64,000 nt of DNA from Alloascoidea hylecoeti. Its lineage: Eukaryota. The position numbers and the translations under genes are program-made. The notes under the pieces are model-generated. The model ran no database searches, was not told the origin of the DNA, and saw nothing but the letters and a program-made list of their open reading frames with translations. Positions 1-64,000 of the stretch are shown here, in pieces; positions within the stretch are counted from its first letter, which is position 1, and each line of letters starts with the position of its first letter. The stretch is taken from NCBI GenBank assembly GCA_001600815.1, contig BCKZ01000001.1, positions 850,613 through 914,612 on the forward strand, written 5' to 3'.

Positions 1-228
1 AAATATTAGCATTTCAGGTCTTTCTTCTCAAGGACCCATCGTTTGCTATTTTTCAGTTCGTTGCCAGTTTTGAAAATGCAGAGGACATTAATATGCTTGA
101 TCCCTCCTAGTTGCAACTTCTCTTCTTCACCATATACTGTGCAAGTATAAGTATAACTGTACACAGTATACACACTCCAACACTTCTTCTCTTCCTTTTA
201 TCATTATAATATTAAGCTTCTTCGTTCG

Positions 229-1064
229 ATGTTAACAACCCAGAGCTCGCCAGCAATCACATCTTCTATCGTCCCTCTCATGATCATACGACGCTCTTCG
301 TCTTCCGTACTTTCGCCTTTATACAAACCCCGGACTTCCAAAAAAAAGCATGGAAAGCGCATCAATACCGATAAATACAAGTGGATTCCTCGAGTCCCTT
401 CAACCGAATTTCTTTCGCCCTCAAGTATGTTGTTCTTATCTTATCTATGTGAATAACTAAGTTACACCGTTAGCCGGAGCTGAACAGAACAGAACATCTG
501 AATAGAACAGACAAAAAGTTACAGCTATCGAATAAATGAATGAATTATACTAACATCCCTTTTCTTTCAGAGCTATTCAAAGATGGACTTTTCTCGGGAT
601 ATCGTCCTCTTCCGATGGTACCATCTTCCGTTTATCCATTACCCCCCAACCCCCACAACCCTGTAGATCCTAACCCGCGAACCGGGTACTTTCCTCCTTC
701 CTCGTCTACCAAAGAAGACGTAGTACAAATTTCATCCTCAACTGCAAAAGCTGCTGGCCCTACCATTTTGGCATCTTCTCATCCTTCTTTGCGCACATCA
801 CTATGGTCTTCTTCAGCGGCTGGGTTAGAACACTATCCAGAAATGGATAAATTTCCTAAATCTATGGTCGAAAATTTAAAACCTTTCCAACAACCTGAGT
901 TACCCATTGAGATTAATATAATTACTGGTGAAAAAATCAATAACTCTTTGAATTTAGAAATGAGTAAAAAATCTAGGACTGATATAGAAACAGATGAATT
1001 AGAGGTAGATTCTACTCAACGAAAAAGAAGAAAGAAGAAGCTTTCTAAAGGTATGAAGAATTAA
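229..1064 (+). CDS. Pet20/Sue1-family mitochondrial protein (exons 229-424, 571-1064)
   Basis: Intron 425-570 (GTATGT, TACTAAC at 548-554, CAG) joins the two ORFs in frame. Motifs IPRVPSTEFL, LFSGYRPL and WSSSAAGLEHYPEMDKFPKSMVENLKPF resemble the Pet20 family. The N-terminus is basic and Ser-rich. Confidence 0.7.
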
Positions 1065-1614
1065 TTTTAAAAAAACAGTTCAAACACAAACATATTACAG
1101 ATACAAAATATAAAGATATTTTTGTTTTTCCTATCATATACAGCGATATCAACCACATAATTTCAGTTGTTATCTTTTGCACATTACATTTAAATGTGAT
1201 ATAATTATTAATATCTTCAAATATGTTTTTTTCAAGTTGATGAAACTTCCTTTTGTTATTATACTATCACTATTATTATTTATATTATATACATCTCATT
1301 TTTCTGAAATATTCGTCGTTGGCTTAAGTTGAAATTTGGTTTTGGTGGTTTTGGTTTTGGAATTAGTGGATTATGGAAATGGAGAGTAATGCTAGTTGAC
1401 TTTAATATATATTAATCTTATATCTATACATAAGTTAATTATAATAGATAACTATAAATATTTGCGTTTGTTTTAATATTAAATATCATTTATAGAATTA
1501 GTCACTCAAATTTGAGAATGGATATATGATATTTATATTTTTATGAATTCAAACTAGTGCTAGCTGTAAAACTGTCATAAAATCACAAATTTCTTAAGCT
1601 TGCATTTCGATAAA

Positions 1615-2551
1615 TCAAAATATAGAATTGATGACATCGGCACCCAAAGTCGCACCAGCACCGAAAACAGCAGCCTCTCCGAACCTAGAACCCCACTGTT
1701 TCATTTGAGAAGGCTGTTGTTGTTGAGGTTGTTCTTGAACAATAACTTGTGGTGCCGGCTGTTGTATAGGCATGGGGGGTTGATAGTAGTTAGCTGGAGG
1801 AGGAGGGTAAGAATATGGCATTGGTTGTTGTTGTGGAGGCCCTGGAGGAGCATTATATGCTGGTTGTTGTGAATAGTTATAATAATTAGGCTGAGTCATA
1901 GGCATTTGTCGCATGGTCGGACTCGTTGGTCTATTTTGGGGAGGGGGAGCTTGATAAAAGTTTTGTGCTGTTGATTGATGGTTACTGAGTTGTTTTTCAT
2001 TATCCTTATTTAAAGACATAGAGGATTGAATTTTTCTAACATAATTGGATGGGAAAGTCCCCGTCCTTCCGGATCCATTGATTTGTCCTTTCCACCAATT
2101 CTTATTTGACTTATCAGTAACACAAATATTGTCACCAGCATGAAGTTCTAAATCATCAGGCCCTTGAGAATTATAATTATACAAAGCTTTATAATACTCG
2201 TTGCTTGTAGCCGCAGGTCCCGAAGAAGGTTCAGATTTCGAAGTTATCTGCAATTGACCCATATTTTTTGATATATCATTACTAGCACTTTCAATCGAGT
2301 CAGAATAGGAAGGGAGAAGATTGCCCTCCTTCAAACTGAACGGTTTAACAGGATCTTCTCCTTGTTTAAATCTTTTAGGGATTTTTGATTCGATTTGTTC
2401 TCTAAGTTCTTGGGTAATAACATCAGATTCAGTAAGAAACTCCAACTCCTAAAAATCAAAAGTTAGTTTTTACCCGTGCTCAATTGTAACTACATATATC
2501 ACGTACATTATAAATAGAGGATAGTGATCTGTTAATTAGAGAGGTTGTCAT
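1615..2551 (-). CDS. PIN3: SH3-domain protein, Pin3/Lsb1 family (exons 2551-2507, 2448-1615)
   Basis: Exon 1 MTTSLINRSLSSIYN, intron 2506-2449 (GTACGT..CTAAC..TAG), then ELEFL. SH3 domain (ALYNY..WWKG..GTFPSNYV), Q/P-rich region, C-terminal FGEAAVFGAGATLGADVINSIF. Confidence 0.9.
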
Positions 2552-3300
2552 ATTATTATGCGAAAGATTTTGATGATGAAGGATAAAAAATGTAGCATGC
2601 AGTTGCTTATTATAAGCTTTATTCAAATGTACCGAAGGAACCGTAAATATTTTTCCCCATGAAATATTATTCTCTTACATATGTATTTATTATTTAAGCT
2701 TTTACGCAGATGTTCCGAAAAACCTTATGTGTCTCTCCTAGGTAAATTATGCTTGTGATATAAGCTTATATATTCTTATGCATGCATGCTATTATTATAA
2801 CATCAATTTACCAGTACTGATGGAATAAATATGAACAACAGTTCTTTTATCTATTATTATAAGCATAGTTCTTTAAATTTTTACCATATTAATATGTAAA
2901 ATTTTACTGTCTTCATATGTATAACTATATAAAGATTTACGTAGAAAATTTAACTGGCAGATATACTTAAAACAAGCTTATATTTATTTCAACAAATGAT
3001 GACTTTAGTTGGCTTCATTTATGACACCAATATCAAAAATATACCTACCTAATATAGTATGATAGTACCTAAGTTATAAGTAATAATTAATTGAGTTGGA
3101 TCGTATATGCGTATATATGGATGAAAAGGGTATCTAATATCTACAGATACTAATTTCTAAAATAGTTCGAGGAATTGATAAAATTAATTGCACAAGATCT
3201 AGTTATTTGTAAACACATACGTATACCTATACCAGTAATTTATGGGAAGAGTTTGACAATATATTAACTTGTAATTAAGCAATGGCTTGAGGAAACAAAG

Positions 3301-5328
3301 CTAGAAACTGCTTCTATATACATTCCATATCCGATCAATAGTGCGAAGTCTACTCTTCACTCCCAGATTCTGATCCTCTAAATCTTGCAAATCCTCTAGC
3401 CAATCCCTAAATAAGTTCTTTGGTATGACTTGCTGTGAAGCATTTCTTAATAAATTTACTTCACAAAGCAACAAACCTTCATCTTTAAATGATAATTCAT
3501 TTGTATTTGTATCTTGTGTAGATCTATTTAAGATTCTTTGGATTCTGCCTAGTGTTCTTAAAACATGCTGCTTCTTCTGACCAGAACCTTTAATTGAGCG
3601 TCCTTTAAAAACTATCTCATAAAATCTTTTACCACTCCATAATGTAAATAATCCACTTGGTAAAATAGCAACTATTCCAAAAACAAGTTCTTGTGATTTT
3701 AATAACTGATCAATACCACTAATTGCAACATCAACATCAACTTTTGTTTTCTGAATTTGAATCAATAATGATCTTACTAATGTACCTTTTAATAAACTGA
3801 TAACCGGATTCTTTAATTGTGATTCATAAGGTTTCATTAATGTTGTTAAATCACCATCTTGAACATCTTTTTGAATTTGCACAATTTGATTTGGATTTTC
3901 AGAACTGATAGTTTGGTTTGTTGTACGATCAGTAACATAATCAATAACCATTCTTTCCAGGCTCTTTAAATCAGCTTCTAACGACTTCTTTGAAATTAAC
4001 GCTATTCTTGATGTATCATCATGTCTAATAGTTGATAAAATCTTAGTAACAGGTTGAATAATCCAATTTTGCCAAAACCCGATAATTGTATCAATACAAT
4101 TTAATTTAAACCAATTTATAATTGCATCATAATTCGTTATACCTTTTTTAACAGCTATATATAAAGAGACACCAGATACAATTAATAAAGGCCAATACCT
4201 AAACACAATAGATGGTTTTCCATGTTTCGATTGAGTTTGTAATTGAATTCTTGATTGATGTGGAATCCAATAGGATATGATATTTTGCAAATATGTTAAA
4301 GAATCAGCATTGTTCACAGTAATGTGAGAAGATTTTATATTCTCATTGATAAATTTACCTGAAAATAAAGCATCATTCATTAATGAAATACCATTTTGAA
4401 TTTGTAATTGCCATTCATTTTCATCAAAAGTATTATCAGAAATTTTTGGATTCAGTTTATTTTTAAATAGTTGACTACTTGCTAATAAACCTAAAATATT
4501 TGCTTTTGAATTTCTTAATTCTGTAATTTTTTGTTTATTTAGAGCGATTTGAGATTTTAAGACATCCAATGGTGATAAGAAAAAATCAGGGGTTAATTTT
4601 ATTCGTTTCGATGTTAGTAAGAGTTTAGGTGAAGTTGATTTCCAAGGTAAAAGTTGATGTATTTGAGTGAATTGGGTTTTTAAGAATTTGAACCAATGTT
4701 TTATATAAGTAATCAACTTGTTTTGAATGTTCTCATTCTCATCTGATGATGTGTTAAAATTTACAGTTTGCCTACCATCTTTATATAGAGATTTAATAGA
4801 TTGAACGATATTATATGGAATTGATTGCAAATATAGGAAAGGAATTCCATAGCCTGAGGACTCAACATCATCCCAATAAAATATATCCTCATCAAGTGGT
4901 AAAGTTTCATCCAGTAATAGATCAGTAATTTTCTTATAAACACCAAGAGCAATATATCCGGTAATAATTGTCTCAAACTCCTGAAGTCTTGAAAGTAATT
5001 TTTTTTCAACTGGTGAGATCGTTGTAGGACCAGCACTAATAGCAATTGTATTCATCATTAAGTCCGAAATAGCGTTCAGAGAAGTGTGGATCACATCAGT
5101 ACTAAGTCCTTTTTTGTCAAGCTTGAAACTGCTTGATAAGTCATTATGAAGGGATTTTGCAAAAGCAATTTTATTAACCAATAATTTTGTTTGATCTGAT
5201 TGAGATTGTAAATTGAAAAAACCTTCATCAGCAGTCAAACATGATAAATCAGATAAAATTCCAGTTGCAATTGAATCCAAAGTGGATATATTCTCTTTAA
5301 CTCTGAAATAAATAATCCCACTCTTCAT
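3301..5328 (-). CDS. NCA2: Nuclear control of ATPase protein 2 (Nca2)
   Basis: 675-aa ORF with KPS..RYWP, SLEADLKSLERMV and LLIQIQKTKVDVDVAISGIDQLLKSQELVFG motifs. Confidence 0.9.
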   Translation of the reverse strand: MKSGIIYFRVKENISTLDSIATGILSDLSCLTADEGFFNLQSQSDQTKLLVNKIAFAKSLHNDLSSSFKLDKKGLSTDVIHTSLNAISDLMMNTIAISAGPTTISPVEKKLLSRLQEFETIITGYIALGVYKKITDLLLDETLPLDEDIFYWDDVESSGYGIPFLYLQSIPYNIVQSIKSLYKDGRQTVNFNTSSDENENIQNKLITYIKHWFKFLKTQFTQIHQLLPWKSTSPKLLLTSKRIKLTPDFFLSPLDVLKSQIALNKQKITELRNSKANILGLLASSQLFKNKLNPKISDNTFDENEWQLQIQNGISLMNDALFSGKFINENIKSSHITVNNADSLTYLQNIISYWIPHQSRIQLQTQSKHGKPSIVFRYWPLLIVSGVSLYIAVKKGITNYDAIINWFKLNCIDTIIGFWQNWIIQPVTKILSTIRHDDTSRIALISKKSLEADLKSLERMVIDYVTDRTTNQTISSENPNQIVQIQKDVQDGDLTTLMKPYESQLKNPVISLLKGTLVRSLLIQIQKTKVDVDVAISGIDQLLKSQELVFGIVAILPSGLFTLWSGKRFYEIVFKGRSIKGSGQKKQHVLRTLGRIQRILNRSTQDTNTNELSFKDEGLLLCEVNLLRNASQQVIPKNLFRDWLEDLQDLEDQNLGVKSRLRTIDRIWNVYRSSF

Positions 5329-5394
5329 TATAAACGCAACCTTTCAAATTTACAGTATGAAGTTAACACAAAAACAAAAATGAGCTTTGAAGAT

Positions 5395-5402
5395 CCGGGT
5401 AA
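5395..5402. promoter_or_regulatory. Reb1-type site CCGGGTAA in the NCA2/NCE102 divergent promoter
   Basis: Exact match to the S. cerevisiae Reb1 consensus. A second exact site (TTACCCGG) lies at 44945-44952, upstream of the SPF45-like gene. Confidence 0.5.
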
Positions 5403-5707
5403 GTCTGCATGTTATATGCAGTATATCTATAAAATAGTCCACTTTTGGACACTTTCTGCGCATAATTTATCTTTTGGGACAGATGACAACAAACATTTCC
5501 AGATGTAGTGAAAAGCATCTGTATGATGACGCTTTTGGGAAATATGCGGCTGAATGGAGTGACCGGAGTACGGATGTTATTACGAAAACAATGAAAACAT
5601 TCGAAATATTATTTATTGATCAATTGCTTGCTTTTTTCTTCTCTCCACTTTTATAAACCACTTTTTAATCCTTTTAAACTTACTTTAATACTTATTAAAT
5701 TGCAACA

Positions 5708-6280
5708 ATGGTATTCAATCTGCCCGATGTTATCCTCAGAGGTATCCTTTTTCTATTCCTAATCATCGTTTTGGGTTTAACTGGTAACTTACGTGCTACT
5801 CAAGACAAAACAAATTCTCAGATCAATTTTAGGTAAGAGATTTCATATGAAATCTATGATTTACATTGGAAATGTGTAACTAATCTTTTATTTAGTATCT
5901 TTGCCGCTGTTTTTGGTCTAGTGTTGGGAGTTTTCTATCAAGCTATCTCTTGGGTATTTGAATTCTTTGGAATCCCAATCATTTTAGCATTTCTTGATTT
6001 CTTCAATGCTGTATTCACCTTCGCTGCTGCCACTTCAATCGCTGCAAATATCCATGCCCATTCTTGCAACAACCAACAATTCTTGGATAATAATTCAATT
6101 TCACAGGGTTCTGAGGACAGATGCCGAAAAGCCCAAGCTAGTACGGCCTTCTTGTACTTCGCCTTCTTCATATTCCTTGCCACTACTGTTCTCTCAGTCT
6201 TAGGTCTTCTTAAAAATGGTTCCTTTGGAATTGCCCCCCGTCGTACCGCAAAACCCGGCGTTCCTACTTTAGGTGCTTAA
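5708..6280 (+). CDS. NCE102: MARVEL-domain eisosome membrane protein Nce102/Fhn1 (exons 5708-5832, 5896-6280)
   Basis: MVFNLPDVILRGILFLFLIIVLGLTG; intron 5833-5895 (GTAAGA..ACTAAT..TAG); AHSCNN..RCRKAQASTAFLYF. Confidence 0.9.
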
Positions 6281-6979
6281 GGGTGGGTCGCGAATCTATG
6301 TATACTAATCCGTGACCTATTGCATACCACTGGTACCTTATAAATAAGATTGGACTTCATTTAATAGATCTTGATTTGAATTTGAAACAAATCTCAATAA
6401 ACAACCGCACATACAAGAGCCATTATAATAATGTCAAAAATAAAGAAGCATGAAGTTACTTCTATTGCTATAATTCTCTAATTTTCTACCTTTTGATTGC
6501 TTGCTTTATAAATTTATTGTTATCACGTGTATTAAATCTTTCTTGAAAATCAACTTTAAACGACAATATTTTTCTTCAATTTTGTTTTTTTTATATATTA
6601 AACCCTCTTCAAGATTTTATAAATCTATACCTTAATAACCCTTAATCATTACTTTTGATTATTATTATACTATAGCTATAGACTGTTTTTTGGCTTTTTC
6701 CTTACACTCCTCCACCTTTAGTAGCAATTAAATATGACGTTTATATTATGGATACATATTAATTAATGTTTGCTTTTTAATTTATATATTTGATTTGTAA
6801 TAACCATATATATACTATGTTATTGTCTAATCTAAATTGATTTACTGTAACATTAACATACAAGAGAGTTTTATTAAGAACATCGATATATATTTGATAT
6901 TTATAGGAACAGTACAATCCATTTATTGTTCTATATACAGTTAATAGTATTTTTAAAATTTATGTATGATGTATCACAT

Positions 6980-7964
6980 TTATCTTCCAATGTTTAACAA
7001 TAATGAATTGCTACTTCCAGCACCCTGTCCACCAGCGGCAGCACCAGAAGGTAAGTAAGTAACGTTAGGAGAAGAAGCTAAAGTGGAAGCAATTTCCTTA
7101 GAAGCCTCAATTCTTCTAATCAATAACAAACCATCACCATTCTTATCCAAAGCTTTTGAAATGTGTTCAGCGGCTTCAGCTTCACCTTCTGCTCTAATAA
7201 CAGAAGCTTGTCGTTCTTGTTCGGCTTTTTCAACAATGAATTTGGCTCTTTCAGCATCTTGTTGTGCTATTTGCTTTTGTTCAATAGCTTTAGTAAAGTC
7301 ACGGCCGAAGGTCATATGAGTGATGGAAACATCTTCTAACATGATACCGAATTCTTGGGCACGTTTACTCAATTCATCTCTGATTCTACCAGAAACAATT
7401 TCTCTTTGAGTAATTAATTCGGAAGCATTAAATTGTGCAACAACAGATTTTAAGATTTCATTACCGATAGATGGCAAAACACGTTCATCATAATCAAGAC
7501 CAAGATTTTGATAAATTTGTGGCAAATTACCAATATTAGGTCTATGAAGAATACGTAAAGTCAATGAAATACTTTGTAAATCCTTACTTGGAGTATTTGT
7601 TGGAATAATTCTAGGCTAATCATTGTTGTTTAGATTAACGTTAGCAGCTACTCATTTTTTCTAGATCCGAAAATTATGTGATCATACCTTTGTTCTAACA
7701 TCATATATAACAGCCTTTTGCAACCATGGAATAAGAAAATGGGTTCCTTCACCAACTACAGTTTGTCTAACACCTGAGAAACGATCGAAAATAACAGCTC
7801 TTGAACCACCTTTAACATCATATAATGAGTAGTCAGCTACTAACAGACCTGTTAGTAGAGTAGCACCCAAGAATCCTATAGTATCAATGACGAGGGGTTA
7901 GATTAATCTATTTAATAGTGATGATTGTATCAATTAACTTACTGCCAACGCTATTTGCTGCCAT
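6980..7964 (-). CDS. PHB1: Prohibitin 1 (exons 7964-7943, 7875-7688, 7615-6980)
   Basis: [55 protein letters not shown]-terminal LLLNIGR. Introns 7942-7876 and 7687-7616 keep the frame. Confidence 0.95.
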
Positions 7965-8931
7965 CTTTACTTTATACTTGATTATAAGATCTGATCAATT
8001 TAGAGGAGGTGAGTGAAGTGATGATTGGTGTAATAGGCTGAACGCGTGTACATGTCAGCACGGAAGCAGAGCAGCTCAGATTTAACCAACAAGAATAACA
8101 ATAGCACTTGAAATCTTCTGATTTCTATTTTGAATACTTATAGATGATGATAAATGATGATAAACGACCATAATACTATCTACAAATAATTATTATAATG
8201 ATGAATAACTTCCTATTATGATTAGACTGATTTAAAAATCTTTAAGAATTGATAAACAGACGATGTGTTCTTTTAGTTCATAAATGTGTTGAGTTTATCA
8301 TCTTAATTAATTTCATCGTCTATTATATCAACATGTGGAAAATTTATTAAATTTGAATATATAGAAAACAATATACCGAATGCTCAGCTTTAAATAATTC
8401 AAACACAAATTCAAATTTAAAAGACAATAATTTCGAAAAATAACGATTTAATTAATAAACTTCAGCAATTATGGAGAAATATCTTAAATACTTATATCGA
8501 AGAATCTTCACCACTTGAATTAAGTCTTCCTTGGGATTTTTTTTTCTTTGAGATATCAAACAATCGCTATTCATACATAAGGCATCTTAGTTAAAACTAT
8601 AAATAGATAACTTAGTAACTTGCTCTTTAAGTTTCAATAAACTTATACATTTATAAGTATAGTTCGGTTGCTGTTTCCAACTTTGGAAATATAAAGACGA
8701 TTAAATATCTTCTATTTTCAAAGTCTTTTGATCTATTCTTTCGTGTGTCAGTATCTGTAAAAGAGAAAGTACTGCAAAGTAGTCACCTGCCTCATGTGTC
8801 AATATAACTCTGTTGCCAAGTTAACTCATCTACACTCACAATCAATATATCCATTTATAACATCCACACCATCAGCAACCCTCATTAAACTTATTCCCCT
8901 ACTTTATTTTCTTATATTCGTACTTGCATTC

Positions 8932-9535
8932 ATGAAAACTACTGCTGCTTCTAAACGTCTTATGAAAGAGCTGGCGGCTTATAATAATAATGACGAACCA
9001 GATGAAGACACAAACATTCTGTCCCTAGAGGCTGACGATGAGGATCTGTTCAAATGGAACGCCGTTGTCAAAGGCTTAAAAGGAACCCCTTACGATGGTG
9101 AGTTGATACTTGATCTAATAGTTAAAATTTAATGCTAACAGGATGAATTTAATAGAGGGGCGATGGAAAGTAGAGATTAATATTCCACAAACTTATCCGC
9201 TACAACCACCAACAATGAAATTTTTGACGCCTATATGTCATCCAAATATTCACTTCAAAGTAAGTATCATCATAATAATATGACCGTTTTTCTCTAACAT
9301 TATGTTTTCTACTTTGTAGACCGGAGAAGTATGTCTGGACATTCTAAAAGATCAATGGTCACCAGCTTGGACAATAACATCATCACTCATGGCAGTTATA
9401 TCATTATTTTCTTCTCCAGAGCCAAACAGTCCTCTTAATATAGATATTGCAAATTTAATTCGATGTGGCGACTCGAGCGCTTCAAATGGTTTAATTAAGT
9501 ACTACAAAACTCGGTATGCCATGAAAAAGTTATAA
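8932..9535 (+). CDS. PEX4: Ubiquitin-conjugating E2, Pex4/Ubc10-like (exons 8932-9097, 9156-9259, 9320-9535)
   Basis: Spliced product: ASKRLMKEL..GTPYDEGRW..YPLQPP..CHPNIHFKTGEVCLDILKDQWSPAWT..PEPNSPLNIDIANLIRCGD. Introns 9098-9155 and 9260-9319. Confidence 0.8.
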
Positions 9536-9753
9536 ATAATTCTTATTCAACTATTAAAGAATCAATTAATTCTCTCATAGGTCATATCTTATAGATCTTA
9601 TATACATTATTCAATCTTGTCTATATAAATAATTTACTATATAGAACTATTAAACTAAGTAATCGACATCAAAATCATTATGTGTACGGGTACATTGTCA
9701 AAAATAAATAGAATAGTAGATTGTCAAAAAACGGTTATCTTCACTAATTATAA

Positions 9754-11937
9754 TCACCATATTTGTGTCTCCTCAAATAAATCAACCCTTCCTTTGCAGT
9801 CAGATAAATATTCGGCTGTGTAATCTCTAATTGAATCAGAGAATACATCAGGACCACATGTTACAATACCAACAGATCCTGCACTGATCTTAAATTCCTC
9901 TCTAATAATTGTCTCAATATCTGGTCTTCCCTTTTTCAGCGTTATGAAGGGGAATCTTTCTCCAACAGTCCTCCAGAGATCTGTGGATCCATCTGCTGAA
10001 TCTGAATCTGAACCATCTTTATCGGAACCCTTTACTACTACGGCCTTTTTGTCATTATCGTTCTTTTCATCAATTGAGTCATCATTAAAAGAAATATGGC
10101 CAAGGTGATCTTCATCTCCTTTAGTGATATATATATTTGTTTCGATCTTATTGTTATTCAATTTTTCTAGGTCTTTATAGATCCATTCAAATGATGCAAA
10201 ATATCGAATAACCCAAGTAAATACAACTCGCTGGTTTCCAACTTGCCTTCTTCCTAAATTCTCAGCATTGCAAATTCCAGTTGGAATACCATGTCCTGCA
10301 CAAAATATTAAAGCGGTGTCGTATTTATCAAGTGGTGCTCTTGAACCATAAGGCCCTTCTATTAGTGTGTGAATTGTAGCAGAGTGATTTGGTTGTTTAG
10401 ACAAAAATTTACCAACCTTTGCAGTTAATCCATCTTTCATCTTAAACACAATAACAATATCTCTGTCATCTTTATCATATGCTGACAGAATCGTAAATGG
10501 ATGAGATTGCCAAAAACAGTCCCATCGCATAACATAAAGGTACACAAATGACCCGGGAACTGGTCTCCATGTAGCTGGTCTTTTAACCATCAGCCTAATA
10601 GTTTGTTCCTTCTCATAAAGTTGGTATGTCCCTTTGGTAGAAGCACCAAACCATAATACTCTTAAAATCCTGACAAAATGATCAAAACACCAGATTGCAA
10701 TAGATGCATATAGATATTCCATCCAACCAATATCACGACAGTGATACCAACAAGCAAACATAAATAAGGCAGCTAAAATAACATGAATTACTTTAAATAC
10801 CTCATAGCACTTAGCACGGAAAATATAAAGAGCTTGGAACATCAATAATCCAGCAAGAACCATGGCAACTATACCATATCTGAAATACTCTCTTTGAGCA
10901 GCTCTGGCATATGAATGACTTTCAAGAGTCATCATTGTGTAACAGATAGAATGAATGAAAGCTTCAAGAGCCATACCACGACCTATCCATTTGTGGAATA
11001 CGATAAACGATTCATATTTAAATCCAGTGAGCCACAGCATGAAATTGTTTCGTCCTGCAAAGAGGAATAGAGCCGGTAAATGCAAAAAGCAAATAACCCC
11101 ACTCCTATCAGCCAAATATTTTTCTGCTTGCCGTCTTGTAGTTGTGTAGAAATAATTTGGCAAGAAAATATCGTAGCTACTGCCAGTTAATGCGATAAAC
11201 ATGATCAAATAACCGATCAAAACTATGGTGTGCCCTCTGATTGGCACTAACATTAAATACTTCAAAGGGCCAATATGTCTCCTTCTTCCTGTAGCAGGAA
11301 GAGTTATATGTTTTCTGAAAAAGTTGAGATATTTCCCTTGACACTTCATTACAACACTAGGAACTGCTTTTCTAAAGAAATTTATAATTGATGCAATAAC
11401 AATAACCAAACACCAATAACTCATTATCCCTCCACCATAAAAGTCATTCAGGTCAACTTGATGATAAAAGGTTTTATAAGAAATAGCAATAAGCGCTTCT
11501 GTTTCATTAGTAACTAAAACAGGTGAATAATGCGCAACAGTTGAATTGAAGGTTGAATTGGAAGCGTCAATAAGATAGTTTGTTGCATTTTTGTAAGATG
11601 AACTCAGGTCATCGAGGGTAAGATTGATGCTATAGAGTGGACAATTTTCTAAGGCTAATTCATAAGCAATAGATATATCGGTTGTCTTTTTAGCATATTT
11701 ATTAGCACAAGTAACATATGTACCAAGTGCTGGATCTGAAGAGCAAATGCAAGCCCAAGAAGTAGTATTAACATCACAATCAAATGTAATGTCAGTGGTA
11801 GCAGCAGAACAAGCTAAACCAAGAATGTCACCATCATTATAGTTATATGTACTTGTTACTGGTTCTGTGAATAGTAACAATGTCACTGAAACCAAGGTAA
11901 CAAAGCAATGCTTCATAAGATATTCATATAGCTTCAT
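9754..11937 (-). CDS. Ferric/cupric reductase transmembrane component (FRE family), copy A
   Basis: 727 aa. Signal peptide, Cys-rich N-terminus, heme-ligand His (FHKWIGR, H..), FAD motif QSHPFT, NADPH motifs IEGPYG and CGP, C-terminal EETQIW. Confidence 0.95.
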   Translation of the reverse strand: MKLYEYLMKHCFVTLVSVTLLLFTEPVTSTYNYNDGDILGLACSAATTDITFDCDVNTTSWACICSSDPALGTYVTCANKYAKKTTDISIAYELALENCPLYSINLTLDDLSSSYKNATNYLIDASNSTFNSTVAHYSPVLVTNETEALIAISYKTFYHQVDLNDFYGGGIMSYWCLVIVIASIINFFRKAVPSVVMKCQGKYLNFFRKHITLPATGRRRHIGPLKYLMLVPIRGHTIVLIGYLIMFIALTGSSYDIFLPNYFYTTTRRQAEKYLADRSGVICFLHLPALFLFAGRNNFMLWLTGFKYESFIVFHKWIGRGMALEAFIHSICYTMMTLESHSYARAAQREYFRYGIVAMVLAGLLMFQALYIFRAKCYEVFKVIHVILAALFMFACWYHCRDIGWMEYLYASIAIWCFDHFVRILRVLWFGASTKGTYQLYEKEQTIRLMVKRPATWRPVPGSFVYLYVMRWDCFWQSHPFTILSAYDKDDRDIVIVFKMKDGLTAKVGKFLSKQPNHSATIHTLIEGPYGSRAPLDKYDTALIFCAGHGIPTGICNAENLGRRQVGNQRVVFTWVIRYFASFEWIYKDLEKLNNNKIETNIYITKGDEDHLGHISFNDDSIDEKNDNDKKAVVVKGSDKDGSDSDSADGSTDLWRTVGERFPFITLKKGRPDIETIIREEFKISAGSVGIVTCGPDVFSDSIRDYTAEYLSDCKGRVDLFEETQIW

Positions 11938-14900
11938 ATCTATTTAAAATGGAGTTAATTTTAAATTGAATGAGATTGAAATGGAAATTTTTCATATTCA
12001 ACAGTAGATATATTTGTCATTTATATATTAGAAAGCTTTCAATATCCGTTCGGGAGATATTGCGTAAGCATTAAATTCCGGTTCATCTTTGAATTAAAAT
12101 CAATTGCAAAGATGTGAGTATGATAATCATATGGTATGTTTCACTTAATTATATTTTTATTCTTCTGGCAAGTTACATGATTGCAATACTAATATAATGT
12201 TTGATTAGAATGTAGCGAGATGACTGATGGAATATTCATAACAATATTTTTTAAAAAATTTCATAATTGCAAGATGGTTGCATGTAAGGTTTCAGATAAT
12301 TATTTATAAAGCTTTATACCAATATGGCAACCTGAATTGAATTTTTGCATTTGGAGTCCAAATGTATATACTATATACGTACGGCATTAATATCATTAGT
12401 ATGAATTAAAATATGAGCTGATGAAGAACAATCATGCTGGAAGCTTAAGTATACCCAATATTACCCGTGATAAAAACAGAAGGCCATGGACTTTAATCTA
12501 GATTTAAGATTATCTTTCCACAATTTTATATTTTCTATGCATACTCATATTTAGTACAAATGGAAATTTGCTATATTACAACCTATAATATTAACTATAG
12601 CTATAGAGAGGTTGAGTTAAGTACTAATCCTAGTCGATTCCTTTATATGATCCGTTAATGTGGTTGTTAACGTTGTAATTGGAGAGATGGAAATAATAGT
12701 ACTTAAGCTCGAATCCTGATCCTGTAATTAAATACTTATGTACTTATATATGGATTTATCATTTCTAAGTTCTAATTAACATAAATATATCAATTGCAAA
12801 AACATATTCATATTTTATAATAAAACTGTCACAAGTGTTACCGATATAGCTACTGCAGCTGTATAAAGCTGTTGTATACACTTACATATTTGTATTACCA
12901 TAGCTATGATTAGTTACTAGTATACAATAAAGATCATCAGCATTTTTACCAAAATAGTAATTATCAAGTTAACTAGATCTTTAGCTACATCACAGTTGAG
13001 AAATAGAATTATTTTATTTACTCCGATGGTATCTGTTCCACAATTGCAATAATTATATAAAGCTTTATAAAGGTATGTAAGTATTATCATACTCTCTAAA
13101 TCTCACATATTGCAGATTTTAATGCGTAATTATAAGTTATGTCAAAAAAAAAGAAAAATAATCAAAAAAGTCAAGAGCTTAATTATAATTTAGTTGGGGG
13201 GAAAATATAGCAAGAATCTGTAAGATAATATAATCAATCGAATTCTATGTAGTAGGAAATAAAACCTCACCATTGCAAACACACGCATGATGTTTAATTT
13301 CCCCGTATCTTCCTTGCAACTAATCAACTCTATTGTATTTAATAGCATTATAGCAGTTCTAAATATCTGCGTTGCGAAATCCCGTATGTAGTGCCAGGTA
13401 CCGATCGACGGCGGTTATCAAACAACAAATGTAAATATTTTTAGTCGTAAGACTAATATTGATAAACGTAAATATATATATATTCACAAAGCTTGACGTA
13501 CTGCCTGAAAATATCCCACGATCACGACTGTCAAATTCATATATTCATTCATAAATTTGATATAGTTAATTGTTTATGCATTGCCAACTTGCCAAGCACC
13601 TTTAAATTATAAATACTTTTGCCAAGAGATCGGGCTCATATAATAATTCGTAGAAATAAAACACCCTTGCATAAGTAAAGTTGCCTTGATACTACAGAGA
13701 TATAAATCATACATTATTAGACATATATTTATGGTGTGATTTAAGAGTTAGGGTATTTTCGGATGCTAGTCTCCAATTAAATGTCAGACTTTTGATTTAC
13801 CAACCAATCATTCAATTTACTAATACTAATTACAAGTTTAATCATAAGGATATATGTGATTGTTAAAACACACCCCTAATTATCCCTCTCTAAACTCCCC
13901 TAGTTTAAGCATATTCATAATCTTATCTCAAATTCACCGCTCAAACCCAACATTGATTTTTAAAATCATTTGGAAATATAATTTTGAGTTTTTCTTGGAT
14001 CTCAGCACAATTCATACAAACCTCCCATGTATTAACTGCAGTTGGTACGTGCTATTAATTATAAATATGGTCGAATTTAATCTAGATGATCTTTGAAAAA
14101 ATTATTATAGTTATGCATAGATTGATCGGATAGATCAGATGGATTAGATTTCAATCTTGATCGATCAGATAATTAATTTCAATGCAGTTGCCTATATTTT
14201 AATATAAAATTCTTTACTTGACAACGTTAACAAAATTAAGAATAATTAAATAAGATTGGTTAAATGAGGGAACTTTTCAGCCATGATATTATGGGCACAT
14301 GACTACCTACAGCTATATTCATATATTTTTATATACAGTGTCTTATATGTATGGATTTACTGTAAAAGAAAGAACCATTTTTATTAAGATTAAGAATAAC
14401 ATTAGCAAATATAATTATTAGTTACAAAATGTATTGGACACTTAGACTTGAATAATATTAAATAATTCCACTTACATTGCAATTGAGGAGCTTAAAGCTG
14501 ATGGTAGTTGTATATTAATGTATAATGCTGAACATCTCATTATAAGCCGCCGCAATCAATTAAGTTATATATTATATGGAATCCCTAAATTTTTCACCTT
14601 TTGGTTACTCACTGAAAAATTTCAGTGAGTTACAAAGTTCTAATTACCATTTTCAAACTATTTCTGGTTCTTATAATATATTCTAAATTTTAAGGGCTCG
14701 GATTCACTACAAACTTCAAAGAAGGATCACTTATGGAATGTCCATGATCTATTGCAATGAATTTAATTAGATAACCAAAAAATCATAAGTTTATTGTTAT
14801 CCTGTATATGTCAATTAAATATAAAACCAGATACATATGGCTCTGGCTTACATTTAAATATTTAGTGAACACTGAACACCGCGACCGGTCCAATATGCAT

Positions 14901-15129
14901 GTGTGTCTTATAACTAAGATATGGTATGATAATAGTTTATTTACAATTATAGAATTTATAGTTATAAACTTAATTATCTTGAGAGTTGCAGCGAATATTA
15001 AACAGTAGATAGTCAAGTCTGACAGGGTGTGTTGGCCCACCACAATTACTTCACTCAGCAACACCTAAACCTCTTGATAAATTTTATTTTTAAATATCTC
15101 ATCGAAACCTTATCAATATAACTAACTTG

Positions 15130-15600
15130 GCTGAGTACAGAACAAAAGCAGCATCTTATCCATTTAGTCGGAGCCGGTAATACGGTACTAATACCTATCC
15201 TGAAGCTGCTAGGATAGTTGGTGTTAACCGTAGTAATGCGAAACGCCTCTGACTTCATTAGAAAACCACCCATACTGTAGATCTATATATATAGAGTATA
15301 CCAGACGAACAGGTAGAAACTCAATATTATCTTCGTGAGATCACAGGTGTCTAATAAGAAATTTACAACACAATCTGACGAAAAACACTCAAGATTTGGC
15401 TGCTCCGTAGAGATTCCAAGTAACCTCTGCAATAAAAAAGAGAACTTTAAATAACAACTTTACTTGGAAAAAATTGGGCAAGAAACTAATTCTAAAAGCA
15501 GGCCATGGAAAATGGAGGCCTGAATTTTCCAAGAATCATATTAATTGGACAGTAGATGATTGGAAACGTATGATATTTCTAGATGAATCCTCTGTGTCAA
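15130..15600 (+). mobile_element. Degenerate Tc1/mariner transposase relic
   Basis: Fragments across frames: LSTEQKQHLIHL..TYPEAARIVGVNRSNAKRL (HTH), RRTGRNSILSS*DHRCLIR, KKLILKAGH..EFSKNHINWTVDDWKRMIFLDES (first catalytic D). Stops and frameshifts are present and no paired TIRs were found. Confidence 0.8.
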
Positions 15601-16096
15601 AAACTGTCGTATCACCCATTATGTTTCTGAAAAATAATCTGTCAAACTCAAAATAAAAGTGGAAGCTCTAACCAAAATGTCTGAAGCGTAGAAAACACAA
15701 TGATCAATAACTTAATCAAAAATAACGACTTCTCTGGAACGTGTCTACCATATCGCTACTCTTATGTTTCTTAGCTGGAATGATAACTTGTTATAAGTTA
15801 TAGATTTCTATTGTATAGACTAAAATTGCCGAATTCTTTATTATAAAATGTAGTGATTGGCTAGAACTACGCTTCATATTTTATACATGTATAAACGATA
15901 TATTCCGTAAGTTCTGTATGCTTTCTTCCGGGGTTCGCCCATACGACTCGTCAGCTGCAAAGTGATGGGATCAGCTAGATCAATCCCTTTTTAATCGACA
16001 GGGCATATCAATGTCAAAGCGACTAAAACTACATGTGTGAACCAAAAGGAGAGCGTGTTAAGTACTAGAATTATCTCCAGTGATTTTTATAATATA

Positions 16097-16187
16097 TGTT
16101 GGATATATTACACTCTTAGAACAGTTCACTAAAGGGTCGATTGGCTTTTTGGCGCAACTGGGAGAACAGGCACTTTGAACTTTAACA
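16097..16187 (+). repeat. 5' LTR (91 bp, TGTT...AACA)
   Basis: Differs from 19084-19176 only by a 2-bp TA indel and one G/A change. Directly followed by the PBS. Confidence 0.92.
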
Positions 16188-16199
16188 TGGTAGCGGCGC
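16188..16199 (+). other. Primer-binding site, probably tRNA-iMet
   Basis: TGGTAGCGGCGC immediately after the LTR. The first 8 nt match the Ty1 tRNA-iMet PBS (TGGTAGCGCC). Confidence 0.75.
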
Positions 16200-18318
16200 T
16201 GGTATTGCAAGCACATCTAGTGTAGGTGCGGCAATTTCAACAGAAACGATCCGAGCTTTGCCCAAATTAGTGATGGGAAAGAACAACGCATCCTTTGAAC
16301 GATGGGATTATGCTGTAACGTCGACCTTACGGAGATATGGTCTGGCTAAATATATCTCGGTGACAGAAGGAGCAGCTTTTTATGAGGATAATGGAAAGCT
16401 AAAGAAAACACTCGGAAAGAGAAGTTCTAGAGCATGACAATGTGATGACTATTTTGCTGGGATCAACAGCGGTCGATCTACAGGTCTACATTGATGTTAG
16501 AAAAGGTGCTTTAACAAGTTATGTGAACTTGAAGAAGGTATTTCACTACCAAAAGTCGGTACCTATTTTGTTAAGAGAGATCACCAGTTTAAGATTTGAT
16601 GGTGATGAGACTGTTATGGAATTTGTGACTAAATTTCAACAATATTTGCGAGATCTTGAGAGTGGCGGATTAGAAATGAGCGATGAGATTGCTGATTCAC
16701 TCTTATTAAGTACATTATCAGGTCCTTATGAAAGAATCACCGATGATCTGATTAACAATAATAATGGTAAGGATTATTCAGATATCCTAAATAGAATGTT
16801 AAATATTGAAGAGTCTATAAAAGATAAAGATACAGTTGTTATTGGAAAGGTCAATACACAACGTAATGAAAATTCAAATCGTGGTGGTTATAGAAATAAT
16901 AATAATCGTGGTGGTTATAAAAATAATAATTACAGGGGTAATTATAACCAAAGAAGAGAACCACGAAAATGCTATAAATGCAATTCTTTAGACCATATTT
17001 ATCGGAATTGCCCTATTAAGAAGGCACAGGATGAAGCTAATAGAAAATCTAAAGAGAACACCAAGAGTGAAACAGATTATAAAGATACTGAAAGTATTTT
17101 TATGGCTACAACTGGAAATAATTCAAAGGATGATATGATTTTGGATTCAGGAGCCGGTTTTGGAATAATGAATAATAACATATATATTCATGAATTTACT
17201 GAAGATTTAGCAGATTTACCAATAATCACATCCATTGCTGGTGAAGTATTGAAGATTCATGGCCAAGGTAAGATGAAATTGTTATTAGGAGAACAATACG
17301 TCTTTATAAGATGTGTTTTGGTTAAGAATAGCCCCAACGTCATCCCTACTAGAGAACTTCATAAGTTAGGTTTCTATATTAGGGAAAATAAGAAACAAGA
17401 TTGGCTTGTTTATGAAGATGAAGTGAAGCCCGTCGCTCGCATTTATCGACGTGATGGTAATCAGTGTATTCATGATTCTAGAGTCATAAAGAATTTAAAT
17501 ATTGAAAAGAAAATCAATTATGTTCATTCTAAATATGCACATATAGGAAAATCACTATTACTCCATAAGAATTCAATGTTGTCAGAGAAGGAAAAAGAAG
17601 AATTAAGAAAAGAAGAGGATTGTTTAAGTTGTGCCGTTGGTAAAACACAGAGACAATCAATGGTATCTAAAAATGATAGATATTTAGATGATTNGGAAAT
17701 TTACGCTGACATAGCTGGTNCTTTTAATGTATCAAAAGATGGTGCTAGATACTTACTTCTTTTTAAAGATAGNAAAACTAAATGTGTTTTTCCATTCACA
17801 ATTAGTCACAAGAAAAATATTGAAAAATATTTTATAATTCTATATGAATTCTTACTGAACCAAACAGGAAAGCGCATTAAGAAATTAATAAGTGATAATG
17901 GTAGAGAATTTTCAAATATGGCAGTTACCGAAGCGCTCCAATTGAGAGGTGTCCACCAAATATTTGGATCTGTTGAATCTCCTCAAAGTCAGGGTTCTGT
18001 TGAGAAGGAGAATCATGTGGTTTTGAATTTGGTCAGGTCCATTTNACACGATTCTAACCTCGGTGATAGATTTTGGGATCTAGCTGCAAAATATGCAATT
18101 GTGACTCGCAATATCATTTTGGGTAAATTTAATCAATTGGGAATTAATTGTGTTAGCAACATCAAACATATCCATAAATTTGGTTCACGGGTAGTATTTC
18201 GGAGACCTCAACAAGAAGTGAAATCAAAATTACATATGAGAGGTGAATTGGGAACTTATGTTGGATTAAAACATTGGGTGGCATTGATAATGGATGACAA
18301 TGGCAGGTTGTTCCACAC
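16189..18318 (+). CDS. Copia Gag-Pol (Gag N-terminus in a different frame, +1 shift near 16403-16436; interrupted by the N-gap)
   Basis: Gag N-terminal motif LPKL.MGKNNASFERW..TLRRYGLAKYI, zinc knuckle CYKCNSLDHIYRNC, protease ILDSGA, HHCC (HSKYAH..CLSC), integrase ADIAG..SDNGREFS..SQGSVEKEN. Confidence 0.88.
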
Positions 18319-18548
18319 NNNNNNNNNNNNNNNNNNNNNNNNNNNNNNNNNNNNNNNNNNNNNNNNNNNNNNNNNNNNNNNNNNNNNNNNNNNNNNNNNN
18401 NNNNNNNNNNNNNNNNNNNNNNNNNNNNNNNNNNNNNNNNNNNNNNNNNNNNNNNNNNNNNNNNNNNNNNNNNNNNNNNNNNNNNNNNNNNNNNNNNNNN
18501 NNNNNNNNNNNNNNNNNNNNNNNNNNNNNNNNNNNNNNNNNNNNNNNN

Positions 18549-19053
18549 CTCATCGCTCATTTCTAATCCGCCACTCTCAAGATCTCGCAAATATTGTTGA
18601 AATTTAGTCACAAATTCCATAACAGTCTCATCACCATCAAATCTTAAACTGGTGATCTCTCTTAACAAAATAGGTACCGACTTTTGGTAGTGAAATACCT
18701 TCTTCAAGTTCACATAACTTGTTAAAGCACCTTTTCTAACATCAATGTAGACCTGTAGATCGACCGCTGTTGATCCCAGCAAAATAGTCATCACATTGTC
18801 ATGCTCTAGAACTTCTCTTTCCGAGTGTTTTCTTTAGCTTTCCATTATCCTCATAAAAAGCTGCTCCTTCTGTCACCGAGATATATTTAGCCAGACCATA
18901 TCTCCGTAAGGTCGACGTTACAGCATAATCCCATCGTTCAAAGGATGCGTTGTTCTTTCCCATCACTAATTTGGGCAAAGCTCGGATCGTTTCTGTTGAA
19001 ATTGCCGCACCTACACTAGATGTGCTTGCAATACCAGCGCCGCTACCATGTTA
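18549..19053 (-). repeat. Inverted copy of the element's own U5 tip, PBS and gag 5' part (equals 16183-16687)
   Basis: Reverse complement of 16183-16687, including the same frameshift. Its left end runs into the N-gap. Confidence 0.9.
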
Positions 19054-19069
19054 GTAAAGTGACCTGCCT

Positions 19070-19083
19070 AAGGTTGGGGGGTG
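19070..19083 (+). other. Polypurine tract
   Basis: AAGGTTGGGGGGTG immediately 5' of the 3' LTR. Confidence 0.7.
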
Positions 19084-19176
19084 TGTTGGATATATATTAC
19101 ACTCTTAGAACAGTTCACTAAAGAGTCGATTGGCTTTTTGGCGCAACTGGGAGAACAGGCACTTTGAACTTTAACA
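19084..19176 (+). repeat. 3' LTR (93 bp)
   Basis: Near-identical to the 5' LTR and followed by the TSD ATATA. Confidence 0.92.
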
Positions 19177-20943
19177 ATATATATTTAGACAGGTTAGGAA
19201 ATATGATTTCTATTTTGTTTGGTAATATTTCCCTACAAATTAATCCTTTAATTAATATTTTATGTTTATGAGTTATACCGTAAACGCCATAGTACTCGGA
19301 TACCACAACATTGTTCTGTTGTATTGGATTTGGAAAATAAATGAAGTTTTCGCGTATGACATTATGACGTTATAGAAGGTTCTCGCTGCTTTTGTTTACC
19401 ATTTAGTTTTATATATATAGCTTTATATATATAGCTTTATATAATTTTTAATATTGATTTTATAGAAAACCTATAAAGAAATAATATTAATGTCTACAGA
19501 GCAAATTAGATTAAGGTATTGCCTCTTATATTCCAAAGTTGAGAGTGAGCTTGTTTTTATGATCGTTCTAATTCATTAAAGCGTTTGTAAATGCCGTTTC
19601 AACTTTATCGTATTTTAGGGTGGTCATCCAGAATTTATAGATCTGCTCAATTATTATAATACAATATGATAATACAATAACCTCCTTAAAAAACATTTAC
19701 ACTATTATTTGATTATAGAGGCATTATATGATATCAATTTGGCAGCTCTCGAGTGATAATGGCATAATAAAAATTTGCGTTTTTGAGTAAATCTACTGAG
19801 AAAAATGAGTTAAATTTTGGAAACGTTCTCACACAGAAAATTTACAAGGAGAAAAATACTAAACCAAGATTATTAGCGTAGTGAGGTTAGCTAGCTTTTA
19901 GTTATATATATAGTATTTATAATAATACAAGCCTTCTTGCCACGCAGAGCTAAACAGGTGTTTTGATTTAAAGATACGGGAAATAACGATTCCCGAAATT
20001 ATACGCTAGATTCAATCGAAACTAAATTATTGATATATTAATTACTTCAGTTTTTCACAGATACAAATATACAATATAACAACCGAAAAAGAATTAAAAT
20101 TTTAATAATACACATGAATATATTTTTTGTTGGTTTTGTAATTCATGGTTGCAACTAGTATCCGAATATGCTAACTCATCCAAAGACTATATTGTACATA
20201 ATATATAATGAATTCATATTTTGGTGATGTTGGTCGTTCTTTTAGTAAGCACTTATTCTTGGGTGGTCAGAAACTCTGGACTGGTGAATAGCAATGCAAA
20301 CACACTATCCTCTTTACTATCCTCAATGTGTTATAAAGCTTTCTTCTCTAGGCGAACCTGTTTTTTCTGAGATACCTTCTTTAGTGTTTCCCTTACAATC
20401 TGCCAACCTTTTTTCCTGTTTATTGGCTCAGTGGTTCAGTGAGGAAAGGTGCCTTCTATAGAGAATTTTTCTGCCCTTCAATAAATTTCTCTTGTAGGAA
20501 AACAGATGAGATCCTGGCTCTTGTACAGTATTCCTCACTACAATAAGTGAGGCCTGTGCCCGGTTCTTTCTTCATAACATGCTAATGACTTTTATCTCAT
20601 GAGCATTCAGTTCATCACTCGAAGACTCTACATTCCCTGATTCTAGATTGTTTTGTACTGATTCTGCATCGACTGAAAAGGTATCAGAGTAGCACAGTAT
20701 GAATTAAAGGGATCCAAATCATTCAATAGCAATTTCAGCAATGATGATTTTTGTTGTCATGCAGTGCGGACGATTACTTTGATGAATTTTCAGGCAAAGT
20801 TCCACTGCGGGTGAGTGACACATTCTAACGATGTGACAATCGCGTCGCAGATCCCGTTCAATTGCAAAGATTTTAATCCATTACTCAGCATCCATCTGTT
20901 AGCTCTTTCGCTAGGAGAAGGGTAGAATTCAGTTTCATCAATC

Positions 20944-21400
20944 TCACTTGCTGATAGTAATGCTACTCAACCAAACCTCTAAGTGATACCAAAATTTAAG
21001 AACATCTTTACTAGTGGAAAGATACCGATATACGTGCAATGTGTAAGTCTTAACATAGCTGATCCATGGATTTCTATCAGGAAAAATCATATAGTGTCTG
21101 TTAATAATCACTTCGTTTGGGCGGCGTTTTTCCTGATGGTGTGCTCCAATCACTTCATCCACCGTATGGTAAAATTGCTCCATTATTACAGTAATAATCA
21201 TGTGTATTCCACCGCAGTAATCCAGTGAATCAATAGGTTGTTTCTCTTTTAACTTTGTAAGCAATTGATATTTTTCGTTTATCTCACTCGAAAGTATCCA
21301 TCATTCTTTCTGCAGTAAGATGTTGAACGAGGCATAAGCAGCTTGCAGTTCTTTCTAGGAATCTTTGAAAGCGACGTGATCGGTTCAAGTGCAATCTGCT
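20944..21400 (-). pseudogene. Possible decayed retroelement-derived sequence (integrase H2C2-like)
   Basis: EQFYH..IGAHH..NRHY..P..ISYVKT resembles the Ty3/gypsy integrase zinc-binding region with the Cys residues lost. The region is GC-richer than its flanks. Weak call. Confidence 0.3.
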
Positions 21401-22303
21401 TAAAACATTTAGCTATTGTAGCCTGTCTCAAGATATCTTTAGTTCCCTATTGCCACTTTCAGGAATGAGTAACTACTACGGGTGCTAAACCGGGCGAAAA
21501 TTAATCGAAATTAAATTACCGCACTTGATCATTTGTAGCCTATTACTTATAGTTTTCAATTGTACCACTAATTAGGAACGTAATCTTTTTTTCAAAAAAC
21601 TTACAAAGCAGCAACTCCAAATCCATCATCATCAATCATCATGGTAAATTTCAAGAATTAGTTGCACAAGGTTTGGGAATTAATTAAGTATAAGATGGTT
21701 AACTTTCTTTAACTAAAATGTTTACGTTAATTAATTCAACAAAATCGCTAATTCTGATGATAAATAATCTGTATATTATATTATCTTACGAACCACTACC
21801 ACCGTTATTTAGGTGAAGAAAGATGATTTTTTCAAAAATTATTAAGAGGTTTTCTGATACTAATTCAACTAAGTCCAAAAGAATCTGCGAATTTGCTACC
21901 TCTCACGCATGCCCGCTAAAATTTGTAGATAGATGAGAAAATCGCCCAAATTGGCCAGGTATACTGAACCATATGCTATACATGTACTTAAACCATACAA
22001 ATAGAATGGGGGCATCAGTAATTTCGGGTCCATAGGTTATACGGTAAGTACTAAGTATCCTCAGTTTGCCATTGAATGACAATTGCTCAAGGGAGACAAC
22101 TCGTATCCTGCAACCAAGAATCCAAGATTTAAGTTTGGAATTATATGCCATCTACATCGATATCTGAGATCAAGCTAGATCTCATATATTATACAATTTA
22201 AAGATCTAGTCATCTTATAGGCTAAATGCCGCTGGATAATAGCTGGCTTCATTTACGGCTGTCTGCTAATATACATGTAATTATTTCCATTAGGGAAAAT
22301 AAA

Positions 22304-22475
22304 TTTGCTCGTTCATATATTAGCATTTTTTTTTATATGCAAAATTAGTACTATACTACATAGTTATTAGTTAATAGTTACTAAGTTTGCTGCCGATGTA
22401 TATAATATTTATATTCATATACCATATACGTTTGAAATTGGTAGGAAATGGGAGTATATAATATTAATTTGCTCA
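22304..22475 (+). promoter_or_regulatory. Mac1-type copper-response elements (TTTGCTCG 22304-22311, TTTGCTCA 22468-22475)
   Basis: Match the CuRE consensus, 0.8-1 kb upstream of FRE copy B. A near match TGAGCAAT lies at about 22523. Confidence 0.45.
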
Positions 22476-23103
22476 ATATATACTTATATTAATATTAATT
22501 AAGGGTCTTATATAGGTTCTGATGAGCAATATATTTCCAAATTCAGTCAGTTTGTTTCTTCGTATATGTAGGCTTGGTTTCTCTTTTGTTTGAACATCCA
22601 CCTTTCATAAATATATTAATTAGGAGAGGAAAATTTTTCCGAATAAAACATTGACCTACTTCTCTCTTGTGTGATGATATCTATTAACGATGAGCACTTT
22701 TATGTCATATAATTAGCTAAGAATATTACGAGATAAATATATCTAATATACACATTCATGACGTTAACACCTGCATATGATAACTTGCGCAGTGCGCTTG
22801 CAATCTTTTGCAACAGAAAGCTCTTCAATTAACACCATCAACTGTTTTTCAATACGTTGAGGATCAAGGCATCTCACTTAAAAAATAATATAGCAACTTG
22901 CATAGAGAGAGATAGAGCCATTTCTCGCGTGTGCCGAGCTTATGTAACTATAATAACAAATATGGCAATAGCTCTATAATATAATTAATCTATTTATTAT
23001 TAGATGAAATTTCATGGGTGTCTGCAGCTGTAAAATTAGAGGAGAATAAAAATCATAACATACATTAGATCAATAATATGAAAATTCCAAATTTGGCTAT
23101 AGA

Positions 23104-23112
23104 ATCTGATAA
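23104..23112 (+). promoter_or_regulatory. Iron-responsive GATA-repressor site ATCTGATAA
   Basis: Matches the ATCWGATAA consensus of SreA/Fep1/Sfu1-type factors, about 160 bp upstream of FRE copy B. Confidence 0.5.
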
Positions 23113-23271
23113 TTATATCTGTATAATACAATGCCTTATAGTTACCTGCATATGTTAATTTATATATAAAGGGTCCACACTTCCAATTGACAGCTTCGGT
23201 TTAAAATTTAAGGAATGCTTTCAATTCCACATTCCTTAAATTGTGTATTAAAAAAAACAAAATAAAAGGAA

Positions 23272-25479
23272 ATGTCAATAATATTTCATCGTCCATGGCC
23301 AAATCGTAACATGCGCTATGACATTCTTATTCTACTTTCACTAGCATTATCATTCACAACCTCTGTTTCAGCAAAGGGGTATAAATATGATGAAAGTCAA
23401 ATTGTTGGTCTTGGTTGTTACCGTGCTACTGCAGATATAACGTTTGACTGTGAGGCCGGCACAAGCTATTTATCTTGTGTTTGTTACTCTATCCCTGCAC
23501 TTGGAACCTTCTCAAATTGTGTCAATGAATATGCAGAATCCTCGACTAATATTCCAAAAGCCTATGAAATGGTTTCAAGAAAGTGTACTACTCTTAATAC
23601 AACATTTTCAACTAGTGATTACAACCAAGCTTACGAGAACTCTACTAAATATCTGGTTAATTATTTGGATTCAAACTTCAATGCATCTGCTACAAATTAT
23701 TCTCCAGTAAAGTTTGATTCAACGACATACAATATATATAAAAGGACGTTTCGGGTTATGTATGGTCAATATGACCTTTCAAACTATTATGGAGGTGCAA
23801 TAATGTCGTATTGGTGTCTAGTTATTGTCATTGCAACTATTATGAATTTTTTCAGGAAACTTTTCCCAAACCTTATAAGGAAGTTCCATGGAAAATTCAT
23901 AAATACCTACCGAAAATGGGTAACCATTTCAGAGGAGAGAACAATACGATTGTGGCCTCTTCAAAAGTCTATTAATATTTCCGTTAGAGGAGATCAATTC
24001 TTAATTTTGGTAGGTTATTTAATTATGCTTATTACTCTTACATGCGTTAGTTACGAGGTTTTTGATGGAAACACTCGTTATATCGGTACCACCCAGCAAG
24101 TCTCAAAGATTCTGTCAGATAGATCAGGAATAATCTGCTTTGTTCATCTTCCAGCATTATTTCTTTTTTCGGGAAGGAACAATATTTTGCTATGGCTAAC
24201 TGGTTGGAAGTATGAAACATTTATGGTATACCACAGATGGATAGGAAGAGGAATGGGTGCAGAAGCTTTCATACACTCTGTTGCCTACACTGTTATGATG
24301 GATGTAAGGAATACATATGCGGCAGAGACAAAAATGAATTATCTAAGATATGGTATTGCTGCTATGGTCGTTACTGGAATATTGATGTTTCAATCTCTTC
24401 GCTTTTTTCGTCAAACGGGGTATGAAATTTTCAAAATTATACATGTAATAATGGTAATAATGTTTATTCTTACATGTTGGTATCATTGTGTTAAAGTTGG
24501 ATGGATGGAATATTTATATGCTTCTATAGCGTTTTGGGCATTTGATCATTTCGTGAGAATCATTAGATTGTTGTGGTTTGGTATATTCACAAAGGCAGAA
24601 TATAAATTATACGAGAAGGATGATACTTTCCAAATAAAGATGAAGAGACCGCCATCTTGGAATCCTTCCCCCGGATCTTTTGTGTATCTTTATATTTTAA
24701 GACCAAGTTGGTTTTATCAATCACATCCTTTTACTATTATCGCACCCTACAATTCTGATGAAAATAATAAGAGTATTACAATTGTCATCAAAATAAAGAA
24801 TGGCTTGACAAAAGAAGTAGCTAATTATCTTTTAAAACAACCAAATGGAAGTTCAACAATGTATTCTCTAATAGAAGGGCCTTATGGTTCAAGAGCACCA
24901 CTTGACAGGTATGACACTGCTTTATTAATGTGTGCAGGGCATGGTATTCCAACTGGAATTTGCAATGCTGAGAATTTAGGAAGAAGGCAAGTTGGAAACC
25001 AGCGAGTTGTATTTACTTGGGTTATTCGATATTTTGCATCATTTGAATGGATCTATAAAGACCTAGAAAAATTGAATAACAATAAGATCGAAACAAATAT
25101 ATATATCACTAAAGGAGATGAAGATCACCTTGGCCATGTATCTTTCAATGATGACTCAATTGATGAAAAGAACGATAATGACAAAAAGGCCGCAGTAGTA
25201 AAGGGTTCCGATAAAGATGGTTCAGATTCAGATTCAGTAGACGGATCCACAGATTTCTGGAGGACTGTTGGAGAAAGATTCCCCTTCATAACGCTGAAAA
25301 GGGGAAGACCAGATGTTGAGACAATTATTAGAGAGGAATTTAAGATCAGTGCAGGATCTGTTGGTATTTTAACATGTGGTCCTGATTTCTTCACTAATCC
25401 AATCAGAGATTGTGTATCCAGACATTTATCTGAATGTAATGGAAGGGTTGATCTATTTGAAGAAACACAAACATGGTGA
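23272..25479 (+). CDS. Ferric/cupric reductase transmembrane component (FRE family), copy B
   Basis: 735 aa (start may be ATG 23311). Same motifs as copy A: YHRWIGR, QSHPFT, IEGPYG, CGP, EETQTW. Confidence 0.95.
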   Translation: MSIIFHRPWPNRNMRYDILILLSLALSFTTSVSAKGYKYDESQIVGLGCYRATADITFDCEAGTSYLSCVCYSIPALGTFSNCVNEYAESSTNIPKAYEMVSRKCTTLNTTFSTSDYNQAYENSTKYLVNYLDSNFNASATNYSPVKFDSTTYNIYKRTFRVMYGQYDLSNYYGGAIMSYWCLVIVIATIMNFFRKLFPNLIRKFHGKFINTYRKWVTISEERTIRLWPLQKSINISVRGDQFLILVGYLIMLITLTCVSYEVFDGNTRYIGTTQQVSKILSDRSGIICFVHLPALFLFSGRNNILLWLTGWKYETFMVYHRWIGRGMGAEAFIHSVAYTVMMDVRNTYAAETKMNYLRYGIAAMVVTGILMFQSLRFFRQTGYEIFKIIHVIMVIMFILTCWYHCVKVGWMEYLYASIAFWAFDHFVRIIRLLWFGIFTKAEYKLYEKDDTFQIKMKRPPSWNPSPGSFVYLYILRPSWFYQSHPFTIIAPYNSDENNKSITIVIKIKNGLTKEVANYLLKQPNGSSTMYSLIEGPYGSRAPLDRYDTALLMCAGHGIPTGICNAENLGRRQVGNQRVVFTWVIRYFASFEWIYKDLEKLNNNKIETNIYITKGDEDHLGHVSFNDDSIDEKNDNDKKAAVVKGSDKDGSDSDSVDGSTDFWRTVGERFPFITLKRGRPDVETIIREEFKISAGSVGILTCGPDFFTNPIRDCVSRHLSECNGRVDLFEETQTW

Positions 25480-27524
25480 TCTTTTTGTAGTTGTTTAGTA
25501 TAATATCTTATATAATTAAGTTAAAAAACTAGAATATAGAGCCAAACAACATAAATTTGATAGTATGTAGATAATTTATTGGTAAAATGAGAAAAAAGTA
25601 TAAGTATAAAATATAGACCTATGTATAGTAGGTTATATTTCGTGATCTTGATGAGGAACAAATTCATCAAATATCGTTGTATCAGTTTTGTTCATATAGT
25701 ACTTCCTCTCTTTTCTGATACATCAGTCCAGACTCCTAATACCAAAAGATTTTGACCAGTTAAAACTAACTAGAAGCACTGGATATATCATCATTATACA
25801 CTTCTCACATAATAATGGCATAATGATTATTAAAGATGAAGAACCAAATCAAATCCAGTTCTCTTCTTAGTTTTGGTTCTTCTATTATAGCAGGCTTGAA
25901 ATAGAAGGAACATTTAAACTTGTATACCGGTATACTTATAAGTTTCCGAATCTAATTAACATCGACATTTGCATCAATATTTCCATATTTATTACTGCAA
26001 TTTCAGGGTCAGATACTAGATAGTTATAAATCTAATAAGTAACTATTTTGTTTTGTTTACAATCGAGGACTAATTATGGTCTTAGGTGAAGAAATGTCAA
26101 ATGGTCTTATATTCGGACAATTGGGCTAATCTGCAAAAATATCACCGATTTACGGTAAACATAATTGGAACTACTACATATTTAAAGTAGTGCATTATTA
26201 TATGGTGGGCGGGCCAATTGCAAAATGAACAACTTTTAGGAAAATCAAAAAATTTTAAACATCTCACGGAAAATGGGGTCACATCATTAAGATATTAAAG
26301 ACGATAAGGCAGATAAATGGCAAATTTAAATCTTCTTGTTTTAAATTAATCTCTGTAATTATTTGACCCTATTTTTTAAGTACATAGATAGGCCTCCAGA
26401 TTTCGCATACAAATAGTTGGGAAATAAGGTCACATTTGCTGATAATCACCTGCACAACGTCCTAAACAGGAATAAAACCTACTTGATCGATCTAGAGTGT
26501 CTGCATATCCATACTGAATATTGCCTAATATCGTATTATGTGTATGCATATGCATAATTGGATGCCTTTTTTTGAAATATTGAGTGGGCTCCCCTTTATA
26601 TTTATAATTGTATTGATTTTGTTTCGTCTAAACTAGTGACTATTTTGCAATTGTGTTATATGATATTATGAGTTTATAGTTAGACCTACCGTCATTAATA
26701 TTATCTGCTGTTCCATGAATATGATTTTATATCCAAATAAAATCTGTTAACTCATTTTCTATGTGAAAATTCACCTAATGCATCTATAGATCGATATGCT
26801 TGATATATTTCCAATTAACTTAACTGGAAACCATTGTAATTATTCGAAATTTTCAAATACAAATCTCTAACTATCTAAAAAATTAGATAGATTTATTGAG
26901 TTATACAAGACGTCTCATATACAAGTTACATGTACAAGGCCTTACATACTGTATAGAGAGGTATTGGTATTTGAGTGTATATTATTATGAAGTGACCTCC
27001 ATCGATACTGTTGTTAAATGACTGGTTAGAGGGGTAATGGATATAGGTATATTACGGACATTCATTCTCCATGGCTAATCGGAAAATCAAAACATTCAAA
27101 ATGCCTTACAATTGCAAGTTCACACAAAAGCATAAACGGGTCTAAAATGACTACATTAATACTTATTACTCCCAATTTTCGAATTCATATATGGCCATGG
27201 CTTCATACATGCTTGTCTTTTGTGCATACCTGTTTAATATGAATATAATTAGTAATTACATTACCATCTTGTTGTGAATTCATAATGGAGCTCAAATTTC
27301 CGTTGTCACTAGTTTATTTTTCTTAATAATTATCATTTGAGTCCCTCTTTTTTTTAACTTTTCATATATTTTCCAATTAAATTATACAGAAACTGTGTAA
27401 ATTCTGAGGAAATCTCTACTATATATAGTGAAATAAAAACCTCTTTTTCTATTCTTCTTATTTTTGTGTATTCTTGACACTCTTCTTTCTTCTCTTCTTA
27501 TGTACCTAGACTACCTTAAAGGTA

Positions 27525-28780
27525 TTTTTTTTTTAATTAGATTTGTTTTTACTTTTTCAAGTTTTTAGATATTAGAATCCCCCAATCAATCTAATTTAAT
27601 ATTTGTGGTGGTGTCCCTGCAAATCTAATATTTTTTCTTAGCTCTAGTGCCTTTTGATAAAAGCCCCATTTTTTTCTATATTGTTTTCTTTTGTATTTAT
27701 GATCAATAACTTGATCCCTATTCTTTCTCTTCCTAACATCATCTTCTTTAGTATTCTTATTGTTGAGTAATCTTCAAATAGATGTAATATGTCGTCTTTA
27801 CCTTGTTGACATGAACTACAAATATCAGATTTTTGCCACCATTGTTTTTTATTATGATGTAACATATCCCAAGCCGAGCAAATGTATCCATTGTGTCTCC
27901 CCAGGATGTTCCTTATATGTTTCTTTGATAAATCCCCACCATTTCTTCTAATTTTCATCTTTTAGTTCTGGAATTAACTACATCCATTTGTTTGGTTTTA
28001 ATATAATATTGATTTTATTATACCACTTCTGGCTTATTGATTTAATCGGGTATTTGGATATGTTTTCTTCTTCTATGTCTTTTATTCTTTTTTTGATATC
28101 TTCTCTTGCTGGGGTTTCCACTAGTTTTTGTAACGCTTCATTTATTAATTTTGGTACCATTTTAGCAGTTAGTATATTTATTTTTTTGTGTTTATTATGA
28201 TTCTCCACGCTTTCAAGTATGTAATCAATCTGCCTTTAAACTTATTGTTTGGGTTTACTGGTATAATTCAATAAATCGCCAATAAAAATATTACACCAGT
28301 GAAAATTCAGCTCTGTATTATTATCCGTTAAGTTCCCTTGATTTCTACTTACTGCTTCCTTTAATGTTGTTGCTATATTTTCCAAGAATTCTCTCATTAA
28401 CTTTGCATAGTCTTCCTCACCTTGCAATGCACTCAACATCCAGCTGGCTTGGCGACCTAATAATTGCTTTTTTAGGTCGCTTAAACCAAAACCACCAGCT
28501 GAAATGGGAGTTTTCAAATTTTCAAGAGCAATGGTTGTACCGCTTTTTTGGCTTCATTTTCTATCTGCTCTATTGTTTGTTGTGGAATTGGCCAAAATTC
28601 GTTAAGAAACTGTATTTTGAAGTATACATATGTATTTATATGTATTTATATGTTTACACCTCTATGACCGTAATATCTTTAACTAATTGTTGATTTATCA
28701 TTTTAATTATTTTATTCTCGAGCTCAGACCATTGAACTCCTAAAATGGGAACTCCAAGATAGGTCATATTTTTCAGATAT
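27525..28780 (-). mobile_element. 5'-truncated, frameshifted non-LTR (L1-clade-like) retrotransposon ORF2 3' part
   Basis: In order: TYLGVP (end of RT), KTPISAGGFGLSDL..ASW, CSSC..DILHLFED (CCHC-type finger), LELRKNIRF. An A-tract lies at 27525-27534. Boundaries are approximate. Confidence 0.85.
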
Positions 28781-28869
28781 AATTTCACGCATTTTTTATA
28801 TATTTTCCAGGCTAGTAGAGAGTCACTTGTCTTATTCAGATAACTGAGATTTTTAACGATAAAGTTCAA

Positions 28870-28940
28870 GCGTTAGTGGTTTAGCGGTAAAATTCTTCGT
28901 TGCCATCGAAGAGCCCCCGGTTCGACTCCGGGCTGACGCA
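28870..28940 (+). tRNA. tRNA-Gly(GCC)
   Basis: Acceptor stem GCGTTAG/CTGACGC, anticodon arm CTTCG-TTGCCAT-CGAAG, T-loop GGTTCGACTCC, followed by a TTTTT Pol III terminator. Confidence 0.97.
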
Positions 28941-28980
28941 TATTTTTGCTTTTTCGAAAATCGAAAAACAAATTAATTCA

Positions 28981-29169
28981 GAAACAGGGTGCCAATAATA
29001 TAAAATGTAACATTACTCAAAAAAGAGTAAACCTATAACATTAGTAATAGGTATTTTTGCCTAGCAATAGCTTTTTATTTTCACAATTTTTGGTTGTTAT
29101 AAATATAGTATTTATAGAAAAAGCAGTTTAATATAGAGCCTTAATGGCCACTTGAAAAAAAAAAAAAAA
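28981..29169 (+). repeat. Poly(A)-terminated repeat copy 1 (putative retroelement 3' end)
   Basis: Aligns with 29390-29565 (CATTACTCAAAAAAGAG..AACCTATAACATT..TTTTGCCT..TTTTATTTTCACAATTTTT..TTTAATATAGA..CACTTG) and ends in A15. Confidence 0.75.
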
Positions 29170-29389
29170 GAGTGAAGTGAAATCTTTTCTTGATTTTAAC
29201 CATAAGGAAAGAAAATATCACAGAAGATATTATCAACAGGAGAATAGTTTATCAGTATCACAATGGTATAAAATGATTGAAAGGGACTCCACAAAGCTTT
29301 GTTCTGAATCACTTAGGTGCTACGGACAAAAAAAGAAAGAGAGGAAAGATGTATACATATGACATCCTATTGATTGAGTAAAAGGTTGA

Positions 29390-29565
29390 GAATAGAGGCA
29401 GGCAATAATACTATAGAAAGTAACAACATTACTCAAAAAAGAGCGAACCTATAACATTTGTAATAGGAATTTTTGCCTTGTAGCTCTTTTATTTTCACAA
29501 TTTTTTTGGTTGTTATGAAGGTAGTTAGAGATATAGTAGTTTAATATAGACACTTGAAAAAAAAA
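29390..29565 (+). repeat. Poly(A)-terminated repeat copy 2
   Basis: Diverged direct copy of 28981-29169 ending CACTTG-A9, preceded by A-rich ORF-like sequence at 29177-29362. Confidence 0.75.
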
Positions 29566-30823
29566 GTAGTTGTATATCAGACTTGGTTTTACCGCACAGA
29601 TATTTAAACCTTTGTTATATTAAATTTCAATAATTCTTTTTATCCTCTTATAGATTAGCAAGTATAATTTATAATAAAATGATTAGGCAAAAGAAAAAAA
29701 AGAAAAAAAGAAGCTCCATTAATCTGTTGGGCCCTTTGTGCGGTTAAATCTCTTCCATCAATCTCAAATCGAAGCTGAAATTGTCAGTTCTGTTCTCATT
29801 TGTGCATTATATTTTCTCCAAATTCCATATCATGATGATTCATTTATCATTTTAGGAGGGTTTTAGTGGATGTACTTTATATAGTTATAGCATAAAGTTG
29901 AGTCCTACGCCGTTGAACAAATGCAGGGTTCAATATGAGATTGATATTATGTTATGTATACAACGTTAACAGATTCAAAAATATTAATCACTAAGCTGCG
30001 CAGGGCAAGATAAGTGCGGAATAGAAAAAAAGCATTAAACGTTCTAAGGTTTATGCATTCAAGTTCAATTCAAAAGACAACTTTAAGAGCATAGAAAAAA
30101 GGACAAGAAAAATTATATCCCTCTATTGACTATTTAAAAAATTGATGATGTAAAAGATCTGACTCCAATCAAATCCAAACTGATTTACCTGCTACACGGC
30201 GGCGTGTTCTAATATTACCTTCTATCGGGCAATTACGACTGGGGTGTGTAGCGATGTGCAGATTTAGAAAAAATCATCTTCTCTATTATCGCGATCAGCA
30301 GCTCATCAATCGCAAGATCATTCAACACAAGTACGGATGGCTGACCAGTGACTAACACTGAAAGCTTTTCAAATACACGTTCTGTCGGTAATGACAAACC
30401 CTTGGGAGATTACTGTTTGGCTGCTGCTCAATGCAAGAAGCATTTAGAATACTTCAAAGTTTGAATTCAAATTAGATGTATCGTGACTACACGTGTATGT
30501 TCGAATGTCTTAAGCACTCTCTAGATCTATAACCAATTGCGATTCTGAGAGGGACATTTCACATATTATTTATTTATTTATTAATTCTATATAAAACAAA
30601 ATTACTCCTTTTCTCCGCAGCCAATGTGAATCATTATGTGATCGGAATCAGATGAAGCATGAAAAAGTTGCTTTCAAATTTCTACTGCGTCTGCGGCCCG
30701 CGGTCATCATCACTGCAGGTGGCAATCATCCTTCGTGAAAATAAAGATAAAAAACATTTCAGCTAAAAATTAAAATTAAGAAAATTAACATCGATCGAGG
30801 AATTGTTACTACTAATACCACTT

Positions 30824-31453
30824 TCACTGGTTTGAAAGACTGGTTTTGAGTTTATCCCAAATATTCGGACTCTTTGGAGATTGTTCTTTATTACTTCGAT
30901 GTCCAGATAATGTTGCTTTTAAATTACTCCAAGTACCATTAGATTTAGTAGGTTTTACTGACTTATCCGAAGAAAGTGGTTGTATATCATCATCATCTTC
31001 CAAAATATCACCACCAGGCGCTAGAGCAGGTAGAGAAGCTGGATTATGATTCCCGCCATCAGTGCCTTCTTTAATCGTTTCGTGCTTAGACCTTTGTGGG
31101 GTTAGATCTTTCTTTTCGGCTTGTTGATGTGCTGATCTTGACCTTGATCTATCGGTGCTCTCACCTCTTCTAACAATATTTCCTTGGCCTCCCCTACCAA
31201 CAGCATACATTTCGGGTTCTTTATCAACTGCTTTTTCAACCTCTGCAAGGTACTCTCCGGGTGTTTGGGCAGGCATTTCAGAAACCTTATGAACATTTCC
31301 CGCTCCACCACGACCAGAATAAAATCGATCATTTGGTGATTTAAAATGTTGAATTGGTGCTGGAGATGAATCAAGATTTGTTGGTTCGTTTTTTGGGGAT
31401 TTGATAATATTACCGGCTCCACCACGCCCAAAAGAACGATAGTTGTCACTCAT
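30824..31453 (-). CDS. DUF3602 / Par32-like protein with GRGGAGN repeats
   Basis: Three GRGG(A/Q)GN(I/V) motifs in a hydrophilic 209-aa protein. Confidence 0.8.
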   Translation of the reverse strand: MSDNYRSFGRGGAGNIIKSPKNEPTNLDSSPAPIQHFKSPNDRFYSGRGGAGNVHKVSEMPAQTPGEYLAEVEKAVDKEPEMYAVGRGGQGNIVRRGESTDRSRSRSAHQQAEKKDLTPQRSKHETIKEGTDGGNHNPASLPALAPGGDILEDDDDIQPLSSDKSVKPTKSNGTWSNLKATLSGHRSNKEQSPKSPNIWDKLKTSLSNQ

Positions 31454-31642
31454 TGTATTGATGAAAGGGAGAAAAGAAGAAGGAAATACCGAGGATATTT
31501 ATAACATAAAATGTATGGGGTAAGCACCTATTATGTAAGCATCTCAGCTTTGGATGACTCATCAATATGATCACGTGTATATTAAATAGAATTTGGGTTA
31601 TTATCTTATCTATGGCTTCATGATAATTGAACTTTTTCCAAC

Positions 31643-32611
31643 ATGACAGTTGCAAGTATATCTCAGGGTCTGAGTAAAACACAAGTTGATTTCTTCTGGG
31701 ATAATGGATTCATAGTCATTCCCGATTTTCTTTCACAAGATGAAGTTAAAAAGCTTCTTGACAGGTCCAATGAATTAATTCATGATTTCCCCTTGGATAC
31801 CCACCCAATGACAAAATTCACAACTGGTGATGAAACAGCCGACCCCAATAGTGATAAGTCAAAGCATGTTGGTGATCATTACTTTTTGGACTCAAGTGAT
31901 AAAATATCTTTTTTCTTTGAACCCGACGCATTCGATGAAGATGGAAATTTGATAACACTAAAGGATACAGCTATTAATAAGGTGGGTCATGGGCTTCATA
32001 TGCATGATCCTCTATTTCATCAAATCACAACATCACCGAATGTAAAATCAATTATTAAATCATTGGATTGGTTCAAAGATCCAAGAATTTTACAGAGTAT
32101 GATTTTGTGCAAGCAAAAGAGAATTGGTGCTTCTGTACCAAATCATCAAGATGGTACTTTCTTATTCACAAAACCACAATCTGCAATTGGTTTATGGTTT
32201 GCTTTACATGATTGTACCACGGAAAATGGGTGTCTTAGATTTTTACCTGGTTCCCATAAATGGTGTCCAATTACAAAAAGATTTGTTAAAATCAATGGTG
32301 GTGATAATGGTACCGATTTTGAACCAGTGGTAACAACTCCCGAACAAAATGATCGATTTAATAAACATAAGAATGAAATTGATGATAAATCAAGATATTA
32401 TATTGCTGAATGTAAAGCAGGTGCTTTGGTGTTGATTCATAATTCTGTTTTACATAACTCTGAACCAAATAGATCGGAAAAAAGTAGATATGCATATGCT
32501 TTTCATTTAATTGATGGAGCTTATGATTATGATGAACTCAATTGGTTACAGGTACCACCTGGGAAAGAAGGTGGTACTGAATTTACCAAACTATACGAAG
32601 AAGTGGTATAA
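31643..32611 (+). CDS. Phytanoyl-CoA dioxygenase-domain protein (PHYHD1-like, Fe/2-oxoglutarate)
   Basis: FFWDNGFIVIPDFLS, INKVGHGLH, HQD, GLWFALHDCTTENGCL.FLPGSH, LHNSEPNRS..SR.AYAFH. Confidence 0.9.
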   Translation: MTVASISQGLSKTQVDFFWDNGFIVIPDFLSQDEVKKLLDRSNELIHDFPLDTHPMTKFTTGDETADPNSDKSKHVGDHYFLDSSDKISFFFEPDAFDEDGNLITLKDTAINKVGHGLHMHDPLFHQITTSPNVKSIIKSLDWFKDPRILQSMILCKQKRIGASVPNHQDGTFLFTKPQSAIGLWFALHDCTTENGCLRFLPGSHKWCPITKRFVKINGGDNGTDFEPVVTTPEQNDRFNKHKNEIDDKSRYYIAECKAGALVLIHNSVLHNSEPNRSEKSRYAYAFHLIDGAYDYDELNWLQVPPGKEGGTEFTKLYEEVV

Positions 32612-32960
32612 CATTACCAAGCTTTTGATAAATATTGACGATATAGATCTATAATAAAAATTTGATATATATTCCTAGTCTACCATTATGTACATGTAAA
32701 TATAACCCTATAACTTATAATTATAACTTTTAATTATATATTGAACACTGTAGCTATAGACAGTGATTAGTCATGATTGTATGTAAGTGTGTTAAGTGCA
32801 CAGTTCACTGTTTCTTAAAAACATCTAGTTGTAACGATCGTTAATATTGTTGAAAATATTAATGAGTTGTGAATTTTCATGTAAATCTCCATTTATAAGT
32901 AATATTAACTTCAAGTATAAATTACCAATATAAGTGCCTACTCCAATTAATGATAATTTT

Positions 32961-35900
32961 TTACATTAACATAACATTTGTGTTCCAATCTTTAACAACA
33001 GACATCCAATTCACTTTATCTTCATCTTCATTCTCACGTCTTCTTTTCCAAACTTCTTCAACAACTCTCCTTGGTTCAAGAAATAATCCAACACCATGAA
33101 CTGCTAAATAAGCATATAATTCTCTGAACTGTTTTTGTAAATCTTCATCTAAAGCATCACAACCAGCAATAAAACTAGCCCAAAGTAAAGGAACAACAGA
33201 AACAACTCCAGAATCAACCATTTCATTAATTTTTAATAGATATTTCAACGTTTTCTCAACATTGGTTTGTAAAATTGATGGATTAACTTCTCTAACCAAT
33301 CTAAAATAATATATTACTAAAGCATTATAAAAAGCCATTGTATTATAATATACAACCCTTTCATTTGAATGCGCAAAATCAAAATCATCATCAACAATTT
33401 TATCTTCTTTTTCCTTATTACCATTTTGAAAAGATCTTGCATCCATCCTCCATTTCATTAATTTTGATTCAATTTCTGTACATTTTTTAGAGAATTTTTT
33501 AGGTCTTGTCCCAATTGATCGAAAATAAATTGCATATTTTACAAGTTTTGTGATTTCATTAAATAATAAAATAAAAGAATTTGGTAGACTGTATAAAGTA
33601 TCAGTCGATAAAATATCATAATCCTGAGAATCTTGTTCTTCATCATTTGCCCTTTGTGTAAAATTATATGTCGTCAAATCCAAATATCTAAATGATGAAA
33701 CTTTATTTGGAACTGTTGTTTCAACGTTAACCATTTTCATTGTGATATCATATTTACTAAAATCATCATTATTATTATCGTCTTCACCATCTACACTACC
33801 GTCTAATAATTCGATTTTTGGTCTCCGTTTGTGGTTTGAATCATATGATATATTTTTATTTAATTCATTTTCATCATCAACTTCATCAAAAGCATTTGTA
33901 TCAATTTTAAATTGACAAACCCTTACTAAAGTACTTTCCTGCATCATTTTTAAAAATGAAAATATACGATGTAATGTAATTGAAGAAGGTGATAACGGTT
34001 TTTTCGTTTGTAATCTTCTTTGAACAAATTCTTCACATGCTAATAAATGATTATAACAATCTTTATTTGCACCTCTTGTAACATCAATAGTAACCATTGA
34101 TAAAGCAGCTGATAAAATTTCATTATAATCCATTGATTCAGCGTCTGATAATTTAATTTGTTTTAAATATTTTAAAGCCTGAGATCTTAAGATTGATCCC
34201 AAATTTCCATAATGTTTCATTAATTCTGAATTAGTAAGTGAGTGCCTACTTTGTAAATTAAATGCACTAACTGACATTAAAGCATATAATAAACCATTTC
34301 TTGCTGGATTTGTTTTACCTAAGCTAACTAATTCGCCAACTCCTTTTATTGCACCAGGAAAATAAATCAATTTCCAAGGATTTTTCTTCATTGCAAAAAC
34401 AGTCATCAATTCAGTTAAGTTGTTAATGTAATGATGTAATAAATATCTGCCTTCAGTGCCTAACTGAATAGCATTTAATGAAAATCCTGTTGATGAGTCA
34501 ATGTTTAAGAAATCAGATCCTAAAGATGGTGACCCCATCGTTATTTGCATGATACACTCTGGAACACCAGCTAGGTCAGATGAATTGTTATCTACTGTAG
34601 AATTATTAGAATTATCATTGTTATTATGATCAATACGATTATTATCTAGATTATAATTATTGAAAAGATCGTAATGAGAAGGTGTATTTAGATTTAAATT
34701 TTTTGAATTCGAAAATGATGATAAATGATTAAGAAAATCTCGATCCAATTGATGTAATATATTTGGTGTGTTGATACTTGGAAATGGTGACAATGAACCA
34801 AGCGTATGATTCGTATTTAACTTGAAACCAGATATTTTTTGGTTTGAATTTGAATCTGAATTTGAATTTGAATTTAGAGACTCTGCAGTGAGACTATTCG
34901 AGTTTTCTGTATTTATCATCCTTGACGATGGGTCCAGAGTAGATAGCAATGAACCTATATTGTTTACCCAACTTTGTGAACTTGGAGAATGTCCTGCTAA
35001 TAGCCCCATGTTTGTATCTTGAATCACAGAGTCATTATCAATTGCAGGTATAGACATCCCTGATGATTCCGAGGTAGACGTCATATTGATATTTTCATCC
35101 GCCGCAGAGGTGGTAGTAGGGAGAACTGTATTTCTGTTAGGGGATGATATCTTATGGGTATTGTAATTATCATTATACAACCGATCTAATTCAATATCAA
35201 GATGTAATATTTGTTGTAGTGGATCATCACTTATTCTGTTAATTTCCAAATTTTGATTATCAAGAGAGATATTAAATAGATCCTGGTGAGAATGGGGTGC
35301 ATCTAAAGAAGCATTATGCTTATCGGACACGGGTGAGACCTGTTGTGAGTCTAACGGTTCTGTTGTCTGGTTAGGAGAATTCGAAGGCATATCAGAAAAT
35401 GGTGTGGCTGATAATGAGTTTTCAGGGGAAGTTGATATATCAGTGTTAATTTTCTGTTTTTTGTTAATTATATCTTTCTTTAAAGGTCCTTTGGATCTAT
35501 CCTTTCGTTTTTTGCGGGGCTTGATCTTGGGTTCAAATCCTTGAAATACGGCGAACGGTCCCAAGGATAAAGTCTCAGGTCCCTCTAATGAAGGAGCATG
35601 AAGCATTCCAAGAAGTTCATCAAGTTCTTCATAAGTCTCATAAATCATATCCGGAGGATATTCCACAAAATCTATAGTATATTAAGTTCGTTAGAAGGGC
35701 CTATCACAAATTTTTCCAGTTGTAGAACATACCCACACTTCGTCTCTGAAAGTACTGTTCTTCATCAGGGTTTGTTCCTGTTGTTTTCCCAGTAGAACTC
35801 CAGCTTCCCTCACCAGCATCACCGGTTATAACAGGCGACCATCGTAATCTGATATCGTAACCGTCACATTTCAAATTTGCTTTTTGGCATCGTTCACAAG

Positions 35901-35988
35901 AAGGTTTTTGTCCATCACATTTAATTTTGCGGGACCGGCAGGTCCAACAACCGGTAAAAGTCTTCTTGCGCTTAACCCGTGGCTTCAT
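32961..35988 (-). CDS. ARG81: Zn(II)2Cys6 transcription factor, Arg81/ArgRII-like (exons 35988-35733, 35671-32961)
   Basis: KTFTGCWTCRSRKIKCDGQKPSCERCQKANLKCDGYDIRLRW. Intron 35732-35672 (GTATGT..CTAAC..TAG) gives FQRRSVDFVEY..LGPFAVFQG. Fungal TF C-terminal domain. Confidence 0.88.
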
Positions 35989-36171
35989 CAGATAATGAAG
36001 ACCACAAAACTTTCAACTTTAAAACTAAATCGAAGATTATCTGAAAAACCGGACCGATCTACCATCATAGATTAACCAAAATGGGTGCAAGGATGTTGGA
36101 TGTGTATATATCAGCACGGTATCTTCATCGTTGTTTGGTTATCAGAAAGGCATCGGAAAACCATCTTCACC

Positions 36172-36350
36172 ATGTCTACCAACGATTTTTCAATTAGAAG
36201 GCGAAGGAGACAGAATTTATTCACAAATGATGTTAGAAACTTGTTGCATGCATTAGGTGATGTTCAGAATCCAAATTCTGAAACGGTTGCTGCTTTAGAA
36301 GACGTCTTGACGATGTATATAGTTGATATGGTAAGAACACGAACTTGTAG

Positions 36351-36385
<35 letters not shown>

Positions 36386-36652
36386 CTGTTATATTAGTGT
36401 CATGAAGCCGCCAGAGTTGCACACACAAGTAATAGGCAAAAGATAAAGGTTGAAGATTTCCGTTTTGTACTGCGTCGTGATGGAAGAAAATTGGGACGTG
36501 TTGATCAATTGTTACAGTTACAAAAGGACATTGAGAGATCCAAGAGAATGTTTGACACAACAGAAGGGAAAGCAATCAAAAATCTAGTTTCTGATGATGG
36601 TGATAAAAGGGAAAAGGATAGCAAAGAAAATGGGAAGAAATCCAAAAAATAA
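36172..36652 (+). CDS. TAF13: TFIID subunit Taf13 (exons 36172-36330, 36398-36652)
   Basis: RQNLFTNDVRNLLHALGDV..ETVAALED..|CHEAARVA..RQKIKVEDFRFVLRRDGRKLGRV. Intron 36331-36397. Confidence 0.92.
36351..36385 (+). repeat. (ATA)n microsatellite inside the TAF13 intron
   Basis: 35 nt of perfect ATA repeats. Confidence 0.95.
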
Positions 36653-37018
36653 ATAGCTAGGGATAATGAAAAAATAGGGTGATGTGCTTTATTAATGCAA
36701 GATAATTAACAATATCAGTATAGTAACAGGTCCGTAACACTAGAAGTAGCCAATCGAATAAATTAGCGATAATATTTCGATTGCTGAATGTATATTATTG
36801 ATAGAAAAACACCCAGAAGAAATAATGAGTATTTATAGTAATATTTTCGGGTGTTTTGTTTAAGTTGTACCCTAGAGGAAGCTGATAGCGGCGTTTTTTA
36901 GCCAACATCTTTTATTTAGTTTGTTCTGTTCAGTTTACTATATATCCTCGAGTACAAAACTTAAACATATTTATTAGGAGTTTTCATATATAAAAATTCC
37001 AGAACTTGTTTATATTTG

Positions 37019-38176
37019 ATGCATTTAGCCGATAATAATATTTTCTCAAAACTTGTAGCGTTTCTCATTCTTTATCTCTCAAGATTTTCAGAAATCCTCA
37101 ATGAACATTCTTCTTTTTTTAAACAGTCAAAGTATGAACCAAAAATTATTATCATTTCAATGTTTAACGCCGAGGAAGCAGTCTGGAATGAACCTCTTGA
37201 TTTTACACAAACGGTCTCTATAACAGGCCTCGCACCAGAATACCCGGGTTTGAAATGTACTGAAGATTATAGTATTTGTCAGATTACCACTGGAATGGGT
37301 TGTATCAATGCTGCTTCAACAATTAGTAATATGCTTAGAAGCCATCTATTGGATTTAAAAAAGACATACTTTATGGTTGGTGGTATTGCTGGAATAAATC
37401 CTTATCAAGGGACCGTTGGTAGTGCAACATTTGCTAAAATGGTAGTTCAAGTAAATTTGCAATATGAATTTGACTCAAGAGATTTACCAAAAGTTTGGGA
37501 TCATGCCTATTATCCATTCGGTTCAAAAAAATATGGTGAATATCCTTCCTATTTTTTAGGCACTGAGATTTATCAATTAAATACAGTTTTAAGAGATCGT
37601 GCTGCGGAGTTGGCCGAAAATGAAGGAAATCTGATTGATTCTGAATCTGCTAAATCATTAAGATCATTGTATAATTTTGCTCCTGCCAACACTCTTCCAA
37701 AAATCGAGAAATGTGACACAATCACATCTGATAATTTCTTTCATGGTCATCATATCGCTGAGACATTTGGTAATTATACACAACTGATTACAAATGGAAC
37801 ATCGACCTATTGTACCGCCCAAGAGGAAGATAATGCAACGTTACAAGCCTTTTTACGTGGTCATATTATGGGTTTAGTAAACTTTGGTCATATTGTAATA
37901 TTGAGGACTGCTTCTAATTTCGATAGACCCCCAACAAAAGATAGAGAAGAACAAGTTCATTTCTTTAATAATAGAAACGAAGAAACTTTTGAACTTGGGC
38001 TTAGAAACATCGTAAATGCCGGTTTACCATTTGTTCTAGATGTTATAGATAACTGGGATAATTTGTATAAGTTGGACGTTTTTGAACCAATTGAATATAT
38101 AGGAGATGTTTTTGGATCTCTGGGTGAAGAATATGGCCCTAGAAAATTTGGATTATCGAATATTAAGAAAATATAA
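37019..38176 (+). CDS. Purine nucleoside permease (NUP family)
   Basis: PKIIIISMF..E..W, ICQITTGMG.INAAST, TYFMVGGIAGINP..GTVGS, YCTAQEEDNA, LRTASNFDRPP. Confidence 0.88.
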   Translation: MHLADNNIFSKLVAFLILYLSRFSEILNEHSSFFKQSKYEPKIIIISMFNAEEAVWNEPLDFTQTVSITGLAPEYPGLKCTEDYSICQITTGMGCINAASTISNMLRSHLLDLKKTYFMVGGIAGINPYQGTVGSATFAKMVVQVNLQYEFDSRDLPKVWDHAYYPFGSKKYGEYPSYFLGTEIYQLNTVLRDRAAELAENEGNLIDSESAKSLRSLYNFAPANTLPKIEKCDTITSDNFFHGHHIAETFGNYTQLITNGTSTYCTAQEEDNATLQAFLRGHIMGLVNFGHIVILRTASNFDRPPTKDREEQVHFFNNRNEETFELGLRNIVNAGLPFVLDVIDNWDNLYKLDVFEPIEYIGDVFGSLGEEYGPRKFGLSNIKKI

Positions 38177-38343
38177 TATTGATTGATCACTTATGACTAT
38201 CATAGATATACAAATAATGAATACTTACAACTTCAAATATATAATAAACAATAATAATATTAAGTTTAAATTAAAAGAAATCAACCATATATAATGTTAT
38301 TGATCTAACTAAAATCCACCCCTTACCTTTTTTTCATTTTCCT

Positions 38344-39906
38344 TTAAATTGTTTTCTCATATCTGGTATCCTTTTTCAATGATATATGAGTACCATTTCC
38401 ACTAGATAATGTTAAATTAAGACCTTCTTTCCATGGTCTAGAATCTTTATTCTCAATTCCAGAAAAATTTTGTAAAATTCTAGAAATAACATATGATGCA
38501 TCTGTCAATGCCATATTTTGGCCAAGACAAATACGATTACCGCCATTGAATGGTAAATATTCAAAACTGGTGCATCTCAAAGTTTTCCAACGTTCTGGTC
38601 TAAACTCTTCGGCATCAGCTCCAAACCAAGTTGGATCACGTTGAGTAGCATGTATTTGATAAAGAACAGTGTCACCTTTTCTGATAAAGATTCGTTTATC
38701 ACCATTCTTACCACCACCAACAGGAAGAAATGTGTTTTTATTTGCTGTTCGGAGATTCATTGGTACAATTGGATAGAGACGTAAAACCTCAGTAACAACA
38801 TATCTCAGATATGCCATATCCTTAATGTTTTCGTAAGTTGGATGTCTATCACCACAAACTTCCATAATTTCATCTCTTAATTTTTGATACACATCAGGAT
38901 GACGTGCCAACTCATAAAAAGTTAAAGAAAGTAAAGAGGCTGTAGTATCTCTACCTGCTAATAAAACATTCAATAGCTGATCACGAAGGGCAGTTCGATC
39001 TTGAGTCTCTTTCCCAATAGCTTCTAAGAACACGTAACGATCAGTAGTCTTTTTCTGAATAATATCTGGATTTTTAGAAGCACGTAGACTCAAATCGACA
39101 TATCTTTCAGCATATCTATGGATATAATTACAAGATTCTTTGAAATCCTTACCACCTAGAACCCAATAAAGAGGTCCCATTCTAACTCTACTAGTAACAA
39201 TTTCTTGTGCATATGAAAAGGCAGTAGCAAAATCCCATTTCTCATCCTCTTCTTTATCATGTAATAAAGAGTGAGCTGATTCACCAAATAAGAATTCTGT
39301 TGAATTATCCATAGTAAACTTAAAGAACAAGGGTTGAATATCAAAAGCAGAACCATCAGTTGGAATTAATTTTAATAAGTTAGAGGTATGAACTTCAACA
39401 GGTTCCAAGTCAGAAACTTGCATTTTTGTAAAGTTTGGTCTTAATAATGCTCTAGAATTACTCCATCCATGACCATCGAGTGTAAAGACACCATTTCCTA
39501 ATAGAGGTTTAAACGCTCTATATCGTTCATTACCAAGATCAAAATCTTCAAACTTTTTAGCAAGAATAGCTTGAATATTTTGTGGTTCAATTGTTCCGAC
39601 ATATCTGCTACCCATAAGATGTGCAACAAAGTTACCACCTCTTTCTTTAAATAACTTTTGGTTAACGCGCAATAAATTTCCTTCTTTTAAGTGCTTGATT
39701 TGACTGTAAGCTAACGTTACACCAAAAAATAAAAAGTCGTACCAATGTTCTCCATAGAATTCTTTTGGATCTTCACAATTATATTTTGCAATAAAACGTT
39801 TTTCTATAATTCTCCTATTTACGTAATCAATTGCTTTCTTGGAGATGAGGACTGCAAGGGCAAACCCTACAATATGGTAAACCGTTAAATCTTCAAACAA
39901 GCCCAT
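38344..39906 (-). CDS. Cytochrome P450, CYP52 clan (alkane/fatty-acid hydroxylase-like)
   Basis: LLGNGVFTLDG, LLAGRDTTA, EVLRLYP, FRPERW, heme motif PFNGGNRICLGQ. Confidence 0.93.
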   Translation of the reverse strand: MGLFEDLTVYHIVGFALAVLISKKAIDYVNRRIIEKRFIAKYNCEDPKEFYGEHWYDFLFFGVTLAYSQIKHLKEGNLLRVNQKLFKERGGNFVAHLMGSRYVGTIEPQNIQAILAKKFEDFDLGNERYRAFKPLLGNGVFTLDGHGWSNSRALLRPNFTKMQVSDLEPVEVHTSNLLKLIPTDGSAFDIQPLFFKFTMDNSTEFLFGESAHSLLHDKEEDEKWDFATAFSYAQEIVTSRVRMGPLYWVLGGKDFKESCNYIHRYAERYVDLSLRASKNPDIIQKKTTDRYVFLEAIGKETQDRTALRDQLLNVLLAGRDTTASLLSLTFYELARHPDVYQKLRDEIMEVCGDRHPTYENIKDMAYLRYVVTEVLRLYPIVPMNLRTANKNTFLPVGGGKNGDKRIFIRKGDTVLYQIHATQRDPTWFGADAEEFRPERWKTLRCTSFEYLPFNGGNRICLGQNMALTDASYVISRILQNFSGIENKDSRPWKEGLNLTLSSGNGTHISLKKDTRYEKTI

Positions 39907-42549
39907 TTTTTATTATGCTTGTTATTATCAAATTAAATAGGTTTTCAATTGGGAATATATAAGAGATTTATATAGTATTTGCGGGGATCAAAACTAAACC
40001 AATGGTAAGAGTGGGATTGGAAGAAACGAAATAAAGCTGCGAGTAATAATATTAAGCTTAAGTTGAAGCTAAAGATGTACTCTGTGGGGTTAAGATGCCC
40101 AGCAAAATTCAAAGGTAATCAACAGGTTATTAATCCATTGATTCCCTATAACAAAAAGCTCAGGCATATGACAATTCATGTAGCAACTGTAACTACAATC
40201 ATAAACTTAATTATGAGATTTAATACAATAGTCTTCTTAGCTATATAATAACAAGACAGATATAATCCAGGGCAGTCATAATAAGCTGGATATTTATTAT
40301 GACTAGCTGCCATGTGCATGTGCTAAACCTTTTAAACCTCACTTTCCCAACAATATTATATGGAGTCATGTAATTTTTGTTAGTGTTTGCTGGTATTTGT
40401 TGGTATTGAAAAATATTTCAGAGTACGAAGGAAATCATATATAGTATTTCTACGAATTTACATTTAAAAAATCTTTCATTTTATTATAAATTATATAATT
40501 AATATTAGAATAATGCATATCGATAAAGTAACAATAAGTTTTGGCATTAACAGAACATATATAATAAAATTAAATGCACAACACATGAGTTTTACGTCAG
40601 AGATAGAAATATTGGTCATTATGTAAAAGCTTATAATTATAAGATGAAAACTCCTGCTTCTTTGGTCTAAACTTTCAATTTAAAGTTGAGACTTGTGTCT
40701 CACACGGAACATAATTCAACAAACTTAGTCCTTTACAGTTCACCACTACATAGTACATAGCATAATAACTGCTTGCTTGTGATGGATTTATGTGAATTCA
40801 ATAAATGAGAGGAATATGAATATGAATAGTCGTAGGGGTCTTACAACCGATATTAATAAAAGAGACTTGCTGAAATTTAAAAAATCCATTTAAGGAAAAT
40901 CACATGCATTCTATATCTCGTAAATATTCGTAAATCTCCACAGATATAATTATTTTAAACAATAGCTTTAACATTTTGGAGCATATATGATAACCCCTTA
41001 ACTATTCACATGTTTAATTAATTTTTATTTATTGCAATATTAACATATGTAGAAGGAAATAGTTAAATTTGAAAGAGAATTCGTCATATGTACGAGAATA
41101 TGAATATAATTATTTATCTTCTTCCCCTTCAATCAGCCTTTCAGAAAACGATTTCAATATTCATACAATTATAAGCTTGATATTAGTTATTTTATTGCAA
41201 TTGAACATCTAAAACTATAGAAGTAAATAAACATTAAAGTTTAGACATCCTCCAAACATCAATTCTAGTATCCTGAAAAAAACTAACTTTTATTCATTTT
41301 TCTAATGGATTATTGGAATTGATTTTTGTTGCAACACGAAGAAGAAAAAGGTTACACATACAGAAACTTGCAAAAATATATTGGTATAATCATTATTTTT
41401 AGTGTTAATAACATTTTACCCAACGTTAAAGATCATGAGTTTCTCTTTCCATAAACTTCATAAAATTGGCTTATTTTAGGAGGGTGTATGAAGACTAGTA
41501 TTTGTGGATATCTGAATGTTTGTAATGAGCTATAGTGTATAGTTCAATAGCACGATAATTTTAGTTATACTTCCCTTCTTTCACATGTAAAACAAATTTA
41601 CTAAGGAAAGTCACAATCGCTTAACATTATTTGTTCTTATAATTATAATTAAGAGATCCTTTGTATAATTGAGCATAGCTAGTTGTCAGTGGAGCATTGC
41701 AATTGGTATGAGTTTCAGGATTAATAAATACGGTGATGATCGCTATGAACCTTCAGTTATACCGGAAATATACAGTGGTTTTGGGCAGATTAAATTGCAA
41801 TTCTTAAGATAATTATAAACATTAAGGCTTTTCATCTGCTATTACTATATTTAGTAGTTAATTATAGCTACAGCCTACCTTTAACACATGCATGTACTAG
41901 TTAATACACGTTACGTTGAGATCTGTTATCGCCTAAAAGACAATAAAAATTTGAAACAGTTTCTGGATCTACGTGAAAATCTTCAAACTGCCACCGTTAT
42001 AATATTCAGATGAAGGTCCAGAAGAGTCCGGACAAATTTAGGACGAATTCTGGCTATATGTGAAGCTTAAGAACAAACAAAATTAATACTCCCGTACTAG
42101 ATAGGCATGAAAAATAGGTTTCTCCCGACAACCACCCCCAACGAGCTGTTTTTCTATTAAATAAGCTCCCAAAAAATGGAACAAAGAATCGCCCTGAAAT
42201 ATTGAGGCTTTTCTAATCGGGAATTTTGGATAAAACTAAACCCCCGCAATGCAAATATATGGAATTAAATGGCTGGCATTAATATTAACCTGTAGGTTTG
42301 GCGCGTGCACGTGAATTAGATCACGCATAAAGATCATCAAACTTTTCCTCATCTTCACCACTTTCCTTGGTTTCCCTGGTTGTTATTGTCGAAGTAACTG
42401 AAAGGATCCATAAGAGGTGTCTGAGACTGCTGCTGCTCCCTACTTTCTAGTAATACCCTGCTACCAACAATCAAGTACCGGCCTAGGCTACCATTCACGG
42501 AATTGCCACGATAATGAACTAGAATCCACACAAACCTCAACATCACACC

Positions 42550-44523
42550 ATGACCGCAACGATATCACCATACACATCCTCACCGGGGGACTGGGACCTA
42601 CCAAGGTCTGATAGCCCTACCTCATCACTGTTATCTGATTTTAGTACATGCGCAGACGAAAGATATGAACAAGCTATGAAGCAAATCGCTCAGCTTGAGT
42701 CAGAACTCTCAGAATTTCAAATTTCTTCTAGAGAATTAGAATCAGAACTTGAGAAAGAACTGATAATTTCAGAAAACCAATACGGAACTATGGAAGCTAA
42801 ATGGAAAAATGCGATTGAAGAGCGGGATTCTTGGAAAAACAAATACATAGAATCTCAGCAGGAAGTTGCACAATCCGAACTATCTAAACAATTGGAGATT
42901 AAGAAACTAAAAGAGGCACTAAGTTTAGCTAAACAACAGCTACGTGATGTAGAAATTACAAATGATGATTTAGAACAGCACGAGAGGTATGCATTTTATT
43001 CGTATTCTAAAACGATCGGAATTTTGATTTAATTTGTCAAACTAACTTATTTTTTATTAGGATTGCAAATTCGACTCTAAATGATGTAGAAGATAAATAT
43101 AACTCAACATTAGAAGAACTAGCGATGCTAGAATCGGAACTTATTACTAAAAATCAGAAAATTGAAAATTTTACAGATACCATACAACGATTAAAAGATG
43201 ACTTAAGAGATGTTAACGAAGAACTTGATATAACAAAAAACAAATTACAAAAGAGTGAAGATGAAAGATTAAAATATATAGATGAGTTTTCAAAGAAACG
43301 AATAAACAATGGAACTGATAAAAAAATTGATACTTTACCCAAAAAACTTTCTCCCGCAGGTATCCAATCGCCTTTACGAATTGTGACCAGTGGTTCCAAT
43401 AATGAACCTGATGATTTAAAATCCGTAAAATCACAACCATCAATATCCTCCCAAAATGAACTGCCTGAACCCCGTGTGATCAAGAGAATGCCAACTACAA
43501 ATAGCATGATCACTTTGCATGGGATTATTGCACAAGCAAGAGTATGTAACTTTATTTTTATAATAGATTAGTTTATCGTTCTAACTTTTATTTTCGCATT
43601 AGGATATTGAGGTGAGGATGGGAACAATCCGATCTTCATTAGCACAGGAGAATAAACTCAAGACACATAGACGGCGATTAAGTCCTGAACATGTTTTTAA
43701 AGCTTTAGGGCGAACCCCTAAAAAAGTACCCAGTACAGCAGGTGTTGCTCAACTCGACAATGAATCCTCTTCAAATTCAATTCACTCAACTACAAAAAAT
43801 CAATTTATATTTAGTTCTTCTTCTACTGGATCGCCTATTTACAATCCAAATAATCGTAGACACACTTTAAGGCCAACACATTATGCCCAGATTTCAGACT
43901 CAATGAATTATAGTGAACCAAGAACGCCAAGACCACTATCACTATCCTCTTCCGTTAGTAGTACTAGCGTCTCAACAACAACGTCAGAGCGGAAAGGCCC
44001 ACTATTTGTCCTAGATGAATTCAATGCTACTGGGAGTTTGGGTAAGTCAAGACAGATACCCACACGATCATTCTCACAACATGGGCATTCACAGTCCCTT
44101 GTTTCAAAACCTGCATCAGAATTAGGCTTGACAGAATTTTCGAATTCATCAGTTGAATCGTTTTTTAGGAAAAGAACTAAATCTACCCCAAGGCGCCGTT
44201 CAAGATCATTTCTATCTACACATTCTTTCTTAAACCTACATTCAAATTCCTCCACAACGAACGTATCTAGATCCAGCTCAAGATCACGATCAAGATCGCA
44301 TAGCAAGTCAAATGTATCCGCTTCATATGAATCAACAAGTACGAACACTAGCTATAGTGGTTATACATCCGCCCGAACATCACCCGAAACACCTAAAGCG
44401 AGTGAAGATTCTCTAATTTCAAAATTTGAAGTTACACTCAAACTTCAACCACGATCTCAACCACAATCTAAATCTGCATTTTCCTTTTCAAGTTTATTCT
44501 CAAAACATCACAATGGTACGTAA
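42550..44523 (+). CDS. NudE/Ndl1 dynein-regulator coiled-coil protein (exons 42550-42986, 43061-43541, 43603-44523)
   Basis: LESELSEFQISSRELESELEKEL, LRDVEITNDDLEQHER, LAMLESEL..QRLKDDLRD. Introns 42987-43060 and 43542-43602 are in frame. Confidence 0.88.
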
Positions 44524-45004
44524 GTATGTATCAATTTTACAACAATAATATTTATTCAGAAATTAAATCAAAGTTTATTTTTCACTTTATATTTTTATAA
44601 CATATTTATATTTTTATATTTCTTTATTTTTAAAATTTAAAATTTTTAAATTTTTATTTAACGGTATTGCTGTAATAATATAGGATATATATAAAGAAGA
44701 TGTTTGGTTATCTTTATTATTTGCATCTTTTGTATGAGTTAAAAAAATAAATTTTGTTTAACGCCCATAACGATTTTCTAAAATATATAGTTTCTACTTA
44801 ACAAGCTTAAGTGTTATAAAATTTAAAATAGGTTTACATCTTAATAATAAAATGTCAATAATATTTAATCATAATAATGTTAATGTGGTAGATTTGAGTA
44901 TTATAGATTTAACAATCATAGATTGCAATTGGTATAATCAAGAATTACCCGGAAGTTGTATCAAAGAAAACTTAATTAGATAAGCGTTTCTATTTTGGAT
45001 ATAA

Positions 45005-46461
45005 ATGTCACTCTATGCAAATATACCATCAGCTACTGATCATGAGGAAGAAAATGAACATATTAAGGAAATATCCAGCCAGCCAAAAGAGAGCTTACAT
45101 GAACCGTCTTCATCACTTTATGGTGATTTGGAAAATCATTCCATTGAATCACAAAGTACTAAAAAGTTAACTACCATTTCCGCAGCCCCCATAAGATATG
45201 ATCAACCTATGAATGCTGATAAAGCGACAAACGGTAAGTTTATCGTAAATTTATCTTTAATTTTATTGAATTCTAATATTAATATTAATAATAATATAGA
45301 TGTTTTTAAAACTATATATAATAGAAACCAAAGACACAAAAAGAATTCTAAACCAATTCCAAAACTTATTTCTCAATCACAATCTAACGTGAAGATAACT
45401 GTACCAATTTCAATCACAAATTTAGAAAAATGGCAGGATTCAGCTTACACTGATGATGCTATGTACTATTCAGATGGTTTGAATAAGAGGAAACAGAACA
45501 AGGTGCATATGAGATATGAAAGCGAAGAGAAAGATGATGATAATATTGATTGGGATGAAAATTATGATATCTCACGTCCAAATAATTATTTTACGTACTT
45601 GAAAAGCACGGAGAAATATGATGAAGATGACGATTGGAGAATATATCTTGAATCAAAATTTGAGAAGTATGAACAAGAAGTAAACGATACTTCTCTGCAG
45701 GGAAATAATATAACGAAAATTGAAGCGACAGAAACTCCTAGTTTTAATCAAAATAACAATCTAAACACAACTCAAATATCATTACAAGGTAGCGAAATGG
45801 ATTATGATTATAAAGAAGAAACTATAGATCCATGGAAGAGACGACCGGGACAGAAATCATTTGCATCTCGACTACTTAAATCATACGGATGGAAACCGGG
45901 AATGGGTTTAGGAGCAAACTCAACGGGAATAACAAAGGCTTTGAGGTTTGTACCAGATAAGAAGGGTCCACGAGGTCATGGAAAAATCATTGATAAAAGT
46001 AAGAAACAAAATATAGACACTACAACAAAAATGTCAAAAGTAATTAAATTACTTGAATTAGTAAGTCAAAGTGATCTTGAAGATGAAAATTTAGCTGGAG
46101 AAATAGGTTCTGAATGTGGAGACAATGTAAGTTTTCTTGAGAGTTTAGTTTAATGTTAAATGCAAGATTGAAATTATGAAATTAACTTTTTTCTTTCTTT
46201 ATAGTATGGGACAGTTGAAAGAGTATACATTTCGGACACAAAAACAGAATTTTCGAATGTTTTTATCAAGTTTACAGATGAGATATCTTCCTTAAGAGTA
46301 AGTTTTATTCTATCATCAATTTTTTAATTGATTTGGTATTTAACTAAGTGATCATTCTATAGGCAGTGAATGGTTTAAAAGGGCGACTCTTTGGTGGTAG
46401 GAAAATTAATGTTCAATTTTATGATGAAGCAGATTTTGAATCTGGGATATTTGATAAATGA
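45005..46461 (+). CDS. SPF45/RBM17-like splicing factor (G-patch + UHM RRM); introns 45234-45299, 46127-46204, 46298-46362
   Basis: MSLYANI start, WDENYDISRPNNY, G-patch FASRLLKSYGWKPGMGLGANSTGI, spliced C-terminus EIGSECGDNYGTVERV..VFIKF..RAVNGLKGRLFGGRKINVQFYD. Confidence 0.85.
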
Positions 46462-46565
46462 TTATAGTTCTTTAGTTATAAATTAATCGATTCAGAATAT
46501 TTATTCGTACGAATACATTATATTATCGACATTATGTAATATAATTTAGTTATAATTAGAATTAC

Positions 46566-48422
46566 TTATGTAGTAGATATGTGTAACAAATTGGAAATAT
46601 GAACAGTTAAATCATATATATACAATTGATTTACCCGTTTAGTATATCTCCACCAAAGTCTTATTTGACTGAACAGTTTTGAAATACTGAAGCCTTGATT
46701 GGAATATTTTAACTTTAGCATTTCCTTTTGCTCATCATATGTTGTTCTAGCACAATATGAAGCTAGAATCAGGAATGTCCGTACTGGACCTAAAGGATAT
46801 CCTAAATCTTCATCCAACCTTCTTGTTAAATCATTAGTTTTTATAATTAAGAGTACAACTCTAGGTACTTTCGCTAATAAAGACATCAAATTAGTTATCA
46901 GACCTCCATTTGTTAATGCATCTGCCATACGATCAATCTCCTTTTCCGATCTTATTGAAGTAATATTTCCTGTAGCATGCTCAAAATCACGACCAGTAAG
47001 AGCCGCTGCTAATATAGGAAATTCTTCATCAGTTATATTTGCAAATCGTTTCGCATATTTTCTCATGTTAAGAGTATCTTTATCAATTAAGGCTAACCAA
47101 AAATGAGCATAATCTCTTCGAAGATTTAATGGAATCTTTCTATATAAACCATGATCGTATAAAATAACTTCAAAATTAAACGGAGCTTTTCTTGATTTTT
47201 GTTCTTCAGAAGATAATGCTCTGATTGCAATGTTACCGCCATGAGGATCACAATGAACACCAACACCTGGTGTAAAAATCATATTATTAAAAATATTAGA
47301 GAAGCAATAACTAACATCAGCTCTTGAAATATTATTTTTTTCTAAATATTCTAAATTATTTGCTTTTGCTCCACCAACAAATTCCATTATTAATATTCTT
47401 CTTTGTGCAGAGATGATTTTTGGTATCCTTAAAGCAGTATATTTAGTATAATCTTTAAAATATTCAGCAGTATTGGTCGCATTTTTAGCTTCTTCATTGA
47501 AGTTCAATTCAACATATATTGAAGTTTGCATTTCATCACCGAGCCATGTTAAAGGGTAACCAGGAAAAACTTTATACATCAATGCAAAAACTGCTTTAGT
47601 TAACCAGATATCTAATGGAACAAACTCTTCTAAAGATGGATGTTGAAATTTAACAGCTACCTCTTGACCATTTTCTCTCAATACAGCTTTATGTACTTGT
47701 GCTAAGGAAGCAGTACCTATAGGTTCTTCATCAAAAGAACTAAAATAGTCTTCAAGATTTAAACCAGTATCATTTTTAAACATCAATTTTATAGATTCAA
47801 CAGAAGATCGAGGACATTCATCTTGTAATGGAGTCATTGTTTCCGTCCATTGAGGGGGTAATAAATAAGTCATAGCCGATAAATGTTGACCCAATTTAAT
47901 ATAAACACCACCATTTGTACCTAACGCTTTAAGGGTAATATCAGCACATTGTTGATGACAATCATTTAAGGCTTCATTCCTTTCCTCTGGAGAACCATAC
48001 TCTGCCCTTAAAACACCACCATATTTAGCAAAACATCGAGCTGTAGCAACTGTTACAACACCAACTCTTTTAACAGTAATACAGGTATGTTTAATAAAGT
48101 CCGAAACATCTATGTTTGTTATATAAAGAGAACCAAGAATAATAGATCCAGCTAAAAACCATGTCGATTTCTTTTTCCAATGGGATTCTTTTGGAAGAGA
48201 AGATTTGATAGAAGCATTTGTTGAATAGTTTTTGATTCCAATATTCGTATTTATGTTAATGTATTTATTAATTGTTAAACGTTGTGGTTTCTGTTGCAAA
48301 ATCGAAATTTGTAGATTTTTGACATTAATCCCGGATCTCCAATTCGCAGAAACAGCCGAGAAGGCTTTGATCCCACTAACACGGCCACGAATCCCTGCTA
48401 ATCCTTTCAAGGCAGAGCTCAT
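46566..48422 (-). CDS. MCP2: ABC1/UbiB-family atypical kinase (Mcp2/ADCK1-like), mitochondrial
   Basis: NGGVYIKLGQ, PIGTASLAQVH, VAVKFQHP, HCDPHGGN, YDHGLY. First ATG at 48422. Confidence 0.8.
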   Translation of the reverse strand: MSSALKGLAGIRGRVSGIKAFSAVSANWRSGINVKNLQISILQQKPQRLTINKYININTNIGIKNYSTNASIKSSLPKESHWKKKSTWFLAGSIILGSLYITNIDVSDFIKHTCITVKRVGVVTVATARCFAKYGGVLRAEYGSPEERNEALNDCHQQCADITLKALGTNGGVYIKLGQHLSAMTYLLPPQWTETMTPLQDECPRSSVESIKLMFKNDTGLNLEDYFSSFDEEPIGTASLAQVHKAVLRENGQEVAVKFQHPSLEEFVPLDIWLTKAVFALMYKVFPGYPLTWLGDEMQTSIYVELNFNEEAKNATNTAEYFKDYTKYTALRIPKIISAQRRILIMEFVGGAKANNLEYLEKNNISRADVSYCFSNIFNNMIFTPGVGVHCDPHGGNIAIRALSSEEQKSRKAPFNFEVILYDHGLYRKIPLNLRRDYAHFWLALIDKDTLNMRKYAKRFANITDEEFPILAAALTGRDFEHATGNITSIRSEKEIDRMADALTNGGLITNLMSLLAKVPRVVLLIIKTNDLTRRLDEDLGYPLGPVRTFLILASYCARTTYDEQKEMLKLKYSNQGFSISKLFSQIRLWWRYTKRVNQLYIYDLTVHISNLLHISTT

Positions 48423-48829
48423 TTCCCTTAAGTGTTTATCCTGCAAAAATGCCTTGTGAGAATATAAATCTTTTTTCGCGGAAACAGTAGCTAGTTACTA
48501 TATATAACTAACTTTTATTTATGTAGCTCTAATTCCGGGTGTTCGGCAGGAGAACTACCGGGAAAACATCCGCAAACTTTTTCGCAGCAACGCTTTTTTT
48601 CTGAAAAGCTCACCCGGCCACAGTCATCGAACTATTCAGGGTAATCTCATCATTATAATCAAGCTCAAGAGATTTGAATAAAAGATATAAAAATAATTCA
48701 CAATTTACAAACAATATTAAAAGTATTTCACTATAAAAATATAACGTTTTAGAGCCCTTAAATTTTGGAAACGAGACAACTGGTCCTTTAGAAGCAAAGA
48801 AATTAATACAGTTTAATTATTCAAAAAAT

Positions 48830-50986
48830 ATGGTGTCACGCGTCAGGGAGCGGGTCAACAAGGCCAAGGTAAAACCTACAGATTCAGATCAATTCAAATC
48901 AAAAGAAACACATGATGCTAAAGAAGAACCGAACAAAGACGAATCGTCTGGTGGCGAAGAAGAGCCACAAGAAGAGGAATTAGGTGCTCAAGCATTGCTA
49001 CAATTGGGCACAAAAGGAAAGAAGGGAAAGAAGAATAAGAAACCAAGCGTAAAAACTGAGCTTAAGAAACCTCAAGATAGTACCACTGCTGAAAAAGACG
49101 ATGACATTAATGCTACTGTTGATGAGAGTGAGCATATAGAACTTCCTGAAGCACCAATCGACGATGTTTCTCTTAATGTTGCCGACCTTACTCATACTGG
49201 CTCAGGTGATTCAAAGGAGGAAGAGCATGATATCAATGTACCTGATGTGGAAGAAGATAATCATGTCCAACAGGATACTAATGAAACCGTCGAAGCGGCT
49301 GTCATGAGATATGTTGGTGGAACTCTTGACGATAATTCAACTTCGGGGTCCAGCGATCGCAAACGAAAAAATTATGAATCTATTGATTTCCCCAATTGGT
49401 CATTTTTGGATGATAATTTAGATACCGGTGCTAATGAAACTTCTGGCTCAGCATCTGGAGGTAAAAATGGTAGAACAAATGATGATGGAAATACCGAAGA
49501 ACTTGCAAGATTTGATGTTAATGTTTTTGACCAGTCATCCACTAAACAATCAAACCCACTTCCACTTAAAAAGAAGAGACGAAACAATAATGGGAAGTCC
49601 TCCAATTCTGACTCTCATTACATCTCAAACGTTAGCAATGTTGATCCTGAATTAGCACAAATGGATGGTACTAGTAATAGTGCATTAGCTGCGGCAGCAT
49701 ATAATCGTTCCATTCAATTTTATGATCCTGATCAAACATCAGCAAAAGCAGAACCATCACATTCAAATATTCAACCGGACCCACAACAAGTTGCTGTTGA
49801 AGCTACAAATTTAGAGCATGATTCTCACCATCCTCACGAAGGAATACACGGAGCCTGGCCAACGGCTTCCCATGCCAATTTAGTTGCAGGTCGTGCTTTC
49901 ACAAAACAAGAAATTAGTCTTATTGATGATGTAATTTCACAATATTGTGATATGCATAACTTAACAAGGCATCAGGTTTGTCAAAGAATTTGGGCCAATG
50001 ATCGTAAAAAAGATGATTTTTGGGAAACCCTTTTACGTGTTCTACCAAACAGGACAAGATCAAGTGTTTATAAGCATGTTCGAAGAGCTTATCATATATT
50101 TGACGTCAGAGGTAAATGGACACCACCTGAAGATCAGCAATTAGGTGCATTGGTTGCTGAAAAGTCATCTCAATGGAAAACAATTGGTGAAATTATGGGG
50201 CGAATGCCTGAAGATTGTAGGGATAGATGGAGAAATTATGTTAAATGTGGTTCAAATAGAACATCTAATAAATGGAGTTTAGATGAAGAGAATTCTTTAA
50301 GACAAGTTGTTTCAGAATTGAAAAGTTTGGATCCTACATCACCTATTAATTGGACATTGGTTTCTGAACGTATGGGTGGTACAAGATCAAGAATTCAATG
50401 TCGTTATAAATGGAACAAATTTATCAAAAAGGCTGCTGCTAATAAAGTTGAAGAATTGTCTACAAATGAAAAATTTGGACTTGTATCAAGGTTAAAAAGT
50501 TTGAATTATGATTATGAAAATCAAATTGATTGGGAGGTTGTTGCTTCAATGGACTCTCGTATGATATGGTCAGCAAATCATTTACGAGCTGCTTTTGAAA
50601 AATCAAGAAATGGAGTTAAAGATTATAAGAAAAAAAGTTTAGTTGAAATATTAAACCAATTGCAGACAGACTTATTTACAAATAATGAAGTATTTTCACA
50701 TAATGATGTTGTAATTGGCGTTGATGAATTCGATAGAGCAATTCGTGAACATGAACATCAACAACAGCATGAACAACAACAACAACATCACCAACAACAA
50801 CATCACCAACAACAACATGAGCAGGATCAACAAGATCAAGAAAATGGACAGTCTGAATTGCAACATAATGATGGTGAAACATCAGACCTGGAGAAGAATG
50901 AACGAAACAGAGTGGCTGCTGCTGCTATTGCTGCTGCCGCTACTGGTACCACCCATTTAGATGTTGGAGAGTCTATGAACTGGTAA
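48830..50986 (+). CDS. REB1: Myb-domain DNA-binding protein, Reb1/Nsi1 family
   Basis: RIWANDRKKDDFW..LPNRTRSSVYKHVRRAYH..RGKWTPPED..GRMPEDCRDRWRNYVKCG..INWTLVSERMGGTRSRIQCRYKW. Confidence 0.88.
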   Translation: MVSRVRERVNKAKVKPTDSDQFKSKETHDAKEEPNKDESSGGEEEPQEEELGAQALLQLGTKGKKGKKNKKPSVKTELKKPQDSTTAEKDDDINATVDESEHIELPEAPIDDVSLNVADLTHTGSGDSKEEEHDINVPDVEEDNHVQQDTNETVEAAVMRYVGGTLDDNSTSGSSDRKRKNYESIDFPNWSFLDDNLDTGANETSGSASGGKNGRTNDDGNTEELARFDVNVFDQSSTKQSNPLPLKKKRRNNNGKSSNSDSHYISNVSNVDPELAQMDGTSNSALAAAAYNRSIQFYDPDQTSAKAEPSHSNIQPDPQQVAVEATNLEHDSHHPHEGIHGAWPTASHANLVAGRAFTKQEISLIDDVISQYCDMHNLTRHQVCQRIWANDRKKDDFWETLLRVLPNRTRSSVYKHVRRAYHIFDVRGKWTPPEDQQLGALVAEKSSQWKTIGEIMGRMPEDCRDRWRNYVKCGSNRTSNKWSLDEENSLRQVVSELKSLDPTSPINWTLVSERMGGTRSRIQCRYKWNKFIKKAAANKVEELSTNEKFGLVSRLKSLNYDYENQIDWEVVASMDSRMIWSANHLRAAFEKSRNGVKDYKKKSLVEILNQLQTDLFTNNEVFSHNDVVIGVDEFDRAIREHEHQQQHEQQQQHHQQQHHQQQHEQDQQDQENGQSELQHNDGETSDLEKNERNRVAAAAIAAAATGTTHLDVGESMNW

Positions 50987-51389
50987 TAATAATACTTTTT
51001 GTAATTTGTGTTGTATTTTTGTTTTGGCTTCTTTTAACATTATTTAAATTGTTAATATAAATATGTTAGTAGTTGAGTTTTAATTAGGAGTATGTATTTT
51101 AAAACTAGTATATCATATGATATAATATACCTTAAAATTTTGATTTATTATATAAAGGACATTATTTTTATAAGCTAAAGTTATATCTAGCTACTAGTAA
51201 GAACACTGCACTCCTGAACTATAGTATAGGACTCTCTTCCCACAAACCACGACATCACACACTCTACAAATGACAAACAGAAATGATTAGAAACATTACA
51301 AAGGAATCTAAATTATATTAATCAACCGTAACTAATGTACAAATCCGAGTAGCAAATATTCATTATAATTATAATCCATCACGCTAAAT

Positions 51390-52026
<637 letters not shown>

Positions 52027-52169
52027 ATTGGCTTCTCGACAATCCACACCCATACACCTTTGAAAGCTTCATACTCTTCTCTGATTGGCCACTATGTTTT
52101 TGGAAACTGATGAAACAAAAAGTGTTCTTTTGTTTGGCTATTTCTGATGGAAATGCAATTATATTGTAA

Positions 52170-52655
<486 letters not shown>

Positions 52656-54933
52656 ACAAATTGTTGATCGTATTTATGATATAACCTGGGAATTAATTGG
52701 ATTTGTATTTTATTTTAATGCTATGATCATACTATTAATTGTCGTCCAAATTGTAGTTGTAAAATGAATTAAAATGAATTAATTTTGCAAGAGCGTGCAT
52801 CAGTCGTTTTGGAATCCAACAATTTAGCGATTATCCGGATGCTGAAAATCGGGTGTATGGAATCATTGGAATGGTAGGATGATGGATCCGGAGGTGTTTC
52901 CTTTGGTGAAGTCGTGATCGATCATAGGTAATTTTAGTATAATTATAATATCAATTATCCGATACAGTAATATTAGTATCGATTTCGTGTTTTTTCAATT
53001 TTTATCGAATTGTTGGAGGTATATTTAGAATTGTGTTAACAAATTTCTATCAATTCTTCAGATTACCATTTTGAGCTTTTCCAGAAATTTGGATACCTTC
53101 AGATAAAATAAAGATAATAATAATAATTAAGGTTCGAATCTTGCATAAATGTCAAGGTTGCCATGCCAACTCTATTTATGCACGGCTACAACAATTCTTA
53201 TTAATGCTTTGTTAACGTTGAATCTCCATATTCATCATCTACTCATGAAAATCCTGTAGGTGACCGTTCCATTAATCAATTTCAGCTTTCAAGGTTATAC
53301 GATCCGATGAGCTCCGGATCATCATCTTCTTACACTTAATTTCACATTCTATCTGAAGTTATTAATTAATGTATTGCTTTGCTAGCTATAGATTTAGTTT
53401 CGACTAAAATTTAGAGACAAATTGCAGATTTAATGCGAATACTAGTTAAAATAATTATAATAATCCTCGTGTTATCAACATTGCGATACTAATTGCAACT
53501 TGCAACATTACGCGTTCGCGTTTTAAACATATATTTATAGGCAAATGTACCTATACGACGCTACCGTGGTGAAATCAACCACACATTCTTAATATACATA
53601 AATTTAACAAATAACAAGAGAACACGTCTAAACATTTTAGGGCCTTGGAACTTATAACAAGTGCCTGCAATCATAACTGGTACATAATTGGTAAAAAAAC
53701 GTTCTTTTCAAGCATTTTACAACTTATTTTCATTATTACTATAGTGACAGCATAACGCGTTAACGGTAACATTGGGAATAGAAACACAAAAGCTTAAAAT
53801 ATATGCATTATATTAATATTCAGCAATATTATACATTAAAGGATGAAAATGGCATGATTGACAACGTAATTACTGTTAGCAAATTCCATCAATTACAAAT
53901 TTGATTACGGTTTTAGAATAATTAGAAATAAAAAAAGTAATGATTAAAATATTTAACTAACATCTTTTTTTCTTTCTAAAAAAGAAAATTAAAAAAAAAG
54001 TAAAAAAACAAAAAAGCAAAAATTAAAAAAAATTTGAAAAGAAAAAAAGTTATATATTTATAAAAAGCAAGGAATGAAAGATACATAGCAAACATTTATA
54101 TAATAGTAATAAAAGGGAGATATGTGTGGGTAATTTATAAATTTTAATAAATATAAAGGAGAGACTAATAAAATATAATTTGTGTGTATTTTGTTTTGAT
54201 AAACAATTGTAATAATCCTTGTATAAACAGGATTACCAGAAAAAATAAGGATAAAAAAATAACAGTGCGTAAGGCAAAAATCATGTTAATTTTTTTTTTG
54301 GATTTTTATTTTTTATCTGTAGTTAGTAAATTTTTTTTTGTAATTTTTCTTTTTTTTCCATAAGTTTCCATAATGCTTTAGTGACGTGTAAATAGATATC
54401 ACTAGATATAACAATATGTGTTATTTATTTGAGAAAAAACTTCAAAAATAAGCAAGAGTAATAAGTAGGCGAGCAAGGTGATAATAAGAAATAAAATAAC
54501 CTAAATAGTTGGGAAGATTTGATTGGTGAGGAGGACGGATATTTGGCTGGGATGAGATAACATCAGTTAATTTAAAATGTTTAATTAATATTACAATAAT
54601 TTGTGGTAGGATGATGATTGCGATTACAGTTGCATAAAAGCATAAGATGAATTCTTTTTCGCGCTGTAAATTGTAAGTCCAAGTGCCAGTAAGATTTAGT
54701 ACCAAAATGAACAAGAATAAATAAAAACAATCACTGTATAAAAAGAATAAGTGTAGATGTAAATGATATCGGTATTATTGATTATAGTTAGCGATTAATA
54801 AGACAAAGATGTGTTGTAAATGACTAAAATAAAACTTGATGCAAAGAATAATAGAGCGTTATGATAATAAATTAGAATGCAATATAAAAAAAAATATTGA
54901 ATATTGTGTGTGGTTCTTAAGTTGTAAAGTATT

Positions 54934-55813
54934 TTAAAATCTTGGTAACTTCATTGCCCTTGGTTTATCATTTGAAGGAGAAACCTTTAAGACTTTGTAG
55001 TTAACTTTCTTTGATACTTTTGTGAAAGGAGCAATGACAACTAAGTCACCTTCTTTAACTTTTAGAGCGGGAGAGATATTAGCAGCAATATTATGATGTC
55101 TTTTTTCATATCGTTCTGATTTAACAATATATTTTAAATATTCACGTCTAACAATGATTGTTTTTGAATTTGACAATTTGGTCGAAACACAGACACCTTT
55201 AAGAAGTTTATCACCACTTTTCTTAAGTGAAATAGATTTAGATTGGACGGTAGAAGAAGCACCAACTAAGGTCTCCAACTTTGATAGCCTATCACCATCG
55301 GTATTAAGTGTTGTGAAAGTAATTTTTGAGGAAGAAGGAGCGGGAGTAGATAGGCATGATGGCCTAATAATCTCAATCTTCTTTTTTTGGATCTTTTCAG
55401 TTTTCTCAAATTTTTCACTGGATACCGAATGTGATTTGCGAGAGGCTCTCTGTGCCTTTCTGGCAATTTTGGCTTTGCTTGCAGCTAAAGTATGTGATTG
55501 CTAAAAACAAAATAGTAAAAGAATGATGTTAGTGTTTGATGATCGATAAGGTTTAGGTATGGGAAAACTTAATTTAAATGCGGTCAGCTAAGAAAAGGTG
55601 AGACAACGTAAACAACAAAACAGACTCAGGAATGGGTCAATTTAAAAGTTGTTTATACTGTCACTCCTCAGAGCGATCCCTATGTGAAACCGCCAGATTC
55701 CAGAAATCTTCATCAAAATTCCATTCAAATGCAGGAGTAGTGTTCTAAAGCCTTTGAAGATCCAAAAAGATACTTACCCTTTGGGCACGAGCATTATTGA
55801 TTTGACCAACCAT
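54934..55813 (-). CDS. Highly diverged 40S protein uS17/Rps11 paralog, about 200 aa (exons 55813-55778, 55500-54934)
   Basis: MVGQINNARAQR|QSHTL... with phase-0 intron 55777-55501 (GTAAGT..ACTAAC..TAG). uS17 core GVCVSTK..TIIVRREYLKYIVKSERYEKRHHNIAANISPALKVKEGDLV. Confidence 0.8.
55622..55720 (-). ncRNA. Candidate intronic box C/D snoRNA
   Basis: On the minus strand: TGATGA (55715-55710), CTGA (55671-55668), CTGA (55629-55626), inside an unusually long intron. Confidence 0.35.
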
Positions 55814-56060
55814 TCTGAAAGTAGGAAAAGAGAGTAATAAGAGAAGTGTAATAAAATTAAGGGAATCACTGGATGTTTCCGGTCGCCGACAAAGAAAGGG
55901 AAAGAAGAAGGGGCAAAACAGCTGAATAAATAGAGGTTTGGAGGGGTGTCTGGGTGTCTTCTCTGCTGACTCATGCGTTTGGTCAGCAAATTTATAAAGT
56001 TATAAATAACAATAACAATTTTAACTCTGCTTCCTTCTCTTCTCACAAACACAAAACAAG

Positions 56061-56621
56061 ATGAGCAACATTATGAACAAGAAAAATCGGATGACTATGC
56101 TATCGCTGGGAGTGATCGTCTTCTTTTTTCTGATGATCGGGTACCAGAAACACCAAGATTCGGTTATATCTGAGTCCGACGAGTCGCAGGTTCTGATGGA
56201 ACTTGACCCGGCTGTGAAGCAGCAGCAACATAAGGAATTTAAAGATACTGAAGACAAGAAATTCGATGTCGTGATGGAATACAAACAAATAGTGGGATTC
56301 TCACCCGTCGTTATATTTACAAAGTCGTCCAGTGTTTGTACCGATTGTAACACTATGGCCAAATTATTACAGAAGGAGTATCAAATTACACCCCCTCCAG
56401 CTTTTGTAGAATTGGATAAGCACCCACATGGAGATGAATTACAAAAACACATTGGAAGAATTACAGGGCGCAGTGTTGTCCCTCATGTGTTCGTCAATGG
56501 TGTGACCAGAGGCTCAGCAGATGATATTTTGGACCTACACAATAGTGGGGATTTGAGTCCTACTTTCCAACGTTGGGGAGGAAATGAATTAAGAGTGAAG
56601 AGACTCAGCACAAAGAGTTGA
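56061..56621 (+). CDS. Membrane-anchored glutaredoxin-like protein (Grx6/Grx7-type architecture)
   Basis: N-terminal TM, SPVVIFTKS..CTDC, VELDKHPHGDELQ..ITGRSVVPHVFVNG. Confidence 0.82.
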   Translation: MSNIMNKKNRMTMLSLGVIVFFFLMIGYQKHQDSVISESDESQVLMELDPAVKQQQHKEFKDTEDKKFDVVMEYKQIVGFSPVVIFTKSSSVCTDCNTMAKLLQKEYQITPPPAFVELDKHPHGDELQKHIGRITGRSVVPHVFVNGVTRGSADDILDLHNSGDLSPTFQRWGGNELRVKRLSTKS

Positions 56622-56646
56622 AAGAATCATATGTATTATATTATAA

Positions 56647-57669
56647 TTATGTCCTCCATTTGACCCAAACTTGGTCTGTTCTGTATTTTTGGGTAATAGT
56701 ACTGTCTTCGATATTAATTTGTATGCCTTCTTTGTAGGCCAGTAGTCCTGCCTGTGCGATCATTATTCCGTTATCTATGCAAAACCTCTCATCCGTAGCG
56801 TAAACGGCTCCTCCTCTCTCGCATGCCATAATCCCCATCATATCCTGTAATCGCTCATTACAACCCACTCCCCCCACAATCAGCACCTGCTCCGCCATCA
56901 CGTGTGCCATAGCTCTCTCAGTTATCTCCACCAACATGGCAAACAAACACTCCTGTAGACTAAAACATAGATCCTCAGCTGTGTATTTGTGTACAATTGA
57001 TTCTACATATGCCAATATCCCTGACATACTCAAATCCATTCCTTTGACTGTATATGGCAGCTCAATGTATTTGCTGCCCTTTTTAGCCAATTGCTCTATA
57101 TTATACCCAGGGCTTGGGTCGTTGCTAATTTGCAGGGCTCGGGCAAATCTGTCCAAACAATTACCCACAGCTATATCCAAAGTTTCCCCAAAAATCCGAT
57201 ACCTCTGCTTAGAGTAGGCTATAACTTGAGTGTTTCCTCCAGAAACATATAGCACCACCGGATTAGTAGCTCCAGTGATCTCTCTACCCATTTCAATATG
57301 TCCAACACAATGATTCACTGCTATTAACGGGACCTTCCACATTAAACTGATAACTCTTGCTGCAATTGCAACTGTTTGTAACGGTCCTCCCATCCCTGGT
57401 CCTTTAGTGAAACAGATACAATCAACATCGGATGGTTTCAATCCTGTTTCGCTTAATGATCGCTTAATTAATCTTACTATCCAATTTCTATGGTGTCTTG
57501 ATACATCTCGAGGTAAAAATCCATGGCCTGGTGGTGCTATGTAAGTATCTCGAATATTTGATAATATTATTGCTTCTCCTGTTTTATATGGAATTGGGTG
57601 TTTGATTATACCAACTCCTAGTTTATTGGCAGATCCCTCGAGTCCAAGTGCAATATAGTGCTCTTTCAT
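56647..57669 (-). CDS. KAE1: tRNA N6-threonylcarbamoyltransferase (KEOPS) Kae1
   Basis: [59 protein letters not shown]. Confidence 0.97.
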
Positions 57670-57831
57670 TATACAATATAGTATATATATATAAATTTAT
57701 AAATTCTTTTGTACTGGCAAAAATTGAAGAATTTGACATTCAAAAAAACCCCTATATACCTCCATCCATCAGATCAACCATCTTGTTTGTTTACATTAAA
57801 AAACTAAATAATAATAATAAAAGTCTAATGA

Positions 57832-58671
57832 ATGACAATATCTCCAAAAATGTCATTAAATTATTTCCTTGACACCATTGATCAATCTGCAAATTCAATA
57901 AAAACTCTGGCATTTAAACGGCCTGGTATATTCACAAATGCAATACTATCAAATCCAGAAATAACTACCCTTATTAGAGACGCACATTATCAAGAACAAT
58001 CTTTATATCGTGTTGTTAATGATAAATATAAATCTTGGGATATTGCGGTCGAGAGAATAGATATTCAAAATCAAAACCAAAATAATAATCAAACCAATAC
58101 CAATGTTCTCTTTCCCGGTGATTATGTTTATAATAAAGATGATGAATCAATTATAAAAAGAGCTGTAGAAGTACCACAAATAAATAACGGTCAAGGAATT
58201 GAAAAACCTTCAAATTTAGAAGGTCTATTAAATGAAATTGATAATGAACAACAAAAGGATGCTGCAGTCATCGCTGCCGCTTCTAATAATAATGATATGG
58301 ACGTTGATATGGATATTGATATGGATGTAGATGATAATGAAAAATATCTTGAGGATCAAAATAAAAAGAAAGAATACGGTGTTGATGTTTTATGCGAAGC
58401 AGTTGAAAGGTTGACAAGGCAATATCCAATTGATGGTATTGATGAAAAAATTCAATATTTGAGGAATAAATGGATTGAATTGAATGAAGATATAATGCAA
58501 TATGAAGAAATTGTTGAAACTCAAAGACAACAACTAGAAACTCTAAGAAATGATGATTATAATTTCAGTAGGTATCAAAATAATATAAGTATTGAAGATC
58601 AAATTTTAAAAGAAGAAGAAACTATTATGAGATTAGAAAAAGAATTAGAGTTTAGAAATCAAAATATATAA
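57832..58671 (+). CDS. SPC34: DASH complex subunit Spc34
   Basis: SIKTLAFKRPGIFTNAIL..ITTLIRDA..E.SLY, DVLCEAVERL..YPIDG, C-terminal coiled coil. Confidence 0.85.
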   Translation: MTISPKMSLNYFLDTIDQSANSIKTLAFKRPGIFTNAILSNPEITTLIRDAHYQEQSLYRVVNDKYKSWDIAVERIDIQNQNQNNNQTNTNVLFPGDYVYNKDDESIIKRAVEVPQINNGQGIEKPSNLEGLLNEIDNEQQKDAAVIAAASNNNDMDVDMDIDMDVDDNEKYLEDQNKKKEYGVDVLCEAVERLTRQYPIDGIDEKIQYLRNKWIELNEDIMQYEEIVETQRQQLETLRNDDYNFSRYQNNISIEDQILKEEETIMRLEKELEFRNQNI

Positions 58672-59146
58672 TAATATTACAGTATATTTACATGGTAGGT
58701 ATCATTTGATAAACTTACCGGTAATTATTGATACTAATTATATATTTACCAAAGAAAATTATAACAGAACAAATCAAAGATATTAATGTTTGATATCTAT
58801 GTATTTATGAATGCTTTTTCGAGATTGAAATCATTTCAAACTAAATCGACCTCCAAAAAGTTTCAGGTCTAAGAATTTGATATATTATGAATAAATCTAT
58901 AATCAACGTCTGAGCTAAAATATAAAGATGTAATGAATCAAAGGTTGTAATTACTTTCTTTATTATTGTTCTAATATTTGGAATTAGTAGTAGAAGTTAA
59001 CATTCCGATCCCTAAGAGCGGCACATAAGTTGCCTCATCATTAGTGATATCGGTTATTAAATATTTCCTTTCATGATATGATAATATTCTAAAATTTATC
59101 TATTAACATAATACATGTTAGTTTGTTTCTATATCATTAAGTGAAT

Positions 59147-60841
59147 CTACACTAATTTCTCATCCAATCTTGCAGCAGGATTGGTTTCAATAAAATCAAG
59201 ACTAACTTTATGACCAAGTAATTCTCTAATATTTGAAACGCCATATTTAATCATTGTAGGCCTTTCTAAAGACAACCCCCAACCATGAACTCTCATGTTC
59301 TTTGGTAACCCCATTGGTTCTAACATTTCTGGCCTAAACATTCCAGAGTTACCAATTTCAACCCATTTTTGTAAACCCTCGTGCCAACTGAAAATTTCCA
59401 AACTTGGTTCAGTGTATGGGTTATAAGCTGGTTTGAAACGAAGTTTATCAACACCCATCTTAGAGAAGAAAGATTGCATAAATCCAATTAAATCACCAAG
59501 TGTTAAGTCATAATCAGCCAAAACACCTTCAACTTGATGAAATTCCGCAAGATGTGTTGCATCAACAGCTTCATTTCTGAAAACACGATCAATTGAGAAA
59601 TATCTGGAAGGTTTAGGATCTTCGGCTAATTTTTTCAACATCTTTGAGGAAATGGCTGTTGTGTGTGTACGTAAAACCATTTTCAATGATTCATCTCCGC
59701 TCCATGGATATCTATAACCAATTGAATCAAATTTACCTCCTTCATGAGCTTGTTTAACATTTTCCCAGTATTCTTTATCTTCTGGTGGATGAGCTACAGC
59801 AGGATCCTTCAAATAAAAAGTATCTTGTAAGTCTCTTGCCGGATGTTGTTGTGGAACAAACAATGTATCAAAATTCCAGAAACCAGATTCAACAAATTGA
59901 TTACTAGGCATTTCAGTAAATCCCATAGAAAAGAAAATTTGTCTGAATTCTTCTCTAACTTTCATTAGAGGATGTAGGGCACCTGCATTTGGAGAGATAC
60001 CTTCGGATTCAAAATTGTAAGGTTTAAATTTAAGATCTTTCCATGATCCATTTGTGATCATATCCGCTGTTATATCTGTCTGCAATACTTTAATTTCTAA
60101 AGAAAATTCTGGACCTTTGGACACGGAATAAGAGATTAATTTTGTAACTGTAATAAGTTTCCGCTTTTTTAATTCTTTTAATTCCTTAGGGTTTGAGGCC
60201 AATGTACCGGTTTCTTTAATTTCCTGTAATTGCTCTCTTGAAATATCTTTTGGGACGGAATCAACTTTTGCAATAAGTTTATCTTTACCAGCTTGTCCAA
60301 TCCAGCCCTTCTTGAAAGCTTGAGATTTACCAACTTTAATAACTGGACTTTTCTTTCCGAACTTTGACTGTTTTTTCGCAAAAAGGTAATTAGTAAATTT
60401 AGTGTTTCGATGTTAAACATATAAAGAATACATACGTCAATGTCTACGAGACTTAAACCATCAATTGCCTTAATAACTTCTTCTAGTAAACGAATTTCAT
60501 GAGAACCATTTGCGACAATATCCTCAGCTTCTTTGGACAGTGTCCATTGTTCTCTTTCAATTGGGTTAAAAGTAACCATCGATTTAGCGGCAAGTGAAGT
60601 TAAAGCAGCTGTAAATTTTAAATAATAATTATTATTAGCAAAAAAAGCTTTTCTTTTTCTTTTGCAAATGTAAAAATTCTATATTTTTCATATAATTTCT
60701 ACTGATCTTCAGTGGATCTTTTTCATATTACAACATACCTTGTACACTTTTGAAATTAGCGGAAGGTAGAGCTACCGAAGTATCTTTTATAACATCATTT
60801 TTATCCAGATGTTGAAGAATTATTTGTTGTAAATCAGCCAT
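59147..60841 (-). CDS. FRS2: Cytoplasmic phenylalanyl-tRNA synthetase alpha subunit (exons 60841-60739, 60608-60436, 60367-59147)
   Basis: GALHPLMKVREEFRQIF, QQHPARDLQDTF, FRNEAVDATHLAEFHQVEG, WGLSLERPTM. Introns 60738-60609 and 60435-60368 are in frame. Confidence 0.96.
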
Positions 60842-61352
60842 TTTGAAGAGCAGTTTAATAAAAACTAAGGACAGGTATAAATTCTTATCAAAATGTGACT
60901 CAAATGTAAAATAATTCGTGCTGAAAGTTACACGTGTAGTAAAAGCAGAACCGAAATTGGATCACGTGTTGGAGTTTATGTAATAATCATAGTATGATGA
61001 CATAGGCTATCAATATTATTAATAAGGTTAAGTTTATAATTACGTAATCTAATTTTATCCTCTGTACCTTGGAAAAAATAAGCTTAATATAATTGCTGTT
61101 AGGTTAAATCCTAATAAAGTTCCATTAATATTTGCAATTACCATTAACCAAATTTAAATCTACATATGCTCTTATATTACAATCCATCCAACTTCTAATT
61201 ATAACTATCTTATAGATCCAGAATCACTATCTTAGTTACTTAATTTATAAAATATTTGTTTTAATTATGTTCAAACTTCATTGATCGATTAATGAGACGA
61301 AAGTTGCCATACTTATAATTAAAATTATTTCATTCACCCTTTCTGTATACTA

Positions 61353-62246
61353 TTACGTTGCATGGTGACGATTCTTATTTTTTTGTTCCCTTCGTGTTGG
61401 AATCTTAATACCTTGTGATGCAAAACATTTGCTTAATTGTGTGCTATCAATAACACCTGGAAACTTTTTAGCACTAAACACTTCGAATGAATTTGAGAAG
61501 CAAGTACATATGACTGGTGCAGCACCTTTATCAAGTGGCTCACTACCTGATGGACTGCTTAGGTCAATAAAATTGCACTTCAAACGAAAAACACCTTCAG
61601 ATCTAATAGATAGGTCGTGAAGAATGAACCAAATCCCCAATGTTTGCTCAAGATCTTTTAATTTAAACGCAGTTGTTGTTAAAGAGCCAATAAGGTTTCG
61701 TGTTGGTGGGTGTTGATCCAAAGGTTGCATATAAGTGGTTTCTCTTGAAACATGATGTTGTTCGCCTTTTGAATTTGAAGAAATGGAACTTGAGGGTGTA
61801 TCAACATTTAGTTCATGATGAGTATTCAAGCTACTACAGCTAGTTGATGATGAATGTAGAGAAGATCCGTCTCTACTGCTGCTGCTGTTTCTGGAAGCGG
61901 AAGGAGATGCATTCCTATAACCCCCATTACCATAAGAATGATTTGCTTGTGCTAATGAAAAGTTTCTCTTCTTATCTTCGGACCAAAGTTCCACCAGTAC
62001 CACGAAGAATGAGCTATTTATGCTTTCAACATCAAATTCTTCTTCAGTTGCGGAGTCAAAGATACGAAGTCGAACACATGGAGGAGGGGAAATTTGACGG
62101 CGGTCCTTAAAAATTGAAGACATTCAGTTAATAAGATTGGTTGTCAATGAATAGTAGTAAAATTAAGATCATACTTTATCACCAAAGCCACACATGCGAG
62201 CTCTAATAGGATGCTGGACAAATTCAAGTTTGTAGATTTTACCCAT
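61353..62246 (-). CDS. Velvet-domain regulator, VelB-like (exons 62246-62175, 62105-61353)
   Basis: MGKIYKLEFVQHPIRARMCGFGDK|DRRQISPPPCVRL, Ser-rich insert, TRNLIGSL..WFILHDLSIRSEGVFRLK..FEVFSAKKFPGV..LSKCFASQGIKIPTR. Confidence 0.9.
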
Positions 62247-62613
62247 CTTAAAAAAGATTACTTGTAAATGGTCGGTAGGTATAACTGAGAGGGAAAAAGA
62301 ACCATAAAATGGGCAATAAGGAAATGGAGGTCTATATATCTAAAAGCATCGCATTTTCATTTGTACCGTTCATGCAAGTATTCTTCTAATCATTTTCTGC
62401 GATGCAATCGTATATATATTTTTTCATTTTATATGCATAATTAATTATTTTATAATTTTAGCTGCAGTGTACTAATTCGGGATTGTGCATATGCATTATG
62501 TATTTGTAGCCCACTGCGCATTTTTAACATTTTTCAGCGTTCGCATATATTACACCCGTACGTCTTGAGACTTCGGAAGTTTCACAAATCTTATATTTTA
62601 ACATTGTGTTAAT

Positions 62614-63678
62614 ATGACCACATTACCTGCCAGATCTGTAGTCTTTTCGGCTATTCAACCTACTGGGATATTTCATCTTGGAAATTATCTCGGTGCTATT
62701 CAAAATTGGCATCTTTTATCATCGGAAAATCCAGAATCAACCTTTTACTTTGCGACTGCTGACTTACATGCTATTACAATGCCAAAGGACGCTGATTTAT
62801 TAAGACAGTATCGTAAGCAGGCTATTGCTTCGATTATTGCTTCTGGAATAGATCCGAAGACCAAAAATGTGACGCTATTTCATCAGTCATCTGTTCCAGA
62901 ACACGCAGAGTTATGCTGGATTCTAGGGACCCAGACGGGGATGGGTCACTTAAATCGAATGACACAATGGAAATCTAAACTTAACCTGTCACAATCGGTA
63001 AACATTGATAATAACAAGGTCTTATCATCTTTGAAACTAGGTCTATTCAGTTATCCAGTTTTACAGGCAGCAGACATTATCTTGTATAAGGCTACTCATG
63101 TTCCAGTAGGTGAAGATCAATCACAGCATTTGGAACTCTCAAGGCATCTAGCTAATAAATTTAATACTACGTTTTGTGAAAAAGATAAACCAATCTTTCC
63201 AATACCATCAACATTATTGACGCCTACGAGGAAAGTGCTGTCTTTAAGAGATCCAAACAAAAAGATGTCAAAAAGTGATCCCGATCCTAATAGTAAAATC
63301 TTCATTACTGACTCGCCAGATGTAATCCGTACTAAAATCTCAAAGGCAATAACAGATTCAATTCCAGGGGCCATTACGTTTTCTCGAACTGAACGTCCCG
63401 GAATTGCAAATTTATTGGCAATTGTAGCAGGTCTAAGGCAAACTACACCAGAAGAAGTGGTAGAGTCATTACCATCATCTATTACAAATCATAAAGAATT
63501 CAAAAGTTATGTTTCAGATGAAATCATTGCAGGACTAGAAAAGCCGAGGAATGAATTTGAACGGATAATTAAAGAACCCCAGTACTTGGAAGCCGTTGCA
63601 AAAGAAGGTTCAGATTCTGCAAGAAATATTGCACAGGATGTGATGATAGAGGTGAAGAGAGCCGTTGGATTTTTATAA
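62614..63678 (+). CDS. MSW1: Mitochondrial tryptophanyl-tRNA synthetase
   Basis: FSAIQPTGIFHLGNYLGA (HIGH), YPVLQAADI, VPVGEDQSQHLE, KMSKS. Confidence 0.96.
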   Translation: MTTLPARSVVFSAIQPTGIFHLGNYLGAIQNWHLLSSENPESTFYFATADLHAITMPKDADLLRQYRKQAIASIIASGIDPKTKNVTLFHQSSVPEHAELCWILGTQTGMGHLNRMTQWKSKLNLSQSVNIDNNKVLSSLKLGLFSYPVLQAADIILYKATHVPVGEDQSQHLELSRHLANKFNTTFCEKDKPIFPIPSTLLTPTRKVLSLRDPNKKMSKSDPDPNSKIFITDSPDVIRTKISKAITDSIPGAITFSRTERPGIANLLAIVAGLRQTTPEEVVESLPSSITNHKEFKSYVSDEIIAGLEKPRNEFERIIKEPQYLEAVAKEGSDSARNIAQDVMIEVKRAVGFL

Positions 63679-64000
63679 GATATGCTGATGCCTTTGGAAG
63701 CATATGTTAACGTTTAATTTGCGATTGTAAAAATCATGTGTTGTATATATTAAAATTGCAAATCAAATATTGATATAAACTAAAAATGCGAGTAGAATAT
63801 GCGCGTAGTATTGAAAGTTATAATTTTAACAGATGACCCCATTAGTCCTACTAGATTTGGTACTTCTATCGGGATTTTCTTGATTCTTCGTAAGTTTTAA
63901 TTCAGCATATTATATAAACTAATTACTATTTAAATGAAAAAGTGTGCCTTATAATTATAATTAATGATAATTATAATGTACGGCCATCCGTTTCGAAGAC

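Follow-up and report, generated by a model that had tools for sequence, protein, structure and literature searches.

The closest described systems to the one analysed here are those of the social amoebae. TRE5-A, TRE5-B and TRE5-C of Dictyostelium discoideum and NLTR-B of Polysphondylium pallidum are L1-type non-LTR elements that lie with the 5' end toward a tRNA gene and on its opposite strand, and TRE5 elements show in addition a fixed upstream distance, 5' truncation and insertion beside 5S genes (accessible portions of PMC3159450, PMC5391098 and PMC5911963). In the case of TRE5-A, the ORF1 protein binds TFIIIB subunits and insertion needs the B box (PMC5911963 and PMC5391098, in the sections available). 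The elements TRE3-A to TRE3-D of dictyostelids are found downstream of tRNA genes within a broad window. In the available text of PMC5006619 this kind of targeting is termed unique to dictyostelids, and in the available part of a 2018 review the non-LTR section of the table of Pol III-targeting elements holds dictyostelid elements alone (PMC5911963). Pol III targeting occurs in yeasts too, where the LTR elements Ty3, Ty1, Tca8/beta and Tyl3/Tyl6 use an integrase, in contrast to the families presented below (A, B, D and E), which end in poly(A), are 5'-truncated and lack LTRs. Zorro1-3 of Candida albicans and Ylli of Yarrowia lipolytica likewise belong to the L1 clade, occur in budding yeasts, end in poly(A) and show few duplications if any, but as far as the accessible excerpts go Zorro3 has a poly(A) target and no tRNA association (PMC1965478), Zorro1 and Zorro2 are subtelomeric (PMC7175516), and no tRNA targeting is described for Ylli (PMC5014426). 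No report of fungal LINEs targeted to tRNA genes was found in the literature searched, Repbase reports and most subscription papers lying outside its scope.

The DNA analysed here is a stretch of 64 kb from the budding yeast Alloascoidea hylecoeti (hereafter the window), and the feature under study in it is very probably a dead copy from an L1-clade family, called family A, whose members used target-primed reverse transcription to enter at about 60 bp upstream of Pol III genes and read away from them. The copy, delimited by alignment to other copies, is 5'-truncated and decayed, occupies positions 27348 to 28778 of the minus strand and contains the end of the reverse transcriptase, the C-terminal part of ORF2, a zinc-finger remnant, the 3' UTR and an A8 tail (27348-27355). 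Its ORF2 remnants are scattered across three frames with many stops, and the motifs YLGVP (28761-28747), GGFGL (28496-28482) and KKWWGF (27947-27930) and the CxxC...H zinc-finger remnant (27823-27767) can be read along the minus strand. Comparison of this piece with L1-like ORF2 proteins gave a best blastx E of 3e-11, and a Pfam search with two window pieces returned no relevant match. The target gene is a tRNA-Gly(GCC) at 28870-28940 on the plus strand, with a T5 terminator at 28943-28947, and is the sole tRNA call in the window. Three longer family A copies (L003, L004 and L024) cease to match the window copy at 28778, and the 5' junction therefore lies 91 bp upstream of the tRNA gene; an L1-like copy reading away from tRNA-Gly was what the earlier note had seen, and in this it was right. 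The 3' limit that it placed at 27525 has to be moved to 27348, where about 20 other copies align down to the A8 tail. Because contigs assembled from the sequencing runs of two further studies (X2 and X3, from studies other than that of X1) cross positions 28749-28897 with zero differences, the junction between family A and the tRNA gene is not an assembly artefact. A near-copy of the family A 3' end (16/17 nt, at 28793-28809 within a possible short tail at 28791-28809 of the minus strand, repeat D5) starts 60 bp upstream of tRNA-Gly, which is the usual family A gap. It may have come in later as a very small insertion, which would account for the longer gap of 91 bp, or may be due to chance.

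On the other side of the tRNA gene, the DNA from 28988 to 29709 consists of three LINE tails on the plus strand: a 3' tail of family B ending in A15 (28988-29169), 47 bp downstream of tRNA-Gly and on its strand, a second and longer family B 3' fragment ending in A9 (29170-29565) and stacked behind the first, and a 3' tail of E2, a further downstream LINE family, with an A-rich run at its end (29574-29709). Elsewhere in the window, a short repeated piece at about 26223-26284 stands out in three runs by elevated depth and by loose ends. A Ty1/copia-type element at about 16098-19180, with gag, zinc knuckle and integrase recognised by Pfam and no tRNA nearby, has a short direct repeat, about 90 nt long, at either end, and its 5' part is duplicated internally and inverted, which is possibly a misassembly. 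Two divergent ferric-reductase (FRE-like) genes flank this element (9754-11943 on the minus strand and 23266-25479 on the plus strand), and a Velvet-factor gene lies at 61353-62123 on the minus strand. The Velvet-factor family is known mainly from filamentous fungi, and is here met in a budding yeast. The host is also placed among the budding yeasts by its Kae1 protein, whose best named relatives come from Pichia, Ogataea, Komagataella and similar genera at 70-73%.

Searching the genome with family A yielded 48 matches, the best 40 of 72 candidates having been scored; all genome searches scored the best 40 candidates each, and all copy counts given here are hence samples. The longest copy (L062, about 1.9 kb) extends into the reverse transcriptase, which matched Pfam RVT_1 with an E of 5e-10 and human L1 ORF2p with an E of 2e-13 as against 6e-5 for R2. 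As judged from its sequence, the reverse transcriptase of family A is nearest to L1, and the family also has the C-terminal zinc-finger remnant, the poly(A) tail, the variable 5' truncation and the lack of LTRs that mark the L1 clade. Among 53 tails examined the poly(A) ranged from A4 to A22 and copy lengths from 59 to 1098 nt, and the copies are decayed, with a median identity of 87% to the window copy. The genome matches, the longest of about 1.9 kb, included no intact family A copy, no ORF1 and no endonuclease, so that the protein responsible for targeting is not seen. Matches to RVT_1 on small contigs, many of them with TGA stops, were set aside as probable mitochondrial introns.

The placement of family A was examined by merging three sets of matches into 60 places and seeking tRNA genes within 1300 bp of the 5' end. 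A tRNA gene was found on the 5' side in 50 of the 60 places, and in all 50 the element lay upstream and on the opposite strand, with no instance of any other geometry; if the genome is taken to have 200-500 tRNA genes, about 1% of places would have one this near by chance. The earlier note had proposed a Pol III-targeted non-LTR family in a yeast and had named random placement or orientation of the other copies as the finding that would speak against it; its proposal is supported by these places. In the first 30 loci (two overlapping, and one being the window itself), a tRNA was called in 26 by ARAGORN at default settings and in 28 when introns were allowed. Relaxing the ARAGORN threshold on the tRNA-free loci gave only implausible calls, which were not used. 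Several genes carry odd ARAGORN labels, such as Stop(tta), Asn(att) or '???' (L016:1346-1432, L107:1186-1271, L117, L122, L132 and L133), and are probably intron-bearing tRNA genes with a miscalled anticodon. The gap between element and tRNA has a median of 62 bp, and among the 53 copies lying within 130 bp, which face tRNA genes of 28 anticodon labels (a few miscalled), 42 fall within 50-76 bp and 33 within 57-69 bp. Copy length (59-1098 nt) and gap are not linked (rho = -0.17; p = 0.28; n = 43). Another 21 copies lie farther out, and in 19 of these the gap contains further repeats, a frequent one being a TG...CA solo LTR that begins 10-15 bp from the tRNA; in six, subtraction of these repeats leaves 56-73 bp of unique DNA. 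Four of the ten places without a tRNA gene have a Pol III gene or a trace of one: a tRNA-like relic that keeps a B box and lies at about 60 bp, a weaker relic, the 3' half of a 5S gene that the copy adjoins, and a tRNA-Ile from which the copy is split by a long Ty3-like element. No Pol III gene was found near the remaining 6 of the 60 places. Solo LTRs of several families (TG...CA) also lie 10-15 bp upstream of many tRNA genes in the genome (for example L086, L094, L105 and L134), the position typical of Ty3, and some are stacked or interleaved with LINE tails.

Family A is not alone in keeping to one side of these genes. Family B, a second L1-like family, lies downstream of a tRNA gene and on its strand in 39 of 40 places, the window tRNA-Gly included, the tRNA having been sought within 3500 bp, since the search had used the 3' end region of the element; the gaps span 10-121 bp with a median of 47 bp (n = 44), as compared with about 100 bp for TRE3. 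The longest family B copies (L071, L073, L061 and L065) carry putative remnants of ORF1, an endonuclease-like region, the reverse transcriptase and a zinc finger, all of them broken, and in L071 and L073 a partial zinc knuckle stands in broken coding sequence ahead of the endonuclease-like region; Zorro ORF1 has a zinc knuckle also. A piece ahead of the reverse transcriptase (P0004) matched L1-like ORF2 proteins with an E of 1e-21 and no Pfam family, and a word-based homolog search with the C-terminal half of family B found nothing at an E of 0.001. Families A and B share no DNA match, and about 30-40% in short protein pieces. Masking both exposed two more families. Family E is coding, has a zinc finger and falls into three subtypes, of which E1 has a downstream, same-strand position in 24 of its 27 places. 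Family D measures about 330 nt, ends in poly(A), has a 3' end like that of family A with no coding trace seen, and lies upstream on the opposite strand in 19 of 22 places. When side and strand were predicted beforehand for 11 fresh places of families D and E, 9 showed a whole tRNA as predicted, 1 a half tRNA at the edge of the examined stretch and 1 none. The reading of the locus as TRE5-like in the earlier note is hence sound for the upstream geometry and too narrow for the system, in which downstream families of TRE3 kind take part and Pol III genes other than tRNA genes are targeted as well: families A and D work like TRE5, and B and E like TRE3.

The same association emerges when tRNA genes are taken as the starting point. 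An Rfam search, with 63 tRNA genes scored out of 1957 candidates, left 61 genes after two on small contigs (C119 and C132) were dropped as probably mitochondrial. Chosen blind to the elements, 46 of these 61 carry an element within 600 bp, 33 upstream, 29 downstream and 16 on both sides, the last figure comparing with 13% of tRNA genes in D. discoideum (PMC5006619, in the text available). By family, 31 genes have family A upstream on the opposite strand and 5 have family D, while 23 have family B downstream on the same strand and 12 have family E; in a separate run with A and B alone, 30 genes carried A, 24 carried B and 43 carried either. Families A and D never occur downstream of the 61 genes. 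Four matches run the wrong way, namely two family B copies situated between two tRNA genes and two unexplained family E matches that are downstream and on the opposite strand. Twenty random stretches of 9 kb contained neither tRNA genes nor family matches, and a third, unrelated LINE of the same genome (L063:3000-4900, with no tRNA within 8 kb) had no tRNA gene at 18 loci, which overlap and amount to about 13 distinct places, some of them matching just a short side piece of the query; a Fisher test against this LINE was for these reasons given no weight. In the reverse transcriptase tree a long branch separates it from A and B.

Other genes transcribed by Pol III are affected too. A family D copy lies 63 bp upstream of the U6 gene, a family A tail lies 46 bp upstream of one of the 2 SRP RNA genes, and family A pieces begin 50 bp upstream of one of the two full-score 5S genes, in each case on the opposite strand. 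Beside the other SRP RNA gene an E-type piece is found about 40 bp downstream, the strand rules being kept. The occurrence of families A and D upstream of U6, SRP RNA and 5S genes implicates the Pol III machinery and not tRNA sequence. The two SRP RNA gene copies (L214 and L215, C21) are 15 kb apart and in opposite orientation, and the 5S rRNA genes (L216-L219) are dispersed over different contigs with unrelated flanks and do not form one array. In one place 65 nt of U6 (97% identity) are joined to a family A tail (C7:1091416-1091682, equivalent to L122:1373-1639), and this chimera stands upstream of a tRNA gene with a solo LTR between them and a family D tail beyond; chimeras with small RNAs are a recognised mark of LINE activity (PMC4476161, in the portion available). 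A full-length U6-like copy (L194:1501-1601; C6:741749-741849), 93% identical to the U6 gene, follows a tRNA-Gly of the same strand at a distance of 107 bp and is possibly a retrocopy set there by a downstream family.

Examination of the junctions and stacks gave a less uniform picture. Of 33 family A junctions, 10 have duplications of 4-6 nt, as against 5.9% of shuffled pairs (p = 1e-5), and 20 have none; target-site duplications of at least 9 nt were found at none of 41 family A junctions, no better than in shuffled pairs. No empty allele appeared among the run junctions listed. Within stacks of family A the copy nearer the tRNA is the less decayed in 8 of 11 cases (p = 0.23), and in stacks of family B in 1 of 4. 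Distance and identity are correlated across family A (rho = -0.28; p = 0.013; n = 80), with identities biased by short matches. There is thus a weak trend toward an age gradient in family A stacks and none in those of family B.

What has been observed is where the copies lie and which way they read, that they are cut short at variable points of the 5' side, end in poly(A) and stack, and which kinds of gene they target; a mechanism can be proposed around these facts. A constant distance of the 5' junction combined with variable truncation is what target-primed reverse transcription would produce if the nick were set by the neighbouring gene. Genes for tRNA, 5S, U6 and SRP RNA have TFIIIB and TFIIIC in common. 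As these genes share little sequence apart from their common use of these factors, the landmark for insertion is probably a protein. Family A would thus insert by target-primed reverse transcription at about 60 bp measured from the Pol III gene, the non-coding poly(A) repeat D obeys the same upstream rule, and the L1-like families B and E insert 10-120 bp downstream on the same strand. By analogy with what has been proposed for TRE5-A, we lean toward a model in which TFIIIB/TFIIIC bound at the gene acts as tether for the family A protein-RNA particle, whose endonuclease nicks just past the footprint of the factors, and families B and E may use TFIIIC or the terminator side as docking point. 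The benefit to the elements would be a safe landing place within a gene-dense genome.

The explanation that competes best, to which we give a minor though real chance, is that targeting is passive, accessible chromatin, the edge of a nucleosome or recurrent breaks next to Pol III genes admitting the elements with no contact between an element protein and TFIIIB or TFIIIC. It would account for the fact that several unrelated repeats share the same flanks, including the solo LTRs at 10-15 bp, and for the width of the downstream window (10-121 bp), and the targeting protein has in any case not been seen. Passive entry does not, however, lead one to expect a side and strand as strict per family as 50 to 0 for A and 39 to 0 for B, nor an upstream peak so narrow that 33 of 53 gaps fall within 57-69 bp, nor a third LINE of the same genome that has no tRNA nearby. 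A tether that measures the distance is the likelier reading for family A.

Descent is a separate matter, for the families could be true kin of TRE5 and TRE3, by shared ancestry or by horizontal transfer from dictyostelids, rather than convergent with them. The geometry is certainly close: the family A median of 62 bp, found across 50 of 60 places, lies inside the range of 37-90 bp upstream given for TRE5-A, and the family B and E1 positions (39 of 40 places at 10-121 bp, and 24 of 27) agree with the 14-228 bp downstream given for TRE3-A (PMC5006619, accessible portion), while a 5S gene, an SRP RNA gene and, through family D, U6 are additional targets as expected of TRE5. Moreover, an AU test did not reject A and B as one clade (p-AU = 0.139), nor did the tree show them as sister families. 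We nevertheless think kinship unlikely. L1 proteins bearing the names of five budding yeasts join family A in one supported clade (98/85), namely those of Candida subhashii, Candidozyma haemuli, C. pseudojiufengensis and C. jaroonii together with a cluster that has Scheffersomyces stipitis members, and no dictyostelid name occurs among the 30 of 148 relatives whose names were looked up, most of these being nameless. The trees were built from the nearest 141 and then from 35 relatives chosen by likeness to family A, and contain no labelled TRE, Zorro or Ylli. Because its reverse transcriptase neighbours are those of yeasts, membership of family A in TRE appears unlikely on sequence grounds, and the family differs from TRE5 in its host, in a peak at about 62 bp as opposed to 47 ± 3 bp, in duplications that are short or absent and in the lack of an intact copy among those found. 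It differs from Zorro3 in turn by its strong tRNA association and by 5' flanks that, inspected by eye, mostly do not end in poly(A). Convergence with the amoebal elements is our preferred reading.

Random insertion followed by selection sparing just the copies beside tRNA genes has very little to recommend it: all copies are decayed (median 87%), so that survivors alone are visible, and the genome is gene-dense, but selection alone gives neither a peak at 60 bp nor a single orientation nor opposite sides for different families, the random stretches are without any copy and the third LINE persists away from tRNA genes. Least probable of all is that the tRNA travels with the element, as a co-duplicated unit or, for families B and E on the strand of the tRNA, as a chimeric tRNA-LINE retrocopy, since although the U6-A chimera shows that the machinery can join small RNAs to LINE tails, the targets cover all those 28 anticodon labels, a short sequence is common to just 7 pairs among 52 family A gaps (several being pieces of one repeat), a T4+ terminator precedes the element in 44 of 44 family B gaps, usually by tens of bases, 64 of 72 targeted tRNA genes have a sister gene with which they agree to 97% or more, introns are kept in 12 of 79, and family A lies on the opposite strand.

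LINEs landing at set places beside Pol III genes are, in the literature searched, described from social amoebae alone, and what would be new here is their occurrence in a budding yeast, where they lie on both sides of the genes. On balance we favour the view that everything seen in dictyostelids arose a second time, independently, in a lineage of budding yeasts, several L1 families dividing the Pol III genes between them, one set docking about 60 bp upstream via TFIIIB at tRNA, 5S, U6 and SRP RNA genes and another docking downstream, while a non-coding poly(A) element accompanies them and U6 chimeras go to the same sites. For targeted gene insertion, LINEs that are built to land in safe places are of interest, within the limit that all copies seen are dead. 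The less-studied downstream mechanism of TRE3 type would become accessible in yeast, an organism whose TFIIIB and TFIIIC are well characterised, and the presence of LINE families on either side of these genes in one yeast would show that Pol III targeting can arise anew from fungal L1 stock.
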